Part shown: one piece after another, positions 1 to 64,000 of the stretch
Numbering within the stretch: position 1 is the stretch's first letter
How the letters are laid out: the number at the start of each line of letters is the position of its first letter
Assembly (NCBI GenBank): GCA_024654525.1
Contig: JANLHI010000013.1
Coordinates: 18,036-82,035, forward strand
DNA: 64,000 nucleotides
Direction of reading: 5' to 3'
Source: Patescibacteria group bacterium
Lineage (GTDB): Bacteria; Patescibacteriota; Minisyncoccia; UBA6257; 2-01-FULL-56-20
Program-made: the position numbers and the translations under genes
The notes under the pieces: model-generated
Seen by the model: the letters and a program-made list of their open reading frames with translations, nothing else
Told to the model about the DNA's origin: nothing
Databases searched by the model: none

Positions 1-98
1 AACACCATCACGCGCAACACGATTCTATCGTGCAGTTGCGCCTTGATTCGACACAAAAAACATGGAAGGTCTTGTCTGTGGTAGCAGATAAGACCTTT

Positions 99-383
99 TT
101 ATTTTAACCCTTTTCTCTTTCTGAAATATCCAACGAATGTGCCAATGAGTGAGCCGAGGAGGAACCAAATGATTGTTCCCGTAATAAGAAAGATTGTGGT
201 GTTGGCAATTTTGTAAGACCAAAATATAGGCCAAAGTGGTGCCCATGGAGCTGCTAAAAATATACAAATAAGACCGACAACAGATCCACAAAACTCAGTG
301 AGGGCAGCTGATAAAACCGCAACCCCTCCCCCTATCACCCCTCCCCTCAACCAATATGGCCACTTTTTCCAGTTTAAACGCAT
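99..383 (-). CDS. small integral membrane protein (hypothetical)
   Basis: 94-aa ORF with two or three hydrophobic helices. Sits directly downstream of recA on the same strand. Confidence 0.4.
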   Translation of the reverse strand: MRLNWKKWPYWLRGGVIGGGVAVLSAALTEFCGSVVGLICIFLAAPWAPLWPIFWSYKIANTTIFLITGTIIWFLLGSLIGTFVGYFRKRKGLK

Positions 384-399
384 GGTGCGGGATGTTATT

Positions 400-1479
400 T
401 TATTCCGTTTCTTCCTTCCCTCCCCCCGAGGGCGTTCCTCCGGTTTTTTCGAATAAGAGAACTGCCTGCACGGTTTTTGATTTAATTGCGTTTAGAAGCT
501 TTTTATCTTCTTTGAGCTTAAGACGCACTGTTTCAAAACCCGTACCGAGACGTTCTCCTTCAAATGAATAACTTGCACCTGATTTGGTTGCGGTACCGTA
601 TTTTATTGCGGCGTTCAATACATCTGCTTCGTAAGAAATACCTTCGTTATACATAATATCGAACTCTGCGGTGCGGAAAGGAGGCGCTACTTTATTTTTG
701 ACTACTTTTGCTTTTACGCGACTACCCACCACCATTTCTCCTTTTTTTACCTGCGCAATGCGGCGAATATCGAGACGGACGGACGCCGCAAATTTGAGTG
801 CCATGCCTCCCGGCGTGGTTTCTGGGTTGCCGAACATCACGCCGATTTTCATGCGAAGTTGGTTGATGAAGATAACAAGAGTTTGCGTTTGATTCGCAAT
901 CGCGGTGAGTTTGCGAAGCGCTTGCGCCATCATGCGTGCTTGCCGTCCCACATGTTGCGCTCCCATTTCTCCTTCAAGTTCCGCGCGAGGGGTAAGTGCC
1001 GCAACCGAATCCACCACAATCACCGAGATAATTCCCGATCGCACCAGACTTTCCAGAATGTTAAGCGCTTCTTCGCCGTTATCCGGTTGGGAAATAAGAA
1101 GGTCATTTATTTTTACACCGAGCCGCGCGGCATACTCGGGGTCCATTGCATGTTCCGCATCAATAAAAGCAGTTTTCCCTCCTTGCTTTTGCGCTTGCGC
1201 CACCACGTTCAATGCGAGTGTAGTCTTTCCGCTTGATTCCGGTCCATAAATTTCGACAACGCGTCCACGGGGAAGACCTCCCACGCCAAGTGCGAGATCC
1301 AGAGAAAACGAGCCCGTAGGAATCACCGCGACGTCAACCTTGCGTGTTTCGCCAAGTTTCATAATCGCGCCATCGCCGAATTTATCGCGGAGCGTGGAAA
1401 TGAGGTTCTCGAGCTCGCCATTGCTTTCCTTCTCATTTTTCCCTTTCATTTCCTTCTTCTCTTTTGTTGCAGGTGTCAT
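400..1479 (-). CDS. recA: recombinase RecA
   Basis: Translation carries the Walker A motif GPESSGKTT and the canonical RecA core ([34 protein letters not shown]). Length is 359 aa. Confidence 0.95.
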
Positions 1480-1543
1480 AACGATAATTATATCACATCA
1501 AGGAAGAGGAAAAGGGCGGAAATTACCAATCAAAACACTATAC

Positions 1544-1572
1544 TTGACATAATGTCAAATATGATGTATAAT
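1544..1572 (+). promoter_or_regulatory. near-consensus sigma70-type promoter with a palindromic -35 region
   Basis: TTGACA (1544-1549), a 17-nt spacer, then TATAAT (1567-1572). The -35 lies inside the palindrome TTGACATAATGTCAA. Confidence 0.5.
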
Positions 1573-1615
1573 ATAGACACCGTTAGACTCGAACATTACC
1601 AATCAAAAAAAGCTT

Positions 1616-1825
1616 ATGAAAAACTTGATGCATACAATTCTCGCTCCCTCACCAACCTTTGCTTCCATCCTCTTTTACTTGCTGTGGACGTTTGCGGTTA
1701 CCGCTTTCATTACTTCGGCAAATGCGGAGTTTGGACTTTTGGAAAGACTGGTCTGTGGGGTAGTCGGTCTCTTCGCAGCCGTTGTGTTGGCAAGCGACGG
1801 GATGCGGCGCAGTTGTCAGCAATGA
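1616..1825 (+). CDS. small hydrophobic protein (hypothetical, 69 aa)
   Basis: ORF sits between the consensus promoter and a hairpin terminator. Two predicted TM helices. No clear RBS. Confidence 0.35.
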   Translation: MKNLMHTILAPSPTFASILFYLLWTFAVTAFITSANAEFGLLERLVCGVVGLFAAVVLASDGMRRSCQQ

Positions 1826-1847
1826 GGAATGAATCAATCAAAAAAAG

Positions 1848-1878
1848 GCGACTCACATAACGAGTCGCTTTTTTCATT
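1848..1878. terminator. rho-independent terminator hairpin
   Basis: GCGACTC-acataac-GAGTCGC stem followed by TTTTTTCATTTTTT. An A-run lies upstream, so it may act bidirectionally. Confidence 0.55.
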
Positions 1879-1921
1879 TTTTTAATGCGTCGGGGGCAAT
1901 GGATATGATATACTTTTATTA

Positions 1922-2746
1922 ATGGTGAAGAACGTATTTTTTTGGCGAAATATAATTTTTCTTCTTGGTGTCGTGTTTGCGGTGGCGATAGTTTCTACTT
2001 CTTATGGTAAAGGAGGTCTTGTCAATGATCCTCCCTCGGTACATCGAAAACAAGTTGTCCAAAATCCCATGGGAGGCACAAGTACTCCCACGCAAACGCA
2101 GATCAGTAGCGCAAGTTGTCCCGATGGTTCCGTGATGGTGGGATTTAACCTGGAAAATATGGGAAGTAATTTTTCTCAGTTTGGAGATGTGTATTGCCAT
2201 CCTGTAGTGAGTGGCATAACTCTTGGAGAGGTAACCACATGGCGCAAAACCACTGTGGAAAATCCGTGGGGTGGAGATGATTTATCCACTACGCAGTTAA
2301 AGGTTGACGATGCAAGTTGTCCTAGTGGTTCTGTCATAGTGGGTTTTAGTTTGGATAATTTGGGAAGTAATTATTCGCGACAGGCATCGCTTTATTGCCG
2401 TGATGTGAAAGCAGGATCTTCAGAAAAATATTCAAGAACAGTCGCGGAAAATCCATGGGGAGGAACTACGTCGCCGACCAATGAGCAAATAACAAGTGCA
2501 AGTTGTCCTGAAGGATATGCGATTGGCGGTTTTAATCTTATCAACATGGGAAGTAATTACTCAAAGAGTAATGTCCTTTATTGTCGTTCGGTGCCTGGCG
2601 TAATATCGGTAACACCTCCGTCATCCAAAGCGCACACGCCCAAAGTAGATTTTTATATTAGCGCAACAGGAAGCTGTGATAGCAAAGCGAAAACTGCGGA
2701 AATACAAAAAGGCGCCACCGCAAAACTTTGTTGGGATGCAAAATAA
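1922..2746 (+). CDS. secreted/anchored protein with three tandem ~57-aa Cys-pair repeats
   Basis: N-terminal hydrophobic segment. Three repeats of ENPWGG..T....SASCP.GS..GF.L.N.GSN.S......YC are visible in the translation. Confidence 0.6.
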   Translation: MVKNVFFWRNIIFLLGVVFAVAIVSTSYGKGGLVNDPPSVHRKQVVQNPMGGTSTPTQTQISSASCPDGSVMVGFNLENMGSNFSQFGDVYCHPVVSGITLGEVTTWRKTTVENPWGGDDLSTTQLKVDDASCPSGSVIVGFSLDNLGSNYSRQASLYCRDVKAGSSEKYSRTVAENPWGGTTSPTNEQITSASCPEGYAIGGFNLINMGSNYSKSNVLYCRSVPGVISVTPPSSKAHTPKVDFYISATGSCDSKAKTAEIQKGATAKLCWDAK

Positions 2747-2758
2747 AAACGTACACGC

Positions 2759-4543
2759 ATGAGAATAAGCACACACATAAAATTAATCGCATCTCTCGCG
2801 GTGCTTGGTGTGGTGGCGATGATTGTATCTTCTCCTCAAAGCCACGCAGAACAAAATGTGATAATGGATACGCCGGGAAATTATATATGGACGGTTCCCG
2901 AGGGCATCACCAATATAAAAGTAAAAGTGTGGGGTGCGGGGGGAGCCGGAGGAACAGGGTATCAGGGCGATAACAAATATCTTCGCGGTGCCGGCGGTGG
3001 CGGGGGAGGCGGAGGATATGCGGAAGCAACTCTCGAGGTTACCCCCGGCGCAACATATTCCATCATCGTGGGGGAAGGAGGTATTTCGGAAATAGGGAAA
3101 TCAATTCTTATAAAAACAGAAGGAGCAGGCAACAGTGAATTTGGCACGGTGTGGCAGGGACAATCCTATGCGGTAGGTGCGGGTGGTGGCGGCAGTGGAG
3201 CCACGCCGCAGATAGGGACGGTCAATACGGGTTCCTTTCCGGTAAGTGTTCCCGGTCTTGGCTATGGTGGTGTGGCATACGCGCCGGGCGCGGGAAATGG
3301 AGGAAATGCATCGGGCGGAGGAGGCGGAGGATCGGGATATTTTATCGGGTGGGCTCAAGACCAAATTAGTGGTGTTTCAAAAACTGGGGAGCAAGGGAAA
3401 GATGCAATTGCGAGTGCGGCAGGAAAGGGTGGCGACGGCGCAGAAGGTGGCGCAGGGGGCATTGCCGGGAAGGGTGCGGGGGACGCAAGAAATGGAGAGC
3501 TTCCCGGAGGAGGCGGAGGAGGTTCATGGTCGGGTATTACAGACTATAAAAATCAAAAATATGTTCCTGCGGCGAATGGCGCACACGGAAAAGTGGAAAT
3601 TGAGGTACTCTCCGCAGAAGAAGGGATTGCATGTCGTCCCGCAATTGGTTCGGAGTCAGGAGAGTTTCAAGGAAATTTAAATAAAGAAGGGAATGCAACT
3701 ACTGCGCCGCTCAACGCAAGTCAAACATTTACTATTGAGTGTTGGAATACTGCAAATCCCGCAGGAACCAAGGTAACCGAAACGGTAACCGCAACAGTTG
3801 CAATGCCTCCTCCGGAAGAAGTAGTAGCAGTAGTGTCTACCCCTTCAGAAAATCCGTGGGACGGATGGATAAAATTGTCGGGGACGACGAAAGATGGTAA
3901 CTCGTACGGTGTACGGTATGATCCCGAAACCACCCGTTTCTGCGGCTACGCGTGGGGCGGTGAGGTGGTGGGATGGGTGGAATTCGGACCGTTGCCGACA
4001 AGCCAGAGTCCGAAGCAAGAGGAGGGATGTGATCGCACGCCGGTGAAATATGATTGGGTGAGGCTGGGGAATACGATGCCAGTAATGAAACCAGTGGTGA
4101 ATGGAAAGCAGGATCCGCCATATATGATTGATGTTGATAAACAAAAGTTACCTTTCGACATTCAGCCCTATGACGGCCTCCGCACGAGCGAAGCTCCCTA
4201 CCAACTTACCGGCTGGGCATGGTCATCAAATATAGGGTGGATTAGTTTTTCGAATGAAAATCACGCGGGAAGCGTGAACTATGGTGTAAGTATGGAGGTG
4301 AAGGGACCTGATGTTGATAAAGCGTCAGGGCGCGCGCTCACCGGCTGGGCGTGGAGTCCGAACATAGGGTGGGTGAAGTTTGACGAGTCACTAAAAGTGA
4401 GAAGCGAAAGCTATCCAGAAGCTCCTGAAAATGGAGGAGTTCTTAATATCAAAAAAAGTATTCTTGAAGGATGGGCACGTGTGTGCTCGGCAACTGTGAA
4501 TGGAGATTGCGCAAATACTACTGGAGAGTATAGAGGAAATTAA
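2759..4543 (+). CDS. secreted glycine-rich domain protein with C-terminal GWAW repeats
   Basis: Signal peptide. Motif TVPEGITNIKVKVWGAGGAGG...GGGGGGGGY, typical of glycine-rich-domain proteins. Three C-terminal repeats (L/F)(T/C)G(W/Y)AWS.NIGW..F. Confidence 0.7.
   Translation: MRISTHIKLIASLAVLGVVAMIVSSPQSHAEQNVIMDTPGNYIWTVPEGITNIKVKVWGAGGAGGTGYQGDNKYLRGAGGGGGGGGYAEATLEVTPGATYSIIVGEGGISEIGKSILIKTEGAGNSEFGTVWQGQSYAVGAGGGGSGATPQIGTVNTGSFPVSVPGLGYGGVAYAPGAGNGGNASGGGGGGSGYFIGWAQDQISGVSKTGEQGKDAIASAAGKGGDGAEGGAGGIAGKGAGDARNGELPGGGGGGSWSGITDYKNQKYVPAANGAHGKVEIEVLSAEEGIACRPAIGSESGEFQGNLNKEGNATTAPLNASQTFTIECWNTANPAGTKVTETVTATVAMPPPEEVVAVVSTPSENPWDGWIKLSGTTKDGNSYGVRYDPETTRFCGYAWGGEVVGWVEFGPLPTSQSPKQEEGCDRTPVKYDWVRLGNTMPVMKPVVNGKQDPPYMIDVDKQKLPFDIQPYDGLRTSEAPYQLTGWAWSSNIGWISFSNENHAGSVNYGVSMEVKGPDVDKASGRALTGWAWSPNIGWVKFDESLKVRSESYPEAPENGGVLNIKKSILEGWARVCSATVNGDCANTTGEYRGN
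3917..4041 (+). repeat. copy A of a duplicated ~125-nt segment (inside the Gly-rich protein gene)
   Basis: About 85% identical to 6534-6658 by manual alignment. Encodes RYDPETTRFCGYAWGGEVVGWVEFGPLPTSQSPKQEEGCDRTP. Confidence 0.7.
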
Positions 4544-4564
4544 AATAGTATTGACTAGAAATTT

Positions 4565-4600
4565 AAAGACCCTTGCATGAAGCTTGGGTCTTTATTTGTT
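4565..4600. terminator. bidirectional terminator between convergent genes
   Basis: AAAGACCC-ttgcatgaagctt-GGGTCTTT hairpin with T-rich flanks on both strands. Confidence 0.55.
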
Positions 4601-4633
4601 GGGTTGCGTGAAAAATTTGAAACAGATGCAACC

Positions 4634-5761
4634 TTATCTGTTATATCTTGTTCGGAAGAAACTGAGAGGTTTGAGAGCACCATGTACTCCGAGAGTGCCA
4701 CTCTCAACATTAGCATTTGGTCCGAGTGGGACTGACTGCCAGTGTATGAGGTCTTGCGATTGCTCGAATACGACCTCATCTCCTGCTTCTCCTGAAACAA
4801 AGATCTCCGCTGCTGGGTTTTTTCCGTCCCACAGCTGCGGTGTCCATCGGATGGCGGTGATAAGCGGCTCCCTCTCCTCTTGCTCTCCCATGAGCCGTGT
4901 TCCCGTGCGCGCGTCGTACCGTGCTATGATGCCAGTTAAGTTCACGTCATCCCAAAACTCAAGAGTGAGAATCCCGAGGGATTGTTCAAAGATGGGTTTT
5001 GCGGGAAGAGCGAGTACTCCCGCGCCGCTGACGAACACACTGTAAGGCGAGCCTTCAAACTCTGATTTTTTTCCGACGTTGGCCAGCCTAACATTTCGGT
5101 AAGAATAGCCAGGGTTGGAGTCAATGAACTCCGTTCCAGTCCACCATCGAAGGCGAGCGCGTTGGAGTCCGGGGTAACGTACGAATACGCTATTTACGAA
5201 CCCCAGCGAAATATCGCCGAGTACCCATGCTGGAGGAGACCACGTGCCGTCGGTGCCTTGTATAAGTTTGAAGGAGTCCACATTATACCGGAACGCCTGG
5301 TATCCCGTGATCTCGTTTCCCCAATTCACACCGAACCCATAGTCGGCTTTGGGATGCGCCGCGAAGAAAGAGGGTAAGGCAAGGAAGACAGAAAGAATTC
5401 CTTGTTTTACTTCTTCTCCTCTGAAATGAGCGGCGATGAGTTTTCTGGGGAATTCAATCGCTTCCGATTCGCTCCAGTCGCTATCAGCGTTGATCTCAAC
5501 TTCAAACGATAAGTCACGTCCGAACATCCCGACAAGGTCGTATGATATTCCATCTATATCGGTACAACCAAACCCCCACCCCACACTCTTTACCAGCTTC
5601 GCCCCCTCCTTACGAAAGAAAGATTTCCCCTCTTTTCCTACCTTCAGGATTTCGGGAATTTTGGGTTTTTCGAATGTGATTGGTGTGCCGGACGCGAAAG
5701 CCCCGACCAGCGCGTAGGCGAAGAAAAGAATGGCGGTGAATCCGCCAGTCAGAGTTTTCAT
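4634..5761 (-). CDS. secreted protein (hypothetical)
   Basis: 375-aa ORF with an N-terminal signal peptide (MKTLTGGFTAILFFAYALVGAFASG). No motif I can name. Confidence 0.55.
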   Translation of the reverse strand: MKTLTGGFTAILFFAYALVGAFASGTPITFEKPKIPEILKVGKEGKSFFRKEGAKLVKSVGWGFGCTDIDGISYDLVGMFGRDLSFEVEINADSDWSESEAIEFPRKLIAAHFRGEEVKQGILSVFLALPSFFAAHPKADYGFGVNWGNEITGYQAFRYNVDSFKLIQGTDGTWSPPAWVLGDISLGFVNSVFVRYPGLQRARLRWWTGTEFIDSNPGYSYRNVRLANVGKKSEFEGSPYSVFVSGAGVLALPAKPIFEQSLGILTLEFWDDVNLTGIIARYDARTGTRLMGEQEEREPLITAIRWTPQLWDGKNPAAEIFVSGEAGDEVVFEQSQDLIHWQSVPLGPNANVESGTLGVHGALKPLSFFRTRYNR

Positions 5762-6020
5762 TGTAAAATCCTTTCGAATCTATCATTGCAGTCCTTTGCA
5801 GGCACAAGTTTTTTGCCCTTTCATCCGAGAGAACACTTATGCCAATTTACATTGAACTAACCCCAGTATAGCACATAAAATAGGAAAAAGTCAATCCATG
5901 ATTAGACATTGCGGCGTATGGGTTGGAGAGGCGGAAGTACACAGATTGTGCACAGTATAGTCATTAGGACTCAGAGGACGATGATTGATGTTTCGGGCGT
6001 TCCTGTGGTAGGATGTGAAC

Positions 6021-6227
6021 ATGGCAACCGTTACGATCCCGAAACAAATAACTAAGGGCGAAGAGTTGGTGGTGCTTACCCGAAAAGAGTATGAGAAGTT
6101 TCTTGATGCGACAGTTCGAGAAAAAGAGGTCAGTGCCGCCGACATGTTGCGATGGTCACGGGAAGCGAAACAACTAAAGAAGCAAGGCAAGCTGCCGGTT
6201 CTCCGTTCCCTTAAGGATTTGCGGTGA
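6021..6227 (+). CDS. putative antitoxin of a type II TA pair
   Basis: 68-70 aa ORF immediately upstream of a RelE/ParE-like toxin gene, coupled to it by an overlapping stop/RBS. AGGA lies 7 nt upstream of the ATG. Confidence 0.5.
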   Translation: MATVTIPKQITKGEELVVLTRKEYEKFLDATVREKEVSAADMLRWSREAKQLKKQGKLPVLRSLKDLR

Positions 6228-6233
6228 GTGAAT

Positions 6234-6488
6234 ATGAAAATCTACTATCACCCACGGTTTGCGAAATCATATCGTAAGTTGCCGTCGCTTTTGCGCGCGA
6301 AAGCAGAAGCGCGAGAAGCGATATTCAGGAAGAATTCCTTTGACCCGCGACTTGATACGCACAAACTCCACGGCAAACTCAAGCGTCAGTGGAGTTTTTC
6401 TATTGGTTGGAAATATCGCATCCTCTTCGAGTTTGTGGATGATGGTGTTATTTTCCTTGATGTTGATGATCACGAAATTTATGCATAG
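6234..6488 (+). CDS. RelE/ParE-family toxin (YafQ/RelE-like)
   Basis: 84-aa translation with the RelE/ParE pattern HPRF.K.YRKL....AIF..N.FDPRL..HKL.G.....SF.I...YRILFEF.DDGVIFLDV.DH.IY. Confidence 0.7.
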   Translation: MKIYYHPRFAKSYRKLPSLLRAKAEAREAIFRKNSFDPRLDTHKLHGKLKRQWSFSIGWKYRILFEFVDDGVIFLDVDDHEIYA

Positions 6489-6533
6489 TGACAGGAAATG
6501 TAAGGGGACATCCGCCTTCGGCGGGACGCAGTC

Positions 6534-6635
6534 CGCTACGACCCCGAAACCACGCGTTTCTGCAGCTATGCATGGGGTGGTGAAATAGTAGGATGGATTA
6601 AATTCGGACCATTGCCGACAAGTCAGAGTCCCAAA
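6534..6635 (+). pseudogene. degenerate paralogous fragment of the Gly-rich protein C-terminal repeat
   Basis: Encodes RYDPETTRFCSYAWGGEIVGWIKFGPLPTSQSPK followed by a stop. No start codon and stops upstream in frame. About 85% DNA identity to 3917-4041. Confidence 0.6.
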
Positions 6636-6805
6636 TAAGAGGAGGGATGCGACCGAACGCCTTCCAAATAAAGTTCCGTCGCCTCCTTAATGTTTTCAGC
6701 AAGCTTATCAAATGTTTTCGCTTGCGTAACAATGGGGACATCGACCCCCTGCGCGATGTAGTGAATATCTCCTTTTGAGATGGAAAATTGAAGAATGTGT
6801 TTCAT
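6623..6805 (-). CDS. HicB-like (UPF0150) antitoxin-domain protein, probably C-terminally truncated or replaced
   Basis: HicB N-domain pattern (KGD.HYIAQGVDVPIVTQAKTFD.L.ENIKEATELYLEG). The last 13 codons are encoded by the reverse strand of the duplicated fragment. No hicA partner is present. Confidence 0.45.
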   Translation of the reverse strand: MKHILQFSISKGDIHYIAQGVDVPIVTQAKTFDKLAENIKEATELYLEGVRSHPSSYLGL

Positions 6806-6912
6806 GGTACTTTGATTATATTACAGTTATAACATCTGTATATATCAAAGCTTGTCCAGCTTTTGTTTCAATTTCGATGCTGGAGCAACATGGGCAATGA
6901 GAACCACCGCAT

Positions 6913-7365
6913 TTACCCGCGTATCTTTTTCGCGAGTTCGGCAAGGCGGGAATCGTCCGCGCGGGCGCCATCGTGCGATGAAATATATCCCTCGTATTGC
7001 TCAAAATATTTATTAGAGATGTTGGATTTGATGGGTTTCCAGTCCTTCATTTTTGTGCCGTGCATCGGGAAGAGTTTTGCATGAAGATGATCTACGGCAA
7101 ATCCTTCGAAGATGAGTCCTGTTCTGCCGACGTCGTCAAGCTTCGCATCAAGGAGTTTTGCCACTTTTTTCGCGGCAAGAATAAGCGATGTGAGTACGTC
7201 ATCGGGAACGTCAAAGGCATAGCTCGGATAGTGAGTTTTTGGAATTACCACAGAAAACCCCTCGGTGTTTGGAAAAATAGTGAGGAATGCAAGGTGTGTA
7301 GCATCTTCCCAAATTGTGTGCGATGGTAATTTTTTAGAAACGATATCGCAAAAGAGGCAGGACAT
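6913..7365 (-). CDS. HIT-family (histidine triad) nucleotide hydrolase
   Basis: N-terminal CLFCDI and the histidine-triad motif VDHLHAKLFP in the translation. Confidence 0.8.
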   Translation of the reverse strand: MSCLFCDIVSKKLPSHTIWEDATHLAFLTIFPNTEGFSVVIPKTHYPSYAFDVPDDVLTSLILAAKKVAKLLDAKLDDVGRTGLIFEGFAVDHLHAKLFPMHGTKMKDWKPIKSNISNKYFEQYEGYISSHDGARADDSRLAELAKKIRG

Positions 7366-7451
7366 AGTAAATATAAGAATAGTATACGTGTAGAGACAAC
7401 GGGGGACAACTCCCCCTTTTTGAGGGAAAGAATGTGATATAATTACTACAA

Positions 7452-8003
7452 ATGAGAAGGAATTTTATGAATAGATTTGATATTTCCAAAAAAATAAAAT
7501 TAAGTAAGCATGTTCGGTGGATTGGAGGTGGAATACTTATGGCGTGTGCCGTAGTGGTATTCGCAGTGATGAATTTTCAATATGAGGCGCAAGCGCAGAG
7601 TGCGATTGCAAATAGCGGAAGGCAAGTGAGATATCCGTTTGGGACTTCGAAAGTAACCCTCAATTGGGCGACATGGGGGAGCGGTGAGTTCGCTCGCGCA
7701 TTCCGAAAGTGCAGGGTAACCGTGAATGCTACGGATTCAAAAAACAAAGGAGGAGTTGCCACGTCAACATTATGCAATACCGATCCAGAGGGGTTTCCGG
7801 TGTCGGTGACTAATGGAGCTGAATACAAAGCAACAATCAATGTAGAATCAATAATCCCGGGAGCGGTCAGTGTGGGGGGCGCACCGCTTGTCACGAATGA
7901 TAATATTGCCTTTATTATTGATGATAAGCCCGAGGGTGCGACGTCAACGCCCGCGTTACCAAAGCCACCGGAACGTCCCGCGCCGAACTATAGAGAGCTT
8001 TAG
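7452..8003 (+). CDS. secreted or membrane-anchored hypothetical protein
   Basis: 183-aa ORF with an N-terminal TM/signal segment. Confidence 0.45.
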   Translation: MRRNFMNRFDISKKIKLSKHVRWIGGGILMACAVVVFAVMNFQYEAQAQSAIANSGRQVRYPFGTSKVTLNWATWGSGEFARAFRKCRVTVNATDSKNKGGVATSTLCNTDPEGFPVSVTNGAEYKATINVESIIPGAVSVGGAPLVTNDNIAFIIDDKPEGATSTPALPKPPERPAPNYREL

Positions 8004-8044
8004 AAAGTTGAAGGATAGAAAAATAGAATATAATAAAAATATCA

Positions 8045-8311
8045 ATGGAGAACGAGACGCAGAACAATGTAATCAAGCAGAACACATGGGTGATTATTGG
8101 TGTTGCAGTATTCATTGTAATCGTGGCAGGGGTGAGTCTCCGTTCATTTTTTAATCGTCCGCAAGAAGAAACAATACCGGGTCTTACCGCGGGACAAGTG
8201 GCAACACTCAACGCGCTTGCGGCTCGGGCGGAAGCGAAAAAAGTTCACGCAGGAAAATTGCCGACATTGACACAATCGCAATCGCAAACGCTTAACGATC
8301 TTTCAAATTAA
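8045..8311 (+). CDS. small membrane protein (hypothetical)
   Basis: 88-aa ORF with a single TM helix. Confidence 0.4.
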   Translation: MENETQNNVIKQNTWVIIGVAVFIVIVAGVSLRSFFNRPQEETIPGLTAGQVATLNALAARAEAKKVHAGKLPTLTQSQSQTLNDLSN

Positions 8312-8314
8312 TTA

Positions 8315-8905
8315 ATGAAAAAAGAAAAAAACAATATTGCATTTCTTGTGGTAGCGGTGGTCGCGCTTTTTGCGGGGTGGAATACATCGTCTCTTTTTGC
8401 ATGGGATAAGCCGACATTGCCACCAACAAGCGGAAATACTTCCGCACCTATTCACGAGGGATCGTTGGTGCAAGCCAAGTCGGGGAAGTTGATTGTAGGA
8501 GGTCTTGGAATTCATTCGTGGCAATTTATTCCTTCGAGCGATTGCCTTTCTCTTGGTGGTGCGCAAGCGTGGTCGCGAACGGGTGTATCTGTCGGATCGG
8601 GAACATGCCCCGCGGCGGGTACCGCATTTTCCGTTGAAGGAGGCCTCCTTATTGAAGGAGGAGATATGGGGGATGTACTTACCAACGTCGGCGATGGCGT
8701 GGTGCAGTGGAAAAAGTTTGTTGCACCGATTGTGAAAATCATCGCAGGTTCGAACACGCGCATCACTCCCGAAGCGGGTACCGGGGATGTGACAATAAAT
8801 GCCATTATGCCCTCAATGCCTTCGGTTCCAAGCTGGGTTACTAATCGTTCGGGGGGGGTTCCTCATGCAGACGCACAAGGGAATGTATCATGGGGATCAT
8901 TATAA
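8315..8905 (+). CDS. secreted protein, short paralog of the next gene
   Basis: N-terminal hydrophobic anchor. Shares the GDVLTN.GDGV..W.K.VAP and PS.P.VP.WV.....GV...D..GNVSW blocks with 8929-9888. Confidence 0.55.
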   Translation: MKKEKNNIAFLVVAVVALFAGWNTSSLFAWDKPTLPPTSGNTSAPIHEGSLVQAKSGKLIVGGLGIHSWQFIPSSDCLSLGGAQAWSRTGVSVGSGTCPAAGTAFSVEGGLLIEGGDMGDVLTNVGDGVVQWKKFVAPIVKIIAGSNTRITPEAGTGDVTINAIMPSMPSVPSWVTNRSGGVPHADAQGNVSWGSL

Positions 8906-8928
8906 AAAATGATATACTATAACTATTC

Positions 8929-9888
8929 ATGAGTATTAAAAAAATATCCTCATTTGTTGCCGTGGGAATCGTGGCGTTTATGATAGGTTCCGGTGCGCGA
9001 TATCTTTCGGCGCAAACGTTTAATGCGCCCACGCAAACTCCTCCTTCGGAAAATGTTCCCGCGCCGATTAATGTGGGGAGTATTACGCAAACAAAAATAG
9101 GAGGGCTCAATCTCGAAGGCAATTTTGCTATTAAAGCGGGGTCAAGCGAGGAATGGGCTTTTGATGTGCAAAGAGGAAGTTTACGGCTTGGGTCTGCGCA
9201 AGCGTGGGGTCCCGACGGTACGGTGATGATTGGCAGTGTGCCGGAAAATTGGAGCAATCCGAGCGGTGTTGTGTTGAATATCAATGGAGGAGTTCGTATT
9301 CAAGGAGGAAACAGCGGTGATGTGCTTACCAACAAAGGAGGTGGCGTGGCAAGTTGGGAAAAGCCGGTGGCGCCTGTAACCAGTATTCTTGCAGGATCAT
9401 ATATCACAGTGACTCCTTCAGCGGGAGGAGTGGTGACGGTGAGTGCGATTCAACCCTCGGCGCCCGATGTTCCCGGATGGGTAAATCCCGGTTCGGGAAG
9501 TTCTAATCGTGTGCCGGTAGCGGATTCAAACGGAAATGTGTCGTGGCGCGTAGTACGCGCAGTGGTAAGCGGCGGAGGAAGTTCTTCTATAGATGTAAAT
9601 TCCGCATATGAATCAATCCGACAGCCCAGTGATCCCCTTCTTCATGAAAATGGAATAGACCGAGCAGTGTATCACGATTCTTCGACACTCAACCGAATAT
9701 GTGTGCAGAAAGGATATGAGCGTTATGTGGGCGGAGGAACTTTCAAAATATGGACAAGCCCGGAAGATAACGGAGTAGTGGCGTGGGGCGGTTCTCAATG
9801 GGTAAAATATGATGGGGATAATAAGGAACATGTAGAAGGAGCTATCACGTGTGAAACAACAGGAAGCGCGCGTCTTATTCTGGAGTAG
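8929..9888 (+). CDS. secreted protein, long paralog (possible fibre/adhesin-like)
   Basis: Paralogous to 8315-8905 with an extra ~120-aa C-terminal domain. Signal anchor present. Confidence 0.6.
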   Translation: MSIKKISSFVAVGIVAFMIGSGARYLSAQTFNAPTQTPPSENVPAPINVGSITQTKIGGLNLEGNFAIKAGSSEEWAFDVQRGSLRLGSAQAWGPDGTVMIGSVPENWSNPSGVVLNINGGVRIQGGNSGDVLTNKGGGVASWEKPVAPVTSILAGSYITVTPSAGGVVTVSAIQPSAPDVPGWVNPGSGSSNRVPVADSNGNVSWRVVRAVVSGGGSSSIDVNSAYESIRQPSDPLLHENGIDRAVYHDSSTLNRICVQKGYERYVGGGTFKIWTSPEDNGVVAWGGSQWVKYDGDNKEHVEGAITCETTGSARLILE

Positions 9889-9917
9889 ATAGTTTTTCTG
9901 AATATCGTAGGTATATC

Positions 9918-9948
9918 AAAAAAAACACCGGATCCCGGTGTTTTTTTG
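9918..9948. terminator. bidirectional rho-independent terminator
   Basis: ACACCGG-atc-CCGGTGT hairpin flanked by an A-run and TTTTTTT. Confidence 0.6.
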
Positions 9949-9961
9949 ATGAGTATAAATT

Positions 9962-10624
9962 TTACTGAGCGGTACTAGTAGTAATAACGATTGCCGGAGT
10001 GTAGAGCACTTGGCGGGTTACATTTGCAGTGCTTCCTAAGAAGCGTGTCCCCGTCACTTCGATAGTATTGAGTCCTTCGTGGAGCATGACGCGTTTTTCC
10101 CAATCACCTTGGTCATTCACAGGCACGGATTCGCCATTTACGGTTGCTTTCTCTCCGTACGAGAGAGAACCGCGAACCGTAATTTCCTCCGTCTCGGCGG
10201 GAGTAATGCCGCGCGGAGGATATTCCACGATGAGAAGCGGTGTACCGAAGATTGCGACAAAACGTACGCCAAGATAAATAAGTAACACCACTCCCACTCC
10301 GGCAATCCACATGGGAGCTGACGATTTTTCCTTAAACCTGTTTATGGGGAGGGCATCTGAAGATCCGGACGCCCTTACCACTCCTTCCGCTTTTAATTCG
10401 CGCCACCATGCTTCTCCGTCGAAATCAAGTACGGTACCGAGTTTATGAAGATACCCATGCACATATGGGGAAGGTGGGAGCGCCTCAAAATTCCCCGCAA
10501 TAAGGTGCTCAAGGTGGGCAATTGAAATGTTCGACATTTGAGAAAGCTTCTCAACAGTCCAGTTTTTATCGCGGACTCGTTCATGGAGAAAAGTTCCAAA
10601 TTGCTGAGGGGAAGTTTCGGTCAT
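9962..10624 (-). CDS. HTH-domain membrane protein (RodZ-like architecture)
   Basis: N-terminal XRE-type HTH (TVEKLSQMSNISIAHLEHL), one TM helix, then an extracytoplasmic domain. Confidence 0.5.
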   Translation of the reverse strand: MTETSPQQFGTFLHERVRDKNWTVEKLSQMSNISIAHLEHLIAGNFEALPPSPYVHGYLHKLGTVLDFDGEAWWRELKAEGVVRASGSSDALPINRFKEKSSAPMWIAGVGVVLLIYLGVRFVAIFGTPLLIVEYPPRGITPAETEEITVRGSLSYGEKATVNGESVPVNDQGDWEKRVMLHEGLNTIEVTGTRFLGSTANVTRQVLYTPAIVITTSTAQ

Positions 10625-10707
10625 AGTACTTATAACTTATAACGTCTTATCAATAACCGCAATCTACGCGGTAAGAGGGTATGCACGAGAATTAAGAATT
10701 ATTCCTT

Positions 10708-12849
10708 TTACGCGGGAGATTCGTTGCCCTGTTCAAACTTCTCGAAATATACATCGCGAGGTTTTGCGCCATCGCCGGGACCGATAAGTCCCCGTTCTTC
10801 CATAATATCAAGAAGACGTGCGGCGCGCGCATAGCCGACTTTCAATCGCCGTTGGAGAAGAGAGGCGGATGCCCGTTTTGCCTCAAATACCACGGTAGAT
10901 GCTTCGTCGAGAAGTTCGTCGTCATCATCATTCGCGAAATCTTCAAAATTCACCTCATTATTGGGAATGCCTCCGGGAGGAAGATTGTTATTGGAAAGAG
11001 GCATCTCTTCGCTCGGCAACGGTTCGTTATTATCACGGATAAAATCCGCGACCGCATTAATTTCCGCTTCCGAGATGTAGGATCCTTGAATACGTTTCGG
11101 TTTAGAAATGTCGGAGCTAATCATAAGAAGATCTCCGCCGCCGAGAAGTTTTTCTGCACCCGCCGTGTCAAGAATTGTCCGTGAGTCTATTTGGCTTGCG
11201 ACTTGGAGTGCGATACGGCAAGTAATGTTTGCTTTGATAAGTCCGGTAATGACTTCCACAGAGGGGCGTTGTGTGGAGAGTACCAAGTGAATACCGGTTG
11301 CACGCGCCATTTGTGCAAGGCGGACGATTGATCCTTCAACTTCGCGGCCATATGAGGTCATAAGATCGGCGAGCTCATCGACAACGATGACAAGATACGA
11401 AAGCGAATCTTCTTTGTGGGTGGAATTGTAGCTTTTAATATCCCTACACCCGGCTTTAAGGAGAATATCGTAGCGTCGATCCATTTCCGCAATCGCCCAG
11501 CGGAAAACCCCAATGGCCTTCTTGTTTTCCGTGATAACCGGAGAGATAAGGTGGGGGATGTGTTCATAGATGGAAAGTTCTACGCGTTTTGGGTCAATAA
11601 GAATGAGTTTCAACGTTGAAGGTGAATTTTTATACAAGAGAGAAATAATAAGTGAGTGGATTGTTACCGATTTCCCGGAGCCGGTGGAACCCGCAATAAG
11701 TACATGAGGCATTTTTTCTATATTGGTGAATATGGGTTCTCCTGTTACGTCGCGGCCAATAGCAAATGAAAGCAATCCTGCCGATTGAAATTCGGGATAT
11801 GTCATAAGGCTTCCTAATCGAACAAGTGCGGCTGTTTTGTTTGGAACCTCAATCCCTACGAGCGACTTTCCGGGGATTGGTGCTTCTATACGGATGGGAT
11901 GCGCGGCAAGCGAAAGCGCCAAATCTTGGTGCAGCGCGGTAATGCGCGAGAGCTTCATTCCTTCCGCGGGTTTTAATGTATAGCGGGTTACTTTGGGACC
12001 GATGTTAATTTCCCCCATTTCAACCGAGATGCCGAATGATTCAAGAGTGCGCTTGATAATGTTCGCATTTGCGCGAAGGTCTCCCGTGGTGGGTTTTTCA
12101 ATGCCGGAGAGAAGGAGAGAGAGGGGAGGAGGAGTGTAATTGCTGGGCATTGAAATCTTTGCGGTATGCGCTTTACCTGTTGGCGCTTTCATAGAGTGAG
12201 GTTCTGCAATGACAACATCCTCATCCTCTTCCTCTTTTTCGGATGGCTCTGCGGGAATCACCTGTTTTTTTCTGGGAGCTACTTCTTTTTCCTCTCCACC
12301 ATCATCAGGGAATTCTATTTCTGCTTTTGATGTATACGATTGATCTTTGTTGTGCGCAAAGAGTTTTTGGAGACGGGAAAAATTAAGGGGTATATTGGCG
12401 GCAACAAGGATTCCTACCACAAGAAATACCGTATTGAGAATAAGTGCGGCGGTGTCGCCAAAGGGGATTCTCAATGAGCCGAACACCAGTCCCACCCACC
12501 CTCCTTTTCCGGGAAGTATTATTTCGATAAGACCGAGAAGAGAAAGTAGGACAAGCGCACCCCCGAGAGAAGTAGTGGCAACGATCCTTTTTCCTTCGGA
12601 GAAGAGCAATACTCCCGATGCGAACAAAAGCGTCGCGGGAAGCACTATATATCCTGCGCCGAGAAATGTTTCAAATACCTTGTAAAGCAATACTCCCGCA
12701 GGGCCCGATTTTCCGAACTGAGCAAGGACGAGTATCGCGGCGATGCCTATGAATATGATGGCAAGAATACTTTTTTTGGTAGCATCGTGCAGACGTGATT
12801 GGAGAGATTGTTCCTCTCCATTTCGTTTTTTCGTTTTATCTCTCGACAT
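10708..12849 (-). CDS. ftsK: DNA translocase FtsK/SpoIIIE
   Basis: N-terminal TM helices, Walker A GSTGSGKSV, and a C-terminal gamma winged-helix (LLQRRLKVGYARAARLLDIMEERGLI). The ORF is open back to 12978. The start was chosen at MSRDK to avoid a divergent overlap with the next gene. Confidence 0.85.
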   Translation of the reverse strand: MSRDKTKKRNGEEQSLQSRLHDATKKSILAIIFIGIAAILVLAQFGKSGPAGVLLYKVFETFLGAGYIVLPATLLFASGVLLFSEGKRIVATTSLGGALVLLSLLGLIEIILPGKGGWVGLVFGSLRIPFGDTAALILNTVFLVVGILVAANIPLNFSRLQKLFAHNKDQSYTSKAEIEFPDDGGEEKEVAPRKKQVIPAEPSEKEEEDEDVVIAEPHSMKAPTGKAHTAKISMPSNYTPPPLSLLLSGIEKPTTGDLRANANIIKRTLESFGISVEMGEINIGPKVTRYTLKPAEGMKLSRITALHQDLALSLAAHPIRIEAPIPGKSLVGIEVPNKTAALVRLGSLMTYPEFQSAGLLSFAIGRDVTGEPIFTNIEKMPHVLIAGSTGSGKSVTIHSLIISLLYKNSPSTLKLILIDPKRVELSIYEHIPHLISPVITENKKAIGVFRWAIAEMDRRYDILLKAGCRDIKSYNSTHKEDSLSYLVIVVDELADLMTSYGREVEGSIVRLAQMARATGIHLVLSTQRPSVEVITGLIKANITCRIALQVASQIDSRTILDTAGAEKLLGGGDLLMISSDISKPKRIQGSYISEAEINAVADFIRDNNEPLPSEEMPLSNNNLPPGGIPNNEVNFEDFANDDDDELLDEASTVVFEAKRASASLLQRRLKVGYARAARLLDIMEERGLIGPGDGAKPRDVYFEKFEQGNESPA

Positions 12850-12962
12850 AGTTGGATTATGTGTAGTGTCTATATTCTCGTACAGAATCGGCAAAGTGTG
12901 AAGTGTCCGCGCATCGATGAGAATGCAGTATAATGCTATTAGCGTTATAATGCCACGAATAT

Positions 12963-14402
12963 ATGAATATAAATCCAAGAATTTTCAGAGGATATGACCT
13001 TAGGGGTCTTGTAGGGAAAGACTTGAGCCCCGAAGTTGCAGAGCATCTTGGGAGAGCATACGGGACATATATGAAGCGTCATGGAATTACACGGCTTGTG
13101 GTGGGGCGAGACTCGCGAGCGACGGGTCCTACCTACAGCGCGGCGCTTATTCAAGGACTTTTATGGACGGGCGCTGAGGTGGTTGATATTGGAATGACGC
13201 TTGTGGGGACATTTTATTGGTCTCAATACCATCTTACCTGCAAAGGAGGAGTATTTGTTTCGGCGTCTCATAATCCTCCCGAATACAACGGGTTTAAATT
13301 TGCAAATGATTTTTCCGAAACGCTTGTGAGTGATGGGATGCAGGAGTTAAGGAGAATGGTACAAGAAGAAGATTATGAAGAAGGGCCGGTGCATGGGAGT
13401 GTTGCCGTGCAAGATATACGCGAAGAATATTATCGCGATCTTCTTTCTCGTATAATGATAGGAAAAAAACTTCGAGTGGTAGTGGATGCGAGCTGTTCTA
13501 CTGCGGGGGCATTTGCGCCGGATCTTTTAAGGCGTGCGGGATGCGAGGTGATTGAGAAGAATTGCGAAGTTGACCCGTCGTTTCCTTTGGGGGTTGCCGA
13601 TCCTACGTCGTCGATAATTGCGACGCGTGTCCGCGGGGAGGTGCTTGAGGCGCATGCGGATATAGGATTTACCTATGATGCCGATGGGGACCGTATCGGT
13701 ATCGTGGATGAAAAAGGGGATATCATTTGGAATGATGTACTCACTGCAATATTTGCTACGGACGTATTACACAATCATCCGGGAGCGACAATTATGTACA
13801 ACATCCTTTGTTCCAAGACCGTCGAAGAAACCATTGTGCGGCACAGAGGAATTCCCTTCATGTGGCGCGTAGGACATTCGTTCCTCAAGAAAAAAAATCA
13901 GGAAATTGGGGCGGCGTTTATTGGTGAGCTTTCCGGGCATTTCTTTTTCTCGAAAGATTTTTACAATCATGATGACGGATTATATGCGACACTGCGACTC
14001 TTGAGTTACTTGGCGCGTACGCAACAAACATTATCGCAGGCGGTTGCCGTCTTGCCGCACTATGCTTCAAGTCCAGAAATCAAAGTGTATTGCGCAGATG
14101 AAAATAAGGAAGCATTGATAAAAAAAATAAGCCCGATACTTCGCACGGCGTATCCTGATGCGCAAGTGATTGATGATGAGCGTGCGGGTGATGGGGTGCG
14201 TCTTAATCTTCCCGATGCGATGTTTGTGGTGCGCTATTCACAGAACGGACCATACCTCACCATTAAATTTGAAGGGAAGACGAACGAAAGATATCACGAG
14301 CTCGCAAAATTTATTCACGATCTTCTGAAGAAATTTCCGGAAATAGATTGGAATTCATCTATCAACTTGAATGTGGAAGCACTCAAAGAGGAAGGCGAAT
14401 GA
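12963..14402 (+). CDS. phosphohexomutase (phosphomannomutase/phosphoglucomutase family)
   Basis: N-terminal IFRGYDLRG, active-site SASHNP and the overall alpha-D-phosphohexomutase layout. Confidence 0.85.
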   Translation: MNINPRIFRGYDLRGLVGKDLSPEVAEHLGRAYGTYMKRHGITRLVVGRDSRATGPTYSAALIQGLLWTGAEVVDIGMTLVGTFYWSQYHLTCKGGVFVSASHNPPEYNGFKFANDFSETLVSDGMQELRRMVQEEDYEEGPVHGSVAVQDIREEYYRDLLSRIMIGKKLRVVVDASCSTAGAFAPDLLRRAGCEVIEKNCEVDPSFPLGVADPTSSIIATRVRGEVLEAHADIGFTYDADGDRIGIVDEKGDIIWNDVLTAIFATDVLHNHPGATIMYNILCSKTVEETIVRHRGIPFMWRVGHSFLKKKNQEIGAAFIGELSGHFFFSKDFYNHDDGLYATLRLLSYLARTQQTLSQAVAVLPHYASSPEIKVYCADENKEALIKKISPILRTAYPDAQVIDDERAGDGVRLNLPDAMFVVRYSQNGPYLTIKFEGKTNERYHELAKFIHDLLKKFPEIDWNSSINLNVEALKEEGE

Positions 14403-14512
14403 CATGTTTTTGTTCGAAAGAGTGCTGGGGGTACAATGTGGGAAGCACTGAGGTTTATAGCCTTAGAATAATATGGCGAGTGTTGCCATAGAAATTAACA
14501 AATGGAGGTTTT

Positions 14513-14782
14513 ATGAATCTAGAGTTCATTATTAGAATAATTGCAATCTTTATCTTATATGTTGTCGTAGGAATGTTGGCGATAGGCGTAACCTTGGGCA
14601 TCGTTATTTTTATGGCATTAGGAGGATTATGGCTTGCAGAGAAATCAGGCATGAGTCTTCCTTATATTGCAGAATCATCATTTATTCCGAATCTTACGAT
14701 GACGATTGCGCTTATTTTGTATATTTCTGCGCTGGTCGCCGGGGTTATCGAAGTCAAGAAAAGAAAAAAATATGTTTTATGA
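14513..14782 (+). CDS. small membrane protein (hypothetical)
   Basis: 89-aa two-TM ORF. Its TGA stop overlaps the next gene's ATG (ATGA). Confidence 0.45.
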   Translation: MNLEFIIRIIAIFILYVVVGMLAIGVTLGIVIFMALGGLWLAEKSGMSLPYIAESSFIPNLTMTIALILYISALVAGVIEVKKRKKYVL

Positions 14783-15339
14783 GAATGATAATGCTCGCAC
14801 GGAATGTGCGGGCATTTTTATTGACGCTTGCTCTTTCGTTGGAGTATAGTGGGGATGCAATGCAAGATTTTTTCAACAGTTCTCTTGGTATGAATCTTTC
14901 CGTGCCACAGGTGGTGCGGGAGGTTATTCGTTTTATGAAAGAGGATGAGACACGGGCATATAAAGTAATTATCGGTACCGATTCGGAGAGACTTCCCGAA
15001 AACAAAGCGGACTTTGTTACGGCGATCGTGGTACACCGAATAGGAAATGGAGGAAGATATTTTTGGAAACGAGTTGAGCATGCTTCAATTCACACGCTTC
15101 GAAATCGTATTATTAAGGAAGCGCTTATGTCACTTGATATCGCAAAAGAGGTATTGATGGAGCTTAAGGCTGCATCTGCTCCGGAATTCGGTTTTGAAAT
15201 TCATGTGGATGTCGGTGAACATGGCCCGACGAAAGTGATGATTCAAGAGGTAGTGGGAATGGTTCGTGCGCACAACTTTGAGGCGAAAACAAAACCTGAA
15301 AGTTATGCGGCATCGAATGTGGCGGATAGGCACGTGTAG
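14779..15339 (+). CDS. YkuK-family RNase H-like protein (DUF458)
   Basis: YKVIIGTDSE...FVTAIVVHRIGNGGRYFWKRV and a C-terminal KPESYAASNVADRH. Assignment is from memory of the YkuK family. Confidence 0.65.
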   Translation: MRMIMLARNVRAFLLTLALSLEYSGDAMQDFFNSSLGMNLSVPQVVREVIRFMKEDETRAYKVIIGTDSERLPENKADFVTAIVVHRIGNGGRYFWKRVEHASIHTLRNRIIKEALMSLDIAKEVLMELKAASAPEFGFEIHVDVGEHGPTKVMIQEVVGMVRAHNFEAKTKPESYAASNVADRHV

Positions 15340-15429
15340 GAGTAATCGCGAATAATGCGAATCGCAGGCAAATAACACAAATGGATTTGCATTATTAAAA
15401 TCAAAATTCGCATTATTCGTGATTACTCC
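15339..15429. repeat. 24-bp near-perfect inverted repeat (large hairpin) in the intergenic region
   Basis: GGAGTAATCGCGAATAATGCGAAT (15339-15362) pairs with ATTCGCATTATTCGTGATTACTCC (15406-15429), one mismatch, ~43-nt loop. Confidence 0.7.
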
Positions 15430-15430
15430 T

Positions 15431-16015
15431 ATGGATACTTTAGTGTTCGACATAGAAACGCAAAACTTCTTTACCGATCCCGGCGTGGGGTGGGATAATT
15501 TTGAGGCGCTTAAAATTTCTGTAGTGGGGATATATTCCTATAACCAAGATAACTATATATGTCTTGAGGAGTCCGAAATGCGCGCAGTAGCCGACCTTTT
15601 TGAAGGTGCGAATCGCATCGTGGGATTCAGCATCAATAGATATGACGTTCCGGTACTCCAAGCATATTTCAATCGTTTTAAAGAAGGGGGAAAACCGGAT
15701 CTTTGGAAAAAAGACCGTGTCGACTTGCTTAAAGAAATTGAAATGGCAACAGGATCACGAATAAGCTTAAACAAAGTAGCGGAAGCGAATCTTGGAGGAG
15801 GGAAGGATAAAAAAGGATCCGAGGCTCCCGAGCTTTACCGTGCAGGGAAAATTGACGAACTCAAAGAATATTGTTTGAAGGATGTGAGACTTACGAAGGA
15901 TCTTTATGATTTGTATCGGCGGCAGGGGTTTCTTATGGTGCCGGAACGAGGGACGGGAAAATTGCGTAAGGTTACTTTTCCCGAACTTCAGGTTCCTACG
16001 GTGCGACTTTTCTAG
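15431..16015 (+). CDS. RNase H-fold 3'-5' exonuclease-like protein (YprB/PolB-exo-like)
   Basis: N-terminal LVFDIET motif and exonuclease-like spacing of acidic residues. An internal ATG start was chosen. Confidence 0.6.
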   Translation: MDTLVFDIETQNFFTDPGVGWDNFEALKISVVGIYSYNQDNYICLEESEMRAVADLFEGANRIVGFSINRYDVPVLQAYFNRFKEGGKPDLWKKDRVDLLKEIEMATGSRISLNKVAEANLGGGKDKKGSEAPELYRAGKIDELKEYCLKDVRLTKDLYDLYRRQGFLMVPERGTGKLRKVTFPELQVPTVRLF

Positions 16016-16036
16016 ATTATTGTTATAAGGAAGGAT

Positions 16037-17368
16037 ATGCGGAATGGACGCATGAGAAAGATATATTTGGATTATGCGGCGACAACCCCGATTGCCCCGG
16101 AGGTTTTGCGTGCGATGACTCCTTATTTTTCGAATATGTTCGGTAATTCGGGTTCGTTGCATGGATTCGGACAAGAAGCGGTTTCCGCAATCGATAATGC
16201 GCGAGAGGTGGTTGCTCGAATTATCAGTACGGATTTCGAAGGGGTGGTGTATACCAGTTCCGCAACAGAGGCGAATAATCTTGTATTACGAGGAGTGGTG
16301 AAAGCGTTGCGAACCACGAATCATGAATCACACGAAATTCGCAATTCAAAATTCGTTATTCGTCCTCGTATTATCATTTCCTCTTTAGAGCATGAATCGA
16401 TACAAAAAACCGCGTACGATCTTGAGAGGGAAGGATGCGAAGTTATAGAAATTCCGGTAAATTGCGAAGGAGTGATTGATATAACAAAGTTGAAACAGGC
16501 GTTGAATGAGCGAACGATACTGGTTTCGGTAATGTATGCAAACAATGAGATAGGCACGGTGCAACCAATTGCTGAAATTGCAGAGGTCATCCGCAGTTTC
16601 AGAGAAGAAAGGAATAAAAATCATGAAAAAAGAAAAAATTTTCTATTCTCTACTCCTTATTCCTTATTCCCGTTATTCCACACCGATGCGGTACAAGCAT
16701 TCCAATTTTTAGAGTGCGATATGAAGAAACTTGAAGTTGATATGATAACGCTTTCCGCTCATAAAATATATGGACCGAAGGGAGTGGGAGTACTGTGTAT
16801 ACGCAAAAAACCACACGAAGTAGGAATAAGGAATCAGGAATCAGGCATAACTTCCAATTCTCCATTTCTTATTCCAGTAATGACCGGGGGTGGGCAGGAG
16901 TTCGGATTGCGGTCAGGTACGGAAAATGTTTCCGGTATTGTGGGATTTGCCGAAGCAGTACGACGCGTAACAACAATGCGTATGCGCGAAACGCGGAGAA
17001 TTGCAAAACTTCGAGAGAAATTGTGGTGCGATATTAAGAAGATTTGTCCGAAGGTGAAAATAAATGGAATAGATGAATTCAAAATTCAAAATTCCAAATT
17101 CCGGACGTTGCCTAATATTCTGAATGTTTATTTCCCGGGGATGTACGCCGAGGAGATGTTGGTAAGATTCGGCACAATGGGAGTGGCGGTGTCTGCGGGA
17201 CCTGCGTGCAGTAGCAGGGCAACAGAGCCATCACGAATAATTCGGGCACTTGGGTATTCGGCGACGCGCGCACGGCAAAGCATCAGATTCAGTTTTGGCG
17301 CTTATACCACCGAAGATGAGATTGTTCGCGCGGGAAACGCTGTAAGAAAAATAGTGCGACAAATGTAA
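16037..17368 (+). CDS. cysteine desulfurase (class V aminotransferase, NifS/IscS-like) with low-complexity inserts
   Basis: IYLDYAATTP start, PLP-lysine SAHKIYGPKGVG and the catalytic-Cys region GPACSS. Four short inserts are encoded by heptamer repeat tracts. Confidence 0.9.
   Translation: MRNGRMRKIYLDYAATTPIAPEVLRAMTPYFSNMFGNSGSLHGFGQEAVSAIDNAREVVARIISTDFEGVVYTSSATEANNLVLRGVVKALRTTNHESHEIRNSKFVIRPRIIISSLEHESIQKTAYDLEREGCEVIEIPVNCEGVIDITKLKQALNERTILVSVMYANNEIGTVQPIAEIAEVIRSFREERNKNHEKRKNFLFSTPYSLFPLFHTDAVQAFQFLECDMKKLEVDMITLSAHKIYGPKGVGVLCIRKKPHEVGIRNQESGITSNSPFLIPVMTGGGQEFGLRSGTENVSGIVGFAEAVRRVTTMRMRETRRIAKLREKLWCDIKKICPKVKINGIDEFKIQNSKFRTLPNILNVYFPGMYAEEMLVRFGTMGVAVSAGPACSSRATEPSRIIRALGYSATRARQSIRFSFGAYTTEDEIVRAGNAVRKIVRQM
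16334..16361 (+). repeat. heptanucleotide tandem tract (NNNATTC x4) inside the coding sequence
   Basis: gaaattc gcaattc aaaattc gttattc. Similar tracts at 16641-16678, 16821-16858 (reverse orientation GGAATNA) and 17073-17105. Confidence 0.6.
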
Positions 17369-17440
17369 TAATGGTTGCGGGATGTCGGGCCTGCTCATAT
17401 AATAGAGAAGAGCTTCTCGTAGGCTCTTTTATAGAGTGTC

Positions 17441-18703
17441 ATGAAGAAAAATATTACAATTTTTGTTACAGGGCTTGCGATTGGGGCGATTTTCCTCTCT
17501 TACATGGGAGCCTCGCGGGTGCAGGCAAATTTTTTCGACGATATATTAAAGGGTGTCTCGTCACTTTTCCAACCGTCAGCGACAAGCACCTCGGAATCTG
17601 CTACAAGCATTGTTTCTTCCGAAAAAACCGTACCGCTTTATCAACCGGTTCTTGATTATGAAAAAGCAGTGATTGCTGCAGTGAAGAAAGCAGAACCGGC
17701 AGTGGTTTCTATCACTGTCACAAAGAATGTCCCAGTTATCGAGAACTGTGCATCTAATCCGTTTGGAGACCTTCCTCCTGAGTTTCAAGATTTTTTCGGA
17801 GGAATGCAATTTTTTACGCCATGTCAGAAAGGAGTGCGCTCGCAGGATGTGGGGGGAGGGAGTGGGTTTATTATTTCGGCTGACGGGATGGTAATTACAA
17901 ACAAGCACGTAGTAAGCGATGAGAAAGCGTCATACACCGTATTTATGAACGACGGAAAGAAGTATGATGCGAAGGTGCTGGCGAGAGATCCGGTACAAGA
18001 CCTCGCGATTTTAAAAATAGAAGGAATGGATTTTGCTACGGTAACTATCGGAGATTCCGATTCGGTGGAGTTGGGACAGACCGCAATCGCGATTGGAAAC
18101 GCGCTTGGGGAATTTCGGAACACCGTTTCTGTGGGAGTCATCTCGGGGCTTGCGCGTACTGTTACCGCATCGGGAGGGGGAACCGTTGAAACTATTACAG
18201 GTGTTTTTCAAACCGACACCGCAATCAATCCCGGGAATTCCGGAGGACCCCTCCTGAGTTTGAAAGGAGAAGTCATTGGCATTAACACTGCCGTGGCATC
18301 GGGTGCTCAGAACGTGGGGTTTGCAATACCCGTAAATCGAGCAAAAAGAGCAATTACATCGGTAAAAAATACCGGCGAGATACAGACTCCGTTTTTGGGA
18401 GTGCGATATGCTTCAATAACTCCCGATATCGTCAAAGAACAGAAATTGGCGGTTGAATACGGTGCGTTAGTGCGAGGATCGGAGAGTGGACCAGCGGTTA
18501 CTCCGGGATCTCCTGCGGAGAAGGCAGGAATACTTGCAGAGGATATTATTTTGGAGATTGATGGGAGGAAAGTTGACAAAGACCATAGTCTTGGAGATAT
18601 GATAGCTACTCACGAGGTGGGTGATGTGGTTGCACTTAAGATTCAACGCGGGGGGAAGGTAATTACGCTCAACGCTACGCTCGCAAAGAGACCAATCGAA
18701 TAA
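17441..18703 (+). CDS. htrA: HtrA/DegP-family serine protease with PDZ domain
   Basis: Signal peptide, catalytic GNSGGPL, trypsin-like His/Asp regions and a C-terminal PDZ domain. Confidence 0.9.
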   Translation: MKKNITIFVTGLAIGAIFLSYMGASRVQANFFDDILKGVSSLFQPSATSTSESATSIVSSEKTVPLYQPVLDYEKAVIAAVKKAEPAVVSITVTKNVPVIENCASNPFGDLPPEFQDFFGGMQFFTPCQKGVRSQDVGGGSGFIISADGMVITNKHVVSDEKASYTVFMNDGKKYDAKVLARDPVQDLAILKIEGMDFATVTIGDSDSVELGQTAIAIGNALGEFRNTVSVGVISGLARTVTASGGGTVETITGVFQTDTAINPGNSGGPLLSLKGEVIGINTAVASGAQNVGFAIPVNRAKRAITSVKNTGEIQTPFLGVRYASITPDIVKEQKLAVEYGALVRGSESGPAVTPGSPAEKAGILAEDIILEIDGRKVDKDHSLGDMIATHEVGDVVALKIQRGGKVITLNATLAKRPIE

Positions 18704-18779
18704 AATGAAAGTGCAAAAGTCAAAATATAAAGTTACGGAGTTTGCGGAACGAACAGTTTTCATTTTTTAATTTTTTATC

Positions 18780-21428
18780 ATGCCTCAATTTCATCGTTTT
18801 ACCATTAAAGCCCAAGAAGCTCTTCAGAACGCGCAAGAACTTGCCGCGCGGAATAATCATGGCGAGTTGAAAGTAATTCACCTGCTTTCCGCGTTACTTG
18901 ATGATTCTCAATCATTGGTAGGGCCGGTGCTTACACGTCTTGGGGTAAATCTCGAGAAACTTCACGAACAGCTTAGCCTCGAGTTGGATAAAATTCCAAA
19001 AATGGTTGGCGGTTCAAGCGTGGGGCAGCTCTATCTGTCTCACGAAATCATGAGAGTGCTCGATCAGGCGGCAAAGATAGCTGCGCAACAGAAAGACGAA
19101 TTTGTGTCATGCGAACATCTTCTTCTTGCGGTGTTTGATGTCGCATCATCGGCGAAAGCGACACTGGAACAATTTGGTGCGCGAAAAGACGCGGCATTTC
19201 GGGTACTCGCGCAACTTCGTGGTTCTACACGCGTAACGGACGAGACGCCGGAAAGCAAGTTTCAAGTATTGGAGAAATATGCCATCAATATTACGGAAAA
19301 AGCGCGTATGCGCGAGCTTGATCCGGTAATAGGACGAGGAGAGGAATTGCGCCGTGTGATGCAGGTTCTTTCGCGACGTACCAAAAATAATCCCGTGCTT
19401 ATTGGTGAGCCGGGCGTGGGAAAAACCGCAATCGTAGAAGGGCTTGCACAGCGCATTGTACAGGGAGATGTTCCTGAGCCTTTGAAGGGGAAAGAAATTC
19501 TTATGCTTGATCTTGGTGCGCTTATTGCAGGAACAAAATTCCGCGGAGAGTTTGAGGACCGGCTTAAAGCATTTATGAAAGAAATAAAGAATGCGAGCGG
19601 ACGACTCATCCTCTTTATTGACGAGATTCATACCATTGTGGGTGCGGGAGCTGCCGAAGGAGCGGTAGATGCGTCTAATCTTCTCAAGCCCTCGCTTGCG
19701 CGCGGAGAACTTCATGCGATCGGAGCGACAACAATTCGGGAATACCAGCGATATATAGAGAAAGATTCCGCGCTCGAGCGGAGATTCCAGCCGATCATTG
19801 TGGAAGAGCCGACTATTGAAGATAGCATCGCGATTTTGCGAGGGCTTAAGGAGAAATATGAAATCCATCACGGTCTTCGCATTAGCGATGAGGCAATTGT
19901 AGAAGCGGTCAATCTTTCGGCGCGGTATATCACCGACCGTTTTTTACCCGACAAGGCGGTGGATTTGATTGATGAGGCGGCTGCGGCACGTCGTCTTGAA
20001 TCCGAAAGTTTACCGAAAGAGATTGATACGGTGAGAAGGGAATTAACGCGTTTAGAAATAGAGAGACAGGCATTGGCGCGCGAGCCAAAGAGCGCATCTC
20101 GTCTTAAAGAGATTGATGCTTCGCTTAAGGAGTTCAAAGAAAAGAATGACGAACTTTCGGGAAGATGGCATACGGAAAAAATTAAGTTTGAAACTTTGCA
20201 CGAACTTCGCCGCAAGATAGACACGCTTAAAAAAGATGCGGATATCGCGGAGCGCGAGGGTAATCTTGAGCGGGTTGCGCAGATTATGTATGGCGAATTA
20301 CCGCAGGCGGAAAAAGATTATATGTTGTTTGAAAAGAAGCATTTTGGAACAGGGAAGAAAAATAAGAAAAAAACAGAGGGAGAAGACGAGGGATTTCTTA
20401 AAGAATCAGTGGATAAAGAGGATGTGGCGGCGGTGGTGGCAGTATGGACCGGAGTTCCTATTACTCGCGTCTTGGAATCCGAAAGCGCAAAACTTACTCG
20501 AATTGAAGAGGTGCTTGAAAAACGCGTAGTGGGGCAACGGGATGCGATTACTGCGGTGGCAAACGCACTTCGTCGCGCACGTGCGGGACTCTCCGACGAG
20601 AACCGTCCGCTTGGTTCGTTTATGTTTTTGGGACCCACGGGAGTGGGGAAGACCGAGCTTGCAAGAACACTTGCGGAATTTATGTTTAATGACGAAAAAG
20701 CTCTTGTGAGAATCGATATGTCCGAATACATGGAAAGGCATACGGTAAGTCGACTTATCGGTTCTCCTCCCGGATATGTAGGGCATGAAGATGGAGGTCA
20801 ACTTACGGAAATAGTAAGACACCGGCCGTACAGCCTTATTCTTTTTGATGAAATAGAAAAAGCTCACCCGGAAGTATTCAATGTGTTGCTTCAGGTGCTT
20901 GATAACGGTAGGTTGACCGATGCGAAGGGGAAGCGGGTCAACTTCAAGAATGCCATTATCATTATGACTTCGAATGTCGGAAGCGATCATTTGCGTGCAA
21001 TGGCATCTTTGGGATTCGCATTGGAGGATGGTGTTGCGGCACGCGTCACTGAAGAATCGGAATATAAGAACAAAGTAATGGTAGCGCTTAAGGAAAATTT
21101 TCGCCCCGAGTTTCTTAACCGTATTGATGAGACTATTATTTTTAACCCACTTGGTAAAAATGACATCTCAAAAATAGTCGATATTCAAATCAGTCTTTTG
21201 GAGAGAAGACTTGCGGCCAGTCATATCGGGATTCGAGTGGACAGTGCCGCGAGGCAGTATATTGCCAAAGAGGGATTTAGCGCGGAATTTGGAGCGCGTC
21301 CTTTGAAGAGGCTTGTACAGAAAGTGATTCTCGATAAACTTGCGGATAAAATTATCAGAGGAGAGATAAAGGATGGTGACAAAGTTAAAATCAATTTCAA
21401 ATCAAATTCCCTGGTGGTTAGCGTGTAG
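18780..21428 (+). CDS. clpB: chaperone ClpB
   Basis: 882 aa. Two AAA+ modules (GEPGVGKT and GPTGVGKT), a middle coiled-coil domain and Clp N-domain repeats. Confidence 0.95.
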   Translation: MPQFHRFTIKAQEALQNAQELAARNNHGELKVIHLLSALLDDSQSLVGPVLTRLGVNLEKLHEQLSLELDKIPKMVGGSSVGQLYLSHEIMRVLDQAAKIAAQQKDEFVSCEHLLLAVFDVASSAKATLEQFGARKDAAFRVLAQLRGSTRVTDETPESKFQVLEKYAINITEKARMRELDPVIGRGEELRRVMQVLSRRTKNNPVLIGEPGVGKTAIVEGLAQRIVQGDVPEPLKGKEILMLDLGALIAGTKFRGEFEDRLKAFMKEIKNASGRLILFIDEIHTIVGAGAAEGAVDASNLLKPSLARGELHAIGATTIREYQRYIEKDSALERRFQPIIVEEPTIEDSIAILRGLKEKYEIHHGLRISDEAIVEAVNLSARYITDRFLPDKAVDLIDEAAAARRLESESLPKEIDTVRRELTRLEIERQALAREPKSASRLKEIDASLKEFKEKNDELSGRWHTEKIKFETLHELRRKIDTLKKDADIAEREGNLERVAQIMYGELPQAEKDYMLFEKKHFGTGKKNKKKTEGEDEGFLKESVDKEDVAAVVAVWTGVPITRVLESESAKLTRIEEVLEKRVVGQRDAITAVANALRRARAGLSDENRPLGSFMFLGPTGVGKTELARTLAEFMFNDEKALVRIDMSEYMERHTVSRLIGSPPGYVGHEDGGQLTEIVRHRPYSLILFDEIEKAHPEVFNVLLQVLDNGRLTDAKGKRVNFKNAIIIMTSNVGSDHLRAMASLGFALEDGVAARVTEESEYKNKVMVALKENFRPEFLNRIDETIIFNPLGKNDISKIVDIQISLLERRLAASHIGIRVDSAARQYIAKEGFSAEFGARPLKRLVQKVILDKLADKIIRGEIKDGDKVKINFKSNSLVVSV

Positions 21429-22092
21429 GGCGGGAATCGCAGGTGTTGCATGGTATCTTTTTCCGGCGTGGCTTTTTGTGGCGGTGGCATGTTATCTCTA
21501 TGGAAGGTCTTTTTTTCAAGCGGGACGGCTATTGTGGTTGTTTCTCGTGATGTTATTTCTGAGTCTTGGCCTTGGAGTTTCGTGGTGGGGATTTGTAATT
21601 GTATGTTTTTTGTTTTTTTTCTTGTTAGGGATAAAAGATTTGGTATTCATCGATCGCAAACAAATGGTGGAAGTTCTTGGTGTAAGCATGCTTTTTCTCG
21701 GATCACTTGAAATGGGGATGCTCATCGAAGGAGTGGCGTATCACCTGTTGCCGTTACTATTTGTAATCCCGACGTTTGTTTTTTTCTTGATTCGTAGCAG
21801 TGCGACGCGGTACACGACATCGCAAGTTCCGAAGATAACGCATAGGGAAGGAAAACAGCGTTTTTTGCGGAATGCGCTCGGTGCGTTCTTAGTGGGGGAA
21901 TACGGGGTTGTCGTTGCAAGTCTGCCTTTAGAGGTCATTGGTACAAGTACTCTTTTATTTATGGGATTTGTCGCAATTTTTTTTGCGACAGGAGAGGAAA
22001 GAGGGGTAGTGGAAGCAAAAGCATCTCTTTGGATAGGTATTATTGCGGCAATCGCGGTGATAGCACTCGCGGTTATGAATTGGACGTTGTAA
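21373..22092 (+). CDS. polytopic membrane protein (hypothetical; start uncertain)
   Basis: ORF with 7 or more hydrophobic helices. The first ATG overlaps the clpB end by 56 nt, so a later start is possible. Confidence 0.45.
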   Translation: MVTKLKSISNQIPWWLACRAGIAGVAWYLFPAWLFVAVACYLYGRSFFQAGRLLWLFLVMLFLSLGLGVSWWGFVIVCFLFFFLLGIKDLVFIDRKQMVEVLGVSMLFLGSLEMGMLIEGVAYHLLPLLFVIPTFVFFLIRSSATRYTTSQVPKITHREGKQRFLRNALGAFLVGEYGVVVASLPLEVIGTSTLLFMGFVAIFFATGEERGVVEAKASLWIGIIAAIAVIALAVMNWTL

Positions 22093-22097
22093 GGAGC

Positions 22098-22856
22098 ATG
22101 TCATACTATGTGTCTATGATTGCAATTATTCTGGCTGCGGGATATGCAACACGCCTATACCCTCTTACACTTACTACACCGAAACATCTGCTTGTGGTTG
22201 CGGGACGTCCCATTATAGATTATGTGATAGATCGTCTTGAGGAGATACAAGGAATTTCGCAGATAATCGTGGTAACCAATGAAAAATTTTTACCTCTTTT
22301 TGTTGCATGGCATAAAGAAAGAGAGGAATCTCTGCTCCCCCTTAACGTTATAAGTGATTGTTCTACGGATGATACGAATAAACTCGGCGCATTAGGTGAT
22401 ATCCGTTTTATACTCGACAAAGAGAAGATTGACGACGATATTGTGGTGATTGCGGGAGATAACCTTATAAGCGGGAGTTTCAGTGATTTCGGAGATGTGT
22501 GTGCGGAAAAACATGCTCCGGTGTTGGGAGTGTATGATGTGGGGGATAAAAATACCGCAAAGAAATTTGGTGTGGTGAGTGTCGATGAGAAAGGTATTAT
22601 TTCGGTATTCGAGGAAAAGCCGGAAAATCCATCGGGTACGCTTGTGGCTACCGCACTTTATTTTTATCCCCGTAATATTCTCCCCTTGTTTCGCGAATAT
22701 CTTGACGAGGGTAACAGTCAAGATCAGCCGGGACGTTTTATACAATGGCTTTATACAAAAGTTCCCGTATATGCATGGCGCACACCGGGAGCTTGGTACG
22801 ATATTGGTTCTCCGGAAACCCTTAAAGAAGCAGGCGAGGTGTTTGGTAAAAAATAG
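22098..22856 (+). CDS. sugar-phosphate nucleotidyltransferase
   Basis: N-terminal IAIILAAGYATRLYPLT..PKHLL motif of NTP-transferase (G1P thymidylyl/uridylyltransferase-like) enzymes. Confidence 0.75.
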   Translation: MSYYVSMIAIILAAGYATRLYPLTLTTPKHLLVVAGRPIIDYVIDRLEEIQGISQIIVVTNEKFLPLFVAWHKEREESLLPLNVISDCSTDDTNKLGALGDIRFILDKEKIDDDIVVIAGDNLISGSFSDFGDVCAEKHAPVLGVYDVGDKNTAKKFGVVSVDEKGIISVFEEKPENPSGTLVATALYFYPRNILPLFREYLDEGNSQDQPGRFIQWLYTKVPVYAWRTPGAWYDIGSPETLKEAGEVFGKK

Positions 22857-22922
22857 TTTATAGAGCTCGAGTTTGCTGGTTTTTGTTTGACAAACAAATA
22901 AGAGGGGAATATATTCGGCAAT

Positions 22923-23588
22923 ATGAAGGATGTCGGAAAGGTAATAATAGATAAAAAGGCATATGAGATAAGTTACGCGCTTTGCCGTATTGCCGCATAT
23001 GCAAGACCAGCATTCGCATCAAAGATAGAAAGCTGTGCATTGGATATTTTAGAGTCTTCTATAAACAAGGATTCGAAAGAGCTTCATAATATAACCAATA
23101 GGGCGGTTTCATATCTCCGCATGGGATCTGATTTAGGTAATTTGAATAAAGCAAATGTTGATATTATTTTGAGGGAAATAGGACTATTTAAATCGGCAAT
23201 TAGTAGTGGTGTACACGAAGATTCGGAAATAGAAGGAATATTTTCTTCGGGTCATGATTCTGAAAAAAACAAACAACGTTCCATCAATACTTCCGTGTCG
23301 GAAAGCGGCAAAGATGTTCCTGCGCCGGAAGATAGGCAATCGGCAAAAACACGGCAAGACTCAATTGCCGAATTTGTCGAAGAAATCGGCAATTGCCGTA
23401 TGAAGGATTTACTTGAGCATTTCCCCTCTATAAGTGAGCGGACGCTACGCTATGATTTACAAAATCTTGTCGAATCGGGGGTTCTAGATCGTATGGGGGA
23501 GGGTGGTCCCGGAATATCGTATCAAAAGAAGATGCATGAAGATTCTCTTGAAAGTATGGAAAGTGGTATGTATCCGGAAGTGGTATAG
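22923..23588 (+). CDS. putative transcriptional regulator with a C-terminal DeoR-type HTH
   Basis: C-terminal SERTLRYDLQNLVESGVLDRMGEGGPG resembles the DeoR HTH. The N-terminal helical domain is unassigned. Confidence 0.45.
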   Translation: MKDVGKVIIDKKAYEISYALCRIAAYARPAFASKIESCALDILESSINKDSKELHNITNRAVSYLRMGSDLGNLNKANVDIILREIGLFKSAISSGVHEDSEIEGIFSSGHDSEKNKQRSINTSVSESGKDVPAPEDRQSAKTRQDSIAEFVEEIGNCRMKDLLEHFPSISERTLRYDLQNLVESGVLDRMGEGGPGISYQKKMHEDSLESMESGMYPEVV

Positions 23589-23630
23589 TAACCTTTTTAG
23601 TACATCCTCGTTCTCATTAGTAGCTGGATA

Positions 23631-23659
23631 TTGGCACAATTTCAAGGTTGTGGTATAGT
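23631..23659 (+). promoter_or_regulatory. sigma70-like promoter
   Basis: TTGGCA, 17 nt, TATAGT. Confidence 0.45.
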
Positions 23660-23665
23660 GTCCGG

Positions 23666-23840
23666 CAAGTGGTTCAGGTTCCAATTCGCCGAAAGGCGAG
23701 TATGGGGCGTGAGGCTGAGCCAAAGAACAGTTTTAAATTTGCGACTGATGGAATTTGGGTTGGGGAATATATCCCAAGACAGATACCATAGTAGTTGGAG
23801 TTTATGCTGTTTGCTTAGCCTCGCGAAAGCGAGTTTTTTT
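23666..23840 (+). ncRNA. candidate small RNA (~175 nt) of unknown class
   Basis: Bounded by the promoter above and a CTCGC-GAAA-GCGAG + T7 terminator (23820-23840). Contains GNRA-capped hairpins (TCGCC-GAAA-GGCGA; TTGGG-gaatatat-CCCAA). The overlapping 89-aa ORF is not protein-like. Confidence 0.3.
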
Positions 23841-24097
23841 GTTTTTATAGTCCTATCGCTTTTTGATCCACGGGTTATGTTATTAAAACTCTTTTTCTGA
23901 CAATCCTCCTGTTATCCTCACGGACAAAGAGGGTCGAATTGAAAGGGGAAGAGTTATGGAAATTTTGGAAAGGTCGACGGCTAAAATAATCATTGGAATT
24001 TACAAAACAATCTGGATTTTTCTATGTGCGTTTTGTAATGCCATTGATGATTAAGGTCGATAATTGGATAAATGTCGAAAATAAGAAACTAAACTAA

Positions 24098-27000
24098 ATG
24101 AGTACATTCGGTAAGAAATTTGTTTCAATTGCGCTCATGGCGACCGTCACTGTATGGGCGTCAGGAGCACTTCTTTTCGTGCCGGCAGCGAATGCACAAT
24201 CATCGTCTGATCTTCAGGCGCAGATTGCGCAACTTCTGGCGCAGATTCAGCAACTCCAAGCGCAGCTTAATACTGCACAAGGAGGGACAGCTATGATGTC
24301 TTCATCTCTTGATATTACTCGCGACCTCACCGTGGGAAGTACGGGGGACGATGTCAAAAAACTTCAGCAATGGTTGAACGCAAACGGCGCAAAGATTGCT
24401 GACAGTGGTGCGGGTTCTCCGGGGAACGAAACTACGTTTTTCGGTCCTTTGACGCAAACTTCACTTGGAAAGTGGCAGGCGGCGCACAATGTGTCGCCAC
24501 CAGCGGGATACTTCGGGCCTGTGACACGTGCGAAGATTTCTTCGCTCGCGTCCGCAACCCCGTCGACACCGCCGTCAACTCCGAACACCCCGTCGACACC
24601 GCCGTCAACTCCGTCAGTTCCAGCTCCATCAGCCGGTTTGGCGGTAGGCATTTCTTCGCAGAATCCGGCAGCGGGTTCTCTTATCTCGTCTTCGGGGAGT
24701 GCGGCGGCACGGGTTCCCGTGCTTGCAGTAAGCCTTACGGCGGGAACGGCGAGTGGTATGACAGTGAACGCGCTTAAGTTTCACAAAACAGGCGTGCTTT
24801 CCGACAGTTCAATTTCAGGCGCATACGTTGAAGAAAGTGGCAAGGTTCTCTCACAATACACGTCGATTTCAAACGGCGTGGTTTCGTTCCCGGGGCTTTC
24901 GTTAAACATTGCCGCGGGACAGACAAGACACCTTACTCTTTCGATTGACCCTGCGCAGGCATTGTATGCGGGAAATACGGTTGGATTTGCTATGACTAGC
25001 ACTTCTGACGTATCGGCGACAGATGCCACAGGTGCGGCGGTTACCCCTTCGGGCAGCTTCCCTCTTAACGGCAACACGTTCACGGTTACTTCTGTATCAA
25101 ACCCATCAATCGCATCGTTGACGGTTGCATCGTCCTCGATCGGTACGACGGTATATGCAGGAACCAAGAATGTAATCGTCGGTGCATGGAGCTTGACGGG
25201 TTCAAACAGCAAAATCTGGCTTAAAGGTATCAACTTTAAAGTAATCGGTTCTGCCAATAAGTCGGATATACAGAACATCAAGCTTTATGTGAATGGCACG
25301 CAAACAGGACAGACCATTCCGGTTCTTTCTGCTGACGGCCAAGCATATTTTGATCTTTCGGCGGCTCCCGGAACCATCAACACGGGCTCGAACAATGTTC
25401 AGGTCTATGCTGATGTCATGGGTTCTCCGAACTTCAATTTCCAGTTCGAAATCTTGAACGCGTATGACATTCTCGCGGTTGACTCACAATACAATGTGCC
25501 GGTTACTGCGGGGTCGAATACGGGAACACAGGTTTCGATCAACGCAGGAAGCGTAACGGTGACTGCGGCGTCTGATACGCCGACAGGAAACATTGCAACG
25601 GGACAAACAAGTGTCACGCTTGCAAAATACACCGTATACGCGGCGGGTGAACCGGTAAAAGTAAAGTGGCTTACGTTCCAGCTTGCATTTACATCCGCGA
25701 CAAGCACGCTTGATAACATGATCAAGAATGTGCACTTGGATGACGATGCGGGTGGGCAGGTAGGAACGACAATCTCGTCGCTTCAAACCACCGCCACTTG
25801 TACGGGTACCGCGTTCTCCTCGGCAACTACGACGGCAACCAACTGTTTCGGATCTTCGGGTTCTCCGATTAACTACATCATTCCGGCAAACACCACACGG
25901 GTGCTTTCCTTGAAGGGTGACGTGCAATCGGTAACCGCGGCATTCTCGACAGTAAAAGCGACTCTCACCGCAGGTTCGTCGAACTTGCAGGGGTTGATTT
26001 CTTCGGCGACTGCTTCAAGCGGTTCAGCATCGGGTAGTGCATTGACGCTCGCGTCAAGCGCGCTTACGGTGGCGAAGAATTCTGCCGTAGGTTCGGTAAC
26101 TGTTGCAAAAGGCGCCGGCAATCAGAAGGTTGGATCGTACGCGTTCTCGGCTTCATCGGCTGAAGGCGTGACGGTTTCAAACCTTACGGTTGCATTGGGT
26201 GCCGCTGGCGCGCTGTTCCAGAACTTGAAAGTAAAAATTGGCGACAGCCAGTTCGGAAACACGACGCAAACGCTTGCAAACAGCGGATCATACTCGTTCT
26301 CCGGGACACCGTTTACGGTGCCTGCAGGAAACACGACGTATGTTGACGTGTATGCAGACGTACTCTCGTCAGCATCGGCGGGAACCAAAACCGCGATCAC
26401 CACGCTTAGTGGTTGTTCAGGTTCTGGATTGTCTTCGTATACCGCGGTAAGCTGTACCTCAACAGCCGGTCAAGATGTGGTGGTTGCGGGCCAGTCCACG
26501 GTGGATGTATCGCTTGACTCATCGCTTACTCCGGCAGCCGGACAAATAGTGATGGGATCGAACGGCATCACACTCGCCGCATTCCGTCTTACGGAAACAA
26601 CGAACATCGAAGACATAAAGATTACGGACTTGAATGTCTTTCAACAGGTAGCCGCAACGTCCACTACAAAGTCGGCGTTCGGAAACTTGAAGCTTTACAC
26701 GTCTGACGATCTTGTGAATGCGATCGCAACAGCGGGTTCAGCAAACGAAGCGGCATCAAGTTCGAATCCTGGTTTCGGGTACTACTATGCGTTCCACTTC
26801 ACAAGTCCGGTCGTAGTGCCGCAGTCTAATGCGGTCTCGCTTGTCTTGAAGGGTGATGTGTCGTCCTACAACTCCTCGGGAGCAACAGACAACACGACTC
26901 ACGTCTTCAAGATCGCGACTTCGACCGATACGGCAAACGACACGCTTGCCGAAACGATAGTGGCGCTTGGATCCACTTCGAACAACACGTCTTCAATCTC

Positions 27001-27565
27001 GTTTACCACGCCGAATGCCAACGCTTTAACAGTATTGCGCACGAAGCTTACGGTAACGGGTACGAATGCGGCAACAACTGCACGCACGCAAACTGCAGTT
27101 GACGATATCGGTACGATTAACTTCGCCGCCGATTCAGCGGGAGCATTGCAACTTAGTTCGGTCACTATCACGTTTGCGGGGTCAGCTCCGTCAACGACGA
27201 ACTTCTACAATGCAACCTCGACAGCAACGGGAGCGTGTGCCACTTGTTACGTGACACTTTACGACACGAACAATGGGACAACATATAACCCGATTGCATC
27301 GTCAACGACAAGCTTGTCCTTTGATCTTGGCAATTACAGTCTGACTGCCAATACGTCAAAGAGCTTTACGCTCCGCCTCAACACTGCGCAATCCGGCGTA
27401 TTGGTTGCAGCCGGATCGGCAAGCACGGCGCACAGCTTGTCTGCAACGATTTCTGCTGCGGGTAACGTGACATGGGTTGACGCGTTGTCGGGAGGCTCTA
27501 CAGGACTTTCACTTCCTGCGGCAGCCGTACCGGTTACAATCAGTTCTGTCTCGTACACCTACTAG
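24098..27565 (+). CDS. giant cell-surface protein with a peptidoglycan-binding domain and Ser/Thr/Ala-rich beta-rich region
   Basis: Signal peptide, Q/A-rich coiled segment, PG_binding_1-like block (GDDVKKLQQWLNANG...FGPLTQTSLGKWQ), PSTP linker, then ~900 aa of low-complexity S/T/A/G/V-rich sequence. Confidence 0.85.
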   Translation: MSTFGKKFVSIALMATVTVWASGALLFVPAANAQSSSDLQAQIAQLLAQIQQLQAQLNTAQGGTAMMSSSLDITRDLTVGSTGDDVKKLQQWLNANGAKIADSGAGSPGNETTFFGPLTQTSLGKWQAAHNVSPPAGYFGPVTRAKISSLASATPSTPPSTPNTPSTPPSTPSVPAPSAGLAVGISSQNPAAGSLISSSGSAAARVPVLAVSLTAGTASGMTVNALKFHKTGVLSDSSISGAYVEESGKVLSQYTSISNGVVSFPGLSLNIAAGQTRHLTLSIDPAQALYAGNTVGFAMTSTSDVSATDATGAAVTPSGSFPLNGNTFTVTSVSNPSIASLTVASSSIGTTVYAGTKNVIVGAWSLTGSNSKIWLKGINFKVIGSANKSDIQNIKLYVNGTQTGQTIPVLSADGQAYFDLSAAPGTINTGSNNVQVYADVMGSPNFNFQFEILNAYDILAVDSQYNVPVTAGSNTGTQVSINAGSVTVTAASDTPTGNIATGQTSVTLAKYTVYAAGEPVKVKWLTFQLAFTSATSTLDNMIKNVHLDDDAGGQVGTTISSLQTTATCTGTAFSSATTTATNCFGSSGSPINYIIPANTTRVLSLKGDVQSVTAAFSTVKATLTAGSSNLQGLISSATASSGSASGSALTLASSALTVAKNSAVGSVTVAKGAGNQKVGSYAFSASSAEGVTVSNLTVALGAAGALFQNLKVKIGDSQFGNTTQTLANSGSYSFSGTPFTVPAGNTTYVDVYADVLSSASAGTKTAITTLSGCSGSGLSSYTAVSCTSTAGQDVVVAGQSTVDVSLDSSLTPAAGQIVMGSNGITLAAFRLTETTNIEDIKITDLNVFQQVAATSTTKSAFGNLKLYTSDDLVNAIATAGSANEAASSSNPGFGYYYAFHFTSPVVVPQSNAVSLVLKGDVSSYNSSGATDNTTHVFKIATSTDTANDTLAETIVALGSTSNNTSSISFTTPNANALTVLRTKLTVTGTNAATTARTQTAVDDIGTINFAADSAGALQLSSVTITFAGSAPSTTNFYNATSTATGACATCYVTLYDTNNGTTYNPIASSTTSLSFDLGNYSLTANTSKSFTLRLNTAQSGVLVAAGSASTAHSLSATISAAGNVTWVDALSGGSTGLSLPAAAVPVTISSVSYTY

Positions 27566-27616
27566 TAGAGTGTGCAGAGAAAAAGATTCGGTGGCGTAAT
27601 TGCGTCGAATCTGAAA

Positions 27617-27653
27617 ACAATAACAGCCCGAAAGGGCTGTTATTGTTTTTTTG
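27617..27653 (+). terminator. rho-independent terminator
   Basis: ACAATAACAGCCC-GAAA-GGGCTGTTATTGT followed by TTTTTTT. Confidence 0.7.
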
Positions 27654-27725
27654 CATTCTCCATTGCTGGTTGCTGATTTATGCGTGCGTTGCTATATTGA
27701 GCAAGATTGAAAGGGGAATATATCC

Positions 27726-30035
27726 ATGCATCGAAACACACTCATCGCTATTATCAAAACGCTGGTTTTCGCGGTGATTATAGGTACGCCTCTTCTCTAT
27801 TTTCCGTGGGGAGTATATCCCTATATTATCGTGAAGCAATCGTTTTTTCAGGCATTGATTGAAGTTATGTTTGCGTTATGGGCGATACTCGCCTATACCA
27901 CGCCGAAGTATCGTCCCCGCAAAACCCCCTTGCTTATTGCAGGAGGAGTGTTCCTTATGGTACTTTCTCTTGCGGCGCTATTCGGCGCAGATCCGTGGAG
28001 GAGTTTTTGGTCATCCTACGAACGTGGCGCCGGTGTGGTGGCTTTTTACCATCTTTTTGCTTTTGCGCTTATTCTCTCTTCTCTCACGAAAGAAATTCCT
28101 TGGAAAAAATTGTGGTATTCCTCAATTGCCGTGTCGCTATGTCTGGACGTGATTGCGTTCGTCCAACTTCATATTCCTGCGCTATTACTTATTGAAGATC
28201 CGGGAAGCCGTCCGGGGGCCACGTTTGGGAATCCGACGTTTCTCACGGGATATCTGGTATTTCAAGTGTTTTTGATTGTCTATCTTGTATTGGATATGGC
28301 GAGAGGTATGCAGAAAGAGGATGAATCTCCTCGGTATTTCAAATCGAAAATGATTTTTCTCGGAGTCGCATTTATAGCCGATATCGTCATGATTTTCTTT
28401 GCGCAAACACGAGGAGATATCGTGGCGCTCATGGCGGGATTCCTTGTCCTTTTTATTGCGCTGTTTCTTTCTCCTCCTCATTTTTTTCCACGCCCGTGGA
28501 ATTCGCGAAGAGCATATGCAATTTGTCTTACTGTACTGCTTGTGTCGGGCGGAATATTTTTTGTCACGCGCTCGTCTCCGGTATGGTCTTATGTGCCGGG
28601 GCTTTCTCGTTTCCAGTCCATCCCCCTTTCTCTTGATGCGCTGGAACACTCTGGAATCGCGCCGCGTATTTTTGCGCTTCGCGCGGCATGGCTCGGATTT
28701 CTTGAGAGGCCAATTTTGGGATGGGGTCCCGAAAACTACAATATTGTATTCAATAAGCATTACGATCCGCGCAGTTTGGAATATTCATATAATGAAACTC
28801 TTTTCGATAAACCTCACAATACATTAGTGGAATATCTTGTCGGAGGAGGAATTCTTTTGTTCCTTGCATTATGCGCACTATTCGCGAGCGCAACATACGA
28901 GGCGTTGCGATGCGGAGATAAAATATGGATACTTGTCTTCCCTGCTCTTTTGGTTGCGTATATTACCGGCGGACTTTTCATATTTGAGACAATAGGAGTG
29001 CTTGTTATGGTGTATGCGGTATTTGGCATGATAGATGGAATGCACAAGAGTTACACTTCTCGTTCCATGAAGGAAGAAAAAATAAATGCTTTATTATCGC
29101 ATTCCCGAAGGGATATTCGGAGTGTCACGGTTGCGGTGGCGGTGATTGGAAGCGGTATTCTTGCGTGGTATGTGAATGGGGGGCAGGTAATGGCATCGTA
29201 TCGGGGATACCGGAGTTTCAGTTATTTTTTACAACAAGATATTAAAGAAGGAATAAAGAGTTTCAAAGATTCGGTAGCAATACCAAATCCGTATTCATGG
29301 AACTTTGCGAGAGATTATGCGATTGCGGTTGCAGGCCAATATTTTAATTATCCGGGAACCGTGTCAGACGCCGATGTGCTTGATGCTGTTGCCGCAATGG
29401 AGTCAGTGAGGGATGAGCATCCTCATGACGCGTTTAATCACTACGAACTTGCAAATCTTTACAATGAAGTGGCGCGTATAGATATAGAAAAATATACGGC
29501 AGCCGCGGAACGAGAATTGGATATTGCGTTTACACAAAGTCCGCGTAGACAGGTGATATATTTCTATTTAGCGAAGACGTTCACTATAAAAGGGGAATAT
29601 GATCGTGCATTTATTGCGCTTAAAAAAGCGCTCGACGAAGATCCTAAAGTCCCCGATGCACATTTCTATTATGGGATTTTGGCATATGGCACGGGAGATT
29701 TCGATCTTGGATATAAGGAAATTAAAACCGCAATTGATATGGGGAGGGAATGGATAAATTTCAATGAAGCGAGAGTGGTGGGGAATTTCTTTGCAGGGTC
29801 GGGGCATGTCGATGATGCGATACTTGCCTATCATACTGCGCTTGGCATTAACTCCGATGACCTACAGTCGGCAACAAGCCTTGGATTGGCGTATTATCAA
29901 AAAAAAGATATCGTGAATGCGCATAAGTATTTAAGTGATGTTGCCGCTCGTGTGAACATGAGTAAGTTGCCAGATTACGCCGTGCGTATAAAGCCGGTGT
30001 TGGATGCCTTGGGAATTTCGAATTCCCCTCAATAG
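27726..30035 (+). CDS. O-antigen-ligase-like (Wzy_C) membrane protein with C-terminal TPR repeats
   Basis: About 10 TM helices. Wzy_C signature FDKPHNTLVEYLVGGGILLF. C-terminal TPR-like repeats. Confidence 0.8.
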   Translation: MHRNTLIAIIKTLVFAVIIGTPLLYFPWGVYPYIIVKQSFFQALIEVMFALWAILAYTTPKYRPRKTPLLIAGGVFLMVLSLAALFGADPWRSFWSSYERGAGVVAFYHLFAFALILSSLTKEIPWKKLWYSSIAVSLCLDVIAFVQLHIPALLLIEDPGSRPGATFGNPTFLTGYLVFQVFLIVYLVLDMARGMQKEDESPRYFKSKMIFLGVAFIADIVMIFFAQTRGDIVALMAGFLVLFIALFLSPPHFFPRPWNSRRAYAICLTVLLVSGGIFFVTRSSPVWSYVPGLSRFQSIPLSLDALEHSGIAPRIFALRAAWLGFLERPILGWGPENYNIVFNKHYDPRSLEYSYNETLFDKPHNTLVEYLVGGGILLFLALCALFASATYEALRCGDKIWILVFPALLVAYITGGLFIFETIGVLVMVYAVFGMIDGMHKSYTSRSMKEEKINALLSHSRRDIRSVTVAVAVIGSGILAWYVNGGQVMASYRGYRSFSYFLQQDIKEGIKSFKDSVAIPNPYSWNFARDYAIAVAGQYFNYPGTVSDADVLDAVAAMESVRDEHPHDAFNHYELANLYNEVARIDIEKYTAAAERELDIAFTQSPRRQVIYFYLAKTFTIKGEYDRAFIALKKALDEDPKVPDAHFYYGILAYGTGDFDLGYKEIKTAIDMGREWINFNEARVVGNFFAGSGHVDDAILAYHTALGINSDDLQSATSLGLAYYQKKDIVNAHKYLSDVAARVNMSKLPDYAVRIKPVLDALGISNSPQ

Positions 30036-30047
30036 ACGCATATTTCA

Positions 30048-32291
30048 ATGCAATCAAAAACACTTCTCAAAATAACCAATTTTTTCTTCTATGTGCTGAT
30101 TGTAGGTACCCCCCTTTTTTATTATAGGTGGGGAGTATATCCTTACGGACTTTCAAAGAGCTTGTTTTTCCAAGGAGTAGCCGAATGTTTTTTCGTGTCA
30201 TGGCTTATTCTTGCGATATATGACAAGCGGTTCCGTCCTTCGTGGACACCGCTTATGAAGGTGTTCGCGGGTTTTGGAACAGTATTGATTATTACCACGG
30301 TTGCCGGAGTGGATCCGTGGAGGAGTTTTTGGTCTACGCAGGAACGTGCCGTTGGCGTATTTACCATACTTCATCTTCTCGCAATAACCGTTGCGATAAG
30401 CGGACTTGCTCGCGTGATCAAAATGAATAAGTTTCTCTATGTGTCGCTTGGTACTGCGGCAATAGTGGGAATCATCTCATTTTTTCAGGTGTATGACCCC
30501 GGATTTCTTATAAGCGCTGATGGAGGAAAGCGTCCGGGAAGCACGTTCGGAAACCCCACATTTCTCGCGGGGTATATTGTGCCACATATTTTTCTTACCC
30601 TATATTTATTTTTACAATTATGGCAAGCGCGCATAGGAAAAAAAATGGCGTATTGGGGTCTTGCATTGCTCCTTGCGGTAAATGTGGGGACATTGTTTGT
30701 TACGCAAACGCGAGGTGATATTCTTGGGGTGATAGCAGGAGCCGTAGCATTGCTTATAATTTTTGCCGTACGCCCTCTTTCTCTCTCCGGAGTATTTGGA
30801 AAGAGAACGATATATATTGCGATATGCGTTTTAATACTTATTTCAGGAAGTGTGTTTTGGATCACGCGTACACACTCATTGTGGAGCGTGGTTCCTGGTC
30901 TTGAGCGGTTTCAGAGTGTTTCCCTTAATGACCGCTCTCTTGTGCCTCGTTTTATTGCACTTAATGCGGCATGGGAAGGATTCAAAGAGCGTCCGTTGCT
31001 TGGATGGGGATGGGATAACTTCAACATAGTATTCAATAAGCATTATGATCCTCGTGCGCTTGAGTCGGATTATGGAGAGACTCGCTTTGATAAACCTCAT
31101 AATTTTGTATTGGAATACCTTGTGATAGGAGGCGTGTTGCTGGGATTTGCATATTTGGCGGTGTTCGTTGCGTTATTTTTTGGATTATGGCGGATGCGCA
31201 ATCGTATATGGGGGAGTATTATGGTTGCCGCGATTGTAGCGTATATTGTAAGAAGTCTTTTTGTGTTTGAAACCATAGGACCTCTTCTCATGCTATATCT
31301 CGTAATAGGACTTACGGATGGCATGCGCGTGCGGGAAAAAAGCGACGCCAGCGTTTTAGAGGAAGGAAATGTCCGAGTGTCTCAAGGAATGCTCGTTGCG
31401 GGAGTTGTTGCCGTTATCATCCCTCTCTATGGAGTGAATATACTTTCGTTCCAAGCGTCACATTATCAGTTCCTTGGATTTAATAGTTTCTCCAACGGGC
31501 ACCCCACTGTTGCTATTCAAAACTTTAAAAAAGCATTGAATAATTGGAGTCCATACAGATGGAATCTTAAGCGTGATTATGCGACTGCGGTCGCGGAGGC
31601 GTATTTTTACAATCCCGACAAAATATCTTCCGATGATGCATGGAGGGCTATTCGTGCGATGGAGGAAGTAGTGCAGGAGCATCCGCAGGACGCATATAAC
31701 CACTATGCGCTGGTGGATATGTATAACCAGATATCCGATCTTTCTCCGGAGGTGCTTCTTCCTGCGGCGGAACGAGAAGCGGCGATTGCGTTGCAATTAA
31801 GTCCTCAAAGACAAGAGGTTTATTTTTCACTTGCGAAAACCTATGTGCTTGAAGGAAGAAATGAGGAGGCTCAAGCATTGTTGGAAAAAGCCATAGCGCT
31901 CGATCCGGATGTAGCCGATGCCCATTTTTATTACGGACTTGTGTTATTTACCACAAACAATCTTACTAAGGGGTATGACGAGATACAAAAGGGTCAAGCA
32001 TTGGGAAGAATATGGAAAAATCATAATGAAATGCGTGTGGTGGCGAATTATTTTGCCGATGCAGGACACCTTAATGAAGCAATCGCGTTATATGAAAAAG
32101 TGGTAGTAATTGACGTGAAAGATTTGGAAGCACGATCAAAACTTGGGATAGCGTATTTTATACAAGGGGATAGAGATCGTGCAAAACTGCATCTCGAAAT
32201 AGTGAATCGTGAGTTTGATCTCACAAAAAGTCCTTCGTATCAGGACATCAAACCGATACTTGACGCATTGGGTATTACGTTGGATAAATGA
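30048..32291 (+). CDS. O-antigen-ligase-like (Wzy_C) + TPR membrane protein, paralog of the previous gene
   Basis: Same architecture and clear sequence similarity to 27726-30035 (FDKPHNFVLEYLVIGGVLLGF). Tandem duplication. Confidence 0.8.
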   Translation: MQSKTLLKITNFFFYVLIVGTPLFYYRWGVYPYGLSKSLFFQGVAECFFVSWLILAIYDKRFRPSWTPLMKVFAGFGTVLIITTVAGVDPWRSFWSTQERAVGVFTILHLLAITVAISGLARVIKMNKFLYVSLGTAAIVGIISFFQVYDPGFLISADGGKRPGSTFGNPTFLAGYIVPHIFLTLYLFLQLWQARIGKKMAYWGLALLLAVNVGTLFVTQTRGDILGVIAGAVALLIIFAVRPLSLSGVFGKRTIYIAICVLILISGSVFWITRTHSLWSVVPGLERFQSVSLNDRSLVPRFIALNAAWEGFKERPLLGWGWDNFNIVFNKHYDPRALESDYGETRFDKPHNFVLEYLVIGGVLLGFAYLAVFVALFFGLWRMRNRIWGSIMVAAIVAYIVRSLFVFETIGPLLMLYLVIGLTDGMRVREKSDASVLEEGNVRVSQGMLVAGVVAVIIPLYGVNILSFQASHYQFLGFNSFSNGHPTVAIQNFKKALNNWSPYRWNLKRDYATAVAEAYFYNPDKISSDDAWRAIRAMEEVVQEHPQDAYNHYALVDMYNQISDLSPEVLLPAAEREAAIALQLSPQRQEVYFSLAKTYVLEGRNEEAQALLEKAIALDPDVADAHFYYGLVLFTTNNLTKGYDEIQKGQALGRIWKNHNEMRVVANYFADAGHLNEAIALYEKVVVIDVKDLEARSKLGIAYFIQGDRDRAKLHLEIVNREFDLTKSPSYQDIKPILDALGITLDK

Positions 32292-32415
32292 GGAAAAATG
32301 AATTCAGGTTTCAGATGTGCAAAGAGGGGTTGATTTTGCTACACTAATTGGTAGAGTAAATGTGTTGCGAGGTTGAAAGACAAAAGGTCGCTTAATTGTT
32401 TGGTAATAAATATCA

Positions 32416-32691
32416 ATGACAAAAGATGGATTGGTAGAAGCGGTAATGAAAGCCGCAGAAATTGAAACGAAAGCTGCAGCGCATCGTGCGGTGGAAGGAG
32501 TTTTCGACACGATTACCAAGGCATTAGGCCGTGGAGAGGATGTAGCAATCACGGGCTTTGGTACATTCCGCATAGTGAAGCGTGCCGCTCGACAAGGTAG
32601 GAATCCTAAAACGGGAGAGACCATCCAAATTGCCGCGTCGACAAAGCCTAAGTTTCGAGCAGGAAAGCTTTTGAAAGAGGCAGTTCAATAA
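32416..32691 (+). CDS. hup: DNA-binding protein HU
   Basis: 91 aa with the HU/IHF signature (GFGTFRIVKRAARQGRNPKTGETIQIAASTKPKFRAGK). Confidence 0.9.
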   Translation: MTKDGLVEAVMKAAEIETKAAAHRAVEGVFDTITKALGRGEDVAITGFGTFRIVKRAARQGRNPKTGETIQIAASTKPKFRAGKLLKEAVQ

Positions 32692-32713
32692 GCCTTTTCT
32701 TTAGTTGAATTTA

Positions 32714-32750
32714 AAACACCGCCTTGTGAGGAGGCGGTGTTTTGATTTTA
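32714..32750 (+). terminator. rho-independent terminator
   Basis: AACACCGCC-ttgtgagga-GGCGGTGTT hairpin then TTTGATTTT. Confidence 0.65.
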
Positions 32751-32767
32751 GGAGTTTGTGTAATCTC

Positions 32768-33529
32768 TTATTTATTCCTTTGAGGAAGAATTACGTTGAT
32801 AGAGTCACTTAATTTGATGAATGTCTGATAGGTGATTGCCAGTGCATCAAGGGAATATTTTATAAACGAAGAAGGATTACTTCCATTGATAAGTGCGGAT
32901 CCCGCTTGTGCATTGAATCCTTGCGCAGTTTGGAAATGAGAGGCAGATTCCTCGAATAGGGCTTGTATACCAGTTTGGTCAATTATCTTGAGAAGTTGTA
33001 CATTTCTGCGAAGTTCCTGCAATCGATTGGAAGCGATATCCATAAATCTTTTATTGTTAGCCCATGCAATAAACATGCGAATACGTTCTTGTTGGGGAAG
33101 GAAGGTGTTCATTCTCCATTCTCTCACATCACGGGCGATGTCTTTAGATCCTTGAATTCCTGCAGTGGCAATGTATTCGCGTTCCGTTTGATAGTATCGC
33201 GAAGCGTCATTGAGGGAAATGATGAGGTGTTCATACACGGTTTGCATTGTGGTGTCGTTCACGTGGATGCCTTCCATGTCTGTGCGGAGTCTTTGCACTT
33301 CCTCGTCAAGACAATCAAGGATGGAAAAAATGGCGCTTCTGCGCACTTCAAGTTCTTCGCGTATCGCATCTTGGCTGTTCGAGTTTGAAAATTTTCGCAA
33401 TGCGTCGAATACCTTTGTGTCAACAACACATGAAGACGACTGAAGGGGGGATTCCGCATGTGCAATCATATGGGAGGATGCAAAAGAAAGTGCGGTTACG
33501 CAGAGAGCGATACGTGCAATGTATTTCAT
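32768..33529 (-). CDS. secreted protein (hypothetical), last gene of the ECF-sigma operon
   Basis: Signal peptide MKYIARIALCVTALSFASSHMIAHA. The ORF is open upstream to 33568. Confidence 0.5.
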   Translation of the reverse strand: MKYIARIALCVTALSFASSHMIAHAESPLQSSSCVVDTKVFDALRKFSNSNSQDAIREELEVRRSAIFSILDCLDEEVQRLRTDMEGIHVNDTTMQTVYEHLIISLNDASRYYQTEREYIATAGIQGSKDIARDVREWRMNTFLPQQERIRMFIAWANNKRFMDIASNRLQELRRNVQLLKIIDQTGIQALFEESASHFQTAQGFNAQAGSALINGSNPSSFIKYSLDALAITYQTFIKLSDSINVILPQRNK

Positions 33530-33536
33530 AAGTATG

Positions 33537-34052
33537 TTATTCCGAGAGTTGTCGCAATGCTTCATCAAGAGTAAGAGGGGCTGTACTGGTTGTATCGTCG
33601 CTTGTGGACGAAGAAATCACAGAAGAGGAGTCAGGAGTTTGAGAGGAGACGGTTGCTGACTGGAAGGGAATCACCTCCGCGATGGTGGTCTCGACGCTGG
33701 AGACGGGTGTGATTATGGGGAGAGCCGATTCTTCGTAGCGAAGACCCGCGAGTTTAATTTGTATATCTATTGCTTGTGCTTCCGCCCGGAGTCCCGCAAG
33801 GTCAAGGCGAGAAATGCTCAATGGAGAGAATGATCTCCATACTGAAAATCCGGCAAAAAGAAGGAAAATACATAATCCCGCCAAGGCAACCGATGCGCCC
33901 ACTTCAAGATTTTCCAAAAACCAACCCCACACTATTCGAGGACGGCTTACTTTGGGAGAGGTATTCAAAATGACGCTACGGGAGTGAGCGTGATATTCGG
34001 GACTAGATTCGATTGCCCGAAGACTTTTAAGTGTGGTGAAAATATTTTTCAT
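33537..34052 (-). CDS. putative anti-sigma factor (single-pass membrane protein)
   Basis: Overlaps the sigma factor gene by 4 nt (ATGA). Cytoplasmic N-terminus, one TM helix, S/T-rich extracytoplasmic tail. Assignment is by context only. Confidence 0.4.
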   Translation of the reverse strand: MKNIFTTLKSLRAIESSPEYHAHSRSVILNTSPKVSRPRIVWGWFLENLEVGASVALAGLCIFLLFAGFSVWRSFSPLSISRLDLAGLRAEAQAIDIQIKLAGLRYEESALPIITPVSSVETTIAEVIPFQSATVSSQTPDSSSVISSSTSDDTTSTAPLTLDEALRQLSE

Positions 34053-34591
34053 GATTCTTGAGAGAGAATCGCGTGTAACGATTTTATAGCCCGATGTTGC
34101 ATAAGTTTTACTGCACCCTCTGTTTTTTCTAGAAGCATCGCCGTTTCCTTTATAGAGAGTTCTTCGATGAATCGGGTGATAATAATATCTTGATATTCCG
34201 GCTTCAACTTTTTCAATGCGACACGCACTTTATCGAGTTCAAGTTTGTGTTCCAGCGACAATGCATCACGCGAAGGAGATGGAAAATTTTCAGGGTCAAG
34301 CGCGTCTATAGAAATTGTCGGCTTTGCGGTGCGATAGTGGTCAATGATGCGGTTCCGTGCAATGCGGTATAACCAGCTTGAAAACGGAAACCCGAAATCC
34401 TTATAGTCGCCGATGTTGTGCCATGCGGAGAGAAACACTTCATGGGTGAGGTCCTCGGCTTCCTCACGGTGGCCTACTTTAAACAGTACAAACCGGTATA
34501 TTTTCGGTTGGTAAAAGTCATAGAGTTTGCCAAAAGCTGAGGCCTCACCCCTGACGGCGTTCTTGATTATTGTTTTCTCGCCATCCAGCAT
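34049..34591 (-). CDS. ECF-type RNA polymerase sigma-70 factor
   Basis: Sigma-70 region 2 (FGKLYDFYQPKIYRFVLFKV...EDLTHEVFLSAW) and region 4 (EYQDIIITRFIEELSIKETAMLLEKTEGAVKLMQHRAIKSL). The upstream part of the long ORF was rejected; start placed at MLDGEK. Confidence 0.8.
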   Translation of the reverse strand: MLDGEKTIIKNAVRGEASAFGKLYDFYQPKIYRFVLFKVGHREEAEDLTHEVFLSAWHNIGDYKDFGFPFSSWLYRIARNRIIDHYRTAKPTISIDALDPENFPSPSRDALSLEHKLELDKVRVALKKLKPEYQDIIITRFIEELSIKETAMLLEKTEGAVKLMQHRAIKSLHAILSQES

Positions 34592-34709
34592 AGGTAACGA
34601 ATAAATGAGTATTTGGTTACGGGTTATTATATGGAGTAATTGTACAACACTTATGGGGGTTGAGGGGTGTGAGTGTACGAGAAAAAGTACGCGGTGTAGG
34701 ATGTATGGT

Positions 34710-35168
34710 ATGAGTAGCGCGATACATTGGAAAGCCCCCGAGTATGAATATCGGGAAAAGGGAATCTCGTGGTATTGGATCACCATGATTGTCGCGGTGG
34801 GGTTTGTCGCGCTCGCCGCGTGGCAGAGAAATTTTCTTTTCGGAACATTTGTGGTGATTGCGGAATTGCTGGTGCTGATATGGGGGCATCGCGAACCAAA
34901 CATTATTGAATTTTCCGCCGACGAAAAAGAACTTGCGATTAATAACACGCGCTACGAGTGGGACGAGTTTTCAAGTTTTAGCGTGAGAGAGAGTGAAAAA
35001 GATTTAGTGTTTACGTTTCGTCCGCGAGGACGCATACGCATTGTCTTGCATGTGAGAGTTCCTCAAAGGCATATTGGAGATTTCAATGCGCTGATTAATG
35101 AAAAAGTTGTTCATGCGCAGGAAGATAGGTCATTGGTCGAGGTACTTGAAGAATTGCTTCGTTTTTAG
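34710..35168 (+). CDS. membrane protein (hypothetical)
   Basis: Divergent from the sigma factor gene. Two TM helices. Start chosen at an internal ATG. Confidence 0.4.
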   Translation: MSSAIHWKAPEYEYREKGISWYWITMIVAVGFVALAAWQRNFLFGTFVVIAELLVLIWGHREPNIIEFSADEKELAINNTRYEWDEFSSFSVRESEKDLVFTFRPRGRIRIVLHVRVPQRHIGDFNALINEKVVHAQEDRSLVEVLEELLRF

Positions 35169-35195
35169 GATAATACCCCGGCACACAGATAAGAT

Positions 35196-35267
35196 GTCCC
35201 CATAGCTCAACGGATAGAGCGTATCCCTGCGAAGGATGAGATAGAGGTTCAATTCCTCTTGGGGACA
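35196..35267 (+). tRNA. tRNA-Arg (anticodon GCG)
   Basis: Manual cloverleaf: acceptor GTCCCCA/TGGGGAC, D arm GCTC/GAGC, anticodon stem TATCC/GGATG with loop CTGCGAA, T arm AGAGG-TTCAATT-CCTCT. No CCA encoded. Confidence 0.8.
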
Positions 35268-35435
35268 CAATCGTTGTTTATAATTAGTGTCCCGAGGAAT
35301 TGAATGGGAAGGGGGTCGGGGAAACGGGAGTTTCACCGTGGCGGAAGCGTTGAAACCGCAGGGTTTCAAGGAGCGTAGCGACGTGAAATTCCTCTTGGGG
35401 ACACAATCGTTGTTTATAATTAGTGTCCCGAGGAA
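35251..35435 (+). repeat. 49-bp direct repeat pair (35251-35299 and 35387-35435) duplicating the tRNA-Arg 3' end plus 30 nt downstream
   Basis: AATTCCTCTTGGGGACACAATCGTTGTTTATAATTAGTGTCCCGAGGAA occurs twice 136 bp apart. Each copy contains the hairpin GGGACAC...GTGTCCC. Confidence 0.75.
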
Positions 35436-35456
35436 GGTAATATAATATTTATAAAT

Positions 35457-36032
35457 ATGACCACTAATCTCACGGAGCTTCCCTTTGATCTACCTCGCCC
35501 GCTCGACGATGGGGGAGCAGATCACCTAGTTTCCCTCCCAGTTCCAATAATGGATTTACCATCCACGAGCGGGAAATTAGTTTCAACCTCTCAATTCAAA
35601 AAAGGATTACATATTCTCTTCTGCTACCCCATGACCGGGAAGCCCGGTGTTGATTTGCCAAGTAGCTGGAACATTATTCCCGGCGCACGAGGATGCACCC
35701 CGGAGTGCTTAAAGTTTGCAATCCAGTATGGCGAGTTGTCCAAGTTGGGATTTTCTTTGTTTGGGGTAAGTACCCAGGGGCAGGAGTATCAGAAGGAGAT
35801 GACGGCACGTTTAGGTTTGCCCTTTGAAGTCTTGAGTGATGAGAAAATGCTTTTAACTAGGGCACTCCGACTTTCCACTATGGAAGTTGAAGGTAGAATT
35901 TTTCTGAAGAGGCTTACGCTTGTGATTAAGGACGGAGTTATTATTAAAATGTTTTATCCCGTGTTCCCTCCGGATAAGCACCCCGAGGAAGTGGCTTATT
36001 GGGCAAAGTGTTTTGTAAATCGTCAGAAATAA
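35457..36032 (+). CDS. peroxiredoxin (AhpC/TSA / Bcp-like thioredoxin-fold)
   Basis: Redoxin-like fold with the GCTPEC active-site region. Confidence 0.75.
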   Translation: MTTNLTELPFDLPRPLDDGGADHLVSLPVPIMDLPSTSGKLVSTSQFKKGLHILFCYPMTGKPGVDLPSSWNIIPGARGCTPECLKFAIQYGELSKLGFSLFGVSTQGQEYQKEMTARLGLPFEVLSDEKMLLTRALRLSTMEVEGRIFLKRLTLVIKDGVIIKMFYPVFPPDKHPEEVAYWAKCFVNRQK

Positions 36033-36166
36033 TTCCATTTTTTTTGTTTATCGAACCATTTGCGGAGTTTGCTGAATATTTTTTCAAAAGTTCGAGGCCT
36101 GTCTTGATATGGGGCATTCCTATAGAACAGACAAAAAGTAAATTCGAATTGTTATAATAAAAATAT

Positions 36167-36385
36167 ATGCATAATCCTCGGAGAATAATTTGGGTTGTGA
36201 TTGCGTTTGTGATTGCGGTGGTTGCATGGATGTGGTGGCAGAATGCCGCTATAAATAAGGGAAGTGAAAACGGAGAAACGTGGCAACCTCCATCTTTACA
36301 ATCGAATGGCGAGCCTTTTCGGGGTCCCGTGGGAGATCCTTTTATAGTGGGGCCTACAGAACCGCCTCCCGGGACCAGCCGTTGA
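36167..36385 (+). CDS. small membrane protein (hypothetical)
   Basis: 72-aa ORF with one TM helix and a Pro/Gly-rich tail. Confidence 0.3.
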   Translation: MHNPRRIIWVVIAFVIAVVAWMWWQNAAINKGSENGETWQPPSLQSNGEPFRGPVGDPFIVGPTEPPPGTSR

Positions 36386-36522
36386 GAATTTGGAATGAAG
36401 AATGTAGAATGGGGAGGCTAAAACTCACCGTCGCGGGTTACGCGGGCTTGTCCGAAGAAGTAGCGCGCCATGGTGAGTAAAAGCTTTCCTTCGCTAAAAT
36501 TACGGAGGGCAATGCGGGCGTC

Positions 36523-36594
36523 GTATAGTGGCCATTATATTTCCTTGCCAAGGAAAAGATGGGAGTTCGATTCTCCTCGCCCGCTCACTAAAAA
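36523..36594 (+). tRNA. tRNA-Gly (anticodon GCC)
   Basis: Acceptor GCGGGCG/CGCCCGC, anticodon stem TTTCC/GGAAA with loop TTGCCAA, T arm GGGAG-TTCGATT-CTCCT, discriminator U. Confidence 0.8.
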
Positions 36595-36604
36595 ATGTTT
36601 TGTA

Positions 36605-37294
36605 TTATGCGCGCGTAGTCGCGAGAGCAACAATACGCCGAGCTCCCGCGTGTTTGAGTGCGGTTGATGCTTCAAAGAACGTGGACCCGGAAGTAATCAC
36701 GTCATCGAGAAGAATGAAATTTTTTCCTTGCGCGAGGGATGTGACGGGTACGATAAATGCTCCCGCGATATTTTTTCGTCGTGCATCCCAATCGGGAAGA
36801 TGGCTTTGAGGTTGTGTGTGTAGCGTCCTTACTAATATGTCAGTTGCCACAGGCAGTTCCAGTGCGGCGCCAATGCGTGTTGCGATGAGTTCGGAGTGAT
36901 TATATCCCCGTTCTCTCTCGCGTCGTGTGGAAAGCGGTATGGGAAGAATAGTGAAGGATTGTAAGGGCAGAGGAATATCTCGGCAGTAGCGCACGGTGAT
37001 TTCCGCGAGCGTTGTTGCGGCGGCGTGCGCATGGTGAAACTTAAGTCCGTGAATCAATGCACGTATTCGCGCGTCGTGATAGCGCGTGGCGGCGCCGAGA
37101 ATATAAGGAAATTTTTTATGGCAGATTTTTTTTCCTTCAGGAAGTCGCGCGAAACATTCGCCGCAACGGAGGTTGGAATCTCGTGAAATAGAAGATGTGC
37201 ATGATGCGCAAAGACCTTGCGACGCATCGGGGAGCGGAGCATGGCACGCGAGGCAGAAGGGAGGAAAAAAGAAGTCCGTGATACGTGGCCACAT
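36605..37294 (-). CDS. comF: ComF-family competence protein (double zinc ribbon + phosphoribosyltransferase domain)
   Basis: N-terminal CLAC...C..C zinc ribbons and a C-terminal PRTase motif (ILLDDVITSGSTF). Confidence 0.75.
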   Translation of the reverse strand: MWPRITDFFFPPFCLACHAPLPDASQGLCASCTSSISRDSNLRCGECFARLPEGKKICHKKFPYILGAATRYHDARIRALIHGLKFHHAHAAATTLAEITVRYCRDIPLPLQSFTILPIPLSTRRERERGYNHSELIATRIGAALELPVATDILVRTLHTQPQSHLPDWDARRKNIAGAFIVPVTSLAQGKNFILLDDVITSGSTFFEASTALKHAGARRIVALATTRA

Positions 37295-37404
37295 GTCGAT
37301 ATTAGTATATCGCGCGAATCGCAATCGTAAAAAAATGAAAAGAGTATTGCGCGATGTTGCGTGGTAATGTTAGTGCGTGTATCAAGAGGGGGTATAATAG
37401 AAAT

Positions 37405-38493
37405 ATGTGGAATATATTTCACAACCTGCAACAAGCGACATTTCCTCTCTACCTCGGAGTGGATATCGGCACGACTTCCATCAAGGCGGTCGAGGTAAAA
37501 CAAGGGGAGCATCTTCCTTTACTTGTAAATTACGGGATGCTTGAGTTGGGAGGGTATTTAATGCGTGCAAACAATGCGCTTCAAACAAGCACGCTGAAAA
37601 TTTTTGAAGAGGAGGCGGCGGAACTTTTGAAAATTCTTGTGAGAAAAATGAAGCCAAAGGCGCGCGAAGTAATTGCGTCGTTTCCCGCATTTGCGGCGTT
37701 TACCACGGTGTTGGATTTTCCCGTGATGAGTCCCGAGGAACTTAAGAAAACCATTGCGTTTCAGGCAAAGGATTATATTCCCCAGCCTCTCTCCGAAGTG
37801 GCGCTTGATTGGATGAAAGTGGGAGAGTTTAGTGATGCAAAAGGAGTCCGTCACAACCAAATTCTTCTTATCTCGGTACCGCGCGAACAGATTAAACGAT
37901 ATCAAAAGCTATTTACCCTTGCAGGTCTTCGGCTTCGAGCGCTTGAGATAGAAAATTTAAGTTTGGCAAGAATTCTTACCATGGGAGATCCTACTCCGGC
38001 GATGATAGTGGATATCGGGAGTCGATCAACAAGTATTTCATTCGCCACAAAGGGCTCTCTTCATTTTGTGAGTCAAAGTGATTTTGCGGGTTCATCGCTT
38101 ACACAAGCGCTTGCGCAAGGGCTTAATATCAATCCTTTACGCGCGGAAGAGTTGAAAAAGGAAAGGGGTATTGGAAATGCCGGACAGGGTTATGAATTAT
38201 CCACAATCATGTTGCCGTTTTTGGATGCTATAATTAATGAGATTAAAAAGGCACAGTTTAATTACGAGAGTCAGTTTCCCGGCGCCCCAAAGCCGGAACG
38301 TGTGGTACTTGCGGGAGGAGGAGCAAATCTCTCCGGCATTGAAAATTATTTTGAGCGGGATATGGGGTTGCCTATCGTGAAGGCATTACCGCTTGAACGG
38401 TTCGAGTATGCTCCTTCGTTACAACCGATAGCGTCCGAAATTGGGCCGGTGCTTTCCGTAGCGATGGGTCTTGCGATGCGGGAATTTATATAA
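37405..38493 (+). CDS. pilM: type IV pilus assembly protein PilM
   Basis: Actin-like ATPase fold start LGVDIGTTSIKAVEV and PilM-like length. Internal ATG with a GAGGGGG RBS was chosen. Confidence 0.85.
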   Translation: MWNIFHNLQQATFPLYLGVDIGTTSIKAVEVKQGEHLPLLVNYGMLELGGYLMRANNALQTSTLKIFEEEAAELLKILVRKMKPKAREVIASFPAFAAFTTVLDFPVMSPEELKKTIAFQAKDYIPQPLSEVALDWMKVGEFSDAKGVRHNQILLISVPREQIKRYQKLFTLAGLRLRALEIENLSLARILTMGDPTPAMIVDIGSRSTSISFATKGSLHFVSQSDFAGSSLTQALAQGLNINPLRAEELKKERGIGNAGQGYELSTIMLPFLDAIINEIKKAQFNYESQFPGAPKPERVVLAGGGANLSGIENYFERDMGLPIVKALPLERFEYAPSLQPIASEIGPVLSVAMGLAMREFI

Positions 38494-38521
38494 TATCAAG
38501 CTTCCATTTTGAATTTTTATC

Positions 38522-39082
38522 ATGCCACTTCCTCAAAAAGTCATTGACCGTTTAAGCCGCGAACCTTCCGGAACTCCGGGGTGGTCGTCGCAACTTCTTA
38601 TGTTTTCTGGAACGTTGTTCATTATCAGTATTTTGGTATACGGAGGAATCGCAATAGGATTTAAGCCGTATTTTGAATCCAAACAGAGAGATTTGGATAA
38701 AAAGATACAGGTATTCACACAGCAGATACCGCTTGCGGAGCAAGAGAAAATAACTTCGTTCTATTCGCAAATCGTAAATATAAAATCTCTTTTGGATAAT
38801 CATGTGGTGATAACTCCATTTTTTAAGTGGTTTGAAGAACACACGCAACAGAATGTGGTATATCAGAGCCTTTCCGCCACCATAGAATCTGAAAAAATAA
38901 CAATGAGCGGAGTAGCAAAGAGCATCGGGGATGTGGAGGAGCAACTTGCGGTGTTCGAAAAAGATGAAGTTATAGAGAATGTATCGTTCGGTAATATTGC
39001 GGTAAATGACAAAGGAGGGTGGTCGTTCCAAGTATCCATTACATTTACCCCGGGGTTTTTAGAGGGGCATGCAAATAACTAG
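38522..39082 (+). CDS. pilN: PilN-like pilus assembly protein
   Basis: Short cytoplasmic N-terminus, one TM helix, periplasmic domain. Sits immediately after pilM. Confidence 0.55.
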   Translation: MPLPQKVIDRLSREPSGTPGWSSQLLMFSGTLFIISILVYGGIAIGFKPYFESKQRDLDKKIQVFTQQIPLAEQEKITSFYSQIVNIKSLLDNHVVITPFFKWFEEHTQQNVVYQSLSATIESEKITMSGVAKSIGDVEEQLAVFEKDEVIENVSFGNIAVNDKGGWSFQVSITFTPGFLEGHANN

Positions 39083-39097
39083 TACGAGCATAACTCA

Positions 39098-39709
39098 ATG
39101 AAACAAACCACAAAACGCTTTTTAAGCCTTATCGTATCGCTCCTTCTTATTGCGGCGGCATTCGTGGCGTTTCTGAATTTTATTCAACCGGCATACGGAG
39201 AAGTGCAAAAACTTAAAAGTGAAGTAACCACACGCGAAGAGTTTGTAGCGAGTCAGCAGGAAGCGGTGCGCAAGGTACAGGGGTTGATCAGTGCATATAA
39301 TACTCAGGGCGAATTGAGGGGAGTCATTAATCTTACGCTTCCGTTTGAGCAAGATGTAGCAGGAGCGCTTACGCAACTTGCGGGGTTAATTCAAGACTCG
39401 ACATTGGGAGGGAAATCTTTCACAATCTCGACTCCGGATGAAAACGGCGGCGCACCCATAAGAGATTCAAAAGGCAATGAATCCAAGGATTTAGTCTCTC
39501 TACACGATCTTGGCAGGGTTGTGTTCGTGACACGGTTTTCGGGGAGTTATGATAATATAAAAAATTTTTTCGAAAAACTCGAATTAAACGTCAGGGTGTT
39601 TGATATTATTGCGTTATCTATCGCACCTGTGGCATCAGAGAAGCAGACGAAACAAGATATTTATGAGGTCGATTTGCAGGTTATGACGTATTATCAAAAA
39701 GATAAATAA
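39098..39709 (+). CDS. pilO: PilO-like pilus assembly protein
   Basis: TM anchor plus coiled-coil, in the canonical position after pilN. Confidence 0.5.
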   Translation: MKQTTKRFLSLIVSLLLIAAAFVAFLNFIQPAYGEVQKLKSEVTTREEFVASQQEAVRKVQGLISAYNTQGELRGVINLTLPFEQDVAGALTQLAGLIQDSTLGGKSFTISTPDENGGAPIRDSKGNESKDLVSLHDLGRVVFVTRFSGSYDNIKNFFEKLELNVRVFDIIALSIAPVASEKQTKQDIYEVDLQVMTYYQKDK

Positions 39710-39715
39710 TTTTTC

Positions 39716-40012
39716 ATGGCCATTATTATTGAAGAAGAACAGCAACAAAGCACCATCAGTATCGTGAGTATATTTGTATGGGTGGTTATTCTTGGCGTGG
39801 TAGGTGCCTCGGTATATTATCTTTTTTTCAAAAATCCCGATTTCACTTTGTTTGTAACACCCGAGGGTTTTAAAAACACGGAAGCACTTTCAAAAATCAA
39901 TCTGAATCCGGGACAGGTGGTAACCAGCCCCGCGTTTAAAGCATTGCGACAATACACGGCGCTTCCCGAGCCTTTGAATGTCGGAAGAAAAAATCCGTTT
40001 CTTGAGCTATGA
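39716..40012 (+). CDS. small membrane protein in the pilus operon (hypothetical)
   Basis: 98-aa one-TM ORF. Its stop overlaps the pilB start (ATGA). Confidence 0.45.
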   Translation: MAIIIEEEQQQSTISIVSIFVWVVILGVVGASVYYLFFKNPDFTLFVTPEGFKNTEALSKINLNPGQVVTSPAFKALRQYTALPEPLNVGRKNPFLEL

Positions 40013-41733
40013 CGAACGACCGATTGCTCCAAGAGCTTGAGAAAGCAACGCTGATTGATGCGGGTACGGTGATGAAGGTCCAGCGCGAGGCGTTGCTTAC
40101 CGGCAAGTCGGCTGAAGATATTCTTTATACGAAGCGACTTGCGGATGATGTGAAAGTTGCGCAAGTAAAGAGTGCCATTCTTAAGGTTCCTTATCAAAAA
40201 ATAGATTTCAGCAAGTTCGATGAAAAAATGTTGCAGATTATTCCGGAGACCACCGCGCGAACGTACGGAGTGGTTCCTTTGGGGAGGAAGAACGATCTGC
40301 TCATTGTGGGAATGATGAATCCCGACGATCAAAAGGCGCAAGAAGCGCTTAAATTTGTTGCTCGTGCGAATAAGGCAAGTCTTGGTGTCTATGTCATCGC
40401 ATGGGGGGATTGGCAACAGGTACTCCAAAAATATTCACCGTATCGCAACGACATAGATGACGCGGTGAAATCATTACGCATAAAGCCGGAGGGGAAAAGT
40501 AGGAGTGCAATACGGCTTGAAGAAATGGCGGAAACCGATATGGAGAATGCTCCGGTAATACGAGTGGTGGCGCGCACGTTCGAGGAGGCGGTGATACAGC
40601 GAGTATCGGACGTGCATATAGAACCGCAGGAGGATTATCTCCGCGTGCGGTTTCGTATCAACGGAGAATTGCAGGAAACGGCATCGCTTCCCATCGAGCT
40701 TGCACATCCGGTCATATCTCGCATCAAAGTATTGTCGAATCTTAAAATAGATGAAACACGCATACCGCAGGACGGTCGTTTTCGCACGACGGTGCAAAAC
40801 AGAGATATCGATTTTCGAGTTGCGACGTTTCCCACGCCGGCAGGGGAAAAAGTGGCGGTGCGCGTACTTGATCCTTCCGTGGGATTAAAATCATTTGATG
40901 GATTAGGATTGACCGGAAGGAACCTTGCGGTGATAGAAAAAAATCTTTCGCGTCCATATGGGATGATTTTAGTGAGTGGTCCGACCGGGTCTGGGAAAAC
41001 CACTACGCTTTATGCCGTATTGCAACGGTTAAACAGTGACAAGGTGAATATCGTAAGTTTGGAAGACCCTGTTGAATATTTGGTATCAGGCGTAAATCAG
41101 TCTCAAGTACATCCCGAAATAGGATATGATTTTGCATCGGGACTTCGGCAAATTCTTCGGCAAGATCCCGATGTAATTATGGTGGGAGAAATTCGCGACA
41201 GCGAAACCGCCGAGCTTGCGGTGCGTGCGGCGCTTACCGGACACATCGTACTTTCGACATTGCACACAAACAACTCGATAGGTGTGGTATCGCGTCTTAT
41301 GGATATGAAGGTGGAACCGTTCCTTTTGCCGGTATCGGTGAATATTATGCTTTCCCAGCGTTTAGTCGGAGAATTATGTATCGCATGCAAAGTGAGTGAA
41401 CCTGCGTCTCCCGGAGTGGTAAAGGTAATTACCGAAGCGCTTCAGGGACTTCCGGAGGATATTCGAAGTCGGTATCGCGAGCCATATAAAATTTTCCATG
41501 CGCCGGGATGTAATGTGTGTAAGGGAAGGGGAATTACCGGGCGTATTGCGCTCTTTGAAATACTTGAAATGACTGATGCGCTTAAAGAGATTATTACCAC
41601 CTCTCCTTCCATTCAGCGTATTGCAAAGGAGGCAAAGGATCAGGGAATGATAACAATGAGACAGGATGGTGTCATGAAAGCGCTTGAGGGACTTGTGATG
41701 ATTGAAGAGGTGGTGCGAGAAACGGAAGAATAA
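40009..41733 (+). CDS. pilB: type IV pilus assembly ATPase PilB (GspE family)
   Basis: N-terminal GspE-N domains, Walker A GPTGSGKTTT, the tetracysteine motif CIAC...CNVCKGRG and an Asp/His box. Confidence 0.92.
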   Translation: MTNDRLLQELEKATLIDAGTVMKVQREALLTGKSAEDILYTKRLADDVKVAQVKSAILKVPYQKIDFSKFDEKMLQIIPETTARTYGVVPLGRKNDLLIVGMMNPDDQKAQEALKFVARANKASLGVYVIAWGDWQQVLQKYSPYRNDIDDAVKSLRIKPEGKSRSAIRLEEMAETDMENAPVIRVVARTFEEAVIQRVSDVHIEPQEDYLRVRFRINGELQETASLPIELAHPVISRIKVLSNLKIDETRIPQDGRFRTTVQNRDIDFRVATFPTPAGEKVAVRVLDPSVGLKSFDGLGLTGRNLAVIEKNLSRPYGMILVSGPTGSGKTTTLYAVLQRLNSDKVNIVSLEDPVEYLVSGVNQSQVHPEIGYDFASGLRQILRQDPDVIMVGEIRDSETAELAVRAALTGHIVLSTLHTNNSIGVVSRLMDMKVEPFLLPVSVNIMLSQRLVGELCIACKVSEPASPGVVKVITEALQGLPEDIRSRYREPYKIFHAPGCNVCKGRGITGRIALFEILEMTDALKEIITTSPSIQRIAKEAKDQGMITMRQDGVMKALEGLVMIEEVVRETEE

Positions 41734-41826
41734 GACTTGGTTCTTGCGAGTTGCGGGCGCACCGTCATGGTATGGTAGTATTTAATGGTATCAATAAGAA
41801 AAATAAGATTTCGGAGGATTTAAAAA

Positions 41827-42897
41827 ATGGATTATCACGAACAATTAAAAGGACTTCTTGTAGCGGCGGCGAGACAGAACGCTTCGGATCTGCATATTGC
41901 GGTAGGAAGAAGGCCTACGCTTCGCGTTGACGGTGCGCTGGTACCGCTTCAACAAGAACAGATTATGACTCCCGAATCCGCAGAAGGGCTTGTATTCGGA
42001 CTTCTTACGCCGGAACAAAAAGAGCGTTTTATTAAAGAGCGTCAGCTTGACTTCGCCTACAATTTGGAAGATAAAGTACGGTTTCGTGTGAATGTGTATT
42101 ATCAACGCGGGTACGTGGCGGCGGCGCTTCGGGTCATTCCCGGAAGAATTAGTACCATAGAAGAACTTGGGCTTCCCCCTATTCTTCATGACTTTTCAAA
42201 TCTTTCGCAGGGATTCGTGTTGGTGGTAGGTCCCGCGGGACACGGGAAATCCACATCGCTTGCGGCAGTACTCGACGAAGTGAATCATACGCGCGCCGAT
42301 CATATCGTGACCGTTGAAGATCCGATTGAGTATCTCTTTACGCAAGACAAAGCAATCATCTCTCAGCGTGAGGTGGGAAACGATACGCAAACATTCGATG
42401 ACGCGTTGCGTACGGTGCTCCGGCAAGACCCGGATGTCATCATGATAGGAGAGATGCGGGATGCGGCTTCTATTGCCACCGCAATGACTGCGGCGGAAAC
42501 GGGCCACCTTGTATTTTCCACGCTTCACACCAATTCCGCATCGCAGACGATAGATCGGATTATCGACAGCTTTGCGCCGGAACAGCAGGGGCAGGTGGTT
42601 TCCCAGCTCGCCGCTACACTTGTCGCGATTGTGTCCCAACGCCTGTTGCCGCGCATATCGGGCGGAAGAATTCCTGCTGCGGAAATAATGTTGGTCAATC
42701 CGGCGATTCGAAATCTTATTCGGGAGCGGAAAATATATCAGATTGATTTGGTGATTGAAACAAGCTTGCAGGAGGGAATGATTACGTTGAATCGCGCACT
42801 GGCAACATTGGTGAAGAATAAAGAAATATCGCTTGAGAACGCAGAGTTATATTCCATGAATCCGGCGGAGTTAAGAATACTTCTCGAAAGGTTTTAG
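41827..42897 (+). CDS. pilT: twitching-motility retraction ATPase PilT
   Basis: About 356 aa with GPAGHGKSTS Walker A and PilT-like motifs (IMIGEMRD, TLHTNSA). Confidence 0.9.
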   Translation: MDYHEQLKGLLVAAARQNASDLHIAVGRRPTLRVDGALVPLQQEQIMTPESAEGLVFGLLTPEQKERFIKERQLDFAYNLEDKVRFRVNVYYQRGYVAAALRVIPGRISTIEELGLPPILHDFSNLSQGFVLVVGPAGHGKSTSLAAVLDEVNHTRADHIVTVEDPIEYLFTQDKAIISQREVGNDTQTFDDALRTVLRQDPDVIMIGEMRDAASIATAMTAAETGHLVFSTLHTNSASQTIDRIIDSFAPEQQGQVVSQLAATLVAIVSQRLLPRISGGRIPAAEIMLVNPAIRNLIRERKIYQIDLVIETSLQEGMITLNRALATLVKNKEISLENAELYSMNPAELRILLERF

Positions 42898-43007
42898 CGT
42901 AGTGCAAGAAGCGTAGTCGCGAGGATGATTATTTTTTCATACAAAGCAATGTATAGAATGTATGACAACCCCAATGGCGCAATAACCGTAACGTGGTCCC
43001 ACACGGA

Positions 43008-44219
43008 ATGAAATTCCACTATCAAGCAAAAACCAAAGATGGAGAGGATCAGGTGGGGTTTGTAGAAGCTCCGAATCGTGAATCGGCAACCGCTATTTTA
43101 TCGGGACACGGGCTTTTTATTTTAAGTATCGAAGCAACGAAGAAGGAAGCGTGGTATGAAAGAATCGGAGGAATTTTCACAGGGGTGAAAAGAAAAGATA
43201 AGGTTATTTTCTTTCGCCAACTTTCCACACTTCTTGAGGCGCGTATTCCTTTGAATGCGGCGTTGCGTAGTTTGCAGGCGCAAACGGTAAACCCCACATT
43301 GAAAGAGGCTGTGTTTGAGGTTGCGGAAAGTATTGATTCGGGACTTTCTTTCTCGCAGGCGCTTGAGCGTAGGCAAGGCGTTTTCTCCGAGTTCTATGTG
43401 GCGATGGTGCGTGCGGCGGAGACCACCGGCAAACTCGACGAAATTATAGATTTTCTTGCAGACTATACAGAAAAAGAAGATTTGATTGCGCGGAAAACCA
43501 TGGGGGCGATGGCGTATCCGGCACTTGTCGTGGGGATGTTCGGTGTTGTAGCGCTTGTGCTGGTGGTGTTTGTATTTCCTCAAATCCGCCCCGTATTCGA
43601 GCAGTCCGGTATTGATTTGCCGTTTACTACGCGAATTCTTCTCGGGAGCGGAGAATTTTTGGGAGCATGGTGGCCATTGGTGCTTATTGGGGTAATATTC
43701 GGCGGGATTGTGGGTATTGATTACTTCCGCTCGAAAGAAGGGCGTGCGGTGCTCGACGATGCAAAGGTGCGTTTCCCGCTGATACATAGAATTTACTTGC
43801 CACTGGTGCTTACGCGGTTTTCGTATACCACCTCGCTTCTTTTAAAAGGAGGTATTCCTGTTGCGCAAGCGCTTGAGATTGTAAGTCATGTGGTGGCAAA
43901 TGCGTTATATCAAGAATTATTGCATGAGGTATCGGAATCGGTGCGGGGAGGAGAGACTATTTCCCAAGCAATTTCGCGGTATCCCGACTACTTTCCGAAA
44001 CTGGTACCGCAAATGCTTGCGGTGGGAGAACAGAGCGGGCAGTTAAGTCAGATTTTCAGTCGTGTAGCGACATTTTATGAACGTGAAGCGGATGATGTGA
44101 TTAATAATATCGTAAATCTCATACAACCGCTTCTTATCGCGGTAGTGGGTATCTTTGTGGGGCTTCTCTTCGCCTCTATCTTGCTTCCGCTCTATCAACT
44201 CACTTCGTCTTTCGGATAG
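43008..44219 (+). CDS. pilC: type IV pilus platform protein PilC (GspF family)
   Basis: Two GspF-like repeats, each followed by TM helices. An upstream in-frame GTG start at 42993 is possible. Confidence 0.85.
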   Translation: MKFHYQAKTKDGEDQVGFVEAPNRESATAILSGHGLFILSIEATKKEAWYERIGGIFTGVKRKDKVIFFRQLSTLLEARIPLNAALRSLQAQTVNPTLKEAVFEVAESIDSGLSFSQALERRQGVFSEFYVAMVRAAETTGKLDEIIDFLADYTEKEDLIARKTMGAMAYPALVVGMFGVVALVLVVFVFPQIRPVFEQSGIDLPFTTRILLGSGEFLGAWWPLVLIGVIFGGIVGIDYFRSKEGRAVLDDAKVRFPLIHRIYLPLVLTRFSYTTSLLLKGGIPVAQALEIVSHVVANALYQELLHEVSESVRGGETISQAISRYPDYFPKLVPQMLAVGEQSGQLSQIFSRVATFYEREADDVINNIVNLIQPLLIAVVGIFVGLLFASILLPLYQLTSSFG

Positions 44220-44273
44220 AAATGGCAGTGTGATATACTTATCCACAAGTATGGAAAGGTCGGAAATGATATA

Positions 44274-44789
44274 ATGGAAAACATGAAAACATATTCGAGA
44301 GGCGGGTTTACACTTATCGAAATATTGATTGTAGTCGCTATAATAGGTATCTTGGCTTCCGTCATTTTAGTGGGTCTTGGTCCGACACAGCGTGCGGGGC
44401 GTGATGCCAGGCGTGTTGCGGATTTAAAGAGCGTACAGACTGGATTGGAGCTGTATTTCCAGAAGAACGGTGAGTATCCCGCAGCTGCAAGCGGGTGGAC
44501 TGCCTTGTCCCAGACCCTTGAAGGCGCGGGCGTAGGGGCAGGGAAAATTCCCAATGATCCGAATTATAACAGTGCCGTAGGAACGAGTCCCATTTACCAC
44601 TATTCTCGTCCTGCATACAATGCCTATTATTTAGGCGCGTTGCTTGAGGATCCGAATAACAAGGCGATGAAGTCTTCATTGTCGGGAACATCTGATGGAG
44701 GAAATCCTCCTGTAATAACCGGAGTGTCGATTGATGGCACAGCATGCGGAGGTAGCGGAGGGTTTTATTGCGTAGGAAACGGAAATTAG
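44274..44789 (+). CDS. type IV (major) pilin with prepilin N-methylation motif
   Basis: Class III signal RGGFTLIEILIVVAIIGILA in the translation. Confidence 0.8.
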   Translation: MENMKTYSRGGFTLIEILIVVAIIGILASVILVGLGPTQRAGRDARRVADLKSVQTGLELYFQKNGEYPAAASGWTALSQTLEGAGVGAGKIPNDPNYNSAVGTSPIYHYSRPAYNAYYLGALLEDPNNKAMKSSLSGTSDGGNPPVITGVSIDGTACGGSGGFYCVGNGN

Positions 44790-44918
44790 TTTTAAAAGAG
44801 AAAGTGGCAAAAGCCGATGGTTTTCACCGTCGGTTTTTGTTTTTCACAGTGACTTTTACATTCTTGAATATGTGTGAGGGCTTTCTCCCTTTTAAAGAGA
44901 AAGGTAGAATGAGTCAAT

Positions 44919-45779
44919 ATGGTGTCGATTATCCTTTTTGTTTTAGGACTGTCTTTCGGAAGTTTTATAAATGTGATTGCGCTTCGTTATAATCCGGATC
45001 GATTTTTGTTTTCGCGCACCGCGCTTGGCGGACGTTCTCGATGTGCTCATTGTAAAAAAACGCTTCGATGGTTCGAACTTGTACCGCTCATAAGTTTCTT
45101 GTTCCAGCGGGGACGGTGCCGTTCATGTCACACGCGACTTTCCCCACAATATATGTTCGCTGAAATCATTGCGGGCGCCATATTTGTACTCGTTCCCATT
45201 CGTATTGCATCGTTATACCTCCTACCTCCTACCTCCTACTATCTTCTTGTTACTGTTTGGATTTTTGTGTTGCTGATTCTGCTTCTCCTCTCTCTTATCG
45301 ATGTCCGTTTTCGTATTATTCCCGATGAGTGCAACGTGGCGCTTATCGGAGCGGGAATGGCAATCGCAATTCTTACACCGGTAATGAATGGAACGGGCGG
45401 TTCGTTTCTTGGAGCGTATGGAATTTTACTTCTCGCGCAATCGCACATATGGGTTAATAAACTTTTAGGGTTTCTTGCGGGGGCGTTCGGGCTTGGGATA
45501 CTTGCGGTGGCAACTCGAGGGAAAGGAATGGGCATGGGGGATATAAAACTTGCGGCGGCGCTTGGTGTGGTTTTCGGATGGCCTGATATTGCGGTATTGC
45601 TTGGTATCGCGTTCGTCCTTGGGGCGATTGCCGGAATACTTGAGATAGCGACTGCAAAAAATACGCTTAATGGGACTCTTCCTTTCGGACCGTTTATTGC
45701 GCTTGGCGCTACAATGCTTTTCTTTGGCGGATCGGAGCTTGTGAAGTGGTACTTCGGTGTATTTGCGGGATGGTGGTGA
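44919..45779 (+). CDS. pilD: prepilin peptidase PilD (A24 family)
   Basis: N-terminal C..C...C..C zinc site. Conserved Asp-containing TM regions. Contains an LPPTSYYLL insert encoded by a CCTACCT heptamer tract. Confidence 0.85.
   Translation: MVSIILFVLGLSFGSFINVIALRYNPDRFLFSRTALGGRSRCAHCKKTLRWFELVPLISFLFQRGRCRSCHTRLSPQYMFAEIIAGAIFVLVPIRIASLYLLPPTSYYLLVTVWIFVLLILLLLSLIDVRFRIIPDECNVALIGAGMAIAILTPVMNGTGGSFLGAYGILLLAQSHIWVNKLLGFLAGAFGLGILAVATRGKGMGMGDIKLAAALGVVFGWPDIAVLLGIAFVLGAIAGILEIATAKNTLNGTLPFGPFIALGATMLFFGGSELVKWYFGVFAGWW
45217..45243 (+). repeat. CCTACCT heptamer tandem tract inside pilD
   Basis: tatacct cctacct cctacct cctacta. The related tract GGTAGGT x3 lies at 59838-59862 inside murD in the same coding orientation. 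Confidence 0.6.
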
Positions 45780-45820
45780 TTCGGTGCGGGATGCACGCGT
45801 AGTGGGGTATAATAAAGCAA

Positions 45821-46468
45821 ATGAGTTTGTCTACCATCACTCGTTGCATATCGCGTCTTCGGAAACGCTCGGGGTTTTCTCTTGTCGAGTCGTTAGTGAT
45901 TATTTCCATCGTGGGGTTGCTTTCTGCGTATACGATTTCTTATTCGAATGTAAGTCGAAGACAAACCGAGATGTATGTGTCGAAAGCCCAGATAGGGCAA
46001 TTTATCCTCAAGGCAAAATCACTTACACTAAATACGCGTACTCGCGGGTCGTTGGGGCGTCCGTGTGGATATGGAGTGGACGTAAATGAAGCGCTACCTC
46101 CTTCCCGATCTTCACTCACGCTTTTTTCGTATTCCGTACCTACCGCAGAGGTATCGCAAGGGCTTGGGGGGTCGTGTCTTAAGGATGGCGTATTAAGGAA
46201 AGAGCAAGTGGAGATAGGAAGAAACGGTCTCGAAAAGAATACGGTTGAGTCGTTTGAATTGCCCCAAGAAGTGGAATTTTTTAACAGTGCAACCCGAGTG
46301 GGAATGGTAAAGCGCATATTTTTCCTCGCACCCGATCCCCAGACATTCATTTGGGTGGATGGAAGTGCAGACCCCGGCGCGCTTTCTGGAAGAATATATC
46401 TTATCACGGAAGACGAGCGTGCGTCGTCATCAATATTTGTTACGTCCGCAGGTGAAGTAAGTTTCTGA
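45821..46468 (+). CDS. minor pilin / pseudopilin
   Basis: Prepilin-type N-terminus KRSGFSLVESLVIISIVGLL. Confidence 0.6.
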   Translation: MSLSTITRCISRLRKRSGFSLVESLVIISIVGLLSAYTISYSNVSRRQTEMYVSKAQIGQFILKAKSLTLNTRTRGSLGRPCGYGVDVNEALPPSRSSLTLFSYSVPTAEVSQGLGGSCLKDGVLRKEQVEIGRNGLEKNTVESFELPQEVEFFNSATRVGMVKRIFFLAPDPQTFIWVDGSADPGALSGRIYLITEDERASSSIFVTSAGEVSF

Positions 46469-46476
46469 ATAACCGT

Positions 46477-47055
46477 ATGAGGATATACAGACATATGCGC
46501 ATACTGCAGGCACAAAAAGGATTTTTTATCATCGAGGCAATGATTTCTTTGAGTTTACTCACGGTGGGATTTTTAGGGTTACTTACCTTGCTTGCGAGTT
46601 CATTGGGACTTAATCGTGTAGTAACGGATACCTATATTGCGAATTATCTTGCCATAGAGGGGGTAGAGATTATAAAAAATGTAATAGATGCGAATGTTGC
46701 GCACGGGCAGAATTTTAACAAAAATTGCATATGGAGTACGGGGTTTAATGCCGAGAAAACATACGAAATTGATGCGCAGATACCATCGGTGACCCCGAGT
46801 GATTCCGGTTGCCCCGGAGAAGTGCTGGTGGGGGATATTATGATTGGTGCGGGACGTCCACTAAAATTTGATGTGTCTTCCGGTGAATATGAGTATGATA
46901 CGGGGACAAACTCCGTGTTTCGAAGGCGAGTAACGGTGTCACCGGTAAACGATAATGAATTACGTGTTAACTCTGTGGTGGCATGGACCACGCGCGGAGG
47001 AGGAAATTTTACGGTAAATGTCGAAGACCACTTGTATAACTGGTCAAGACCATGA
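46477..47055 (+). CDS. minor pilin / pseudopilin
   Basis: Prepilin-type N-terminus QKGFFIIEAMISLSLL. Confidence 0.6.
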   Translation: MRIYRHMRILQAQKGFFIIEAMISLSLLTVGFLGLLTLLASSLGLNRVVTDTYIANYLAIEGVEIIKNVIDANVAHGQNFNKNCIWSTGFNAEKTYEIDAQIPSVTPSDSGCPGEVLVGDIMIGAGRPLKFDVSSGEYEYDTGTNSVFRRRVTVSPVNDNELRVNSVVAWTTRGGGNFTVNVEDHLYNWSRP

Positions 47056-48116
47056 ATATAAAAAATTCCAAATTGCGGCGTGAGGGGTATACGCTTATTG
47101 AGCTTTTGGTGGCGATAGGGCTCTTTGGGGTGGTAACGGCGATTGCGGTGGGGGGATTCGCTCGTGCGCTTCGCACGCAACGGCAGGCACAACTTCTTCT
47201 TGTATCGAACGGAAACGTAAGTGAGGCGATAGAGGGGATTGCACGTGAACTGCGTGTGGCAAGAGATTTTCAAACCGATGTCGGTGGTTTTGGCAGTACC
47301 TGTTTCGGTGTCGTGGATGGAGCGCCGGCTATTATCCCCTTACAAGGCAATGCGCTCCGATTTAAAAATCCGAAAAATGAAGATGTGATATATCGTGCGT
47401 GTAATAATCGCCTTGAGCGTGGATTGACCGCGGGGGGCAAATTTGCACTCACTGTGTTTAAGCAAGTTTCATCAGGATCCGTAAAGGTTCAAAATCTGGA
47501 ATTTTCTATTTCCGGAAACAAACCGGGTTCCGATGTTTCCAGCGTAAGCAATCAGCCCGATGGATATCCTCCTCGGATTACCATAAAGATTAGCGTGGCT
47601 CCCAATTCGGATGATCCGGGTATCTCGGGGAGCGCGATGAGTCTTCAAACAACCGTAAGCGCACGGCTTATTGATGATCAGCCACCCGCACTCCGAGTAC
47701 GAAAATTTGTACAAAATACCGAAGGAACTGCAGAGCCGAAAGATTTCATGATGGCGGTTGTGGGGAATAAAGTGAGGCCATGCACTCGCTGGGAGGATCT
47801 TACGGATGCTCAAAGGGGAAATATTCCCCGTGAGAGTCTTCTTGTGGAACCGGGCACGGTAGAGGGGAATCCCGACGGTGGCGCGTGCCGTGATATGATT
47901 GCTCCCCTAATGGACAATGTGTGTTATTTCAGAGGATCCGAAGAAGGAACGATTGTAACGCTTGCAGAAGGGGCGTTTTGCGTGGATGAATTGCCAAATT
48001 CTTCGTACGAAAAGTTTTTTGATGATGATTGCAGGAATTCCGAGGGACATGGTTCAGTGCAGGTGGGCGAGACAAAAACATGTTCTCTTATTAATGTAGG
48101 GAAGACAACAAATTAG
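47052..48116 (+). CDS. minor pilin-like protein (PilW/FimT-like)
   Basis: Prepilin-type N-terminus REGYTLIELLVAIGLFGVV. Start overlaps the previous stop (ATGA). Confidence 0.6.
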   Translation: MNIKNSKLRREGYTLIELLVAIGLFGVVTAIAVGGFARALRTQRQAQLLLVSNGNVSEAIEGIARELRVARDFQTDVGGFGSTCFGVVDGAPAIIPLQGNALRFKNPKNEDVIYRACNNRLERGLTAGGKFALTVFKQVSSGSVKVQNLEFSISGNKPGSDVSSVSNQPDGYPPRITIKISVAPNSDDPGISGSAMSLQTTVSARLIDDQPPALRVRKFVQNTEGTAEPKDFMMAVVGNKVRPCTRWEDLTDAQRGNIPRESLLVEPGTVEGNPDGGACRDMIAPLMDNVCYFRGSEEGTIVTLAEGAFCVDELPNSSYEKFFDDDCRNSEGHGSVQVGETKTCSLINVGKTTN

Positions 48117-48119
48117 AGT

Positions 48120-48560
48120 ATGAATATGAGAGAAAAAATGGCACATGTAAAAGTTCGCACACGAGAAGGACAGGTGATGATGCTCTCTATTCTTGCATTG
48201 GGAGGGATATTTCTTGCGGCAACCACCGTTGCGGGAATGTTGATGGTGGCGCAAATACGGCAGTCGGCGGATTTTCAATCTTCAACCCGGGCAATCGCTG
48301 CGGCGGACACGGGAATTGAATGGGCGCTCTATAGCAGAACACACCCCGATCCAAACGATGCACTTCCGATGCCATCACTCCTTAGCAATGGAGCTACGGT
48401 GGACGTGCGTTGTTTCAATGAGTTGCAGCAAGAAATTTTAGAAAGTGACGGAGGATGCAGTAACGCGTCGACGACCATTATCCAATCAAGCGGGACTTTT
48501 TTGGATGCAAGTCGTATTTTCCAAGTGCAGGACGTAAATCCGTTTATTCCGGGTTTTTAG
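48120..48560 (+). CDS. minor pilin-like protein (PilX-like)
   Basis: Hydrophobic N-terminus GQVMMLSILALGGIFLAAT. Last gene of the pilin block. Confidence 0.45.
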   Translation: MNMREKMAHVKVRTREGQVMMLSILALGGIFLAATTVAGMLMVAQIRQSADFQSSTRAIAAADTGIEWALYSRTHPDPNDALPMPSLLSNGATVDVRCFNELQQEILESDGGCSNASTTIIQSSGTFLDASRIFQVQDVNPFIPGF

Positions 48561-50636
<2,076 letters not shown>

Positions 50637-50644
50637 CCGGATCA

Positions 50645-50682
50645 CTACACCATTCGACGATCGGCGGATGGTGTAGTGAGTC
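50645..50682 (+). terminator. hairpin downstream of ligA (weak terminator)
   Basis: CACTACACCAT-14 nt-ATGGTGTAGTG stem with a poor T-run (AGTCCTCTGTTTG). Confidence 0.3.
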
Positions 50683-50729
50683 CTCTGTTTGAAAAATAAA
50701 GGAGAGTTCCTTATACTGTGTGGGGCTAT

Positions 50730-50804
50730 GCGGGCGTGGTGTAGCCCGGTTAACACGTTCCCCTGTCACGGGAAAGATCGCCGGTTCGAATCCGGTCGCC
50801 CGCG
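50730..50804 (+). tRNA. tRNA-Asp (anticodon GTC)
   Basis: Acceptor GCGGGCG/CGCCCGC, D stem GTGT/ACAC, anticodon stem TTCCC/GGGAA with loop CTGTCAC, T loop TTCGAAT, discriminator G. Confidence 0.85.
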
Positions 50805-50805
50805 C

Positions 50806-51250
50806 CGCGTAAAGACTTGCTAAAGCAAGTCCACGCGGCTTCGCCCGAGAAGTCGAAGTGGATGAAGCTGAAGCTTAGTCTTAGCGAGTCGCGTGATGAG
50901 CTTGGCACGTGAGGTAACCCTTTTACGTGCCGTAGCGAATTTTACGCGACAGCGCTAGGATTTATACATGTACTGGGTGTATGTTTTAGAGAATCAGAAT
51001 GACAAGGGCTGGTATATTGGTTATACCATTAATCTTGAGAAGAGGTTAAGGGAACACCAGTCTGGATACGGCTCTCGCACAACAAGTGCCAGGAATAATT
51101 GGGAAATGATATATTACGAAGGTTATAAAAATCAACTAGATGCAAAAGGCAGAGAGAGATTTCTGAAAAGTGGTTCGGGTAGGAAATTTCTGAAGAAGCA
51201 GCTTAAAAATTATTTAGGCGTTGAGTAGTGAACCATCCGGTCGCCCGCGC
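50806..51250 (+). mobile_element. putative ~445-bp mini-element carrying a GIY-YIG gene, inserted at the tRNA-Asp 3' end
   Basis: 16-nt direct repeat ATCCGGTCGCCCGCGC at 50790-50805 (tRNA 3' end) and again at 51235-51250, flanking a single GIY-YIG ORF. Confidence 0.4.
50968..51228 (+). CDS. GIY-YIG nuclease family protein (UPF0213-like)
   Basis: 86 aa with the GIY-YIG motif YWVYVL...KGWYIGYTINLEKRLREH. Confidence 0.75.
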   Translation: MYWVYVLENQNDKGWYIGYTINLEKRLREHQSGYGSRTTSARNNWEMIYYEGYKNQLDAKGRERFLKSGSGRKFLKKQLKNYLGVE

Positions 51251-51263
51251 GTTAGAAATCTGT

Positions 51264-51295
51264 TCGCCCCGCTTTGCGGGGCGTTACAGTTTCTT
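51264..51295 (+). terminator. hairpin downstream of the GIY-YIG element
   Basis: CGCCCCGC-ttt-GCGGGGCG stem followed by TTACAGTTTCTT (weak T-run). Confidence 0.3.
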
Positions 51296-51633
51296 ACGTC
51301 CCGCCGTAGATCGGGAGTAGCGAATATGCGAAGGTGGACAAGTCTGTTCGCCTCCGCATCTTAAAAGGGATGTGAGTAAAAGACAGTCCCACCATAAAAG
51401 TCCAGATAAAATAATCATATGTTGTACTCCTTTTGGCGATAGGACTAGCTTGCCAATGGGAACAATCAAAACTTCTGTGCTTAAGTTTCAGACGGGTGCA
51501 GGAGTTTTGAAGAAAGAAGGAGATGGTTTTATGGAGTGTATTTATTTGCCTTCACAGTGAGAAACTGCAAAAGCCATCTTTGAACCTGTTGGTATTTCGG
51601 GTTTATTAAGAATTTTGATAAAATAAAAATAAT

Positions 51634-52263
51634 ATGAATACCAATGATTCAGCAAAAACAATAGTGTGCTACGGCGACTCAAACACTTGGGGTAGAGCTC
51701 CTAAAGCTGGGCGTTATCCTAGAAGTGTAAGATGGACGGGTTTTTTGCAAAAATTACTGGGGGATAATTATGAGGTGATAAGTGAAGGAGTTAGCGGAAG
51801 AACATTCGTAGTAGTAGACCCAGAAAATCCTTGGAGGTCTGGCATTACGCACTTGAAATCAATTTTAAGAAGCAATTTACCAATTGATGTAATGATAATA
51901 ATGCTTGGGACTAACGATACTAAGGATAAATTTAATCTAGAATTGGAAGATATTGGAAAACATCTGCAACAAACAATTGATTTAATAAGAAAAGAAGATA
52001 TAAAGAATATCTTGATTGTGTGTCCGTCTGATATTGTTATACCTGAAAGTGGCATCGCAGACCCAAGGTATATAGGGGGTTCAGATAAAATGAAAAAATT
52101 GCCGAAACTCTATAAGGAGGTTGCAGATAAAAATAATTGCCATTTTATAGATGCGGGGCAATATATTGCTTCAAGCACAATAGATGGCCTTCACCTTGAA
52201 CCCGAAGCCCATAAAAAACTTGCGGAGGTGTTAAGAGATGAAATCCTTAAAATGGCAATATAA
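51634..52263 (+). CDS. SGNH/GDSL-family hydrolase
   Basis: GDSNT catalytic-Ser block near the N-terminus and a DGLHL block near the C-terminus. The gene is visibly AT-rich relative to its neighbours. Confidence 0.8.
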   Translation: MNTNDSAKTIVCYGDSNTWGRAPKAGRYPRSVRWTGFLQKLLGDNYEVISEGVSGRTFVVVDPENPWRSGITHLKSILRSNLPIDVMIIMLGTNDTKDKFNLELEDIGKHLQQTIDLIRKEDIKNILIVCPSDIVIPESGIADPRYIGGSDKMKKLPKLYKEVADKNNCHFIDAGQYIASSTIDGLHLEPEAHKKLAEVLRDEILKMAI

Positions 52264-52444
52264 CCATCTATGACCGGTGATTTGGAAAATAAAATAAGGA
52301 GAGCAAAAGAATTTACCACTACTTCGAGGTAATTTTCAAAAGAGTGTATGGAGTCGAGTATTCCGATGAAGAAGCGCGCGAGTCCGACTATTTTTAACTG
52401 ATTAATCTCGATAAAGATAGGCAAAAAAATGCTATGATAAGCTG

Positions 52445-52825
52445 ATGTTTCAAGAAAAGAAAAAAATTCTTTGGGAAATTGCGCTATCCGTGGGTATTGT
52501 GTTTATTCCCACATATTTTATTTATCAAAGTTTGGCAGAAGTCACCTCATTTTGGGAGGCGCAGAATTTATGGAGTATCGCACTTGCAGTGTGCTGGATA
52601 GTGGTTGCTGCCGGTTATTATCACCAAGGATGGTTAGTGCACACAAAACGAAAATCAGATGATGTGTCTCTTGTGCTTCCTTCTGCAGTGTTTATGGTGC
52701 AATGCATTTTGTTTGTAAAAGGAATTTATTATCAGGATTGGTCTCTCATATGGGGGGCAATAGTGGTCAATTCCGGCGTAGTATTTAGTTTGTTTCAGAT
52801 TTGGAGGGTACGAAAGAATTCATAA
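52445..52825 (+). CDS. membrane protein (hypothetical)
   Basis: 126-aa ORF with four hydrophobic helices. Confidence 0.45.
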   Translation: MFQEKKKILWEIALSVGIVFIPTYFIYQSLAEVTSFWEAQNLWSIALAVCWIVVAAGYYHQGWLVHTKRKSDDVSLVLPSAVFMVQCILFVKGIYYQDWSLIWGAIVVNSGVVFSLFQIWRVRKNS

Positions 52826-52834
52826 TGATATGTT

Positions 52835-53467
52835 ATGAGGAATATGGTTCATTCGAATCTTACAAAAGACGAAATTCGCATATTCAAACGCCTCACCACA
52901 CCCGCGAAAATCCAGGACTTTCTCGATACTATTCCCATCAACTTTGAGAAGCATGGAGAAACTCTTTTTTCACCGCGGTGTGTATTTCGTGAATACAAAG
53001 CGCATTGTTTTGAAGGGGCATTGTGTGCCGCTGCGGTGTTGTGGTTCCATGGCGAGCGTCCGTTGATTATGAATCTCGAAAGTGCAGAGGGAGATGATGA
53101 CCATGTTATCGCGCTCTTTAAGCGTTATGGATGTTGGGGCGCGATTACTAAAACCAATCATGCCGTCTTGCGCTTCCGCGAGCCGGTATATAAGACCGTA
53201 CGGGAACTGGTGATGTCTTTTTTTCACGAATATTTTTTGGACGACGGAAAAAAGACTTTGCGGATGTACTCCGATCCACTGGATCTCTCCAAGAGGCGTT
53301 TTAAAGGATGGGTTACCTCCGAGGAGGGTCTTTGGGGCATCAACGAGGCATTTGATGAGGGACTGTATAATCCGCTTATCAATGCAATGCAGATAAAAAA
53401 TCTTCGCGTTGCGGATTCAATAGAGATACGGGCAGGAAAGTTGGTGATGTGGAAGAAGGGGAGATAG
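52835..53467 (+). CDS. hypothetical protein with a Cys...His pair (possible papain-fold enzyme)
   Basis: HCFEGALCAAAV ... DDHVIAL resembles a Cys/His catalytic dyad. No family could be assigned confidently. Confidence 0.4.
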   Translation: MRNMVHSNLTKDEIRIFKRLTTPAKIQDFLDTIPINFEKHGETLFSPRCVFREYKAHCFEGALCAAAVLWFHGERPLIMNLESAEGDDDHVIALFKRYGCWGAITKTNHAVLRFREPVYKTVRELVMSFFHEYFLDDGKKTLRMYSDPLDLSKRRFKGWVTSEEGLWGINEAFDEGLYNPLINAMQIKNLRVADSIEIRAGKLVMWKKGR

Positions 53468-53505
53468 GCTATGGGATTATTTAATGCGTTTGGTATTCTG
53501 AAGAT

Positions 53506-53772
53506 ATGTCAGAACGCATTACCGCTATCACCGTCACCTGTAAATGCGGGCAAAAACTTTTTAAGTATCAAAAAGCGGGAACGGGAAGATTGATTAAATG
53601 TTTCATTGCTCGTATTCTTGCGGATTACACCGGGATTCCTGAAAAAATAGGACTTGGTATTGCGGTGCTTTGTCCCGCATGCGGGGGGCGTGTAGGCACC
53701 ACGCAGCGGATTCACGGAAGCGTGGCGATAAAATTGAATCAAGGGCAGATTCAGGGAGTGCGAATTGGGTGA
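53506..53772 (+). CDS. small zinc-ribbon protein (hypothetical)
   Basis: C.C near the N-terminus and CPACGG later give a four-Cys zinc-ribbon arrangement. Confidence 0.4.
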   Translation: MSERITAITVTCKCGQKLFKYQKAGTGRLIKCFIARILADYTGIPEKIGLGIAVLCPACGGRVGTTQRIHGSVAIKLNQGQIQGVRIG

Positions 53773-53776
53773 TATA

Positions 53777-54265
53777 ATGCACGCTATGGTTATTCTCTTA
53801 AATGGTTCAATTAATTCAGGAAAAACCACTATCGCAAAGTTGCTTCAGAAGAAGATGTCAGATACCGCTTTTATTGAAGTGGATGACCTGCGCAATTTTG
53901 TTTCTTGGATGCCGCTCGCACAATCCATACCATTGAATTTGCAGAATGCGGTGGCGGTTGCAAATAATTTTCTTAAACGGAAGCTCAACGTGATTATTGC
54001 ATACCCGTTTTCGCAGAAGGGCTATCAGTATTTTCGTAAAAATTTAAAAATAACAAGGAACGCTATTTACGTATTTACCTTGCGACCGCAGGAAGAAATT
54101 GCTTCTCATAACCGCGGGGATCGAACACTTACGAGATGGGAGAAGAAAAGGATTCATGTCCATTACAAAGATGAGATTGCAAATCCCAAGTTCGGAGTTG
54201 TGATTGATAGTAGTGAGCATACTCCCATGCGTACTGCTGCGATAATTCTTAAATATTTAAAGTAA
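53777..54265 (+). CDS. P-loop kinase (CPT/AAA_33-like)
   Basis: Walker A LNGSINSGKTT near the N-terminus and DD after strand 2. Resembles chloramphenicol-phosphotransferase-like and zeta-like kinases. Confidence 0.55.
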   Translation: MHAMVILLNGSINSGKTTIAKLLQKKMSDTAFIEVDDLRNFVSWMPLAQSIPLNLQNAVAVANNFLKRKLNVIIAYPFSQKGYQYFRKNLKITRNAIYVFTLRPQEEIASHNRGDRTLTRWEKKRIHVHYKDEIANPKFGVVIDSSEHTPMRTAAIILKYLK

Positions 54266-54343
54266 TCAAAAATCCCCTTTCTCATAGGACAGCTTCTCAT
54301 TGTCTGTGGTGATTACTAAACAATGGGGTATACTATGTAAAAT

Positions 54344-56182
54344 ATGTTTGTATGCCAAAACTGTAAAAATTCATTTTCCATTACTTCCGAAGACACCGAT
54401 TTCTATAAAAAAATAGGAGTACCACCGCCAACATTTTGTTGGCTATGTCGTGCGCAGCGGAGGATGGCATTCAGAAATGAAAGGATGCTTTACAAAAGAA
54501 AGAGCGATTTTTCAGGGAAAGAAATTTTTTCGATGTATGCACCCGCCTCTACTACTGTTGCGGCGGGCGAGTCCGATTCGGGATATAAAGTATATGAAAA
54601 AGAGGTGTGGGTATCGGATCAGTGGGATCCTCTCCAATATGGAAAGAAGTATGATTTCAGTCGCCCTTTTTTTGAGCAGTTTAACGAGTTGCTTCACGAA
54701 GTTCCGCTTAAAAACCTTAATGTGGTAAACGGTGTCCGGAGTGATTATAGTAATAACTTTACCGAGCCGAAGAATTGTTATTTATGTTTCAACGGCAACA
54801 AATCGGAGGATTGCATGTATAGTCACGGGCTTACGCAATGCAGTGATTGTGTTGATGTATCGCACCTTTCAAAGTGTGAAAGTTGTTATGAAAGCTTTTG
54901 GCTTACGGGGTGTTCCCGCAATGTGGGGTGTGAGAATTGTGAAAACTCTTTCAATCTCTGGTTTTGCAAGAACTGCGTGGGGTGTTCCGACTGTGTAGGA
55001 TGCGTGGGGCTTCGTAAAAAGCAATATTATATTTTCAACCGCCCTTATTCAAAAGAGGAGTATCAAGGAAAATTTAAGGAATTGAATCTCGGTTCGTGGG
55101 AGTCATACCAAAAGATTAAAACGCAGGCAGAGGAATTGCACCTTAATTTTCCAAACAAATTTATTGATGGATTGAATAATGCGCGCGTGAGCGGTAATTA
55201 TGTGGATCATTCAAAAAATGTTCATGATTCCTTCTTTGTACGTGAAGGAGAAAATCTGAAGTTTTGCCAATATCTTCAGGAGCTTCCCGGGTGTAAGGAT
55301 TGTTATGACTGGTCGGTGTGGGGTGACAATGGACAGTTGATGTATGAGTGTCATGCGTGCGGATTAGGAACGCAGAATGTTCGGTTTTCCCTTTTTGTGC
55401 AAGAGGATTCACATGACATCGAATATTCCATGATATGCAGTGGCTCGCATCACTTGTTTGGGTGCGTGGGACTCCGCAAGAAGGAATATTGCATTTTTAA
55501 CACGCAATACCGCAAAGAAGAGTGGGAAGCGCTTGTGCCAAAAATCCGCGAACACATGAATGCAATGCCATATATCGACAAAGCAGGGTGCATATATAAA
55601 TATGGTGAATTTTTCCCTGCGGAACTTGCACCTGTGGCATATGAAGAATCCATGGCGCAGGAGTATTTTCCCTTGAACGAGGAGGAGATTAAGAAAAATG
55701 GGTATGTGTGGCGCGACTTCGGAAATCGGAATTACACTCCTACGCTTACGTTTGAAAAAATCCCTGACAATATTACCGATGTTCCCGATTCTATTACCGA
55801 TGAGGTTATTTCGTGCGCTCATGCAGGAAAGAAGTGCGGGCAATTATGCGTGAGTGCATTCCGCATTACCGTTGATGAGCTTACATTTCACAAAAAATTG
55901 GGAATACCGTTGCCGCGCATGTGCCACAATTGCCGGACGTTTGAGCGTTTGAAACGTCGCACGGGGTTGCAGCTTTTTGAGCGGAGATGTGAGTGCGCCG
56001 GAAGCGTATCAAATAACGGATTATATACAAATACCGTGGTACATTCTCACGGCGAAAATCAGTGTGCTACACGATTTGAGACTGCGTACGGACCAGACCC
56101 GAATTCTGCCGAAAGCTCCCGCGAGGCAAGGCGGAAAGAGATACTATATTGCGAAGAGTGTTATCACGCGGAAGTAGCATAA
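54344..56182 (+). CDS. cysteine-rich, internally duplicated cytoplasmic protein of unknown function
   Basis: 612 aa with more than 50 Cys and no signal peptide. N- and C-terminal zinc-ribbon-like segments are related (FYKKIGVPPPTFCWLCRAQRR vs FHKKLGIPLPRMCHNCRTFER). Two GCVGLRKK(Q/E)Y.IFN..Y.KEE blocks. Central CxxC-8-CxxC ladder. Confidence 0.65.
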   Translation: MFVCQNCKNSFSITSEDTDFYKKIGVPPPTFCWLCRAQRRMAFRNERMLYKRKSDFSGKEIFSMYAPASTTVAAGESDSGYKVYEKEVWVSDQWDPLQYGKKYDFSRPFFEQFNELLHEVPLKNLNVVNGVRSDYSNNFTEPKNCYLCFNGNKSEDCMYSHGLTQCSDCVDVSHLSKCESCYESFWLTGCSRNVGCENCENSFNLWFCKNCVGCSDCVGCVGLRKKQYYIFNRPYSKEEYQGKFKELNLGSWESYQKIKTQAEELHLNFPNKFIDGLNNARVSGNYVDHSKNVHDSFFVREGENLKFCQYLQELPGCKDCYDWSVWGDNGQLMYECHACGLGTQNVRFSLFVQEDSHDIEYSMICSGSHHLFGCVGLRKKEYCIFNTQYRKEEWEALVPKIREHMNAMPYIDKAGCIYKYGEFFPAELAPVAYEESMAQEYFPLNEEEIKKNGYVWRDFGNRNYTPTLTFEKIPDNITDVPDSITDEVISCAHAGKKCGQLCVSAFRITVDELTFHKKLGIPLPRMCHNCRTFERLKRRTGLQLFERRCECAGSVSNNGLYTNTVVHSHGENQCATRFETAYGPDPNSAESSREARRKEILYCEECYHAEVA

Positions 56183-56183
56183 G

Positions 56184-56214
56184 AAAAATCGCCGAGGCCC
56201 CGGCGATTTTTCTT
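56184..56214. terminator. bidirectional terminator between convergent genes
   Basis: AAAATCGCCG-aggccc-CGGCGATTTT hairpin flanked by A- and T-runs. Confidence 0.65.
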
Positions 56215-56232
56215 ATATGCGATAACGAAAAT

Positions 56233-56667
56233 TTATTCCGCGTTCACTTCCACTTTCTTTTTCTTCTCTGCGCCGGACTTGGGAAGTGTGATGGTAAGCA
56301 CTCCATTTTTTGATTTTGCAACCACCTTTTCCGCGTCCACGCGTACAGGAAGCGAAAACGCTCTCCGGAATTCTCCGTATTCCCGTTCGTAGCGGTACAC
56401 TTTTGCATCTTTTTCCTCTTCTTCCTTGCTGATTTTTCCCGAGAGAGAAATTGAGTCTTCGTTTACATCGATTTCAATATCCTTCGGATCAATTCCGGGA
56501 ACATTTGCGGTAATAGTCACTTCGCTCTCGGTTTCCGCAATATCTACTTTGGGAAATGAGGGGCGAAGAGGGGAGAGCGCGAAACTCGTCCTATCACCGA
56601 ACGGATCCCAAAAATCTCCGTCAAAGAAGCGATGCGCCAAAGCGTTGTCTTTGCGAATGATATTCAT
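56233..56667 (-). CDS. small heat-shock protein (Hsp20/alpha-crystallin family)
   Basis: Alpha-crystallin domain (VDIAETESEVTITANVPGIDPKDIEIDV...AFSLP...GVLTITLPK). The ORF is open upstream to 56733. Confidence 0.8.
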   Translation of the reverse strand: MNIIRKDNALAHRFFDGDFWDPFGDRTSFALSPLRPSFPKVDIAETESEVTITANVPGIDPKDIEIDVNEDSISLSGKISKEEEEKDAKVYRYEREYGEFRRAFSLPVRVDAEKVVAKSKNGVLTITLPKSGAEKKKKVEVNAE

Positions 56668-56957
56668 GAAAATAATGTTATGGTGTGTTATGCGCGCGAC
56701 CTTTCCCATTATAATATTCATATTAGCAGTCATGTCAAGAGATTGCTAATTACAAGAGAAAAACAAAGGTCCTTCGTTGAAAAATAGTGAAGGACCTTTT
56801 AAAATTGTACGGCAGATTTGCCGTTAGTTGTTCCTGCTCTCGCAGGAAATATTTTCAGCTATCAAAGAGCTTACTACTATTCTAGATTTTCTTGACAAGA
56901 GGTCAAGTTAAGATTGTGGATAACTGAAAATCGCTTTATTTTGCAAGGCCTTAGAGC

Positions 56958-58412
56958 CTATCGTGATTCTTCGTAAAGTCTTCCAAGTCCCAAAATATCG
57001 GGTTCATGGAAGGGTTTTCCGATGAGTTGGAATCCCACGGGGAGCGTTGAAAATTCTTTATCAACAGGAAGAGAAAGCCCGGGGAGCCCTGCGAGATTCA
57101 GAGAGAGAGTAAAAATATCTTCAAGATACATTGCAAGCGGGTCATTTACCTTTTCCCCTATTTTAAACGGAAGCGTGGGAGTGAGGGGAGTAAGAAGTAC
57201 GTCTACCGACTCAAACGCTTTTTCGAAATCTTGTTTGATAAGTGTGCGTACGCGTTGTGCTTTGTCGTAATATGCATCGTAATAACCGGATGACAAGACG
57301 AATGTACCGAGAATGATGCGGCGTTTCGGTTCCGCGCCAAATCCTTCACCCCGTTGCATGAGATACAGTTCCTGAAGCTGTTTGCCCTCTATTTCCTGCT
57401 TCCTGATTCTTGAATATCGTATTCCATCAAACCGCGCAAGATTTGACGAGGATTCCGCGGGAACAATGATGTAATAGCACGGTACCGCATATTTTGTATG
57501 CGGAAGTGAAACTTCTTGCACAGAAAGACCAAGAGACTTCATTTTTGAAATCGCCTTCTCTATATTTGAGTGTACTGTGGGATCGAGTCCATCGATAAAA
57601 TATTCTTTCGGAAGTCCGATGCGAAGTTTTCTGATACGGGAGAAATCGGGATTCAAAAGTTGTTCGCGGTATGTATCGGAATTTTCCGGATCGGCACTTG
57701 TCGCGTCGAGTGGATCTTTTCCGCGAATCACATCGAATACAATCGCTGCATCTTCTACAGTTTTTGTAATGGGACCGATTTGATCCAAACTTGATGTCAT
57801 CGCAATAAGCCCCGAACGGGAAACTGCGCCATAGGTCGGTTTGAGTCCCACCATACCGCAGAACGCAGAAGGTTGGCGCACAGATCCGCCGGTGTCCGAA
57901 CCCAATGCCGCGATAGCCATATCGGAAGCCACTGCGGCAGCGGAACCGCCGGAAGAACCTCCCGGAACGCGCGTGGGGTCATGAGGGTTTGTGGTTATTT
58001 TAAACGCCGAATTTTCGGTAGAAGATCCCATCGCAAATTCATCAAGATTTGTTTTACCGAGCAATACTGTTTTCTGTTCTTTTAGTTTAGCAATTACAGT
58101 TGCATCATAACTTGAGGTGTAATGTTCCAGTATTTTTGATGCGGCGGTAGTAATTTCGTTTTTTACCAGCATATTATCTTTGACCGCGAAGGGAATTCCC
58201 GCGAGCATGGGAACCTTTTCATTTTTCGCAATTGAGATGTCCACCTGTTCCGCTTCGCGGAGTGCGGTTTCTTCACGTGTACTCAAATAGGCGTTTATCA
58301 CGCCGTCTTTTTCTCGGATGCGAGCATAATAACCCTCCGCAATTTCAAGCGCCGTGAATTCTTTATTTATAAGGCCGTCGTGAAAGTTTTTAATGGTAAG
58401 ATTTTTTGCCAT
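56958..58412 (-). CDS. gatA: Asp/Glu-tRNA amidotransferase subunit A
   Basis: Amidase signature GGSSGGSAAAVA and overall GatA length and layout. Confidence 0.92.
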   Translation of the reverse strand: MAKNLTIKNFHDGLINKEFTALEIAEGYYARIREKDGVINAYLSTREETALREAEQVDISIAKNEKVPMLAGIPFAVKDNMLVKNEITTAASKILEHYTSSYDATVIAKLKEQKTVLLGKTNLDEFAMGSSTENSAFKITTNPHDPTRVPGGSSGGSAAAVASDMAIAALGSDTGGSVRQPSAFCGMVGLKPTYGAVSRSGLIAMTSSLDQIGPITKTVEDAAIVFDVIRGKDPLDATSADPENSDTYREQLLNPDFSRIRKLRIGLPKEYFIDGLDPTVHSNIEKAISKMKSLGLSVQEVSLPHTKYAVPCYYIIVPAESSSNLARFDGIRYSRIRKQEIEGKQLQELYLMQRGEGFGAEPKRRIILGTFVLSSGYYDAYYDKAQRVRTLIKQDFEKAFESVDVLLTPLTPTLPFKIGEKVNDPLAMYLEDIFTLSLNLAGLPGLSLPVDKEFSTLPVGFQLIGKPFHEPDILGLGRLYEESR

Positions 58413-58425
58413 TGGATATATCTCT

Positions 58426-58728
58426 CTATTTAAAAACCGGAGGCACTTTCAAGTAACCGTTTTCCTTTTCCGGAAACAACTCTTCACCCGCGCCTCGGTT
58501 GGTGCTTTCGCGCTCGGTGTCATCGCGGAATACGTTTATAAGAGTAGTTCCACCCGTAAGCGGTGTAACGTTTGTTACTTCGAGCTCTTTTAGAGAGTCA
58601 AAATATCCAAGAATTGCACTAAGGTCCTTAAGGAGTTTAGCCTCTTCCGTGGGGTCAAGCTTGATTCGCGCGAGCTCTGCGAGATGTTCAAGGTCTTTTG
58701 TGGAGATTATATCGGACATTCCCTGCAT
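58426..58728 (-). CDS. gatC: Asp/Glu-tRNA amidotransferase subunit C
   Basis: 100 aa, GatC-like (LAELARIKL...LKDL..IL.Y...L.E.....V.P). Sits immediately upstream of gatA. Confidence 0.8.
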   Translation of the reverse strand: MQGMSDIISTKDLEHLAELARIKLDPTEEAKLLKDLSAILGYFDSLKELEVTNVTPLTGGTTLINVFRDDTERESTNRGAGEELFPEKENGYLKVPPVFK

Positions 58729-58784
58729 TTTACATGTGCTGTGGGGAAATACAAAATCACGCCGATAAAAATAAGTCCGAATGA

Positions 58785-60173
58785 TTATCGGAGTTTGCGC
58801 ACCAATTCTTTGAATTGTTCTCCGCGGTCGGCGTAGTCCTTAAACATATCGAAGCTTGTGGCGCCGGGAGAGAAAAGGATAGTGGTAAATTTTGAATTTG
58901 TTTGCGTATCGGCAGGGTAGGGAGTTTTAAGTTTGGAATAACGATATGCAATGTGCACCGCATTTTTTAGACTACTTGCTACTTGCAGTTCGCAATTCGT
59001 CCCCTGAAGCGCATGTTTAATCTTGTGTGTATTTTCTCCCATAAGCACTACGAGTTTCACCGGATGTTTTTTTAGTGCGTTTGCAAGCGGAGCGTAGTCA
59101 AGATTTTTATCTTGCCCTCCGACAATTACCACCACGGGAATTTTGAGTTTTATACGCAAGTTGGCGGGTTGAATTTGGAATGACTGTATTGCGGCAGCGG
59201 TCGTATGGGGATTGGTTGATGAAGAATCGTTATAAAAACGAACACCGTGAAGCGTACGGACAAGTTCAAGGCGGTGTTCATTGCCCCGAAATGACATCAC
59301 GGTGCGTGTAATAACTGCACGCGAAATTTTAAGCGATCGAGCAATCGTTGCCGCCATTACGGCATTTTTAAAATTATGCATGCCCACGAGTTTTAGATCA
59401 CCAAGAGAGAATATATCGAATTGTGTTTCGTCCACCGCTATTTTTTTCCCCGGACTTTGATATGCAATGCGCCGACTTATAGGATTTTTTGCGAAGAAAA
59501 ATATCGAGTCAGCTTTTTTTTGATGAAACGCAATGTTTTCTTTCGCACGGTAGTATTCCGTCACGCTTGTGTGTGCATCTTGGTGGTCGGGGAACATATC
59601 GAGTACGGCGGCAATATGAGGAGATTGGTTGAGATCTTGAAGCTGAAAGCTGGAAAGTTCCAATATTATACAACTGGTAGCGGGTAGTGAGTAGTGAGTA
59701 GATAAAAGATCGAGGGCGGGTTTGCCGATATTTCCGGCGAGATACACTTTCTTTCCCGCCGCTTTGAGTATTTTGTAGAGGAGCGTGCAGGTAGTACCTT
59801 TTCCTTTCGTGCCGGTGACGCCGATAATGCATGGTGATTGATAGGTGGTAGGTGGTAGGTTTTGGAGGAAGCGTGAGTTCAATTCTTCAAAAAATAATTT
59901 GGTTGCACTCGAAATTTCCACACCATGTTTTTTTGCGGCTTGGATTTCTGGAAGGAGATATGGAATTCCCGGAGAGCGGAATATTATGTTGAATTCCTTG
60001 AGGTGTTCGAGATATTGAGATCCCAAATATGCATGTATGCCGCGGGGAAGCGCGAGTTTTTTCCGTTTATCAAGCATCCATACTTCAGCGTTTTTAAATT
60101 TGGGTGATTGTTTGAAAAAGCGAAGTAGTGACTGTCCCTCGCGCCCAAACCCCAAGATGGCGATTTTTAGCAT
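58785..60173 (-). CDS. murD: UDP-N-acetylmuramoylalanine--D-glutamate ligase
   Basis: Mur ligase P-loop GVTGTKGKGTT, MurD-like N-terminal Rossmann segment and C-terminal domain. Contains an LPPTTY insert from a heptamer tract. Confidence 0.88.
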   Translation of the reverse strand: MLKIAILGFGREGQSLLRFFKQSPKFKNAEVWMLDKRKKLALPRGIHAYLGSQYLEHLKEFNIIFRSPGIPYLLPEIQAAKKHGVEISSATKLFFEELNSRFLQNLPPTTYQSPCIIGVTGTKGKGTTCTLLYKILKAAGKKVYLAGNIGKPALDLLSTHYSLPATSCIILELSSFQLQDLNQSPHIAAVLDMFPDHQDAHTSVTEYYRAKENIAFHQKKADSIFFFAKNPISRRIAYQSPGKKIAVDETQFDIFSLGDLKLVGMHNFKNAVMAATIARSLKISRAVITRTVMSFRGNEHRLELVRTLHGVRFYNDSSSTNPHTTAAAIQSFQIQPANLRIKLKIPVVVIVGGQDKNLDYAPLANALKKHPVKLVVLMGENTHKIKHALQGTNCELQVASSLKNAVHIAYRYSKLKTPYPADTQTNSKFTTILFSPGATSFDMFKDYADRGEQFKELVRKLR

Positions 60174-60199
60174 TTCCTACATCATTCCATTGAATTGAT

Positions 60200-60227
60200 A
60201 CTTTGACAATCTTGGTTTAAAACGTAT
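60200..60227 (+). promoter_or_regulatory. consensus sigma70 promoter for the tRNA gene
   Basis: TTGACA, 16 nt, TATAAT, ending 8 nt before the tRNA 5' end. Confidence 0.55.
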
Positions 60228-60235
60228 AATTTCCC

Positions 60236-60310
60236 CGCGGGGTGGAGCAGCCCGGTTAGCTCGTCAGGCCCATAACCTGAAGGTCGCTGGTTCAAATCCA
60301 GCCCCCGCAA
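60236..60310 (+). tRNA. tRNA-Met (anticodon CAT), initiator-like
   Basis: Cloverleaf with a C1:A72 mismatch and A73. Anticodon loop CCCATAA. T loop TTCAAAT. Confidence 0.75.
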
Positions 60311-60543
60311 CATGCTTCGGTTTCATGGTGAGAGGGACATGTCATTTTTTACTAAAAATATGCATTCTATCTCCTCACCTGCGTTCGTCCGATACGCCCT
60401 CTCAACATGAAATCCTCCGCTTTTATTTTTCTGCTGAAAACACGCCTAAATTTTGTCGTTAAGCTTCTCTGATTACCCTCTCTAAAATAAAAACCTTCGC
60501 TATTCTCATTTCCCCTTTTTCTTGATATTGTGGAAACGCAATT

Positions 60544-60618
60544 GCCGATGTAGCTCAGTGGCAGAGCAGACGTTTCATAAGCGTCAGGTCGCAGGTTCGA
60601 TCCCTGCCGTCGGCACCA
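60544..60618 (+). tRNA. tRNA with CAT anticodon (elongator Met or Ile2/lysidine), CCA encoded
   Basis: Acceptor GCCGATG/CGTCGGC, anticodon loop TTCATAA, T loop TTCGATC, 3' ACCA present. Confidence 0.8.
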
Positions 60619-60658
60619 AAATACAAACCCGCCAAATGATTGGCGGGTTTGTATTTTG
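60619..60658 (+). terminator. strong rho-independent terminator
   Basis: ATACAAACCCGCCAA-atga-TTGGCGGGTTTGTAT followed by TTTTGG. Confidence 0.7.
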
Positions 60659-60865
60659 GTGCCACTGCGGACTCGGTTTTGCGAAAACTATTTTTGGGAT
60701 GAAAAGGATTTTCGCACAATCTCGACTGAATTTTTGTCCGTCCGCAGGAGGGGCTTTGGCCGTAAGCTCATCCGAACGGGTGTGGCTGCCTCGTCGAGAC
60801 GACGAGTCGAGGCCTGGCCAAGGGCGGCAGCGAGGCGAACGAGGAATGCGGGCAGAAAATATATT

Positions 60866-61288
60866 TTAATTTACCTCAGAATTGAGTATCGCGATTAAAT
60901 CTTCCCGAGTCTTATACAAGTAAACCCCCACATTTTTGTTTCCCTTTATCATTGCTGAAAGTTTCAAGGTATCTTCTCCGTTATAGAGAGCGATGACTTT
61001 TTTATTTAAATGAATCGCTTGCGCAATAAGATATCCTACGCCCAGGCTTGGCGTGGTTACTTCAGCGACGACTACGTCGCTTTTGTGAAGTGTATCAAGC
61101 TCCCGATCGTGGATTTCTTCTTTTTCCAGATCAGTTTCGCCGTATTCGCCGAGAGATTTGTCCGCCACATGTTCCGAAAGAACAGTTCCATACTGCTCAA
61201 GGATTTCTACAATCTCAGCATAGTGCGGCTGGTTAACTCTTCCCCCGCGAATTGAGCCCATAAAAAAGATTTTTTTATCAGTTTTCAT
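60866..61288 (-). CDS. DNPH1/Rcl-like 2'-deoxynucleoside 5'-phosphate N-hydrolase (nucleoside 2-deoxyribosyltransferase superfamily)
   Basis: Matches the DNPH1 signature blocks FMGSIRGGR, GTVLSEHVA, DVVVAEVTTPSLGVGY and LSAMIKG. Alignment is from memory of human DNPH1. Confidence 0.75.
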   Translation of the reverse strand: MKTDKKIFFMGSIRGGRVNQPHYAEIVEILEQYGTVLSEHVADKSLGEYGETDLEKEEIHDRELDTLHKSDVVVAEVTTPSLGVGYLIAQAIHLNKKVIALYNGEDTLKLSAMIKGNKNVGVYLYKTREDLIAILNSEVN

Positions 61289-62091
61289 TTTTTGATGAAG
61301 AGAAGACTTTTATCTTTTGCCTTTGGCCATATCGACAGGAAAAGATTTTGCTGCATGGCGTAGAGAGCAATGTCCTCAATAAGGATTGCGGTTGGCTCGC
61401 GCTCATCATAGCTCGCGTAGAGTATTTTACCGTCGTAGAGCATGAGGTCAACGTCAAAGTGCTTCACGATTTTTTCTTCTACGCTTTTGAACTTCGTGAA
61501 ATCATCATATTTTCTTTTTGAAAAGTAGTGTGCCGATTCCTTGTTTTCAGAAAATATGATATTTTTTTGTATTTTCTTCATAATCCGCCTCTGCTCATGG
61601 AGCTCCCGTACCTCAAGTCCGGGTTTCTTCTTTCCCAGTGTTTCGTACGCAAGAATTATTTTTGGCCGGGAAATGATGATGTCCTCAAGTGCTTTTCTGT
61701 ATTCTTCAATGCCCTCAAAGATTCGCACGCCCGGACGAACTCCCCCGAGTCGGTACCGGGTTTTAAGCTCGGGGATAATTTCTCGTACTGCGTGAGCTTG
61801 TTTCTCAAATTCCTTTTCCCGCTCAGCGAGAAGTTCATACAACCGCTCCGGATTCTCTGCGATGTAGAGTGTGCGCCATTTGTCTTTTGAGGTAGAAACC
61901 AACCCCTTCTGGGAGAGCTGGTTCAGCACGTAATAGAGCATGGTGCGTGGGAAAGGAGAACGAGTGGCGAGTTCTTGCACCGTGCTTTTCGGATATTTAA
62001 GCATAACCGAGTAAAGCAGGGCTTCGTTTTCACTTAAGCCGAGCTTTTCTAAAACGCCCACTATATTGTTCTTTTGTTTTGTGTTTTTCAT
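61285..62091 (-). CDS. TrmB-family transcriptional regulator-like protein
   Basis: N-terminal wHTH (LGLSENEALLYSVMLKYPKSTVQELATRSPFPRTMLYYVLNQLSQKGLV) plus a TrmB-like C-domain. The stop overlaps the DNPH1-like start (ATGA). Confidence 0.65.
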   Translation of the reverse strand: MKNTKQKNNIVGVLEKLGLSENEALLYSVMLKYPKSTVQELATRSPFPRTMLYYVLNQLSQKGLVSTSKDKWRTLYIAENPERLYELLAEREKEFEKQAHAVREIIPELKTRYRLGGVRPGVRIFEGIEEYRKALEDIIISRPKIILAYETLGKKKPGLEVRELHEQRRIMKKIQKNIIFSENKESAHYFSKRKYDDFTKFKSVEEKIVKHFDVDLMLYDGKILYASYDEREPTAILIEDIALYAMQQNLFLSIWPKAKDKSLLFIKK

Positions 62092-62299
62092 ATTGTAATT
62101 CCCTCGGTCTTTTAATGGTTGTAAAATAGATATTTACAAACTACCCATGAATCAGTTGAAGTTTCAGCACTATACAATAAGCTCTCCCTAGCTGTCAAGA
62201 ACCTATTTGAACCCGCCGTGTGGCAGGTGTAAGAGTTGGATTGACAGGTTTTTTGATAAAAACAGGTGGCGACAGCCCGCTTGTAAATTAGGAAAAAGT

Positions 62300-62878
62300 A
62301 TGAAAAATCAAACACAAACATTTCATCTTAGCCAAGTCCTTGATGTGTTAGCGCAACGTCTCATCTCTCACACTTCAAAAATCGACGGTCTGGTTGAAAT
62401 ACTTGAGTTCATGACTGGTGATAAAATCTTAGACTTCAATCATTTTCGGATGCTGAAGGACGCATGCGAGGACGCTCTGCTCCAGAAATTTCCAGTGCTC
62501 GGCTCGCCCGAGATGGAAGCGGCGTGGAAGAAGTTGGAGGAGGCGATAAGGGCACAGAAAATCGAACCTACTGATGAAGGGTGCAGCATGTTGCGGAAAA
62601 TAAACAATGATTGGTTGGCGAAAATAGGCGACGGTACCTTCGGTGTTAGGCTGGTCTTGTGTGACCCGCCCTCAGAAGAGGAAGTTCGTACGCGGTGGGA
62701 TTTGTCTTTCATTTTGGGTAGATTGCCTGATAGTCCACACAAATTCCCGCCCCCGATATGTGACTACTTCCTCGAAGTGGCGCAACTGTCGGCAGGTGAG
62801 CACACGCACGTCAACCCGATTCAACAACTCATCGCCATGACGCCGCCCGAGAAGCTCGTCCACGTAATTCTCCCTTGA
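62300..62878 (+). CDS. hypothetical protein (193 aa)
   Basis: ORF divergent from the TrmB-like gene. No recognisable motif. Start chosen at MKNQTQ. Confidence 0.45.
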   Translation: MKNQTQTFHLSQVLDVLAQRLISHTSKIDGLVEILEFMTGDKILDFNHFRMLKDACEDALLQKFPVLGSPEMEAAWKKLEEAIRAQKIEPTDEGCSMLRKINNDWLAKIGDGTFGVRLVLCDPPSEEEVRTRWDLSFILGRLPDSPHKFPPPICDYFLEVAQLSAGEHTHVNPIQQLIAMTPPEKLVHVILP

Positions 62879-62979
62879 AGAATGGCAAATATGGTCAAGG
62901 ATGGCCGCACAAATTGCTGTGCGCCCTCCGACCAAACTCATGAGTACAGAAAGTAATTGAAACTAACGAAAGAAAAGAT

Positions 62980-63744
62980 ATGAAAAGTATGTCATTCGAC
63001 CAGGCGATTGCTGCTTGGCAAAAACGGGAACCCACGAAGCCTCCGCTCACATTGCCGACCCGCCTGCGCGCGGTTGTAGTATGGATGGCGGCGAATACGA
63101 AATTCGCTCAGGGCGTGAAGAGAAATCAAACAACTCGGGAACTAGCTCTGCTTATGCGAGACTACTTTCGAGCTTTCGCGCTTATGGTCGCGCAGTACCC
63201 GAGGCGGAGTGTTGCGCTTGGAATCGCGATCAACTATCCCCCCGGATCATGTACGCGGTGTGGGAAGGACCGATGTAAGTGTCCGCCGGGTCTCAAAACC
63301 AAAATTTTGGACCAGGAGATCAATCCAGAATGGCTGAAAGAGTCTATTTACTCTGTGCAGACGCGCATGCGCAAACTTTACCATGCCGCCAATATGTTAA
63401 ATGGAGGATGGTGGAATATGCTCGCGCGATATTACCTCGAGGTCCACGAGGCATTCGATGAGGATTTAGCCGAGATGGCCGAGTCGCTTAGATTGCTCAC
63501 AGAGGGCGACAACAGCCAATTAAATGGGGATCCGGATGAGAGACAATCTGAAGAAAGCCTCATCAAAAAGAACATAGAGTTTGGGGATTTGATGATTTGG
63601 CTAGCAGTTGTAGCCAACATGCTCGATATCCCGTTAAACAAAGTCGCAGATCCCGAATGGGATATGACCAGCTTCGTCTTTGCAGACGAAATCAAACTGG
63701 CACAGGGCGAGTTCGAGATCAGCGATCAATCACTATCAGTCTAA
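62980..63744 (+). CDS. protein with CxxC..CxC motif and a C-terminal MazG-like NTP-pyrophosphohydrolase domain
   Basis: MazG-type acidic helices YLEVHEAFDED...EFGDLMIWLAVVANMLDIPL. Upstream segment CTRCGKDRCKC. Confidence 0.5.
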   Translation: MKSMSFDQAIAAWQKREPTKPPLTLPTRLRAVVVWMAANTKFAQGVKRNQTTRELALLMRDYFRAFALMVAQYPRRSVALGIAINYPPGSCTRCGKDRCKCPPGLKTKILDQEINPEWLKESIYSVQTRMRKLYHAANMLNGGWWNMLARYYLEVHEAFDEDLAEMAESLRLLTEGDNSQLNGDPDERQSEESLIKKNIEFGDLMIWLAVVANMLDIPLNKVADPEWDMTSFVFADEIKLAQGEFEISDQSLSV

Positions 63745-63762
63745 TAGGAAGGAGACGAATCA

Positions 63763-64000
63763 TGGAAACAAATGAGAATAAGTTCGAAAACTTGATCCGT
63801 GTCAATCTGTCGGTCCGTCCGGTCTATCCTGCCTGGGTGAAGGAGGTAATGCATCCCCACCTCGAAATGACGGGTCTTGCCGAATATTATCTTCGTACCC
63901 TGGGACGGTGGCTGCCGACGGAGAACTATAAGGGGTGCTCTACGTCCGGTTCTATATACAGAGAACTTGTGCAAAAGGCTCTTATCAAGGACTGTTTCGG
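63763..64000 (+). CDS. hypothetical protein, 5' portion only (runs off the window)
   Basis: ATG at 63763 with an AGGAG-like RBS (GGAAGGAGA). Open to the window edge. Confidence 0.4.

Follow-up and report, generated by a model that had tools for sequence, protein, structure and literature searches.

Toxin–antitoxin (TA) modules in superintegron cassette arrays reportedly hinder the loss of neighboring DNA, a finding attributed to Szekeres et al. 2007. For chromosomal type II TA modules more broadly, with superintegron cassette arrays as one example, such an effect has been reviewed (PMC5543033). Orphan cdiA-CT/cdiI and rhs-CT modules, in turn, combine a conserved upstream part of varying length with a variable C-terminal part, a cognate neighbor and IS elements (PMC7662968). 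Like these modules, a locus in the window analyzed here (a 64-kb stretch of DNA from a member of the Patescibacteria) and the corresponding loci of two relatives (L005 and L006) hold 5′-truncated, start-less copies downstream of a full gene with which they have conserved sequence in common, and the other traits just listed are found in these loci as well. Unlike them, the locus has neither a toxin domain nor a boundary of the VENN/PxxxxDPxGL type, the partner is a convergent gene for a protein of 320–375 aa that carries a signal peptide or is secreted, TA operons lie between units, and the copy in the window is not long enough to work as one. The RelE/ParE-type pair of the window resembles stabilizing TA modules in that it lies between direct repeats, the recombination of which would delete it; it differs from them in that the toxin family changes from genome to genome, and in that the window appears to have undergone a deletion right next to the pair.

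We consider it likely that the short copy in the window (copy B) is the remnant of a second C-terminal domain (CTD) copy of a surface-protein gene, and that a later deletion shortened both B and a HicB-like gene. This deletion probably fused B to the small HicB-like gene, cutting the latter short. The features concerned are:

2759–4543, plus strand: main secreted surface-protein gene, 594 aa (Pfam Gly_rich_2, E 5e-13)
3911–4041, plus strand: copy A, codons 385–428 of the main gene, comprising the first CTD repeat unit and the lineage-specific linker PLPTSQSPKQEEGCDRTP
4634–5761, minus strand: convergent partner gene, 375 aa, with a signal peptide and no Pfam family
5864–5955, no strand assigned: conserved intergenic element E, 72–81% identical to the copies in L005 and L006
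6021–6227, plus strand: antitoxin candidate, 68–70 aa, with the N-terminus MATVTIPK...
6234–6488, plus strand: RelE/ParE-superfamily toxin, 84–86 aa, marginally above the Pfam ParE_toxin cut-off (24.1 vs 23 bits)
6531–6661, plus strand: copy B, a probable 131-nt relic of a second, 5′-truncated CTD copy, start-less, with one nonsense codon at 6636–6638
6623–6805, minus strand: truncated HicB-fold gene, 60 aa (NCBI NUV53_00865), with residues 1–49 (6659–6805) native and residues 50–60 plus the stop from B antisense
6658–6661, no strand assigned: putative deletion junction, CGCC on the plus and GGCG on the minus strand, at the end of both the A/B similarity and the hicB-like homology
6913–7365, minus strand: HIT-family gene upstream of the hicB-like gene, in a segment absent from the relative L007

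The main gene, for which 239 homologs were found, encodes a signal or transmembrane N-terminus, a Gly-rich domain, a linker and, from about 3857, the CTD. This last domain is built of WDGW.../GWAWSxNIGW repeats, aligns with the CTDs of the relatives and is common in Patescibacteria proteins; a profile search assigned it to no Pfam family. In every related locus the partner gene comes after the CTD-bearing gene, directly so in all but L043, in which a 277-aa gene separates the two. It belongs to a rare family, with 3 homologs in 5.8 billion proteins and 4 metagenome loci. Between the L005 and L006 copies, element E is up to 86% identical; its left half holds, on the minus strand, a predicted sigma-70-like promoter (TTGACT-18-TATACT, 5894 to 5865) that would drive the partner gene, and its right half the palindrome CACAGATTGTGCACAG.

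An earlier sequence-only reading had claimed that part of the Gly-rich gene is repeated 2.6 kb away, and blastn self-comparison of the window bears this out: 3911–4041 pairs with 6531–6661 as a direct repeat of 131 nt (E about 6e-32), with no third copy in the 64 kb. The measured identity is 81.7% rather than the ~85% given there, and since the register from A to B is +2620, its coordinates for B (6534–6658) are off by 3 nt, i.e., one codon, 3917–4041 pairing with 6537–6661. In a repeat search the similarity extends to 3906–4050 and 6526–6670 at 79% identity.

Translated in the frame of the Gly-rich gene, B reads VRYDPETTRFCSYAWGGEIVGWIKFGPLPTSQSPK*EEGCDRTP, where the stop arises from a CAA>TAA change at 6636. 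Similarity to A runs 8 codons beyond this stop, a point absent from the sequence-only reading, and the changes past the nonsense codon are synonymous only. That B is a start-less gene fragment, as had been proposed, was confirmed by inspection of the stretch from the upstream stop (6500–6502) to the B peptide, which holds no usable start codon. The 24 differences between A and B fall overwhelmingly on codon position 3 (19, vs five on position 1 and none on position 2; chi-square p 5e-6), with pS at 0.655 (~0.66) and pN at 0.05 (Nei–Gojobori). This pattern indicates that B was coding sequence through most of its evolution, and argues against the recent duplication and neutral decay proposed earlier. 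Five of the differences are replacements, each of them a GC>AT change in B, and comparison with other genomes places at least three of the five on the B side. Judged from these substitutions, the record of B is one of long coding constraint followed by slight recent decay. Over its first 87 nt, B is 80% identical to A and 77% to L005, i.e., no closer to A, and only the common linker ...TSQSPKQEEGCDRTP ties it to A; B could alternatively come from an unsampled sister lineage.

On the opposite strand, B gives the HicB-like ORF 6623–6805 its last 11 codons (VRSHPSSYLGL) and its stop. The supply of this ending by the reverse strand of B had been recognized before, although with 13 codons instead of 11, and a like peptide was correctly placed in a shadow frame of A, where ORF 3946–4161 on the minus strand includes GVRSHPSSCFGL. 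The further claim that the HicB-like ORF was truncated or re-terminated holds: its end lies inside B, and both its sole close homolog (P0002) and the 470 proteins of about 75 aa in its family keep a conserved C-terminal part that the window protein lacks. Where the latter switches to VRSHPSSYLGL, P0002 runs on as ...GEDLSELGIAPSPSLLVNFELPAAYA, and the conserved C-terminus of P0002 and the ~75-aa family (E.EDL..G....PS.L.N.EL) corresponds to strand b4, residues 68–78 in an AF2 model of P0002 (pLDDT 88.5). The native residues 1–49 cover b1–b3 and a1, with the short helix and b4 lost. A search for relatives sharing the short C-terminus of the window protein found none.

The AF2 model of P0002 has the HicB N-terminal fold, b-b-b-a-b (partial RNase H-like), and its best Foldseek match is TTHA1013 (1wv8; TM 0.78, probability 1.0, E 0.01), a protein with a HicB-type fold. 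The profile of the HicB-like family further matches TTHA1756 (2yzt) at E 4e-8. Curated models were missed, i.e., P0002 scored 12.5 bits against HicB_lk_antitox (cut-off 27) and the window ORF 13.4 bits against DUF1902 (cut-off 22), and only 7 of 42 family members stood at E < 0.01. The full-length homolog thus shares the fold of TTHA1013 and TTHA1756, but differs from these single-domain proteins in having no adjacent HicA and no DNA-binding domain, and the window copy additionally lacks the last strand. No HicA-like ORF was found around 6450–7100 or beside the closest HicB-like homolog, which is flanked by genes for a T2SSE ATPase and a response regulator.

The hicB-like homology stops at 6658/6659 and the A/B similarity at 6661, an overlap of 3–4 nt with zero filler bases that fits a single microhomology-mediated deletion (tblastn limits are 6659–6802 for hicB and 6528–6668 for the CTD). 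At this point the homolog reads GAT GGC GAG, although the homolog underlying the microhomology is only 75% identical and not the true ancestor. Since a CTD copy directly after the toxin gene is normal in relatives, only the right-hand edge of B is genome-specific; this edge is most simply read as a deletion that joined two genes. The same layout in relatives speaks against the earlier proposal that the fragment was inserted into hicB. With its missing start, single nonsense codon, microhomology junction on one side and a neighboring gene truncated by what would be the same event, B resembles deletion remnants in tandem paralog arrays. Unlike ordinary pseudogene relics, it has undergone almost no neutral decay, and other genomes likewise carry such fragments immediately behind a toxin gene.

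In both L005 and L006, a main gene with CTD is followed by the convergent partner, E, a TA pair and a 5′-truncated second CTD copy, and the equivalents of B are full length: 326 codons in L005 (10001–10981) and 193 codons in L006 (10001–10582). Both copies are free of stop codons throughout, a feature unexpected under a plain pseudogene model. The L006 locus, from a member of the Liptonbacteria with a syntenic recA (protein 88% identical), comprises the main gene (5900–8050), partner (minus strand, 8129–9160), E, an antitoxin with ParE, and a CTD copy opening with MHN and then FCGYAWGG, the DNA of which matches the main CTD at 90% identity across 413 nt, the differences being 5/3/34 by codon position. 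L006 also contains a second, short relic comparable to B at 12864–13010, immediately preceded by a PIN toxin gene and followed by a partial E. In L005, the main gene (5884–7911), partner (minus strand), E, and an antitoxin with PemK are followed by the CTD copy and a second partner (minus strand, 11100–12062). At its N-terminal end this copy consists of the second half of a CARDB domain (E 0.0025), and a full-length gene in L043 matches it, indicating a 5′-truncated paralog. The closest relative (L007, RecA 91%) retains the gene, the partner, E and a homolog of orf183; between its partner gene and orf183 homolog there is no TA pair, B or second copy, hicB-like gene or HIT gene. Because L007 keeps gene and partner in this state, the CTD remainder and partner are resident genes rather than cargo of an insertion. 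No genome with the pre-deletion state of the exact window locus was found.

The pair adjoining B is a genuine candidate for a type II TA module of the RelE/ParE superfamily, as judged from gene layout and profile matches. The antitoxin ORF adjoins the toxin start (6228 or 6234) on the same strand with a gap of 0–6 nt, and shares the N-terminus MATVTIPK... with the antitoxins preceding PemK in L005 and ParE in L006. It matched no Pfam or NCBIfam model, while its L006 counterpart gave a weak phd_fam match (E 0.022); the toxin stayed below the cut-offs for HigB-like (25.4 vs 27 bits) and NCBIfam RelE_StbE (19.2 vs 27.9). The idea of a recombination hotspot is supported by the absence of the segment in L007, by the fact that L005 and L006 differ in the toxin found at this site, and by an IS256-type transposase in the L006 locus. 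The left edge of the truncated copy also differs between genomes, i.e., VRYDP in the window, FCGYAWGG in L006 and a point inside CARDB in L005, as do the toxins (RelE/ParE-like, ParE, PemK, PIN), so that a single inherited junction does not suffice and turnover or independent events must be assumed.

Several other histories could produce a short repeat at this place. B is short and start-less, carries a nonsense codon and ends exactly at the end of the hicB-like homology, as expected if a recent 125–131 nt copy of the Gly-rich gene had been copied into the hicB-like gene at its 3′ end, e.g., by break repair, and had been decaying since. We find this very unlikely: the high pS, low pN and zero position-2 changes are incompatible with recent neutral decay, and relatives have long CTD copies directly after the toxin gene, such that the left edge of B is not genome-specific. 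In E. coli icd, prophages e14 and 21 displace the gene end with a 3′ part of their own. An integrative element of this type would make A and B attachment-site repeats, in line with the 2.6 kb including the TA pair that they bracket and with a mostly synonymous divergence, as for two alleles each evolving as coding sequence. We rate this highly improbable, as ORF and Pfam searches found no integrase or recombinase in the interval bounded by the repeats or next to it, L007 has neither the TA pair nor B yet keeps the CTD remainder and partner, which were therefore not cargo, and in L005 the second copy has a partner of its own and still includes part of another middle domain (CARDB). The window derives from a metagenome-assembled contig, and a chimeric join is barely credible: the longest exact word common to A and B is 13 nt, i.e., the repeat is too diverged for an artifact and far under assembler k-mer sizes, two independent assemblies of other genomes have this layout too, and GC content is flat across the region. 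Patescibacteria are known for diversity-generating retroelements, and a pair of ~130-nt repeats with about 82% identity, of which one lies within a surface-protein gene, could recall a template and a variable repeat. The chance of this is next to nil: the mismatch spectrum (11 of 24 at adenines of B, 1 of 24 at adenines of A) rules it out, the changes are mostly synonymous, and no ORF of ≥200 aa holds the reverse-transcriptase motif pair.

A further possibility is that B and the truncated copies of the relatives are silent donor cassettes, in which the conserved 5′ part of the CTD acts as a homology arm for swapping CTD tail and partner, and interleaved TA pairs would hinder loss of the array, much as in CDI/Rhs orphan CT/immunity modules. 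In L005, the arms of units 1 and 2 are 80–100% identical, including an unbroken run of at least 72 identical bases where the CTD begins, while the center (CTD tail and C-terminal half of the partner) is only 40–55% identical. L043 has the gene body of L005 unit 2 but shares its tail and partner type with L005 unit 1. The stop-free copies of 326 and 193 codons also fit, and orphan modules are likewise start-less, with varying conserved upstream length, beside a cognate gene (PMC7662968). We nevertheless hold donor function to be quite unlikely: B, at 131 nt and interrupted by a nonsense codon, lacks a tail as well as a second partner and has nothing left to donate, there is no recognizable toxin domain, the partner is a large secreted protein encoded on the opposite strand and not a small same-strand immunity gene, the array is seen in only three genomes, and ordinary gene conversion between tandem paralogs can yield mosaicism.

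Under the preferred reading, i.e., a second CTD copy later shortened by deletion, the locus downstream of recA would hold one or more units of a gene with its 3′ CTD, a convergent partner gene and element E, with a type II TA operon between units and the CTD copy after this operon always 5′-truncated. In the window lineage, the second copy would once have been long too and would have stayed coding for most of its history. A single deletion, with 3–4 nt (GGCG) in common between its breakpoints, would then have made the right-hand junction, removing the remainder of the CTD copy, a second partner gene if there was one, and the 3′ end of the HicB-fold gene downstream on the opposite strand. It would have left a 131-nt start-less fragment, the antisense of which gives the shortened HicB-like ORF 11 foreign codons and a stop. 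Both B and this ORF are most probably non-functional, and the B–hicB outcome amounts to ordinary genome decay at a site prone to rearrangement.

The recurring layout of truncated CTD, partner and TA pair may merit separate attention. On a broader and rather unlikely reading, the recA-adjacent surface-protein locus in some Patescibacteria is a modular array of exchangeable C-terminal cassettes with co-varying convergent partners: the conserved WDGW...FCGYAWGG segment, on one side, and the 5′ end of the partner with element E, on the other, may be where recombination takes place, TA operons may be fixed at every unit boundary, and B may be a burnt-out cassette. If true, this array would be an orphan-module system without a recognizable toxin, in a phylum with largely unknown cell-surface biology.

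Comparing the window with itself paired 3911-4041 (copy A, inside the Gly-rich surface-protein gene) with 6531-6661 (copy B) at 81.7% identity over 131 nt (E ~6e-32), with no third copy in the 64 kb. The direct repeat claimed by the sequence-only reading is thus real, with its ~85% identity measured as 82% and its second interval one codon off (true register +2620). The longest exact word common to both copies is only 13 nt, so the repeat is not an assembly artefact, and two independent assemblies of other genomes show the same layout. The sequence comes from a metagenome-assembled Patescibacteria genome, in which the locus is ordered as follows.

Gene order of the window locus.
400-1479, minus strand: recA
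1922-2746, plus strand: secreted repeat protein
2759-4543, plus strand: main gene, Gly-rich surface protein, 594 aa (Pfam Gly_rich_2, E 5e-13)
4634-5761, minus strand: partner, convergent secreted ORF, 375 aa
6021-6227, plus strand: antitoxin candidate
6234-6488, plus strand: RelE/ParE toxin (ParE_toxin, 24.1 bits vs a cut-off of 23)
6531-6661, plus strand: fragment B
6623-6805, minus strand: HicB-like ORF, 60 aa
6913-7365, minus strand: HIT-family gene
7452-8003, plus strand: orf183

The HicB-like ORF and the partner are identical to NCBI NUV53_00865 and NUV53_00850, respectively, on a 121-kb contig. The 1922-2746 ORF, upstream of the Gly-rich gene, carries three internal repeats of ~190-200 nt (72-80% DNA identity; core ASCP.GS...GF.L.N.GSN), and the C-terminal end of its product, PKV.FYISATG.CD.KAK, is kept in related loci L006 and L043. 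No Rfam match was found in 5700-6900, a hairpin at 6511-6523 (CCGCC-TTC-GGCGG) was not called as a terminator as it has no T-run, and the flat GC profile gives no sign of a foreign origin of the region.

On the plus strand B reads VRYDPETTRFCSYAWGGEIVGWIKFGPLPTSQSPK, a stop, and EEGCDRTP; the stop is a single CAA>TAA change, and similarity to A extends 8 codons past it. No usable start codon for B is present in the sequence, in keeping with its earlier description as a gene fragment. The final 11 codons and stop of the HicB-like ORF are read from the antisense strand of B, and the same C-terminal peptide does occur in a shadow ORF of A, as had been noticed from the sequence. The duplication had been held to be recent; its divergence says otherwise. 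The 24 differences between A and B are spread over codon positions 3, 1 and 2 as 19, 5 and 0 (chi-square p 5e-6), with Nei-Gojobori pS of 0.655 and pN of 0.05; saturation at synonymous sites comes close to the level seen between genomes (pS 0.70-0.79). The first 87 nt of B are about equally close to related locus L005 (77%) and to A (80%), and B is tied to A by a lineage-specific linker, TSQSPKQEEGCDRTP. Each of the five replacement differences is a GC>AT change in B, at least three of them B-derived by comparison with other genomes, and the nonsense change must be derived in B as well. The 19/5/0 pattern, the pS and pN values and the GC>AT changes together argue that B was coding sequence through most of its history and lost that status only recently, rather than being a recent decayed copy.

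Third codon positions in the plus frame of B are also third positions in the minus-strand HicB-like frame, but that ORF overlaps just 39 nt of B and thus cannot account for the position-3 excess. Diversity-generating retroelement (DGR) activity was rejected: only 11 of the 24 mismatches fall on adenines of B, and no ORF resembles a reverse transcriptase.

Next to B, the HicB-like ORF is 75% identical over residues 1-49 to P0002 (85 aa), its only close homologue; past residue 49, P0002 continues as EDLSELGIAPSPSLLVNFELPAAYA and the window protein as VRSHPSSYLGL. The truncation proposed earlier therefore stands, as the homology stops there and the conserved C-terminal part is missing. A word-indexed search with this ORF returned 2 proteins, and the family became visible by a full HMMER scan: 470 relatives, typically 72-77 aa, that keep the C-terminal part. 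The AF2 model of P0002 reached pLDDT 44 from single sequence and 88.5 with the family alignment, the latter showing b1-b2-b3-a1, a short helix and b4 (residues 68-78), with TTHA1013 (1wv8) as best structural match (TM 0.78, probability 1.0). The family profile matches TTHA1756 (2yzt) at E 4e-8 and HicB chains weakly, none of the Pfam HicB models reaches its cut-off, and hicA, which it had been proposed to look for, is found neither at the window locus nor beside P0002. Given these fold matches, the missed Pfam cut-offs and the absence of hicA, we regard the window product as a predicted HicB-fold single-domain protein without its last strand, for which an antitoxin label is not justified; NUV53_00865 is a truncated, fused ORF rather than a true HicB-like protein of 60 aa. 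The 470-member, 75-aa family is caught by no Pfam model at cut-off, and a 2009-aa protein, P0127, matches it in 20 separate stretches and appears to be built from tandem copies of the small domain. The ORF retains a good promoter-like site (TATACA-16-TATAAT, 6842-6815, minus strand); if transcribed, the 3' part of its mRNA (6623-6661) would be antisense to Gly-rich codons 385-428, at a predicted 82% complementarity with at most 13 nt in an unbroken run.

The right edge of B and the end of the HicB-like homology meet at one point. From the right, hicB-like homology stops at 6659/6658; from the left, A/B similarity stops at 6661. The two overlap at CGCC (minus strand GGCG) without filler, where homologue DNA reads GAT GGC GAG and copy A reads ACGCC/GGTG. 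Because of this overlap, we infer that a single deletion with 3-4 nt of microhomology would explain both the edge and the truncation, with one end at codon 44 of a second copy of the surface-protein C-terminal domain (CTD) and the other at codon 49/50 of the oppositely oriented hicB-like gene; the insertion into hicB invoked earlier is the wrong mechanism. B is, in short, a gene relic that arose as a repeated surface-protein unit decayed.

A homologue search that took the C-terminal half of the Gly-rich protein as query found 239 proteins, the best only 46-48% identical, and the context of the two best full matches agrees with the window.

Layout of the window and related loci (TA, toxin-antitoxin pair; E, conserved intergenic element by the partner gene).
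Window: main 2759-4543; partner 4634-5761 (minus); RelE/ParE-like TA; then B, 131 nt
L006: main 5900-8050; partner 8129-9160 (minus); ParE TA; then ORF 10001-10582, starting MHN/FCGYAWGG; further on a PIN toxin, a short relic 12864-13010 (...WDGWLKLSG...YGVKYDPKTTRFC, hairpin insert, GYAWGGD) and a partial E
L005: main 5884-7911; partner 8007-9077 (minus); PemK TA; then a 326-codon CTD copy 10001-10981; second partner 11100-12062
L007: main 8375-10636; partner 10713-11771 (minus); no TA; then E and, directly after it, the orf183 homologue

The ORF that follows ParE in L006 (Ca. Liptonbacteria; recA syntenic, 88%) is the remainder of the CTD, 90% identical in DNA to the main CTD over 413 nt, with 5/3/34 differences by codon position; 3' of it a second partner, interrupted by an IS256-type transposase, survives as a C-terminal stub. 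The L006 relic at 12864-13010 is of the same kind as B and lies directly 3' of the PIN toxin gene; a 33-nt GC-rich insert, palindromic by eye, splits it between RFC and GYAWGG, and the partial E adjoins it at once. The second CTD copy of L005 begins with the last half of a CARDB domain and matches a full-length 1058-aa gene in L043, and is thus a 5'-truncated paralogue. Neither the L005 nor the L006 truncated copy contains stop codons. Just upstream of the L005 main gene, a 36-codon ORF (5689-5799, minus strand) matches the first 40 RecA residues at 60% identity and appears to be what is left of recA in its syntenic place, with no full recA in the 12 kb examined.

At this locus, the closest relative, L007 (RecA 91%), lacks the TA pair, the second copy, hicB and HIT. 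The CTD remainder and partner are therefore resident genes, and window segment ~5960-7451 (TA pair, relic, hicB-like, HIT) is an indel with respect to the closest genome known. An integrative element with a displaced gene end was rejected, as there is no recombinase and L007 keeps the supposed cargo. A metagenome scan and a protein search with the partner-gene alignment yielded almost nothing new and no pre-deletion state of the window locus, and the L043 and L044 contigs end just upstream of the partner gene.

Element E (~90 nt, 5864-5955; TTGCGGCATAAGGGTTTGAGGGGCGGGAGTCCACAGATTGTGCACAG, with palindrome CACAGATTGTGCACAG) separates the start of the partner gene from the plus-strand gene that follows, and recurs by the partner 5' end in L005 (9205-9293), L006 (9372-9455, 12079-12170, 13042-13066) and, degraded, L007 (about 11880-11975). 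The window copy is 72-81% identical to those of L005 and L006, which reach 86% mutual identity; E copies are far more alike than the flanking genes. The left half holds a predicted sigma-70-like promoter for the partner (minus strand), a short frame, (K)G(L/W)RGGS(P/T/A)QIVH(R/S), is uninterrupted in all four copies that are well conserved, and no convincing conserved RNA structure was found in E (-4.9 kcal/mol, one compensatory pair, no Rfam match). Since L007 has E without a TA pair, E is independent of the TA cassette.

Between the two L005 units (7100-9100 vs 10206-12132), the CTD 5' part is 80-100% identical, with at least 72 consecutive identical bases counted from where the CTD begins, and the partner 5' halves are 92-100% identical, while the centre (CTD tail and partner 3' half) is just 40-55% identical. 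L043 (162-5666) combines the gene body of L005 unit 2 with the tail and partner type of unit 1. This pattern suggests that tail and partner are exchanged as a block, and the unit mosaicism across L005, L006 and L043 resembles the orphan C-terminal modules found at CDI and Rhs loci (PMC7662968); plain gene conversion between tandem paralogues would explain it equally well. The window itself retains nothing usable of the second unit.

Head-less CTD copies recur directly behind TA operons of different families, and the surface-protein locus near recA has been rearranged repeatedly in these small-genome bacteria. The hotspot proposed by the sequence-only reading is borne out by the indel relative to L007 and by relatives that differ in TA family and following copy. 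Of that reading, the fragment, the truncation and the hotspot hold; the age and the mechanism do not. A literature search on TA and surface-protein arrays in Patescibacteria returned nothing pertinent. The main value of these results is a corrected annotation, with B a relic and NUV53_00865 a truncated fusion ORF, and they point to a layout of truncated CTD, partner and TA that recurs in a few Patescibacteria. Copies are mosaic with respect to each other, as seen from one long tract shared in L005, the 90% identity in L006 and the mosaic gene of L043. If truncated copies exchange with the expressed gene, this uncultivated phylum would have a means of varying its cell surface.

Follow-up and report, generated by a model that had tools for sequence, protein, structure and literature searches.

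How an IscS/NifS-type cysteine desulfurase came to carry runs of tandem heptamers in frame at four separate places, and whether such runs grew in place or are remnants of dispersed elements, is the question raised by a 64,000-nt stretch of a Patescibacteria genome (hereafter the window). An earlier note on this DNA had described the four tracts, together with a second heptamer family in pilD and murD, as a selfish or slippage-driven class of repeats tolerated in frame. The tract sequences read as it described them, the peptides that it quoted are correct, and the tracts do lie in frame.

Period-7 tracts and their host loops in the window

Tandem period-7 tracts exceeded chance in the window. 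A lag test (at least 3 copies, at most 2 mismatches) found 8 tracts, whereas 30 dinucleotide shuffles gave an expectation of 0.27 (shuffle maximum 2), bearing out the excess over shuffled controls on which the earlier reading depended, while period 6 gave 5 tracts against 1.9 expected and periods 8 to 15 gave none in the window. As head-to-tail 7-nt units in excess over chance, these tracts are heptameric simple sequence repeats. Tandem Repeats Finder reported period-7 arrays at 16333-16355, 16654-16670, 16822-16850, 17076-17101, 45216-45239 (TACCTCC x3.4, 100%), 59684-59701 and 59842-59860, as well as at 36393-36411, in a non-coding region with GGAATNA-family matches (Table 1). Four or five of the eight tracts lay within the single 1.3-kb desulfurase gene (binomial estimate ~1e-5 per given gene; <1e-3 corrected for ~50 genes). 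An Rfam scan of the window returned tRNAs only.

Table 1. Repeat-bearing features discussed in the text, in window coordinates
Feature	Position	Strand	Description
Intergenic palindromic element	15337-15431	.	Upstream of the desulfurase, at one gene's distance; the window's closest match to Family A
Cysteine desulfurase, IscS/NifS type, 443 aa	16037-17368	+	ORF; matches IscS/NifS chains in PDB (best E 1e-68)
Insert site 1, peptide TNHESHEIRNSKFVIR	16310-16363	+	Short Family-A-like palindromic element; imperfect hairpin; PDB indel
Insert site 2, peptide RNKNHEKRKNFLFSTPYSLFP	16607-16679	+	Nested arms; ~20 extra residues vs PDB
Insert site 3, peptide VGIRNQESGITSNSPFLIP	16821-16877	+	Hairpin; 12-14 extra residues vs PDB
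Insert site 4, peptide DEFKIQNSKF	17066-17104	+	GAATTCA AAATTCA AAATTCC AAATTCC; ~8 extra residues vs PDB
Four GAATNNN heptamers	36386-36411	+	Non-coding, upstream of tRNA-Gly, directly after TGA 36384-36386
pilD prepilin peptidase (44919-45779), tract TACCTCC x3.4, peptide LYLLPPTSYY	45213-45241	+	Variable loop between membrane segments
gatA (56958-58412), weak tract AAGAATC AGGAAGC AGGAAAT, peptide RIRKQEIEG	57393-57413	-	3-residue indel
murD (58785-60173), second tract ACTCACT ACTCACT ACCCGCT, peptide LSTHYSLPATS	59676-59704	-	3-5-residue indel vs PDB MurD
murD, tract CCTACCA CCTACCA CCTATCA, peptide NLPPTTYQ	59838-59863	-	~7-8-residue insertion before P-loop, gap in PDB MurD alignments

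All four desulfurase tracts coincided with extra residues, whether the comparison was with PDB IscS/NifS chains or with the shortest CPR homologues, which are without inserts. The inserts were also absent from non-CPR orthologues, in agreement with the earlier supposition that orthologues outside the clade would lack them. An AlphaFold model gave pLDDT <50 at all four sites (residues 102-105, 201-205, 260-274 and 352-355 for sites 1 to 4), and the positions, which fall at PDB indel sites, suit the fold of the protein. NCBI lists a 100% identical protein under the name 'cysteine desulfurase [Patescibacteria group bacterium]'; cluster look-ups returned no close variants of the window's desulfurase, its cluster having a single member.

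The desulfurase tracts are not the plain tandem repeats that they had been taken for, as at sites 1 to 3 heptamer runs of opposite orientation pair with each other and form hairpins. At site 1 (heptamers GAAATTC/GCAATTC/AAAATTC/GTTATTC), arms at 16310-16328 and 16344-16362 were 79% complementary (fold -13.9 kcal/mol, z -1.7). Site 2 combined outer arms AAGGAATAA (16609-16617) and TTATTCCTT (16657-16665) with inner arms at 16625-16636 and 16639-16650, a tandem unit TCCTTAT x2.4 and a fold z of -1.8. The arms of site 3, at 16823-16841 (GGAATAA GGAATCA GGAAT) and 16857-16875 (ATTCTCC ATTTCTT ATTCC), were likewise 79% complementary and folded at -17.3 kcal/mol (z -3.98; 0/200 shuffles); the 'ggaatca in reverse orientation' of the earlier note is one arm of this type of hairpin, which had gone unrecognised. 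Site 4 was mostly one arm with a weak stem (fold z -0.8) and a tandem array of 3.7 copies (94%, Tandem Repeats Finder). No U-tract followed the genic hairpins. Palindromic hairpins were found also in relatives and, in the window, at the intergenic element 15337-15431, whose 26-nt arms TAGGAGTAATCGCGAATAATGCGAAT and ATTCGCATTATTCGTGATTACTCCTA enclose a 43-nt loop, are 96% complementary and fold at -44.1 kcal/mol (z -7.06). The other long inverted repeats in the window, considered as further intergenic heptamer hairpins, were ordinary terminator-like stems.

The remaining genic tracts were of another kind. The proposed CCTACCW family, said to be inserted in both pilD and murD, holds for murD, where its tract lies at the larger of two indels, the smaller one bearing the second murD tract. 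It fails for pilD (Pfam A24_N_bact and Peptidase_A24), where a net insertion was rejected because the loop has its usual length in 19 homologues. The placing of tracts as insertions at loops therefore stands for the desulfurase and murD, at variable, low-confidence loops, and falls for pilD. Neither the pilD tract (fold z +0.3) nor the murD tract at 59838-59863 (MFE 0) formed a hairpin, and the simplest reading of the pilD, murD and gatA tracts is ordinary slippage of heptamers within variable loops.

The same loops and a dispersed palindrome in relatives

Length varied at exactly the four insert sites of the window among 27 CPR desulfurase homologues (386-513 aa), with recurring peptide words. 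These four loops also contained inserts of 7-periodic, often strongly hairpin-forming DNA in the genomes of 12 Paceibacteria-type relatives, with per-site folds reaching -15 to -43 kcal/mol and ~5-bp blocks at 7-nt spacing; the heptamer unit varied among sites and genomes. Pooled inserts (45 from 13 genomes) had a base-match of 0.438 at lag 7 and 0.384 at lag 14, compared with ~0.27 at other lags and 0.249 in the core, and a mean fold z of -1.85 compared with -0.60 for core controls. Neighbouring genes of the window and six syntenic relatives (FtsK, ClpB, HtrA, NTP-transferase, two unnamed proteins and an RNase H-like protein, with RecA from four of the relatives) had no more than 15 inserts, all small and lineage-specific, and lacked any signal at lag 7.

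Near-identical contigs displayed indel polymorphism at the desulfurase insert sites. The sole polymorphic insertion seen was a GC-rich palindrome of ~30 nt, which some such contigs carry within the apex of a heptamer hairpin and others lack; it differs from Family A, described below, and is absent from the window.

Family A is a discrete palindrome of the relatives, modally 70 nt (70-87 nt), of the form ATCAA-(CGAAT)x4...(ATTCG)x4-CTGAT, with sharp ends and the pentamer core repeated at ~7-11 nt spacings. It occupied desulfurase sites 1, 2 and 4 in relatives and nearby intergenic DNA. A metagenome scan returned at least 125 copies on at least 120 contigs, mostly intergenic; 17 of the copies listed (14%) lay inside long ORFs, in both orientations, with recognisable hosts being MnmA, TsaD, RNase HII, UvrD, a PMT_2 glycosyltransferase and the desulfurase. 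Copies from different sites, genes and genomes had non-periodic termini and architecture in common, and their similarity stopped abruptly. The flanks carried no information content and no target duplication (flank identity 3/30 for 1 or 2 nt, 1/30 for 3 nt, 0/30 for 4-5 nt). Intergenic copies folded into strong hairpins, the apex of some resembling that of a terminator. Two sense frames only, plus antisense, were used for coding and yielded recurrent peptides, the third frame containing a stop codon (ATC AAC GAA TAA), and the same DNA was read in differing frames and orientations in different hosts.

Pairing in Family A was near complete (98.7% of cells), and in 129 distinct copies the CGAAT core pentamers were invariant, the spacers free and compensatory changes or covariation zero. 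The pairs are therefore kept as sequence and not as structure, and selection on RNA structure was rejected. Invariant cores, free spacers and the lack of compensatory change give a hint of a function. CGAAT was not enriched in the window (180 observed vs 180 expected; ratios of 0.8-1.35 in ten other loci), and the idea of a DNA uptake signal was rejected for want of genome-wide over-representation.

In relatives and metagenomes the element was thus dispersed, with both intergenic and in-frame genic copies; the window itself has one intergenic Family-A-like element and putative degraded genic copies. A covariance model of Family A ranked 15337-15431 first in the window (E 0.003; 0.001 with a larger model), and the first of the two models placed all four insert sites within its first nine matches. 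Relatives carried Family A at or adjoining the same intergenic position (L082 9375-9444, L084 6973-7058 and L083 9892-9969). Only this element and site 1 (E 0.017 with the first model, 0.004 with the larger; overall span 0.004-0.03) gave useful E-values in the window, and the exact termini ATCAACG/CGCTGAT were absent there. Matches were weak at site 2 (E 0.07; 0.58 with the larger model) and site 3 (E 0.14-0.16), and weaker at site 4 (E 0.44; no match at E<=2 with the larger model).

Origin of the desulfurase inserts

The desulfurase tracts are probably decayed in-frame copies of palindromic repeat elements akin to the Rickettsia palindromic elements (RPEs), altered by 7-nt slippage, a reading to which we assign a probability of roughly 0.6. 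Small palindromic elements, with arms of ~7-nt units and a conserved GAAT/ATTC core, are common between the genes of Paceibacteria-type CPR bacteria, and a copy would occasionally land, or be copied, into a coding region. It would survive only where the protein tolerates a loop, the frame is free of stops and the total length is a multiple of 3, and would then be translated into a low-complexity, ~7-residue-periodic peptide. After insertion, slippage would add or remove arm units, substitutions would accumulate and deletions occur; because of these changes, old copies, those of the window included, would be short, partly one-armed and recognisable mainly via their period-7 tracts. Sites 2 to 4 of the window presumably descend from such elements rather than having arisen in place, and the elements are likely to be mobile and the inserts functionally neutral. 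Against an element origin, sites 2 to 4 match the models weakly (E 0.07-0.6; above 2 for site 4) and could have arisen in place, and the exact adjacent duplicates in the window (GGAATCA x2, AAATTCC x2 and TCCTTAT x2) are what local slippage yields. No transposase or other enzyme that might mobilise the elements was found. Neutral insertion does not account for so strong a clustering in a single gene.

Slippage in place would dispense with a mobile element altogether: unit-7 simple repeats would expand in length-tolerant loops, and template switching in quasi-palindromes would supply the inversions. Heptameric simple repeats are over-represented in many bacteria, a polymerase-footprint idea having been offered for the period of 7, and convergent inverted heptamer arrays are known in Xanthomonas (PMC4692102). 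The adjacent duplicates, the pilD, murD and gatA tracts without a hairpin partner and the inconstant heptamer unit among sites and genomes point the same way. However, a single 7-nt slip shifts the frame, and an essential gene could therefore not accommodate an array that grew by one unit at a time. The shared termini and architecture of Family A, with their abrupt ends, also argue against growth in place, as does the missing lag-7 signal in the variable loops of neighbouring genes. Since the same loops of relatives carry discrete dispersed palindromes found also in intergenic DNA, slippage alone is insufficient, and we consider it unlikely.

A role at the nucleic-acid level, with hairpins or CGAAT/GAAT arrays serving termination, mRNA stability, translation pausing or a DNA-binding protein and genic copies retained for that role, appears improbable. 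The invariant pentamers among freely varying spacers would suit it, as would the strong and sometimes terminator-like intergenic hairpins and the repeated hits on the desulfurase gene, but covariation is absent, the shortest homologues do without inserts, insert sequence and length are hypervariable, the window copies are degraded, CGAAT lacks genome-wide enrichment and the genic hairpins lack a U-tract. That the peptides are selected surface loops, offering the CPR enzyme new interactions, is very improbable: most homologues do have inserts in the same four loops and Family A does yield recurrent peptides, yet the stop in the third frame explains the frame restriction, frames and orientations differ among hosts for the same DNA, the peptides are of low complexity and low pLDDT, and inserts are missing in some homologues and polymorphic between near-identical contigs. 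Phase-variation switches (contingency repeats, in pilD above all) or assembler errors could be invoked for the perfect TACCTCC x3.4 in a pilus-biogenesis gene; with 3-4 units only, tracts in the middle of housekeeping genes and the same features in many independent assemblies from different projects, this is hardly credible.

Beyond the preferred reading of the desulfurase tracts as decayed element copies, a wider one is tentatively proposed, at somewhat less than even odds. Paceibacteria-type CPR bacteria may harbor a superfamily of modular palindromic elements, in which invariant CGAAT/GAAT cores recur about every 7 nt between free spacers, the ends (ATCA...TGAT) are sharp and the target is not duplicated. 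These could be spread by a sequence-specific enzyme and repeatedly colonise housekeeping genes in frame, notably those of sulfur relay and tRNA modification (IscS/NifS, MnmA, TsaD), as a second, independent RPE-like system. If so, much of the unusual low-complexity sequence inserted in CPR proteins would have its explanation in them.

Significance and comparison with known repeat systems

CPR bacteria have tiny genomes that are thought to be under strong streamlining. The variable low-complexity inserts of their core enzymes confuse alignment, annotation and structure prediction, and an origin from hairpin repeats would give many of these inserts a concrete source, a route to masking and a marker of strain-level variation. 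It would add to that of Rickettsia a second natural example of proteins taking up selfish palindromic DNA, with a bearing on how new loops and peptide segments emerge, and the invariant-core, variable-spacer design points to a putative recognition protein. The literature searched, most subscription journals lying outside it, gave no account of palindromic or heptamer elements lying in frame in the genes of CPR bacteria.

Family A resembles REP/BIME and MITEs in being small, non-coding, hairpin-forming, high-copy and mostly extragenic, with terminal inverted symmetry and no internal transposase. Typical MITEs have a target-site duplication flanking their terminal inverted repeats, and Family A, without one, does not belong among them. 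Elhai and colleagues are said to have described, in 2008, cyanobacterial small dispersed repeats nested within other repeats; the GC-rich palindrome at the apex of a CPR heptamer hairpin recalls these, although the sequences are unrelated and the organisms different. REPs are palindromes of 20-40 nt with a GTAG or CGTC head and an associated RAYT transposase (PMC3733652); by that description Family A falls outside REP/BIME, being longer (70-87 nt) and having termini ATCAACG...CGCTGAT with no GTAG/CGTC head.

Bacterial heptamer repeats (cyanobacterial STRR; Xanthomonas/Nostoc GGGNATC arrays) are intergenic, G-rich and G-quadruplex-forming (PMC4692102). The CPR tracts share with such heptameric repeats the unit of 7, the excess over other long periods, some convergent inverted pairs giving stem-loops and lengths that differ among close relatives (PMC4692102). 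They differ from the STRR and GGGNATC arrays in their AT-rich GAAT/ATTC units, in lying in frame in enzymes and in forming discrete elements with fixed termini in relatives.

RPEs, to which the preferred reading likens the desulfurase inserts, are small, dispersed and palindromic, intergenic or in frame in genes, and of several families (PMC10969869). The CPR elements do not appear to belong to the Rickettsia families proper, given a Patescibacteria host, an Rfam scan with tRNAs only and another architecture. The two are presumably without sequence relationship and are set apart by host (CPR rather than Alphaproteobacteria), by length (70-87 nt compared with ~150 nt), by modular arms with a repeated pentamer core and by the genic share, ~14% of the CPR copies listed compared with nearly half for some RPE families. 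The likeness to Rickettsia drawn in the earlier note was nevertheless apt, as in both systems several families of small dispersed palindromes occur between genes and in frame within unrelated housekeeping genes, where the extra peptide segments fit the fold of the host protein.

Heptamer tracts and hairpins in the window

The window (46% G+C) belongs to a metagenome-assembled genome of Patescibacteria (CPR). The product of its ORF 16037-17368 was 100% identical to NCBI 'cysteine desulfurase [Patescibacteria group bacterium]', encoded on a 121-kb contig. Sequence and translation of its four heptamer tracts and their peptides agreed with an earlier note, which had described them as tandem heptamers kept in frame. 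A lag test (at least three copies, at most two mismatches, no simpler period; dinucleotide shuffles as control) found eight period-7 tracts in the window against 0.27 in shuffles, an excess in line with the repeat class proposed there; period-6 tracts numbered five against 1.9, and periods 8-15 gave none. Genes held all eight: desulfurase (4-5), pilD, gatA and murD (two). Words of the GGAATNA/TNATTCC family, the units used by desulfurase sites 2-4, were enriched in the window (20 matches vs 8.5 +/- 2.7) and also occurred in frame inside an MnmA gene elsewhere. Two tandem repeats of longer period in a 1155-aa ORF (Table) were in frame and unrelated to the heptamer class.

The tracts are real, as first described, but a plain tandem-repeat view missed that forward and reverse heptamer runs pair with one another inside the desulfurase gene. 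Site 3 folded at -17.3 kcal/mol (z -3.98), matched by 0/200 shuffles, and the pilD and murD tracts showed no fold when tested.

Coordinates of tracts, hairpins and associated elements (in the window unless an L locus, fetched from another genome or metagenome, is named)
Feature	Position	Details
Desulfurase period-7 arrays	16333-55, 16654-70, 16822-50, 17076-101	Tandem Repeats Finder
pilD period-7 array	45216-39	Tandem Repeats Finder
murD period-7 arrays	59684-701, 59842-60	Tandem Repeats Finder
Desulfurase site 1 (16310-16363)	16310-28 / 16344-62	arms 79% complementary
Desulfurase site 2 (16607-16679)	16609-17 / 16657-65	arms 100% complementary, plus inner pair
Desulfurase site 3 (16821-16877)	16823-41 / 16857-75	arms 79% complementary
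Desulfurase site 4	17066-17104	weak stem only
Intergenic hairpin	15337-15431	26-nt arms, 96% complementarity, z -7.06
Palindromic stem	60612-60663	perfect 24-bp stem, 4-nt loop, z -9.25
Period-21 repeat, ORF 24098-27565	24212-24265	2.6 copies
Period-30 repeat, ORF 24098-27565	24557-24613	1.9 copies, 100% identical
Reverse transcriptase/accessory region	L085 6312-6677, 8603-8938, 8952-10004	
GC-rich palindrome copies	L082 7360-7392; L016 20782-20805; L083 6102-6124; L015 10810-10833	
GGGTTTA/GGGTTAG arrays	L088/L089 750-830 (site 1), 1035-1148 (site 2)	inverted
GATGTTY array	L057 1531-1679	149 nt, groundwater Bacteroidia
Inverted heptamer-array pairs	L062 12974-13047, 15838-15890; L064 3613-3725	Terriglobia and Vicinamibacterales

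Inserts in desulfurases of CPR relatives

The tracts had been read as insertions. Compared with solved IscS/NifS chains (E down to 1e-68), the window desulfurase carried extra residues precisely at the four tracts, where an AlphaFold model built on 28 sequences fell below pLDDT 50 (residues 102-105, 201-205, 260-274, 352-355); desulfurase orthologues outside CPR lacked the inserts, which also speaks for that reading. It extended to murD (indels of about 7-8 and 3-5 residues vs PDB MurD), and the gatA tract lay at a 3-residue indel. It failed for pilD, whose tract falls in a variable loop separating the two Pfam domains; since this loop was of normal length in 19 homologues, there is no net insertion.

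Among 27 CPR desulfurase homologues (48-58% identical, 386-513 aa), length differed almost only at the four sites, with recurring insert words (IIHNSSFII, RIKNNELR, RNQESG/KSQESGVRSQESGV, FGFRDSDF, NPKQIQN, STNNESETNKRI); their 7-residue peptide period is that expected from a heptamer array translated through all three frames. DNA was fetched for 12 related genes, whose loci were syntenic with the window (RNase H-like, desulfurase, HtrA, ClpB). Period-7 tracts were enriched in three of these relatives (L081 10, L082 3, L083 5; periods 8-10 at most one tract each) and absent from most non-CPR control loci. In 45 pooled inserts (3.1 kb, 13 genomes), the base-match fraction was 0.438 at lag 7, 0.384 at lag 14 and about 0.27 at other lags, compared with 0.249 at lag 7 in 15.8 kb of core sequence. 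Pooled inserts had a mean fold z of -1.85 vs -0.60 for core controls; individual inserts folded at -15 to -43 kcal/mol, small internal loops interrupting their stems every 7 nt and leaving paired blocks of ~5 bp. FtsK, ClpB, HtrA and five more neighbouring syntenic genes showed no lag-7 signal and few lineage-specific inserts. Outside the desulfurase, 10 of 11 period-7 tracts of L081-L083 were intergenic, several being large hairpins (z down to -7.3).

Turnover was visible at the insert sites. Near-identical Jorgensenbacteria desulfurases, which carry a perfect LRRQDAK duplication at site 1, were told apart by the loss of 16 residues between direct repeats at site 2. In another pair, 96% identical, the difference was an indel of 10 residues at site 4. 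The related loci L088 and L089 differed over 2.4 kb by four substitutions and one 30-nt GC-rich palindrome, inserted in L088 (1596-1625) exactly at the site-4 hairpin apex. Palindromes of this kind (~30 nt, CCGCCA(A/G)AGGCGGATCCGCCT(C/T)TGGCGG) make up a second mini-element class and are scattered through genes of several CPR lineages, read in differing frames and orientations (peptides SAKGGSASGGK, QRRIRLGRK, PPKADPPLAE); a search of the window found none.

The same two loci carried inverted GGGTTTA/GGGTTAG-type arrays, a distinct element family encoding GLGFRVEGL...LTPNPYTL; the likeness of the unit to the plant-type telomere repeat is probably coincidence, and the P-Y-T-rich loop peptide LTPNPYTL loosely recalls LPPTSYY and LPPTTY, encoded by CCTACCW units in the window. 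In a Ryanbacteria relative (L085), an RVT_1 reverse transcriptase and bAvd-like accessory genes, which look like a diversity-generating retroelement, lay directly upstream of the desulfurase and overlapped its start. Heptamer arrays in Bacteroidia, Terriglobia and Vicinamibacterales contigs indicate that the array-hairpin style is not restricted to Patescibacteria.

The Family A element

Different desulfurase sites and nearby intergenic stretches in L082, L084 and L088/L089 were copies of one sequence (Family A), with similarity ending sharply at ATCAACG...CGCTGAT. A metagenome scan requiring both termini returned at least 125 copies on at least 120 contigs. Their lengths peaked at 70 nt (10 x 7), with a secondary peak at 85-86 nt. 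The architecture was ATCAA-[CGAAT]-AA-[CGAAT]-N6-[CGAAT]-N3-[CGAAT]-loop-[ATTCG]-N3-[ATTCG]-N6-[ATTCG]-N2-[ATTCG]-CTGAT, with a loop of 0-14 nt and occasional extra core units. Across 129 distinct copies, 98.7% of pair cells were paired with zero compensatory changes, the terminal cores being set by the search pattern and the inner cores not so constrained; cores are kept as sequence and spacers drift. No target-site duplication was found, and flanks held no information.

Among the matches listed, 17 copies (14%) lay inside long ORFs in both orientations, with MnmA (five contigs, same site), TsaD (two) and desulfurase (two) as recognisable hosts, besides RNase HII, UvrD and a PMT_2 glycosyltransferase. 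Two sense frames were seen (STNNES... and QRITNQ...); the third holds a stop (ATC AAC GAA TAA). The membrane PMT_2 ORF (L130) contained two different in-frame elements, Family A at 1823-1907 (SSTNNESATNIRI...) and a CGAAATC-type hairpin (HEAPNPKQISNSNDQNPKQFRVLNLKNLNLFRNSDLGF).

A Family A covariance model, searched without filters over 128 kb of strand, matched the intergenic window hairpin best (E 0.003), followed by site 1 (0.017), site 2 (0.07), the stem at 60612, site 3 (0.14) and site 4 (0.44). With a 150-sequence model, E was 0.001 for the hairpin, 0.004 for site 1, 0.58 for site 2 and 0.16 for site 3, and site 4 was not found at E<=2. All four sites ranked within the top nine matches of the first model, which is very unlikely by chance (about 1e-6 as a rough estimate). 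Taken singly, only site 1 and the putative intergenic copy are convincing hits. The stem at 60612 overlaps the last bases of the second tRNA-Met gene (60544-60618) and looks like a terminator; it scores because it is a strong palindrome. The listed GTG start (15419) of the RNase H-like ORF falls within the right arm of the intergenic hairpin, and ATG at 15431 is the likelier start.

Origin of the inserts and comparison with known systems

Hairpin elements with ~7-nt modular arms would multiply in intergenic DNA, where units could be gained or lost freely; copies arriving in genes, with the desulfurase gene as a hotspot, would be sieved by frame, lack of stops and structural tolerance, and the survivors translated and later left to decay. 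Such multiplication, filtering and decay is the simplest account of the inserts. Growth in place is possible through 21-nt steps or compensated changes, and exact adjacent duplicates in the window indicate that some local slippage also took place; adding one 7-nt unit at a time, however, would throw an essential gene out of frame at every step, which makes such growth hard and favours the arrival of pre-formed arrays.

A literature search of limited coverage found no paper on such elements in CPR bacteria. Family A lacks features typical of MITEs (no target-site duplication) and of REPs (no GTAG/CGTC head). Other bacteria are known to show an excess of period 7 and convergent heptamer arrays, but there the repeats are intergenic and G-rich (PMC4692102). 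With no relationship in sequence or taxonomy, the in-frame palindromic elements of Rickettsia (RPEs; PMC10969869) behave like the CPR elements, and the likeness drawn in the earlier note holds at the level of behaviour.

Follow-up and report, generated by a model that had tools for sequence, protein, structure and literature searches.

A candidate hairpin-bearing GIY-YIG mini-element at the 3′ end of tRNA-Asp, with relatives at tRNA and tmRNA genes of Patescibacteria

The segment at 50806-51234 of the window (the whole 64-kb stretch of DNA that was analysed) has, judged from sequence comparisons, about an even chance of belonging to a widespread family of miniature mobile elements, each copy made up of DNA hairpin modules and one GIY-YIG nuclease gene. 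The segment is ∼430 bp (∼0.4 kb) long and combines a nuclease gene of 86 codons with two conserved hairpins, and the insertion point is the exact 3′ end of tRNA-Asp, which is left intact. The most likely reading, given moderate confidence, is that of a mini mobile element that depends on its hairpins, is driven by its nuclease and uses tRNA 3′ ends as targets. The features of the locus are listed in Table 1.

Table 1. Features of the tRNA-Asp locus and the putative element.
Feature	Position	Strand	Location or role	Basis
Promoter-like site, TTGAAA-17-TATACT	50689-50717	+	upstream of tRNA-Asp	consensus match only
tRNA-Asp (GTC), intact	50730-50806	+	host gene; 3′ end is the insertion site	ARAGORN, Rfam
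DR-L, left direct repeat, ATCCGGTCGCCCGCGC	50790-50805	+	tRNA positions 59-73 plus 1 nt	
Module 1, CCGCG-TAAAG-[ACTTGC taaa GCAAGT]-CCA-CGCGG	50805-50838	+	left end of element	sequence, predicted hairpin, conservation
Inter-module linker, including GGCTTCGCC mini-hairpin motif	50839-50887	+		
Module 2, GTCGCGT-GA...TTTT-ACGCGAC	50888-50950	+	just 5′ of ORF; inverted copy of module 1 architecture	
Extra module, GGCACGTGAGGTAACCCTTTTACGTGCC	50904-50931	+	nested in module 2 loop	
GIY-YIG nuclease ORF, 86 aa, intact	50968-51228	+	UPF0213/Slx1-like standalone catalytic domain type	Pfam, fold
DR-R, right direct repeat	51235-51250	+	identical to DR-L	
Hairpin, CGCCCCGC-TTT-GCGGGGCG	51265-51283	+	directly 3′ of DR-R	sequence
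AT-rich stretch	51400-52825	+	distal to tRNA	34-40% G+C
GDSL-lipase gene	51634-52263		within AT-rich stretch	
Small gene, no Pfam match	52445-52825		within AT-rich stretch	

The tRNA-Asp gene ends at 50806 according to ARAGORN and at 50804 according to Rfam (50730-50804, 65.3 bits). The 16-mer at its end spans the second half of the T-loop, the 3′ strand of the T-stem, the 3′ strand of the acceptor stem, the discriminator G and one further base. An earlier reading made from the sequence only had reported that these 16 nt recur exactly downstream of a nuclease gene, and this holds, as there are exactly two matches in the window and still two when two mismatches are permitted (0.03 expected by chance; two matches in 0 of 100 shuffles). 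Hence the 16-mer is not a common motif in the window, a possibility that the same reading had raised against itself. The two repeats are 445 bp apart, start to start, and 6 nt (TGAACC) lie between the TAG stop of the ORF and DR-R.

The single ORF ahead of the second repeat, also recognised earlier as GIY-YIG, matches Pfam GIY-YIG (PF01541) with an E-value of 9e-18 and 64.8 bits (cut-off 22.6), covering 74 of the 78 profile positions. Residues Y5, Y16, R26, H30 and E63 are intact, and none of them varies among 35 family members; judged from their counterparts in I-TevI and UvrC, we take their catalytic roles to be those of the GIY Tyr, the YIG Tyr, the Arg, the His/Tyr and the metal-binding Glu, respectively. 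The AF2 model has an alpha/beta GIY-YIG fold (pLDDT 91), and its Foldseek matches are UPF0213, Slx1, I-TevI and UvrC nuclease domains. Among solved structures, those of UPF0213 proteins and of the nuclease domain of Slx1 (rmsd 1.9 Å over 70 residues) are the closest, with the best sequence matches to 1zg2 (E 4.9e-13) and 1ywl (E 1.7e-9). The single-domain proteins of UPF0213/YhbQ (COG2827), which are ∼90-100 aa, and Slx1 are the nearest known relatives, UPF0213 by sequence and fold and Slx1 by fold, although Slx1 acts with Slx4 on branched DNA in eukaryotes. No NCBIfam model reached its cut-off for the 86-aa protein (TIGR01453, 18.6 bits against a cut-off of 56), indicating a distinct subfamily, and the C-terminal motif GRERFLKSGSGR-x-FLKKQL differs from the usual UPF0213 C-terminus. 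The catalytic domain occupies the entire length of the protein, with no DNA-binding domain. In the literature searched, no assigned function was found for UPF0213/YhbQ, nor any link between UPF0213 proteins and tRNA ends or hairpin repeats. A phage or defence-system origin was considered and rejected, as PADLOC profiles gave no anti-phage defence match for the GIY-YIG protein or its neighbours and there was no phage tblastn match.

The unit had been described as carrying only a GIY-YIG gene, and this part of the description has to be given up. The 160-nt "spacer" that separates the tRNA from the ATG belongs to the element. Within it are two hairpin modules that are conserved, show covariation and accompany the gene, and each is an inverted copy of the other. 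The 5′ strand of module 1 begins in the CC after the tRNA discriminator base, and this module is kept in 72 of 81 loci, among which its outer stem shows compensatory changes. Variable stem positions, located with anchors that do not require pairing, are paired in 82-98% of loci versus 47-74% in shuffles, and the observed pairing was reached by 0 of 2000 shuffles. Inner stems are almost purely Watson-Crick without strand bias, and G-U pairs make up only 1-6%. An asymmetry between G-T and A-C in the outer stem, considered as an indication of which strand folds, was dropped, most cases being mis-anchored nested modules. The linker forms a terminator-like hairpin in most relatives and the window copy is without one. 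The GGCACGTGAGGTAACCCTTTTACGTGCC module reads as a nested insertion, because the corresponding loop in locus L021 is without it.

The start of module 1 follows 56 of 78 tRNAs with the gene downstream versus 1 of 56 tRNAs without it. Module matches are likewise concentrated near the gene, with 255 at ≤700 nt from a GIY-YIG gene and 19 at greater distances, and no further copy was found anywhere in the 64-kb window. Modules were found in both orientations, nested, and also solo, as in L080, where three solo modules lie within 6 kb, and L028, where a solo module interrupts DR-R. Seven loci outside of Patescibacteria carry the hairpins as inverted repeats on both sides of the ORF, and in Verrucomicrobia the ORF is bracketed by the same hairpins in the manner of terminal inverted repeats. 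In Patescibacteria both modules are 5′ of the ORF, which therefore lies outside the inverted pair, and a module follows the ORF in only ∼4 of ∼95 such copies.

Site-specific insertion at the tRNA 3′ end, as first proposed from the repeat, is supported by the polymorphism of the site among relatives. The three nearest LigA relatives (70-73% amino acid identity) keep the pilin-ligA-tRNA-Asp synteny, and at tRNA-Asp have one 16-mer only, no GIY-YIG gene and no module. These are the empty sites that the sequence-only reading had suggested looking for, so that its other objection to itself, a gene kept in the same context in all related genomes, also fails, and the presence/absence at this conserved tRNA-Asp site is between relatives at 70-73% LigA identity rather than at strain level. 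A strain-level empty junction, TCGAATCCGGTCGCCCGCGC joined to GTTAGAAATCTGTT, was absent in an exact search of JGI metagenomes. However the unit does recur elsewhere: a second metagenomic contig, L086, contains the same arrangement of tRNA end, element and repeat between unrelated flanks. The two copies are 95% identical in the tRNA 3′ half, 94% in the spacer and 84% in the ORF, DR-R is present, and the flanks are at background identity, such that the similarity starts inside the tRNA and stops exactly at the end of DR-R. In an excised or circular form of the element, an outward-facing junction would be expected to link …GAGTAGTGAACC to CGCGTAAAGACTTGC…, either directly or through a single 16-mer.

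Taken over the loci compared, the family is large and common at the tRNA and tmRNA gene ends of ultra-small Patescibacteria. In 52 of 80 genome loci, the gene is preceded by a same-strand tRNA that ends ≤700 nt from it, in keeping with the earlier proposal that the tRNA end is the target. The hosts include tRNAs for at least nine amino acids, and tmRNA is directly upstream of the gene in five loci (L053, L066, L076, L113 and L115). One MAG has two copies at two tRNA-Gln genes, and a single tRNA cluster can carry as many as two or three copies. One copy is at a non-tRNA site inside a tyrosine-recombinase ORF, and a 42%-identical relative (L118) is inside a 16S rRNA gene. Identical proteins (P0028 and P0031) were found in 20-24 contigs from many samples and always with the same neighbours, suggesting that movement is rare, and these contigs gave no sign of very recent jumps.

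The distribution bears on a very unlikely alternative, in which the nuclease gene is a resident, non-mobile host gene with a tRNA-linked cellular role, co-transcribed with the tRNA, the hairpins are signals for RNA processing or regulation and the repeat is a local tandem duplication irrelevant to mobility. Strong conservation of the protein (60-86% identity across Patescibacteria), the stable position over many samples, the lack of a repeat at most copies and the very stable predicted RNA fold of the leader region (z = -7.4) would all be expected of such a gene. A patchy distribution with empty sites in the nearest relatives and the same unit between unrelated flanks would not, and neither would the range of tRNA types and tmRNA, the multiple copies per tRNA cluster, the interrupted recombinase ORF, the nested and solo modules, or the repeated duplication at one tRNA.

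A tRNA-end duplication was found in about 12 loci. Exact duplications of 16-22 nt are present in L013, L026, L028, L030, L041, L023 (three copies) and L086, imperfect ones in L003, L046 and L087, and there is no detectable duplication in about 44 of the 52 genome loci with an upstream tRNA. In L122 the duplication is 53-75 nt and includes non-conserved trailer sequence, as does a 56-nt duplication at a tRNA-Arg in the window. Across the family the start of the repeat varies (T-loop positions 54-60), as does its length (16-75 nt), and each host carries its own acceptor-stem variant in both repeat copies.

Insertion by an integrase classically leaves a duplicated tRNA 3′ end, and the segment could in principle be an integrative cassette that is non-autonomous and relies on a tyrosine or serine recombinase from another locus, with the 16-mer as the attL/attR core and the GIY-YIG gene as cargo. 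Tandem arrays, as in L023, look like the accretion seen at att sites, and the region 3′ of tRNA-Asp is variable and AT-rich. Integrative islands and prophages at tRNA and tmRNA genes similarly insert at the 3′ end, restore the gene, leave a direct repeat and accrete in tandem, but they are 5-100 kb and include a recombinase, whereas the element is ∼0.43 kb and has none. No recombinase Pfam match is present within 9 kb downstream, pilins and ligA are upstream, and the element has one ORF. The supposed cargo is also constant, with the same gene and the same hairpins in >100 loci from two phyla, and neither the variable start and length of the repeat nor the host-specific acceptor-stem variant in both copies is expected of an att core. 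This explanation is considered highly improbable, the least credible of those weighed here.

The sequence-only reading had favoured a homing-endonuclease type of selfish element. GIY-YIG homing endonucleases exist, and homing by itself leaves the target unduplicated and does not depend on hairpin ends. Presence/absence at the tRNA site stands in favour of the label, while the bare 86-aa domain, the target duplication, the terminal inverted hairpins and the non-tRNA sites stand against it, and the label is thus unproven and partly contradicted. In its full form, this doubtful alternative supposes a classical free-standing homing endonuclease gene: empty tRNA-Asp alleles would be cut and the cassette copied from a filled allele during repair, with the tRNA body as left homology arm, the 16-nt DR-R as portable right arm, and the hairpins as expression or processing signals. 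The closest precedents are T4 Seg proteins and I-TevI, which likewise are selfish units with GIY-YIG as the sole protein, are associated with tRNA genes and are present or absent among relatives, and SegB lies within the T4 tRNA gene cluster, which it also cuts (PMC2330249). Family proteins cluster by tRNA type, as tRNA-type-specific homing clades would. The right junction does not vary within a lineage (window, L086 and L089; L041 and L023) and is different between lineages, while DR-R fits the local tRNA variant, and both this and the extent of the window-L086 similarity, together with the empty sites, would be accommodated by homing. However, Seg proteins and I-TevI are about 200-250 aa with a C-terminal sequence-reading DNA-binding domain, and because the element protein is a bare UPF0213/Slx1-like catalytic domain without one, with Slx1 and UPF0213 rather than I-TevI as nearest structures, it is not a classical homing endonuclease. 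Persistence of an intact tRNA in the filled allele leaves immunity unexplained, duplications that include non-conserved trailer (tRNA-Arg in the window and L122) cannot be donor-borne, and 16 nt is very short for homologous recombination. Hairpins in both orientations, terminal and inverted, solo or nested, and copies at non-tRNA sites also argue against homing.

In the preferred reading of a hairpin-dependent mobile element, the protein would be a structure-specific nickase acting on hairpin or cruciform DNA, since 86 aa is too small for reading a long DNA sequence. Its substrates would be its own modules, i.e. the element ends, and the T-arm/acceptor region of tRNA genes. Nicking at two offset points, in the T-loop and at the gene end, would produce a staggered break, and joining of the element followed by fill-in would give rise to the 16-22-nt duplication. 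Module 1 would pair with the discriminator base and the CC after the tRNA, and in most copies the element would bring a new terminator; both would keep the tRNA gene functional, so that the insertion would be tolerated. The conserved tRNA 3′ end would serve as the landing site for spread between genomes, possibly aided by the short tRNA homology on both sides. Against this scheme, the lineage-constant right junction fits an inherited junction better than a fresh staggered cut each time, which would imply spread by recombination. The lack of a duplication at most copies, the position of the ORF outside the inverted pair in Patescibacteria, the rarity of movement and the absence of further modules from the window also speak against it.

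A broader proposal is put forward only tentatively. The UPF0213-type GIY-YIG protein may be the mobilising enzyme ("transposase") of an unrecognised class of prokaryotic mobile DNA that comprises hairpin-ended mini-elements and REP-like solo hairpins. A structure-specific GIY-YIG nickase would cut and join these elements, and the preferred landing site in Patescibacteria would be the T-arm/acceptor end of tRNA and tmRNA genes. Such a class would be the GIY-YIG counterpart of REPIN/RAYT and IS200/IS605, and would provide UPF0213/YhbQ with a function. The REP/REPIN-RAYT system also has short imperfect palindromes in inverted doublets, one nuclease gene with the palindromes inverted around or beside it, and solo copies (PMC3116915, PMC3337134). 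However, RAYT is an HUH tyrosine transposase and the sole ORF of the element is GIY-YIG, and REPINs reach hundreds of copies per genome without tRNA-end targeting whereas the modules described here cluster at the gene. IS200/IS605 elements (TnpA, subterminal hairpins, single-strand transposition) are likewise very small with hairpin ends and a specific short target adjacent, but use an HUH Y1 enzyme, have hairpins on the same strand and make no target duplication, unlike the inverted hairpins and 16-22-nt duplication seen here. Insertion sequences with GIY-YIG in rRNA genes of CPR bacteria are from the same phylum and are also small non-intron insertions in structured-RNA genes, but sit inside rRNA helices rather than at a tRNA end; that account does not use the terms for tRNA genes or direct repeats, and no conserved hairpin modules were noted in it (PMC11270868). 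In the literature searched, neither these hairpins nor GIY-YIG genes placed behind tRNAs were found described, although a description may exist outside it.

If the preferred reading is correct, this family would be among the smallest apparently autonomous mobile elements known (∼0.4 kb, 86-aa protein), and the tRNA and tmRNA 3′ ends that are classical landing pads of integrase islands would be used by a completely different enzyme. A concrete function would be offered for UPF0213/YhbQ, that of a hairpin-specific nuclease with a known cognate hairpin, and a tiny nuclease with a defined DNA-hairpin partner may be of interest as a tool. It would also account for recurrent small insertions and duplicated tRNA ends in streamlined Patescibacteria genomes, which bear on tRNA annotation and on the reading of variable tRNA-adjacent regions.

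The hairpins may act at the RNA level, in tRNA 3′ processing or regulation. Rfam covariance models gave no family for the 160-nt leader, non-tRNA matches having E ≥ 0.13 and falling far under gathering scores. A pseudo T-arm formed by complementarity between the T-arm and the last bases before DR-R was considered from L028, L041 and L023, and was rejected as it is not general (window, L013, L026 and L030). The CGCCCCGC-TTT-GCGGGGCG hairpin fails a strict terminator scan, and is probably the original tRNA-Asp trailer/terminator displaced by the insertion, by analogy with L013, L030, L046 and L089, in which the tRNA's own canonical terminator comes after DR-R. The AT-rich island noted earlier just distal to the element is evident in the G+C content (34-40% at 51400-52800 versus ∼45-50% in the surroundings), and it is a variable region outside the element, because the sequence 3′ of tRNA-Asp is different in every relative. 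At the other side of the locus, the TTGAAA-17-TATACT site is the probable tRNA-Asp promoter, and the element would be transcribed by read-through from it.

A scan of the window found the 16-mer ATCCGGTCGCCCGCGC, which corresponds to tRNA-Asp positions 59-73 plus one base, exactly twice, and still only twice when two mismatches were allowed (chance expectation 0.03). The two copies enclose 161 nt of non-coding DNA and a single ORF (86 aa) matching Pfam GIY-YIG (E 9e-18), with six bases between the stop codon and the second copy. The tRNA-end duplication around a GIY-YIG ORF proposed in a sequence-only reading is thereby confirmed, and the AT-rich island reported there is real. However, the statement that only a GIY-YIG gene is carried does not hold, as the leader between tRNA-Asp and the ATG contains hairpin modules that also belong to the element. 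The window derives from a Patescibacteria MAG, and a 100%-identical protein, P0001, is found on a 121-kb NCBI contig.

Coordinates of features in the window and in compared loci (L-numbers)
Feature	Sequence	Position	Remark
tRNA-Asp(GTC)	window	50730-50806	ARAGORN
tRNA-Asp(GTC)	window	50730-50804	Rfam, 65 bits
Left 16-nt repeat	window	50790-50805	
Right 16-nt repeat	window	51235-51250	
GIY-YIG ORF	window	50968-51228	
Module 1	window	50805-50838	
Module 2	window	50888-50950	
Third module	window	50904-50931	nested in module 2 loop
AT-rich stretch	window	51400-52800	34-40% G+C
AT-rich segment with genes	window	51400-52825	immediately distal to element
Non-coding DNA past right repeat	window	51251-51633	380 nt
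Inverted repeat after ligA stop	window	50642-50679	19 nt
tRNA-Arg(GCG)	window	35196-35268	
tRNA-Arg with insertion	window	35196-35435	
tRNA-Arg direct repeats	window	35244-35299, 35380-35435	56 nt, 95% identical
ORF-less insert	window	35300-35387	
tmRNA-end element	L053	2450-2838	
tmRNA-end element	L066	2424-2815	
tmRNA-end element	L076	2302-2708	
tmRNA-end element	L113	972-1379	
tmRNA-end element	L115	104-461	
Element in recombinase ORF	L075	2453-3410	Opitutaceae MAG
Element beside conserved gene	L062	3561-3900	Verrucomicrobia MAG
Element beside conserved gene	L080	3001-3400	Verrucomicrobia MAG
Relative in 16S rRNA gene	L118	1-1653	42% identical
Repeat around YhbQ-like ORF	L122	1388-1830	

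The nearest LigA proteins among 5.8 billion sequences (70-73% identity) led to three relatives that were compared at the tRNA-Asp locus: L081/L082, L083/L084 (Liptonbacteria) and L085. All three retain the upstream order prepilin peptidase, pilins, ligA, tRNA-Asp, and in each the tRNA end ...ATCCGG(T/C)CGCCCGCGC is followed immediately by unrelated DNA, with a single 16-mer and neither a GIY-YIG gene nor a hairpin module at this locus. The empty site to be looked for in related genomes is therefore present in all three. As the downstream DNA is different in each, this side of tRNA-Asp is a variable spot. The AT-rich segment, which includes a gene for a GDSL lipase and a small gene without any Pfam match, likewise looks variable and was possibly acquired. 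An exact search of JGI metagenomes for a strain-level empty junction gave no match.

The same tRNA-end/element/repeat unit occurs in L086, a 1.1-kb contig from another sample with a protein 86% identical to that of the window. Identity is 95% in the tRNA 3′ half, 94% in the leader and 84% in the ORF, and the right repeat (17 nt) is present; both flanks are at background level, the likeness being cut off exactly at the end of the right repeat. L089 has the leader and ORF end of the window, with TGAAACC joined to ATCCGGCCGCCCGCGC at the junction, and its right repeat is its own host's tRNA variant followed by a canonical terminator. The comparisons show a compact unit of hairpin modules and nuclease gene inserted at a tRNA 3′ end, the segment from T-loop to discriminator being duplicated. 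Relatives lack this unit, it recurs elsewhere with different flanks, and a large family shows the same pattern; that the gene is purely a resident of the host is unlikely. The 5′ half of the window tRNA-Asp (D-arm, 50730-50762) is 73% identical to that of L086 and of the closest relatives (L081, L085), whereas the 3′ half is 95-100% identical; this could reflect co-conversion with the element or simple divergence.

Module 1 begins directly at the tRNA end (CC-R-CG-T-AAAA, a variable inner hairpin, TCA-CG-Y-GG). Module 2, just 5′ of the ATG (G-N-C-N-CGTGA, a variable hairpin, TTTTACG-N-G-N-C), has the reverse-complement architecture. For a covariation test, modules were located by anchors with no complementarity requirement in ~85-95 non-redundant loci. 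Variable stem positions were paired in 82-98% of loci; shuffling gave 47-74% and, in 2000 rounds, never the observed value. Each position showed three or four Watson-Crick pair types. The module-1 start lies behind 56 of 78 tRNAs with the gene downstream, but of 56 other tRNAs in these loci only 1 has it. Module hits number 255 at ≤700 nt from a GIY-YIG gene and 19, mostly loose, farther off (547 kb). The modules accompany the gene, not tRNAs in general.

Read as RNA, the leader has a very stable predicted fold (-80 kcal/mol, z = -7.4), and may also have a role at the RNA level. The inner stems are near-pure Watson-Crick (1-6% G-U pairs) with no strand bias, and the motif works in both orientations relative to transcription, which points to modules that would act at the DNA level.

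In seven copies outside Patescibacteria (Verrucomicrobia and others), no tRNA is involved; module 1 is upstream and module 2 overlaps the stop codon, so that the gene is framed by ~27-bp hairpin inverted repeats. In one such copy, L075, module 1, the ORF and module 2 lie within a tyrosine-recombinase ORF, the N-terminal part of which extends to ...KGAKDR and the C-terminal ...LGH..TT..Y.H motif of which restarts past module 2. L080 has three further solo modules, including one inverted doublet, and the right tRNA repeat of L028 is broken by a solo module of 29 nt. In L062 and L080, from two different MAGs, one and the same conserved gene (N-terminus ...IDGTYELFRHFYGLRRF, resembling a 5′-3′ exonuclease) has the element directly at its 5′ end; either the location is conserved or the insertion is site-specific.

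Scanning one genome per species for the pattern gave 258 relatives, and in 52 of the best 80 loci the gene is 50-650 nt 3′ of a same-strand tRNA. The tRNA types are Met, Gln, Asp, Asn, Glu, Gly, Tyr and Trp, with Ile in metagenome loci, and protein clusters follow tRNA type; in some further loci the tRNA is truncated at the contig end. Five loci have the tmRNA (ssrA) 3′ end instead, and these elements form one clade in which module 2 is nested within module 1. Through the relative within a 16S rRNA gene (L118), the family is linked to insertions in CPR bacterial rRNA genes that encode GIY-YIG proteins, as already reported (PMC11270868). Some MAGs have two copies, as at tRNA-Gln(CTG) and tRNA-Gln(TTG) (L065 and L074; leader 99%, ORF ~87% identical, the likeness ending at the stop codon). 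As identical proteins (P0028, P0031) always keep the same neighbours across 20-24 contigs, movement is rare and most copies are old.

Six loci with no upstream tRNA (L002, L005, L016, L025, L089 and L108) share the left flank GGTTCTAAC...(A/T)CGCGCC, a pseudo T-arm plus acceptor-stem 3′ strand; L089 nevertheless retains a right tRNA-Asp repeat and terminator. In L098, L099, L102, L106, L009 and L114, tRNA-Met-like 3′ ends (...GGTGCAATTCC...CCCCGCAACCA) adjoin module 1. ARAGORN called no tRNA at these ends and the upstream part appears interrupted; the tRNA genes here may be disrupted or of an unusual kind.

Exact 16-22-nt duplications of the tRNA 3′ end are found 3′ of the ORF in L013 (Met), L026 and L030 (Gln), L028 and L041 (Asp), and L086, and decayed ones in L003, L046 and L087; about 44 of the 52 genome loci with an upstream tRNA have no detectable repeat. 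When a control region 5′ of the tRNA was examined in 53 loci, a single match of 11 nt or longer turned up. Repeats start in the T-loop (positions 54-60) and always end within ~3 nt of the tRNA end. Both copies have the acceptor-stem variant of their host and, where it can be seen, the tRNA's own terminator comes after the right copy. L023 has three tRNA-Asp-end copies in the order tRNA, degraded insert, repeat, intact element, repeat, and the degraded insert terminates in the last 17 nt of a GIY-YIG gene.

Longer repeats were also seen. In L122, a distant (33% identical), canonical YhbQ-like GIY-YIG ORF with no hairpin modules lies between direct repeats of 53-75 nt that comprise the T-arm and 3′ end of tRNA-Asn with trailer and terminator; the stop codon of this ORF is within the right repeat. 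Behind the window tRNA-Arg, a small ORF-less insertion of ~80 nt is enclosed by a repeat that spans the tRNA from its T-arm to its end and a further 30 nt of trailer. As these repeats (53-75 and 56 nt) include non-conserved trailer, the longer duplications must have been made from the host's own DNA.

Profile searches place the protein nearest to the solved UPF0213 structures BH0048 (E 5e-13) and EF2693 (2e-9), then Slx1. Over 70 residues, its AlphaFold model (pLDDT 91) fits the Slx1 nuclease domain to 1.9 A; matches to I-TevI and UvrC are poorer. Residues Y5, Y16, R26, H30 and E63 are invariant, 86 aa leave no space for a DNA-binding domain, and NCBIfam, PADLOC and phage searches gave no match.

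The finding is real, with more to it than first described, and the following mechanism is a proposal. A bare Slx1-like nuclease would be expected to recognise structure, not a long sequence, and its cognate structure would be the conserved hairpin, the only other component kept across phyla. The T-arm and acceptor end of tRNA and tmRNA genes would present a similarly structured target, where two offset nicks, then joining and fill-in, would produce the duplications seen. The ends of the duplications match structural landmarks, namely the T-loop on one side and the acceptor-stem end or a trailer hairpin on the other. Pairing of module 1 with the discriminator base and the CC behind the tRNA, together with the terminator that most copies add, would keep the tRNA functional.

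Recombination-based homing is the chief rival; in it, the tRNA and the short right repeat would serve as homology arms. It accounts better than transposition for the lineage-constant right junction and the tRNA-specific clades, but does not explain why a DNA-binding domain is missing, why the hairpin ends are inverted, why modules occur solo and nested, or why some insertions are outside tRNA genes. Both may be at work, with transposition of the hairpin unit and recombinational spread of the composite.

The element works similarly to a selfish nuclease gene and has its use of hairpins in common with REP/REPIN-RAYT and IS200/IS605. However, it lacks the DNA-binding domain that defines homing endonucleases, the HUH enzyme of RAYT and TnpA systems and the recombinase of integrative elements; movement by an integrase acting in trans is unlikely. 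As a full-text literature search found, among the articles covered, only T4 SegB and the rRNA insertions of CPR bacteria (PMC11270868), the element is placed among nuclease-encoding selfish mini-elements, an already-known kind. A new class, with the element as a hairpin transposon driven by a GIY-YIG nuclease, is a tentative suggestion and less likely than not.

Four genomes (that of the window, L033, L036 and L046) have ORF-less inserts at tRNA-Arg, Asp, Met and Asn, in the last three between the tRNA and the GIY-YIG element. They share the core GGGGTCGGGGAAA..CCCCGTG..GAAACCGC..GGTTTC..GAGCG-AGCGACGTGAR and, when aligned, each opens with the local T-arm in antisense and ends at a sense copy from T-loop to 3′ end; at tRNA-Arg, the trailer and insert begin with an antisense copy of the same tRNA's T-arm and acceptor strand. 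They make up a second family of mini-insertions at tRNA ends.

Past the right repeat in the window, the non-coding stretch contains the 13-mer AAaTCTGTTCGCC twice (51256 and 51340) and fragments like decayed module sequence (GTAGCGAATATGCGAAG), which may be remnants of older elements. The perfect-type inverted repeat right after the ligA stop (TCACTACACCATTCGACGA/TCGGCGGATGGTGTAGTGA) has no spacer, and a similar hairpin is also found 3′ of ligA in L081 and L085.
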